A model generated the notes under the pieces. It did not search any database, was not told the origin of the DNA, and worked only from the letters and a program-made list of their open reading frames with translations. A DNA stretch of 5,095 nucleotides from a virus (lineage: Duplodnaviria > Heunggongvirae > Uroviricota > Caudoviricetes): the IMG/VR virus record IMGVR_UViG_2537562194_000019, one strand, 5' to 3'. The position numbers were made by a program, and so were the translations under genes. Positions 1 through 5,095 of this stretch are shown here, one piece after another. Numbering within the stretch: the stretch's first letter is position 1; each line of letters begins with the position of its first letter.

Positions 1-10
1 ATTTACCACA

Positions 11-37
11 AATAAAAAAGCCTTCAGGACTGAAGGC
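11..37 (-). terminator. Rho-independent terminator downstream of the small moron gene
   Basis: Perfect inverted repeat GCCTTCAG (20-27) / CTGAAGGC (30-37); on the minus strand it is followed by a T-run (complement of the A-run at 11-19). The stop codon of the 24..221 ORF lies inside the stem. Confidence 0.6.
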
Positions 38-221
38 GTCTGTAACAACCAAACTGATAGTCTGCCAGACCCGCCATAACCAGCTGGGTCAGTATTAACT
101 GGCAGCGTTCGCGTGAAAGGTAAGTATTCTGCGCAATCTCCCCGACTGTCGCCGGGTCGGTAACGCTTAATTCATTAAACACCACTCTGGCGGTTTCTGT
201 CATATCCTGCTGTTTCAGCAT
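24..221 (-). CDS. Small (65 aa) putative winged-helix/HTH DNA-binding protein; moron between Q and the late region
   Basis: ORF in the track (24..257) begins with TTG; I place the start at the in-frame ATG 221..219 (MLKQQDMTETARVV...), preceded by a purine-rich stretch (GGGAAAAAGAC). Codon usage is E. coli-like (ctg, cag, gcg, ccg) and first codon positions are purine-rich. The segment TVGEIAQNTYLSRERCQLILTQLVMAGLA looks like a helix-turn-helix. Family assignment is not supported beyond that. Confidence 0.5.
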   Translation of the reverse strand: MLKQQDMTETARVVFNELSVTDPATVGEIAQNTYLSRERCQLILTQLVMAGLADYQFGCYRRLQS

Positions 222-343
222 GTCTTTTTCCCTTTTCCGGTTAACGTGACACACCAATAACTCTTGTCAAAAAAGCCAGCAAGCTGAAAGACCGGTATTC
301 ACCGCCACCAGCGCGTTTACTGTACTGACGCGATTTCAGTCAT

Positions 344-365
344 AAAAAACCCGCCAGGCGGCGGG
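344..365 (-). terminator. Promoter-proximal intrinsic terminator downstream of pR' (tR'-like)
   Basis: All-GC 6-bp stem CCCGCC (350-355) / GGCGGG (360-365) with a 4-nt loop; on the minus strand it is followed by TTTTTT (complement of A344-349). It lies about 45-65 nt downstream of the predicted pR' start. Confidence 0.6.
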
Positions 366-402
366 GTGTAAAAAATCTTCTAACGTCAGGCATAAAACGC
401 CC

Positions 403-442
403 ATCGTTAGGGCAAATTTACCACAGATTCGGGAAAAATCAA
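403..442 (-). promoter_or_regulatory. Q-dependent late promoter pR' with -10-like pause-inducing element
   Basis: Minus-strand read: -35 TTGATT (442..437), 16-bp spacer, extended -10 TGgTAAATT (420..415), then TGCCCT and AACGATGGG (408..400). From memory, this closely parallels lambda pR' (TAAATT -10 followed 6 nt later by the AACGAT sigma70 pause element). It starts 6 bp after the Q stop codon. Confidence 0.6.
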
Positions 443-447
443 CAAAG

Positions 448-1269
448 CTATCTGGTCACCTTTTTCAGTTGTTGTTCTGCCCATGCTTCTTCAATATCAA
501 ACTGCACCACCAGCGTATCGTAAAAACGTTTAACTGTTTTTTTCCATGTATCAAGAGATATGGCATCGGTTACATTACATATGGCATTAAATGCCTCCGT
601 TGAAGGTAATCTTTCATAGCCACGCCCACCACAACGCTGACAGTTTCTGAAAACCGGCACACCCTGTTTTTCCGACTCTTCACGATGAATGGCAACACCG
701 CGCCCACGACAATCTTTACAGGCAGTGGATACCTCTCCCTTCCCTCCACACTCCGGACAGGCAACTTTTACCACCTCCCTGACTTTTTTCCATTCCTCCC
801 AGTAAGACGGATACACGCCTTTTGTGCACTTTGCCCACACTGGCGGCTTACCATCCGGATACTGGATCTTGTTTGTAAAAACCTCGCTTTCAATAAATTT
901 TTTTCCGTGACAGCAGGGGCACTGTTTTTTGCTCGCCGCGCTACGGGCATAATCTTCAAACGCATACGAAGCCATAATACGCATCACTGCCGGTTTTATT
1001 TCTGCCGGGAGTTTTCTTAACGCCGCCACGCGATCACACCGACTGAGTGCATATTCTGTCAGCAATTCTGTTGCCCGCTCTCTGTCATTCATACTAATGC
1101 CCATTTTCCCAAGGAACGCAGAAAACCCCATCTCAGCCCGATTCTGTGTCATGCCCTGCGCGGCCATCACATCAGTGATACTCAGCGCATCTTTTGACGT
1201 TGAGGCCGATGCATCGGTCAGGCCAGGGGATTTTGGGGAGTAGTATTTCGGTAAATCTTCCAGTTTCAT
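448..1269 (-). CDS. Q: Late-gene antitermination protein Q (lambda Q family) with expanded zinc-finger region
   Basis: 273-aa ORF. The N-terminus (YYSPKSP, DVMAAQGMTQNRAEMGFSAFLGK) and C-terminus (YDTLVVQ...KKVTR) match my recollection of lambda Q (FHSPKSP, DVMAAMGMAQSQAGFGMAAFCGK, YDALVVQ...NAVTR). It carries four CxxC motifs of DnaJ-like form CxxCxGxG (C117/C120, C171/C174, C184/C187, C210/C213). Its ATG overlaps the rusA stop (ATGA at 1266-1269) and pR' lies immediately downstream. Confidence 0.85.
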   Translation of the reverse strand: MKLEDLPKYYSPKSPGLTDASASTSKDALSITDVMAAQGMTQNRAEMGFSAFLGKMGISMNDRERATELLTEYALSRCDRVAALRKLPAEIKPAVMRIMASYAFEDYARSAASKKQCPCCHGKKFIESEVFTNKIQYPDGKPPVWAKCTKGVYPSYWEEWKKVREVVKVACPECGGKGEVSTACKDCRGRGVAIHREESEKQGVPVFRNCQRCGGRGYERLPSTEAFNAICNVTDAISLDTWKKTVKRFYDTLVVQFDIEEAWAEQQLKKVTR

Positions 1270-1640
1270 TTTTTAACCTGCCCTTCAAGCATTATGGGGT
1301 AAATCTTCACCCCCAGACGTCCACCAGATACTGGCTTTCCACGTACAATATTGATTTCATCAAACTGCTCATCGTCCATTAACAACCCCGCGTGCGTCAG
1401 CGCATCCAGCGGTGCTTTCAGAATATTGTCCAGGTCACGGCGGCGCTTATCCGGTGGTTCTGCAATAATTTTTATTGCCAGCCGTCCGGACAGGCTTAAT
1501 TTCAGCCGCTGCTGGCGAACAATAAGCGCCACTGCCCGGCGATAACGCTCCCCGGCTTTTGATACAAAATATGTGCTGCCACGGCGTCGCCAGTAAGTGT
1601 TCACCGTCGGCGGGTAAGGTAAAACCAAATCTATGAGCAT
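1266..1640 (-). CDS. rusA: Holliday junction resolvase RusA (crossover junction endodeoxyribonuclease)
   Basis: 124-aa ORF with RusA-like motifs: LPYPPTVNTYWRRRG, PDKRRRDLDNILKAPLDALTHAGLLMDDEQ, SGGRL. SD GAGGTGA lies 3 nt before the ATG at 1640; the stop overlaps the Q start. Confidence 0.9.
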   Translation of the reverse strand: MLIDLVLPYPPTVNTYWRRRGSTYFVSKAGERYRRAVALIVRQQRLKLSLSGRLAIKIIAEPPDKRRRDLDNILKAPLDALTHAGLLMDDEQFDEINIVRGKPVSGGRLGVKIYPIMLEGQVKK

Positions 1641-1652
1641 CAGTCACCTCTT

Positions 1653-2702
1653 TTACCCGAGCACGCCAGTCGCAAAGGCGTGATCAAGAAAACGAAAAAT
1701 TAACTCAACCTGAGAGCCGTACTTTTTCTCAAACTTCAGCGGGTCTGCATGAAGTTCGTTGTGGTGCTCCCGGCACAACGGTAGCGTGAAAATATCGTGG
1801 GCCTTTGTTCCCACTCCCCCCTGACCATGACCAATCAGGTGATGCGGATCGTCAGCTGGCTTACCACAACACGCACACGGCTGTGTCTTTACCCAGCGCG
1901 TGTATTTCTCATTAACCCAACGGCGACGTTTAGGCCGCCTCATGAACGATTCAGGAGACTCCGGATCAACGGCGATACTGACAACCGTTTTTTTCTGTGG
2001 TGGATTTTGTTGCTGGTGGACGTGAAGTGGCAGCGCAATATTTTTTGTGCGCTGCTTCAGTATGCTGATGGCTGTCTGTTCTCCCGGTACGATGTCACTC
2101 TCACGGTATACGGAGCGGATTTTTTCCGCCGGTAATCCCAGCGAACGACGCGCTACTGCCTCAGGTAGTGCATCCACCACCTGATTGCAGGCCGCCCACC
2201 AGGATAATTCGGCCAGCGATAACTCCCTCTCCTGCGTACCGCTTATTGCGTGACGGATGACATCAATCATCCAGGCAACCAGATTCTGCTGAGCAAGTTG
2301 ATCGAGTGATTCTGATGTCTGGTCGCGCAGCTGGTTGTCGCAGTGCCAGCACAACACCATCGCGCCGGTACCGTAACGGTGAATGACCGTTTCGCTGTGA
2401 TGATAATCGCCGTGTGGCCACTGGCAGGATTTCACGTGACGTAATAACCAGTCAGACAGTGCACCAGCACCACCAGCAGCACGAATAACCCGCTCATCGC
2501 TGAAAAATGGCAGTAATGTTTTATCCTCTGCCAGCGGCTGGCGAACGGCGGGAACGACTCCGGACGGCAGACCGCGCATGTTTTTCGGTTCCGGCTCCAC
2601 CAATATTCTGCCGTTATGGAATGCTGACATTGATTCACGGCCCGGCTTAAGGACCACCATCCCGAGTTCCGGCACCAGAACAGGTCGAAGTAATACCCGC
2701 AC
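1653..2702 (-). CDS. DUF968 family prophage protein (YdfU-like) with C-terminal HNH-type motif
   Basis: 349-aa ORF starting at GTG 2702..2700, preceded by SD GGAGG with 4-nt spacing. The C-terminus has Cys/His-rich HNH-like motifs (CACCGKPADDPHHLIGHGQGG...CREHHNELH). The order DUF968 - rusA - Q is typical of lambdoid nin regions. The match to E. coli Qin YdfU is from memory, not alignment. Confidence 0.8.
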   Translation of the reverse strand: MRVLLRPVLVPELGMVVLKPGRESMSAFHNGRILVEPEPKNMRGLPSGVVPAVRQPLAEDKTLLPFFSDERVIRAAGGAGALSDWLLRHVKSCQWPHGDYHHSETVIHRYGTGAMVLCWHCDNQLRDQTSESLDQLAQQNLVAWMIDVIRHAISGTQERELSLAELSWWAACNQVVDALPEAVARRSLGLPAEKIRSVYRESDIVPGEQTAISILKQRTKNIALPLHVHQQQNPPQKKTVVSIAVDPESPESFMRRPKRRRWVNEKYTRWVKTQPCACCGKPADDPHHLIGHGQGGVGTKAHDIFTLPLCREHHNELHADPLKFEKKYGSQVELIFRFLDHAFATGVLG

Positions 2703-3054
2703 GTTACCTCCAGATGCGCTGCTGGAATGTGCGGGACGGACGCGGTGGGCATTCGGAATAAGGGAGCCTGACAGAGATTATCCAGTGACGACGATAGAAA
2801 CTGAGATCTTTCTGAAACTCGTAACCACGTCTGCGGTAGCACTGGATCAGCCATTCGGCCTGTTCTTCAGTGCATGGGTCATGCTGGAACCAGTCAGATT
2901 TGAATGCATGAGAACGCCGCCCATGCCTGCTGGCAGGGGCGGCGGAGTTATCCGAATTGTAAAATCTGGTATCGTGCGCCATCGGTTGTCTCTGCTGGCG
3001 CAGCAGGTGCCAGTTGTTCAGGCTGGCGTGCGGCAATATTGTATCTGATTTCTG

Positions 3055-3082
3055 TTGTCGTCAACAGGCAGTGTGCTATCAT
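3055..3082 (+). promoter_or_regulatory. Candidate sigma70 promoter and operator region of the parDE operon
   Basis: -35 TTGTCG (3055-3060), 16-bp spacer, extended -10 TGcTATCAT (3074-3082), about 35 nt upstream of the parD ATG. Short repeats CTATC (3076-3080 and 3094-3098) and CTAT/ATAG (3076-3089) could be an operator for the ribbon-helix-helix antitoxin. Confidence 0.4.
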
Positions 3083-3117
3083 CGAATAGTGTTCTATCCT
3101 ACTCCGGGAGGTTTACC

Positions 3118-3375
3118 ATGCGTACAACCCAACAATTCAGCATTACATTAACTAACGAGATGGCTGACATGGTGCGCGCCCGTGTGGCTTCCGGTGCCTA
3201 TGCTTCAGAAAGTGAGGTCATTCGTGAAGGGCTTCGCGCACTGAATGAGCGCGATAAAGCAATCGAAGCGTGGTTAACGCATTCAGCCGCCCCATCTCTC
3301 GATTCTATCCGCGAAAACCCAAACAACGGACGCTCCATTTCACAGGTTCGCGCCGCGATTCGAGCCGGGAAGTAA
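3118..3375 (+). CDS. parD: ParD-family antitoxin (ribbon-helix-helix, CopG/Arc-like), 85 aa
   Basis: ATG at 3118 is preceded by SD GGGAGG (3106-3111). N-terminal beta-strand FSITLTNEM followed by SGAYASESEVIREGLRALNERDKAIEAWL is typical of ParD antitoxins. The stop lies 5 nt before the toxin ATG. The upstream extension in the track (3055) begins with TTG and has no SD. Confidence 0.8.
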   Translation: MRTTQQFSITLTNEMADMVRARVASGAYASESEVIREGLRALNERDKAIEAWLTHSAAPSLDSIRENPNNGRSISQVRAAIRAGK

Positions 3376-3380
3376 TCTGC

Positions 3381-3680
3381 ATGACATATGAAGTCATCAT
3401 TACTCCTGAGGCCGAACAGCAGATAATCAACCTGCACAGATATATAACGGAGAAAGCAGGGAGCGTCATTGCTGACAATTATGCCAATGCACTTCTTGAT
3501 TATCTTGATGGGTTTTCCACATTCCCGCATCGGGGCAATAAACGCGATGATATTCGACAGGGAATGCGGGTAACTCACTTCCGCCACAGAACGATTATTG
3601 CTTTTGCCGTTGATGGCAATAAAGTCTTTATCGCAGGTATTTATCATGGCGGACAAAGTTATGAAACCGATTTCTTATAA
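3381..3680 (+). CDS. parE: ParE/RelE-superfamily toxin, 99 aa
   Basis: Starts at the internal ATG 3381 of track ORF 3270..3680 (MTYEVIITPEAEQQIINLHRYI...). Size, position directly after the RHH antitoxin, and ParE-like signature (conserved basic and His residues, C-terminal IIAFAVDGNKVFIAGIYHGGQ) support the call. Confidence 0.8.
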   Translation: MTYEVIITPEAEQQIINLHRYITEKAGSVIADNYANALLDYLDGFSTFPHRGNKRDDIRQGMRVTHFRHRTIIAFAVDGNKVFIAGIYHGGQSYETDFL

Positions 3681-3763
3681 ACTTTTCCCCACATAATTCC
3701 AGTATTAGAATAAACCGTCCGCCCCCTCTCTTACTGGCGGATTCGTAGGCTATATAAATCAAA

Positions 3764-3798
3764 GATCCCCGACTCATGTGTGTGTCGGGATCTTTTTT
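3764..3798. terminator. Bidirectional intrinsic terminator between convergent parE (+) and the DUF551 operon (-)
   Basis: Hairpin GATCCCCGAC (3764-3773) / GTCGGGATC (3784-3792), 9 bp with one bulge and a 10-nt loop, followed on the + strand by TTTTTT (3793-3798). On the minus strand it is followed by TTTGATTT. Confidence 0.65.
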
Positions 3799-3805
3799 CA
3801 GCAAA

Positions 3806-3889
3806 TTATCCCCAGCGGCAAATCGAATACACAACCAGCGCCACCGCCATTGCAATACCAACATTTGAGAAGGCTTCAGGCCAGCTCAT
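3806..3889 (-). CDS. Candidate 27-aa small hydrophobic (membrane) peptide, translationally coupled to the DUF551 gene
   Basis: Not in the supplied track (below its size cutoff). ATG 3889..3887 overlaps the DUF551 stop (ATGA) and is preceded by a consensus SD AAGGAGGTG 5 nt upstream. Translation: MSWPEAFSNVGIAMAVALVVYSICRWG, ending at TAA 3808..3806, 8 nt before the terminator. Confidence 0.4.
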   Translation of the reverse strand: MSWPEAFSNVGIAMAVALVVYSICRWG

Positions 3890-4239
3890 TGGCGCACCTC
3901 CTTCGGCGGTTCTGGTAGCGGCATCCAGTGTGTGGCTTCACACACGATGGGCGCACCGAAACACTGCGCATACTGGAAGTCACCCGTATTATCCAGGTTA
4001 AAACCTGTAAACTGTTCACCCGTGCTGGACACAAACAGTTGTACATCAACACCAACTGGCGGCATTCGCTCACTACAGCTTATCCAACCATCCGGAGTTA
4101 CCGGAGAATTGCCAGCCTTGCGCATGGCAATCTCCATGATTTCAACCATATCTCCTGGTGGAATTTTACAATGCTGACCAATATGCCTCTGCTGCCTGGC
4201 ATATTCGAGGATGTGCTCCAGCTTGATACGATTAATCAT
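3886..4239 (-). CDS. DUF551 domain phage protein
   Basis: 117-aa ORF with the characteristic C-terminal DUF551 motifs (GWISCSERMPP...THWMPLPEPP). SD GGGAGA lies 6 nt upstream; the ATG overlaps the stop of the preceding ORF (ATGA at 4236-4239). Confidence 0.75.
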   Translation of the reverse strand: MINRIKLEHILEYARQQRHIGQHCKIPPGDMVEIMEIAMRKAGNSPVTPDGWISCSERMPPVGVDVQLFVSSTGEQFTGFNLDNTGDFQYAQCFGAPIVCEATHWMPLPEPPKEVRQ

Positions 4240-4607
4240 GATTTATCTCCCTGAAGCATGGCTTCGCGGCAGTCGTTCCAGCCTTCAGCATAATCACTAT
4301 ACGCAAGAGGCCAACCGTTTCTGTATTCACGCGGCAACTTATCAGGCACTACCAGCGCTGGCGGCGCGGAGAATAGTGGTTTAGGTGATATTTCCGCACG
4401 TTTTGCGTATGCTTCAACTGTGTCAGGGTTAAACAGGATTATGTTTTCACCGCATTCCCACGCTATCGGTTCTGCTTCCAGCGATGCCAGTGCAATTTTG
4501 AATAGCTCACCCTCTACCCTGGCCATCTCTGAATTAGGGTAACAGTTCGCAACCGCTATTTTTAATTTGGCTTCCTTGATTAATTGCTCTTTGGTTAATT
4601 CAGTCAT
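4236..4607 (-). CDS. Hypothetical prophage protein (123 aa)
   Basis: Long ORF co-directional with and coupled to the DUF551 gene. Start ATG 4607 with GGTGG about 9 nt upstream. No family recognised by eye. Confidence 0.65.
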   Translation of the reverse strand: MTELTKEQLIKEAKLKIAVANCYPNSEMARVEGELFKIALASLEAEPIAWECGENIILFNPDTVEAYAKRAEISPKPLFSAPPALVVPDKLPREYRNGWPLAYSDYAEGWNDCREAMLQGDKS

Positions 4608-4711
4608 TTTTCATTACCACCCTTTCAGGCGGTCTCCTTATGTTCTGAGGGTGCAGGAATCCCTCCGGTTAAGGATTAAATTTTTAACAGTGCTGAATTT
4701 AATTATTCAGT

Positions 4712-5059
4712 TCAGGATTTTGACGCCCTGCGTATCCGCGCTTTCGCGTTACGCTCAATCTGAATTAACTTTTCTATATTTTTTCGCCTTTCCTGTTCCT
4801 CCTGGCGCAATAGCTTTACATCATCTGCCAGTCTGGTTTCTCTTTTCGCCACAGAGAGCATCCAGTCAAACGGCTCCACAACTGAACCGCAGATTTTACA
4901 GCGGACCTGACGCTCTTTTTCGTCAACCCGGACAGAGGCGTGATGGCAGTATGGTCTTTCCGATGGCTCATAAAGAAAATTAACCTGATTACGTGGGTCA
5001 TCCTCTTTTACCGGAAATAAAACAATATTACTTAACTCATCTTCTGGTTTTATTTCCAT
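4712..5059 (-). CDS. Hypothetical prophage protein (115 aa) with putative Cys/His metal-binding motif and basic coiled-coil C-terminus
   Basis: Start placed at ATG 5059..5057 (MEIKPEDE...), which has a strong SD AAGGAGAGGAG directly upstream. The track's longer version (start 5092) would begin inside the loxP-like sequence. Motif YCHH...x15...CKIC; the C-terminus LLRQEEQERRKNIEKLIQIERNAKARIRRA is charged and helical. Confidence 0.6.
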   Translation of the reverse strand: MEIKPEDELSNIVLFPVKEDDPRNQVNFLYEPSERPYCHHASVRVDEKERQVRCKICGSVVEPFDWMLSVAKRETRLADDVKLLRQEEQERRKNIEKLIQIERNAKARIRRASKS

Positions 5060-5075
5060 GCTCCTCTCCTTCGTA

Positions 5076-5095
5076 ATAACTTCGTATAGCATACA
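5076..5095. other. Partial loxP-identical recombination site, truncated by the window end
   Basis: ATAACTTCGTATA (5076-5088) plus GCATACA (5089-5095) is a 20/20 match to the left 13-bp arm and first 7 nt of the spacer of P1 loxP (ATAACTTCGTATA GCATACAT TATACGAAGTTAT). Confidence 0.7.

Follow-up and report, generated by a model that had tools for sequence, protein, structure and literature searches.

Small single-pass proteins of the inner membrane serve as regulators in E. coli and Salmonella, among them MgrB, AcrZ, MgtS, SgrT, PmrR, MgtR, KdpF and CydX. They have fewer than 50 residues and a single hydrophobic helix, no signal peptide is cleaved from them, they work by attaching to a larger membrane protein, and annotation long missed them. 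Small hydrophobic microproteins of phages and prophages are, as a kind, well precedented. Thousands of such microprotein families have been predicted, and those of the Entero67K set (PMC11188072) are conserved, mostly hydrophobic and under purifying selection, and often start a few nucleotides from the stop codon of an upstream gene. The subject of this report, a 27-codon ORF in a phage early region, resembles the Entero67K microproteins in all of these respects: it is conserved, hydrophobic, under purifying selection and starts at the stop codon of the gene before it.

The ORF lies in a 5,095-nt stretch of viral DNA (Caudoviricetes; IMG/VR record IMGVR_UViG_2537562194_000019), here called the window. 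Positions 3690-4300 (611 bases) are 100% identical to a lambdoid prophage of E. coli E2863 (NZ_AP018802.1), and the remaining window has the same gene order as that prophage. All neighbouring genes are annotated in the RefSeq record of the E2863 prophage, from which the 27-codon ORF alone is omitted. The features of the locus are collected in Table 1.

Table 1. Features of the window around the 27-codon ORF, with their positions, strands and the evidence for each.
Feature	Position	Strand	Evidence
Antiterminator Q gene	448-1269	minus	
rusA	1266-1640	minus	
DUF968 gene, then a small hypothetical gene	1653-2702 (DUF968)	minus	
ParD	3118-3375	plus, convergent to the small ORF	Pfam, E 1.5e-7
ParE	3381-3680	plus, convergent to the small ORF	Pfam, E 5.8e-10
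Hairpin, putative bidirectional terminator	3761-3795 (pairs)	both	fold energy, z-score
27-codon ORF, product MSWPEAFSNVGIAMAVALVVYSICRWG	3806-3889 (stop TAA 3806-3808)	minus	conservation, substitution pattern
Predicted transmembrane core, codons 7-24, FSNVGIAMAVALVVYSIC	3818-3871	minus	hydropathy, AlphaFold2
ATGA start/stop overlap	3886-3889	minus	ATGA in 217 of 218 homologous loci
Shine-Dalgarno AAGGAGGTG, within the last DUF551 codons	3895-3903	minus	anti-SD match
DUF551 gene, 117 aa	3886-4239	minus	Pfam PF04448, E 4.8e-15
Two hypothetical genes	4236-4607 and 4712-5092	minus	

A preliminary description of the window had reported a hydrophobic product of 27 codons, a consensus Shine-Dalgarno (SD) sequence 5 nt before its ATG, and an overlap of that ATG with the DUF551 stop codon as ATGA, and we found each of these to be exact. 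The SD sequence, AAGGAGGTG, is a perfect 9-nt match, the best among the 75 window ORFs of at least 20 aa, and is separated by the 5-nt spacer CGCCA from the ATG at 3887-3889. The A of this ATG closes the final DUF551 sense codon (CAA), and the DUF551 stop (TGA, 3886-3888) is made up of the TG of the ATG and the A that follows. Among the same 75 ORFs, the 27-codon ORF alone pairs an SD match of 6 nt or more with an 18-residue hydropathy of 1.9 or higher. The DUF551 domain match ends at residue 113 of 117, in a frame that differs from that of the small ORF; given the other frame and the frequency of upstream genes without DUF551 at homologous loci, we rejected the possibility that the small peptide is part of DUF551 (PF04448).

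The hairpin downstream of the ORF has a predicted fold energy of -16.2 kcal/mol on the minus strand (z -2.9) and -16.4 kcal/mol on the plus strand (z -3.9), and is followed on its 3' side by UUUGAUUU on the minus strand and by UUUUUU on the plus strand. Because of these 3' sequences we take it to be a bidirectional terminator, serving both the ParDE transcript and that of the small ORF. A simple terminator scan of the window did not pick up this hairpin, owing to its bulge and long loop. A terminator had been placed 8 nt beyond the ORF; the terminator is there, but its first paired base lies 10 nt past the stop codon, and the distance is 8 nt only when the flanking A/U pairs are counted. On the strand of the small ORF no promoter-like site was found within 3000-5095, which suggests expression of the ORF along with the early accessory operon upstream of it.

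A short ORF seen in only one sequence may have arisen by chance, and comparative evidence is therefore decisive here. By blastn, homologues occur in 1703 of 5426 complete E. coli genomes, at 3269 places (162 of them plasmid-borne) and up to seven times per genome. The search by tblastn that had been proposed as a check on conservation gave homologues in 96 phage records, and also in 181 plasmids, mostly non-mobilizable and of 90-100 kb. The small ORF is present in Stx phages (Stx1/Stx2), in P1-like phage-plasmids and in lytic Avunavirus phages, and intact copies persist also in decayed prophages. Further loci came from scanning viral contigs, and one genome for each species, with patterns and profiles. 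When 1.84 billion representative proteins were searched with a profile, 45 clusters matched, of which the named ones are from Escherichia and Salmonella; a protein homologue search, with the 40-aa window translation as query, added Shigella. The clusters include divergent metagenome relatives of 30-52 residues, one of which overlaps both of its neighbours by 4 nt. When the 24-aa variant of phage SJ46 was used as a tblastn query there was no match, probably because of low-complexity masking. Qin, Rac and DLP12, three prophages of E. coli K-12, lack the gene, and ribosome profiling of K-12 can therefore say nothing about it. The small ORF is among the more widespread accessory cistrons of E. coli temperate phages, and about a third of complete E. 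coli genomes have it in their prophages, Shiga-toxin phages among them.

At these loci the start codon overlaps the upstream stop as ATGA in all but one of 218 cases, whatever the upstream family, and an SD-like core stands 5-11 nt before the start in 45 of the 46 distinct upstream 25-mers. The upstream gene itself varies. It may encode one of the DUF551 proteins, whose bodies differ, a protein of 114 aa with the end LISVEDILR, L0139 of phage 933W, which is a coiled-coil protein like Ea22, an EaA-like protein in the lytic Avunavirus phages Av-05 and 24-2-1, a Rac-type protein of 167 aa or, in the P1-like phage SJ46, a protein of 86 aa, and in some loci it is merely a 12-codon remnant, next to which the small ORF is intact. 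Thus the coupling proposed for the DUF551 gene holds as an overlap but not as a property specific to DUF551. Many of the unrelated upstream proteins agree in no more than their last ~5 codons, (P)QEV[NR]Q, where the SD sequence resides. Since these codons spell the SD, the ribosome-binding site travels with the small ORF, and its location in the final codons of the upstream gene explains the tail common to proteins that are otherwise unrelated.

Downstream contexts are as diverse. The commonest is a hok/sok locus, with the hok promoter region adjoining at least 78 of the 218 small-ORF loci. Other loci have any of several different intrinsic terminators, the ParDE hairpin as in the window, or genes that start 2-4 nt past the small-ORF stop, and in O157:H7 EC4115 there is a second hydrophobic ORF of 34 aa, a context that then continues to hokD. 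ParDE, one of at least 12 alternative downstream contexts, does adjoin the ORF in the window as the preliminary description had it, but the contexts are interchangeable and hence no functional link to the toxin-antitoxin (TA) module is indicated. The links of the small ORF to DUF551 and to ParDE are both incidental. Dependence on hok/sok was also rejected, since 94 of the 152 hok loci sampled do not have the small ORF. Where similarity on either side has fallen to background, the small ORF remains 73-89% identical to that in the window and, with unrelated upstream families and differing downstream contexts, it constitutes an island of homology.

After the small ORF there is usually no further cistron before a terminator or a new module is reached. 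[quoted passage not shown] We also discarded a moron: a terminator follows in many contexts, but the ORF has no promoter of its own and its start is coupled to the upstream gene.

In the peptide, residues 7-24 have a mean Kyte-Doolittle hydropathy of 1.97 and are rich in Ala, Val and Gly. A transmembrane prediction had been suggested as a check. AlphaFold2, with an alignment of 20 family members, returned one continuous helix spanning residues 3-26 (mean pLDDT 89), and the summed Hessa ΔG for residues 7-24 is marginal, at about +1.9 kcal/mol (about 0 to +2 for variants). The product is thus predicted to be one moderately hydrophobic helix. Across 42 variants the least variable positions are M1, W3, P4, E/D5, A6, G11, A15, Y/F21, I23, C24, R25 and W26. 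The searches that are free of pattern bias (tblastn, protein homologue and profile searches) gave the same picture of conserved positions, with rare exceptions: MTWTEVF at the start, SIFRWG at the end, and the SJ46 form, MSWPEAFAIVGVAMAIAAIFIFWG, which does not have the C-R-W end. Conserved small residues alternate along the helix (G11, A13, A15, A17), and conservation is much tighter in the two motifs at the membrane interfaces than in the core. No conserved face of the helix was detected: permutation of the helical moment gave p 0.49-0.65, and the best period was ~2 residues. As this test failed, the idea that the helix binds a partner draws no statistical support from the conservation pattern.

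The peptide has one acidic residue near its N-terminus (E5) and one arginine near its C-terminus (R25), a charge distribution which, by the positive-inside rule, suggests an N-out/C-in arrangement. This orientation, with E5 periplasmic and the C-R-W-G end cytoplasmic, is somewhat more probable than its reverse as judged from these residues. The Pf3 coat protein inserts in a YidC-dependent manner and adopts an N-out/C-in topology. It too is short, with an acidic N-tail, one helix and a basic C-terminal residue, a likeness of charge distribution only; the topology of the small-ORF product would resemble that of Pf3 coat. A lipoprotein or secreted peptide was rejected, as Y-S-I-C has Ile at -1 and is no lipobox, only three residues follow the Cys, and there is no basic n-region.

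The substitution pattern was examined for a coding signal. The first 216 loci comprised 40 peptide variants encoded by 69 distinct DNAs, and 214 copies had exactly 27 codons. Length variants, of 29, 31 and 35 residues, are explained by in-frame gains of a 6-nt Ala-Met/Ala-Val repeat within the core only. Site entropies at codon positions 1, 2 and 3 were 0.29, 0.24 and 0.76, the third position being about three times more variable, and this excess was significant by permutation (p<1e-5), likewise for codons 7-23 alone. In the second batch of loci codons 7-23 were unconstrained by the DNA search pattern; the peptide search pattern partly reaches codons 19-23. Pooled pairwise pN/pS was 0.28 in the frame of the ORF, 1.2-2.3 in four of the five other frames and 0.345 in the fifth, which is antisense.

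Most loci had been gathered via patterns that demand the conserved motifs, and the invariance of W3, P4, A6, C24, R25 and W26 is therefore partly due to ascertainment. For this reason we drew a sample of 152 hok loci, anchored on the hok promoter and not on the ORF. DNA homologous to the ORF was present in 58 of them, and 54 of these had an ATG-started, intact 27-codon frame. The exceptions were one GTG start, one W3R substitution and two nonsense mutations at W3, so that 56 of 58 count as intact, and this sampling did not select for ORF integrity. The preliminary description would have been undone by a reading frame that is unconserved in homologous prophages; we found frame, length, start, stop and SD to be conserved between unrelated flanks. 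On this comparative evidence the 27-codon ORF is a genuine protein-coding gene under purifying selection and not a chance ORF, and the conserved frame and coding-type substitutions support the earlier view of its product as a real, small, single-pass membrane peptide.

That the peptide cannot be named from its sequence was likewise confirmed. There was no significant match in Pfam (E<=0.01), NCBIfam or PDB sequences, the best PHROGs E-values of 0.01-0.02 were not significant, no PADLOC model matched at E<=10, and Rfam gave no match at E<=1. A handful of GenBank submissions contain the exact peptide under the name 'hypothetical protein' or 'bacteriophage protein' (BAI35516.1 is one), while the gene is annotated in none of the RefSeq (PGAP) records inspected and is omitted from the deposited annotation of almost all inspected phage records. 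Peptide strings were absent from the supplements of the Sakai RIBOseq small-gene study (PMC5597208) and from the full text of searchable papers, and the peptide was absent from the Enterobacteriaceae microproteome supplements (PMC11188072), in copies that were possibly incomplete. The gene has escaped notice because annotation pipelines skip it, and it defines a widespread, essentially unannotated microprotein family that has no family assignment.

Could the 84 nt be kept for a reason other than the peptide? A recombination boundary, an RNA element, or translation in cis up to the terminator that blocks Rho would fit the position of the block exactly at mosaic junctions, where it is usually the last cistron before a terminator or new module. 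The three-base periodicity, the pN/pS of 0.28 and the conservative hydrophobic replacements point instead to selection at the amino-acid level; moreover, length changes are in-frame only, Rfam has no match, the fold of the region is unremarkable (z -0.8), and divergent relatives keep the protein pattern although their DNA has drifted. We therefore regard a non-peptide role as very improbable. There is a negligible chance that the true gene runs antisense, as the plus-strand frame 3780-4001 (73 aa) that has wobble positions in common with the small ORF. Its low pN/pS and the fact that it is open in 66 of 67 distinct sequences speak for it, but such a ratio is the expected shadow of the sense frame. 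With its start and stop shifting between contexts, its first start mostly at least 55-58 nt into the 81-nt block or beyond it, and a start in the window that would fall inside the terminator hairpin, the antisense ORF has no conserved start or stop and was rejected as a true gene.

Granting a peptide, two further accounts of what it does must be weighed. It might be a membrane-damaging toxin of type I or holin-like character: on activation of the early operon it would depolarise the inner membrane or make it permeable, with host shut-off, abortive infection or envelope leakage as the result. The peptide is small, hydrophobic and predicted to be helical, hok/sok is very often its direct neighbour, O157:H7 EC4115 has the second hydrophobic ORF downstream, and the alternating small residues could allow oligomeric bundles. 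In addition, the phage 'ehly1/ehly2' fragments, which by neighbourhood annotation were assigned to this same Ea22-like gene neighbourhood, reportedly cause release of ClyA from E. coli, to go by the title of Oscarsson et al. 2002. We nevertheless consider such a toxin, and the outcomes just listed, unlikely: the ORF has no promoter, antisense RNA or structured leader of its own (no promoter-like site, no Rfam match), and is coupled translationally to ordinary early genes, unlike known type I toxins; Hok/Gef and other Pfam families and PADLOC gave no match; hok is independent of the ORF, as 94 of 152 hok loci do without it; up to seven intact copies persist per genome, in decayed prophages as well; and such precise conservation of the interface motifs is more in keeping with specific recognition than with bulk disruption of a membrane. 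Alternatively, the peptide could provide the upstream protein with a membrane anchor or receptor, acting as a subunit of its own or, where the frames have occasionally fused, as a C-terminal tail anchor. Natural fusions of this kind do exist: a 143-aa Ead_Ea22-like protein ending in NKMSWPDAFAIAGVAMSIALIVFAICRWG, found in three independent assemblies in the exo-xis/integrase region, a 206-aa fused relative, a Salmonella 78-aa protein whose tail has no internal Met, and locus L008, where a 114-aa-type upstream gene is fused to the peptide; tight ATGA coupling, for its part, would give a fixed stoichiometry. Yet fusions are rare (3 of the 45 representative clusters), and the upstream proteins belong to unrelated families, which makes a single specific upstream partnership unlikely; where the upstream gene is reduced to 12 codons, the small ORF stays intact. 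Several contexts have an in-frame stop 2-6 codons before the ATG and there is no slippery heptamer, so that a programmed -1 frameshift fusion was rejected as a general mechanism. An anchoring role is in our estimation quite improbable.

The best overall explanation, and one we hold to be likely, is that SD sequence, ATGA start and 27 codons form a portable module that is a genuine microprotein gene; that the gene is real and encodes a membrane helix is very probable. The module follows on from the 3' end of any of a range of early or accessory phage genes (DUF551, Ea22-like, EaA-like and others). Its flanks are freely exchanged, whereas purifying selection maintains the ORF together with its length and ribosome-binding site. 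Judging by the anatomy of the locus, the module would be transcribed at or near the end of the early accessory operon of the phage. Ribosomes terminating on the upstream gene would resume at the overlapping ATG with the aid of the strong SD; in the window the DUF551 gene would supply both transcript and ribosomes without being a fixed partner, and the small-ORF transcript would end at the hairpin common to the ParDE operon. The product would then insert into the inner membrane as one α-helix formed by residues 3-26.

As to function, we tentatively propose a non-lytic, membrane-embedded modulator that acts by helix-helix contact during early phage development, a reading that has somewhat less than an even chance. 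Contacts could be made via W3-P4-E/D5-A6 and C24-R25-W26, the motifs at the two membrane interfaces, and via G11/A13/A15/A17, either with another copy of the peptide or with a larger membrane protein, in the manner of MgrB, AcrZ, MgtS, SgrT and KdpF. We favour a modulator because the interface motifs are tighter than the core, hydrophobicity is moderate and multiple intact copies are tolerated per genome. Binding to a specific host inner-membrane machine, such as FtsH, a PTS permease used for phage DNA entry or a sensor kinase, is conceivable but doubtful; if it occurs, it might bias the choice between lysis and lysogeny, exclude superinfecting phages, or cause the ClyA leakage of the 'enterohemolysin-associated' fragments.

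The exo-xis region has been linked to the lysis-lysogeny decision, to prophage induction and hence to Shiga toxin release, and ea22 variants are under study by deletion (PMC10834534, PMC7093339). In Shiga-toxin phages the small ORF occupies exo-xis and accessory early regions and is coupled directly to genes such as the ea22 variants. An overlooked membrane peptide there could confound deletion studies of ea22 variants and of DUF551 genes: upstream deletions or polar insertions may alter expression of the peptide, since they would remove its translational coupling. The locus is also a clear instance of a microprotein that has its ribosome-binding site within the final codons of any upstream gene.

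Among known systems, the type I toxins (Hok/Gef, TisB, IbsC, ShoB, LdrD, DinQ) are similar in size and in having a hydrophobic helix, and hok/sok often adjoins the small ORF. The 27-mer is unlike them in its core, which is rich in Ala, Val and Gly and not in Leu or Ile, and in its 4-nt operon overlap, and it has no antisense RNA, own promoter, folded leader or Hok Pfam match. Two genes of DLP12, ylcH (33 aa, with a 4-nt overlap with ybcN) and ylcG (46 aa), are comparable as tiny overlapping cistrons in a mosaic accessory region of the lambdoid nin/ea kind, but YlcH and YlcG are not hydrophobic, and inspection of their sequences revealed no evident similarity to the 27-mer. The KdpF model TIGR02115 gave 8.5-14.7 bits, below its cut-off of 26.85. 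From the MgrB/AcrZ class in general the 27-codon gene differs in being phage-borne and coupled to varied upstream genes, and it has no sequence relationship to these proteins. What it has in common with the MgrB/AcrZ/KdpF class is a product of fewer than 50 residues with one predicted helix and no cleaved signal peptide, from a gene that annotation had missed.

The Shine-Dalgarno sequence of the small ORF sits in codons for (P)QEV[NR]Q, a C-terminal end common to upstream proteins that are otherwise unrelated (DUF551, Ea22-like, EaA-like and truncated remnants), which lies at 3890-3904 in the window and has equivalents in L004, L007, L094, L217 and other homologous loci. A 16-residue segment is reported to be common to variants V1 and V2 of Ea22 (PMC10834534), and the (P)QEV[NR]Q tail may be part of it. 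Three metagenome assemblies (L305, L306 and L307) encode an in-frame fusion in which the microprotein follows an Ead_Ea22-like protein. The junction in L305 reads ...PPLESNK-MSWPDAF...ICRWG, with the internal ATG and GGAG retained, and the fusion gene lies within an exo-xis region, with DUF4222, DUF1233 and integrase as neighbours. This type of fusion could be a tail-anchored Ea22 variant.

Members of the family in other genomes differ in the length of the hydrophobic core, where a 6-nt repeat encoding Ala-Met or Ala-Val units has expanded without loss of the frame, so that the peptides have 29, 31, 33 or 35 residues (P0064, P0065, P0069, P0072, P0073, P0075 and P0088). Slippage appears to be at work here, making the helix longer. 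The best match of the profile search, P0082, is a long tandem-repeat protein of 1340 aa with 20 matching stretches (...LVLASPLVKSICRAG...), and was rejected as a relative, being a compositional or repeat artefact. The small ORF was also present on E. coli phage sequence in three contigs, L090, L091 and L092 (1780, 431 and 369 bases), from assemblies labelled Segatella copri MAG, Xanthomonas pisi DSM 18956 and Acinetobacter idrijaensis; contamination or mis-binning is most likely behind these labels.

The record of Stx2 converting phage II (L222) carries no annotation of the conserved 27-codon gene and lists two antisense ORFs, ORF C38 and the 'enterohemolysin 2-like' ORF C40, both of which look like over-annotation. 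In the window, the ORF called mechanically from a TTG shares its stop with a RefSeq call of 92 aa and 279 nt (WP_001447497.1), and Pfam returned no family for its protein. On the minus strand, both copies of a 10-mer fall in the stretch that lies downstream of the Q gene; a late promoter or qut region would be expected there, and this twofold occurrence could be due to chance.

Features of the window and of homologous loci.
Feature	Location	Strand	Remarks
ORF, 110 aa from TTG start (mechanical call)	window 2704-3036	minus	between DUF968 and divergent ParD promoter region
Two promoter-like sites	window 3035-3082		divergent ParD promoter region
10-mer ATTTACCACA, two copies	window 1-10 and 416-425		415 bases apart
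Ead_Ea22-like protein fused in frame to microprotein	L305 3001-3432; also L306, L307		metagenome assemblies
Annotated 'ORF C38', 249 aa	L222 (Stx2 converting phage II, NC_004914.3) 701-1450	minus	antisense to Ea22-like gene and small ORF
hokW promoter	L004 (phage 933W) ~2588-2640		abuts small ORF, whose stop is at 2581
34-aa hydrophobic ORF	L002 (E. coli O157:H7 EC4115, NC_011353.1) 2797-2901	minus	product MSDDISLAMEGALAVIAVVGVYCLVVFLMDRLGN

In E. coli O157:H7 EC4115, the 27-codon homologue is directly followed by a second small hydrophobic ORF with its own Shine-Dalgarno sequence (AGGAGGG) and then by hokD, a context observed 17 times among the sampled loci; at this locus PGAP annotates the 34-aa ORF (WP_001278450.1) and omits the 27-codon gene. 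In phage 933W, a -35-like hexamer, TTTGCG, is found 6 nt past the small-ORF stop, with TAGAAT 17 nt further on, and hok would receive read-through from the early operon. TAGAAT is followed by GGGTGCTTGAGGC, which, by comparison with R1 hok, is the conserved 5' end of hok mRNA.

Follow-up and report, generated by a model that had tools for sequence, protein, structure and literature searches.

The record analysed here ends in bases that read as part of the loxP site of phage P1, which raises the question of whether a Cre/lox site, engineered or natural, lies in this prophage or whether the bases came from elsewhere. The window, that is, the whole 5,095-nt stretch of DNA, is the entire NCBI contig AEZV02000087.1 (5095 nt; GCA_000194355.2), with no bases past 5095; the AEZV02000087.1 locus, taken as reverse complement, was identical to window positions 1712-5095. 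Contigs with the AEZV prefix belong to a draft genome that the J. Craig Venter Institute (JCVI) submitted for E. coli O111:H- JB1-95 (PMC3359367, Table 1).

The terminal bases of the window are ...CATGCTCCTCTCCTTCGTAATAACTTCGTATAGCATACA. Positions 5076-5095, ATAACTTCGTATAGCATACA, matched exactly to the left arm of loxP and seven of the eight spacer bases, which confirmed the reading of the final 20 bases as P1 loxP sequence in the first-pass annotation. The two components were:

5076-5088, plus strand: loxP 13-nt left arm, ATAACTTCGTATA; an exact match inside the linker described below, and the sole arm match in the window
5089-5095, plus strand: the first seven of the eight loxP spacer bases, GCATACA; the record ends here

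No full loxP was present in the window. Neither the second, inverted arm nor any other arm-like sequence was found there with up to two mismatches permitted, and no recombinase gene was annotated. The match to a known synthetic sequence was longer than the 20 nt first noted, covering 24 nt from position 5072 and starting with CGTA. Approximately 3.6e-11 chance matches of this 24-mer were expected in the window, bearing out the earlier judgement that a chance match was very unlikely. The lox bases had also been placed 17 nt upstream of the start codon of a minus-strand gene, just past its Shine-Dalgarno sequence (SD), and this was correct: the ATG lies at 5059-5057 and the SD-like GGAGAGGAG at 5061-5069.

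To locate the end of the native DNA, the whole window was searched by megablast against 5,426 complete E. coli genomes. Window positions 1-5071 were 100.0% identical to the O111 chromosomes 95NR1, 95JB1 and 8B, and many other O111 strains showed 99.8% identity. Identity of 100% was restricted to the Adelaide outbreak strains and strain 8B. All alignments ended at 5071, across thousands of records. By string comparison, the 95JB1 chromosome, around its record position 1524663, equalled the window byte for byte over 1-5071; after the equivalent of 5071 it read TGATGCGAATGCCAGCGACG..., whereas the window read CGTAATAACTTCGTATAGCATACA. The finished 95JB1 chromosome thus has the native continuation TGATGCGAATGCC... 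into an ea22-like gene, without lox. The non-native portion of the window amounts to 24 nt (5072-5095), bases that the finished 95JB1 and 95NR1 chromosomes do not share with it. The native chromosomal site at the break, TTTGATGCGAATGCC, was not lox-like, and no lox arm was found within the 8 to 13 kb examined round the locus in these two chromosomes. The resulting division of the window was:

1-5071, no strand assigned: genuine E. coli O111 defective lambdoid prophage DNA with Q, RusA, DUF968, ParDE, DUF551 and hypothetical genes; byte-identical to 95JB1
5071/5072, no strand assigned: breakpoint between native DNA and linker, where 100% identity to 95JB1, 95NR1 and 8B ends

The proposal that DNA past this point would not be the native continuation of the operon therefore holds, as the window departs from 95JB1 after 5071. 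The comparison with the parental genome that had been suggested for this locus returned a native, lox-free sequence in finished 95JB1. From the names and the 100% identity, we infer that JB1-95, as sequenced at JCVI, and 95JB1, the source of the finished genome, are one isolate; neither JB1-95 nor AEZV is mentioned in the SMRT paper that describes 95JB1 and 95NR1.

The native continuation, comprising the ea22-like and DUF4406 genes, was found at two to three places per O111 genome or record. Repeated sequence is a typical cause of contig breaks, and the repetition gives the assembler an ordinary reason to stop there. The break falls inside the ead/Ea22-like gene, 35 nt before its native 3' end. 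In 95NR1 this CDS occupies 7538-7999 of the comparison stretch L001, equivalent to 5037-5498 in window numbering (offset 2501), and overlaps the start of the neighbouring gene. The native genes at the break were:

5037-5071, minus strand: last 35 nt of the native ead/Ea22-like gene, including the stop codon (RefSeq annotation of 95NR1)
4712-5059, minus strand: native 115-aa hypothetical phage gene, WP_000403787.1; the first complete minus-strand gene, unaffected by the artefact

The 115-aa gene sits 37 nt from the end of AEZV02000087.1. A mechanically called ORF at 4712-5092 (minus strand, 126 aa) takes its ATG, at 5092-5090, from the lox spacer. This ORF falsely lengthens the native 115-aa gene by 11 codons at its N-terminal end; the native start, at 5059, has a good SD, and the extended 126-aa product is not on record for any gene.

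Several features of the surrounding prophage were also noted. A ParD/ParE toxin-antitoxin pair (3118-3375 and 3381-3680, plus strand) lies on the opposite strand, between early-left-type genes (DUF551, ea22) and nin-region genes (DUF968, RusA, Q). No immunity or replication region was present between the ea22/DUF551 and nin/Q genes (window 1-5071; L001 1-13572). The prophage adjoins yciI-kch, with a small 'recombinase family protein'. Located 3' of Q is a layout of the Stx-phage type (DNA methyltransferase, tRNA-Met, DUF6645), without stx. The prophage appears to be a defective, rearranged lambdoid element that is conserved in O111 strains.

The clue to the origin of the terminal bases was CGTA, the four bases outside loxP, which led to comparison with the linker of the 454 Titanium paired-end method. 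The Roche 454 GS FLX Titanium paired-end linker is a 42-bp sequence, TCGTATAACTTCGTATAATGTATGCTATACGAAGTTATTACG and its reverse complement, and it serves also as a Cre-lox mate-pair adapter for Illumina. Window positions 5072-5095 were identical at 24/24 bases to the published 42-nt linker 5'-CGTAATAACTTCGTATAGCATACATTATACGAAGTTATACGA-3', from its first base and including the non-loxP CGTA prefix. This corresponds to the first 24 nt of the reverse-complement orientation. The match starts precisely at the base where identity to natural genomes ends, at the genomic breakpoint and at a contig end. The match is incomplete, a point against this origin: the window has only 24 of the linker's 42 bases, since the record terminates at linker nt 24; the remainder of the linker would be TTATACGAAGTTATACGA. 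The feature was entered as follows:

5072-5095, plus strand: remnant of the 454 Titanium paired-end/Cre-lox mate-pair linker, nt 1-24, CGTAATAACTTCGTATAGCATACA; 24/24 identity, non-genomic

The same linker is described in several published protocols. Both of its orientations, including 5'-CGTAATAACTTCGTATAGCATACATTATACGAAGTTATACGA-3', are listed as mate-pair adapters to be screened out (PMC5199103). It is named the 'biotinylated 454 double-stranded linker' in another study (PMC7038657), is given elsewhere as the adapter of a Cre/loxP mate-pair library (PMC5710592), and a further library protocol uses '42-bp loxP linkers' with Cre circularisation (PMC6992861). The Stx2-phage paper contains no statement of the sequencing technology used for AEZV.

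The linker was also embedded in other public assemblies. The full 42-mer was found in RefSeq 'complete' E. coli records of S56, K-12 GM4792 and a PMV-1 plasmid, with the chromosome of S56 carrying it at three places. The positions recorded were:

NZ_CP010242.1, 1307675-1307716: one example of the three linker copies on the S56 chromosome (L004 301-342)
NZ_CP011342.2, 3780235-3780276: linker in one of two K-12 GM4792 records
NZ_CP011343.2, 2968337-2968378: linker in the other K-12 GM4792 record
NZ_CBTO010000001.1, nt 30-71: linker in the PMV-1 plasmid record

One of the GM4792 copies sits within an annotated glycosyltransferase family 9 CDS. The linker in the S56, GM4792 and PMV-1 records is probably uncorrected assembly contamination.

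A wider scan for the exact 42-mer was performed on one genome per bacterial and archaeal species. It returned 94 stretches from many phyla, among them Paracaedibacter, Legionella tunisiensis, Gemmata, Leptospira, Kitasatospora, Dechloromonas, Litoribacter, Ahrensia, Paenibacillus, Xenorhabdus and Streptococcus macacae. These stretches contained 121 copies with 116 distinct 6-nt flanks. Such a diversity of flanks fits random fragment ends rather than a mobile element or a functional site. Several copies lay no more than approximately 50 nt from a contig end, for example at nt 4-45 of a 7573-nt Paenibacillus contig and at 7344-7385 of a 7396-nt Legionella contig. The full linker was also contained in Leptospira contigs named 'ctg1134...', a naming that we take to be JCVI style; for the library used in the JB1-95 assembly, its presence in contigs so named is suggestive at most. 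By comparison, approximately 670 natural P1-like plasmids matched linker positions 3-39 only (TA + loxP + T).

Multiple copies of the linker were seen in some assemblies. Litoribacter populi scaffolds carried four copies at a spacing of approximately 123-129 nt, and Candidatus Paracaedibacter symbiosus carried dozens; examples among the 94 linker-containing stretches are L021 (194-622), L042 (147-557) and L018. The repeated copies suggest that the assemblies of these two species are heavily contaminated with linker.

Based on these data, the terminal 24 nt of the window are very probably an untrimmed 454/Cre-lox library linker, an assembly artefact that does not belong to the genome. Direct observations were the match to the linker sequence, a breakpoint exact to the base, a record that stops within the linker, native DNA past this point in the finished genome and the occurrence of this contaminant in other assemblies. 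We stop short of a firmer statement because the identity of the two stocks and the type of library are both inferred.

In libraries of this kind, one linker bridges the two ends of a fragment after Cre has acted, and the circles are re-sheared and sequenced. Reads from such Cre-bridged circles therefore run from one genome end through the 42-nt linker into the other genome end, and software must locate and excise the linker. The preceding steps are the shearing of genomic DNA to several kb, ligation of the loxP linker to both ends and circularisation by Cre (PMC6992861).

For AEZV02, a 454 paired-end or Cre-lox mate-pair library was presumably used, and the read-level history would have been as follows. 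A sheared genomic fragment would have ended at the base corresponding to 5071, a position that would be merely where one such fragment happened to end, and the loxP linker would have been ligated there. Cre would have circularised the linker-bearing fragment, and the circle would then have been re-sheared. A read would have run from the prophage into the linker, halting after 24 linker bases, and the partial linker may have been missed by trimming. With this linker-tailed read outermost at a repeat-induced contig end, the assembler would have put the tail into the consensus. A partial adaptor at the very end of a draft contig is a classic sign of an untrimmed read tail.

The first-pass annotation had favoured either an engineered Cre/lox product or a natural lox site. 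What stands of this is that the bases are real loxP sequence from Cre/lox technology; a genomic scar or cassette and a natural site are not upheld, as CGTA, the breakpoint and the end of the record all fit the linker and 95JB1 is native here. Engineering of the sequenced stock, with a chromosomal Cre/lox scar or floxed cassette in place of the DNA from inside the ea22-like gene outwards, would account for the exact arm and spacer and for the abrupt junction with native DNA, and deletion scars and floxed resistance cassettes in E. coli likewise have canonical loxP abutting chromosomal DNA abruptly. The breakpoint, moreover, spares the SD and start codon of the downstream gene, which could resemble deliberate design. 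However, native DNA and loxP are separated by precisely the CGTA of the library linker, and the record ends inside the site with nothing but 24 linker bases after the native DNA: unlike engineered constructs, it has no marker, cassette, vector or primer-derived sequence. The junction 36-mer was absent from the complete E. coli genomes and from the genome_contigs, viral_contigs and metagenome_contigs collections, and the phage collection gave partial mosaic matches only (roughly 92-99%), with no lox. Finished 95JB1 has native sequence here. We know of no engineering of JB1-95, which we take to be a wild-type clinical isolate. It appears simply as an O111:H- strain in the JCVI survey of STEC drafts (PMC3359367). 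Engineering of this locus is thus considered very improbable. A fortuitous half-site, that is, native phage DNA resembling loxP by chance, would agree with the visibility of only one arm. It was refuted by the chance expectation given above, by the alignments ending at 5071 and by the native sequence in finished 95JB1; no natural relative has these bases.

A natural event or chimera would link the prophage to the loxP of a resident P1-like plasmid, by Cre-mediated or illegitimate recombination or by mis-joining. Both 95JB1 and 95NR1 are reported in their SMRT paper to have a P1-like plasmid. In 95JB1 this is p95JB1A (NZ_CP021336.1, 86.9 kb), which encodes a C1 repressor and, in the cre position (32710-33741), an integrase of 343 codons; its loxP, at 31854-31887, is exact. 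The earlier statement that nothing P1-like was around is correct for the window, which has no P1 DNA or cre, but not for the strain, given this plasmid. Its companion, that P1 has no DUF968, fails for the P1-like p95JB1A, which has a DUF968 gene. The DUF968, ead/Ea22-like and DUF551 genes of the plasmid belong to the same families as those in the lambdoid prophage of the window, and its ea22-like, DUF551 and DUF968 genes could favour mis-assembly. Further coordinates of interest on p95JB1A are 24244-25287 and 17127-19490.

The flanks were compared base by base. The window shares with P1 loxP, as on p95JB1A, the 13-nt left arm, seven spacer bases and the preceding TA, and diverges from position -3 outwards (G in the window vs C). 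On the plasmid, loxP is flanked by GGACCTA on the left (...CTTCGGACCTA) and CTTAAGG on the right, and the sequence reached after the full loxP is CTTAAGGGTTATTGAACATG...; another P1-like plasmid, pTB-nb1, has the same GGACCTA left flank. In the window, the left flank is instead CTTCGTA (...CTCCTTCGTA). C5072 agrees with P1 only, G5073 with the native chromosome only, and T5074 and A5075 again with P1 only. Given this mixed agreement, no single crossover between chromosome and plasmid yields CGTA, whereas the linker accounts for all four bases. In practice, the discrimination from a natural P1 flank rests on CGTA, namely on G5073 in place of the P1 C and on the lack of any such crossover. Furthermore, Cre exchanges strands within the spacer, so that an intact left arm would bring its P1 flank along and not directly adjoin the chromosome. 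The window also differs from P1 loxP in having no P1 DNA, cre or second arm, the site is absent at this locus in the finished genome, the native sequence at the break is not lox-like, and the finished genomes are without such a prophage/plasmid junction. A natural P1 lox origin was rejected on the flank sequence and the mechanics of the Cre crossover, leaving recombination or mis-joining with the plasmid a minimal probability, slighter still than that of engineering. Equally slight is the chance that the JB1-95 stock truly has a chromosomal lox junction in its defective prophage, acquired by capture or integration with the Cre/loxP of the P1-like plasmid, with CGTA coincidental.

With an untrimmed linker as the preferred reading, and as judged from the finished 95JB1 and 95NR1 chromosomes, which are native here, no lox site would exist at this locus in the bacterium, and the terminal bases would for that reason be biologically unimportant. 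Their interest is as a clear case of a public assembly contaminated by a library linker. Contamination of this type can pass for genetic engineering, for example in screens for engineered organisms, or for P1-related biology, and here the linker tail generates the false ATG-extended ORF at 4712-5092. RefSeq 'complete' E. coli genomes and species-representative genomes of many taxa still contain the 42-mer, and scans for lox sites should mask CGTA-loxP-ACGA.
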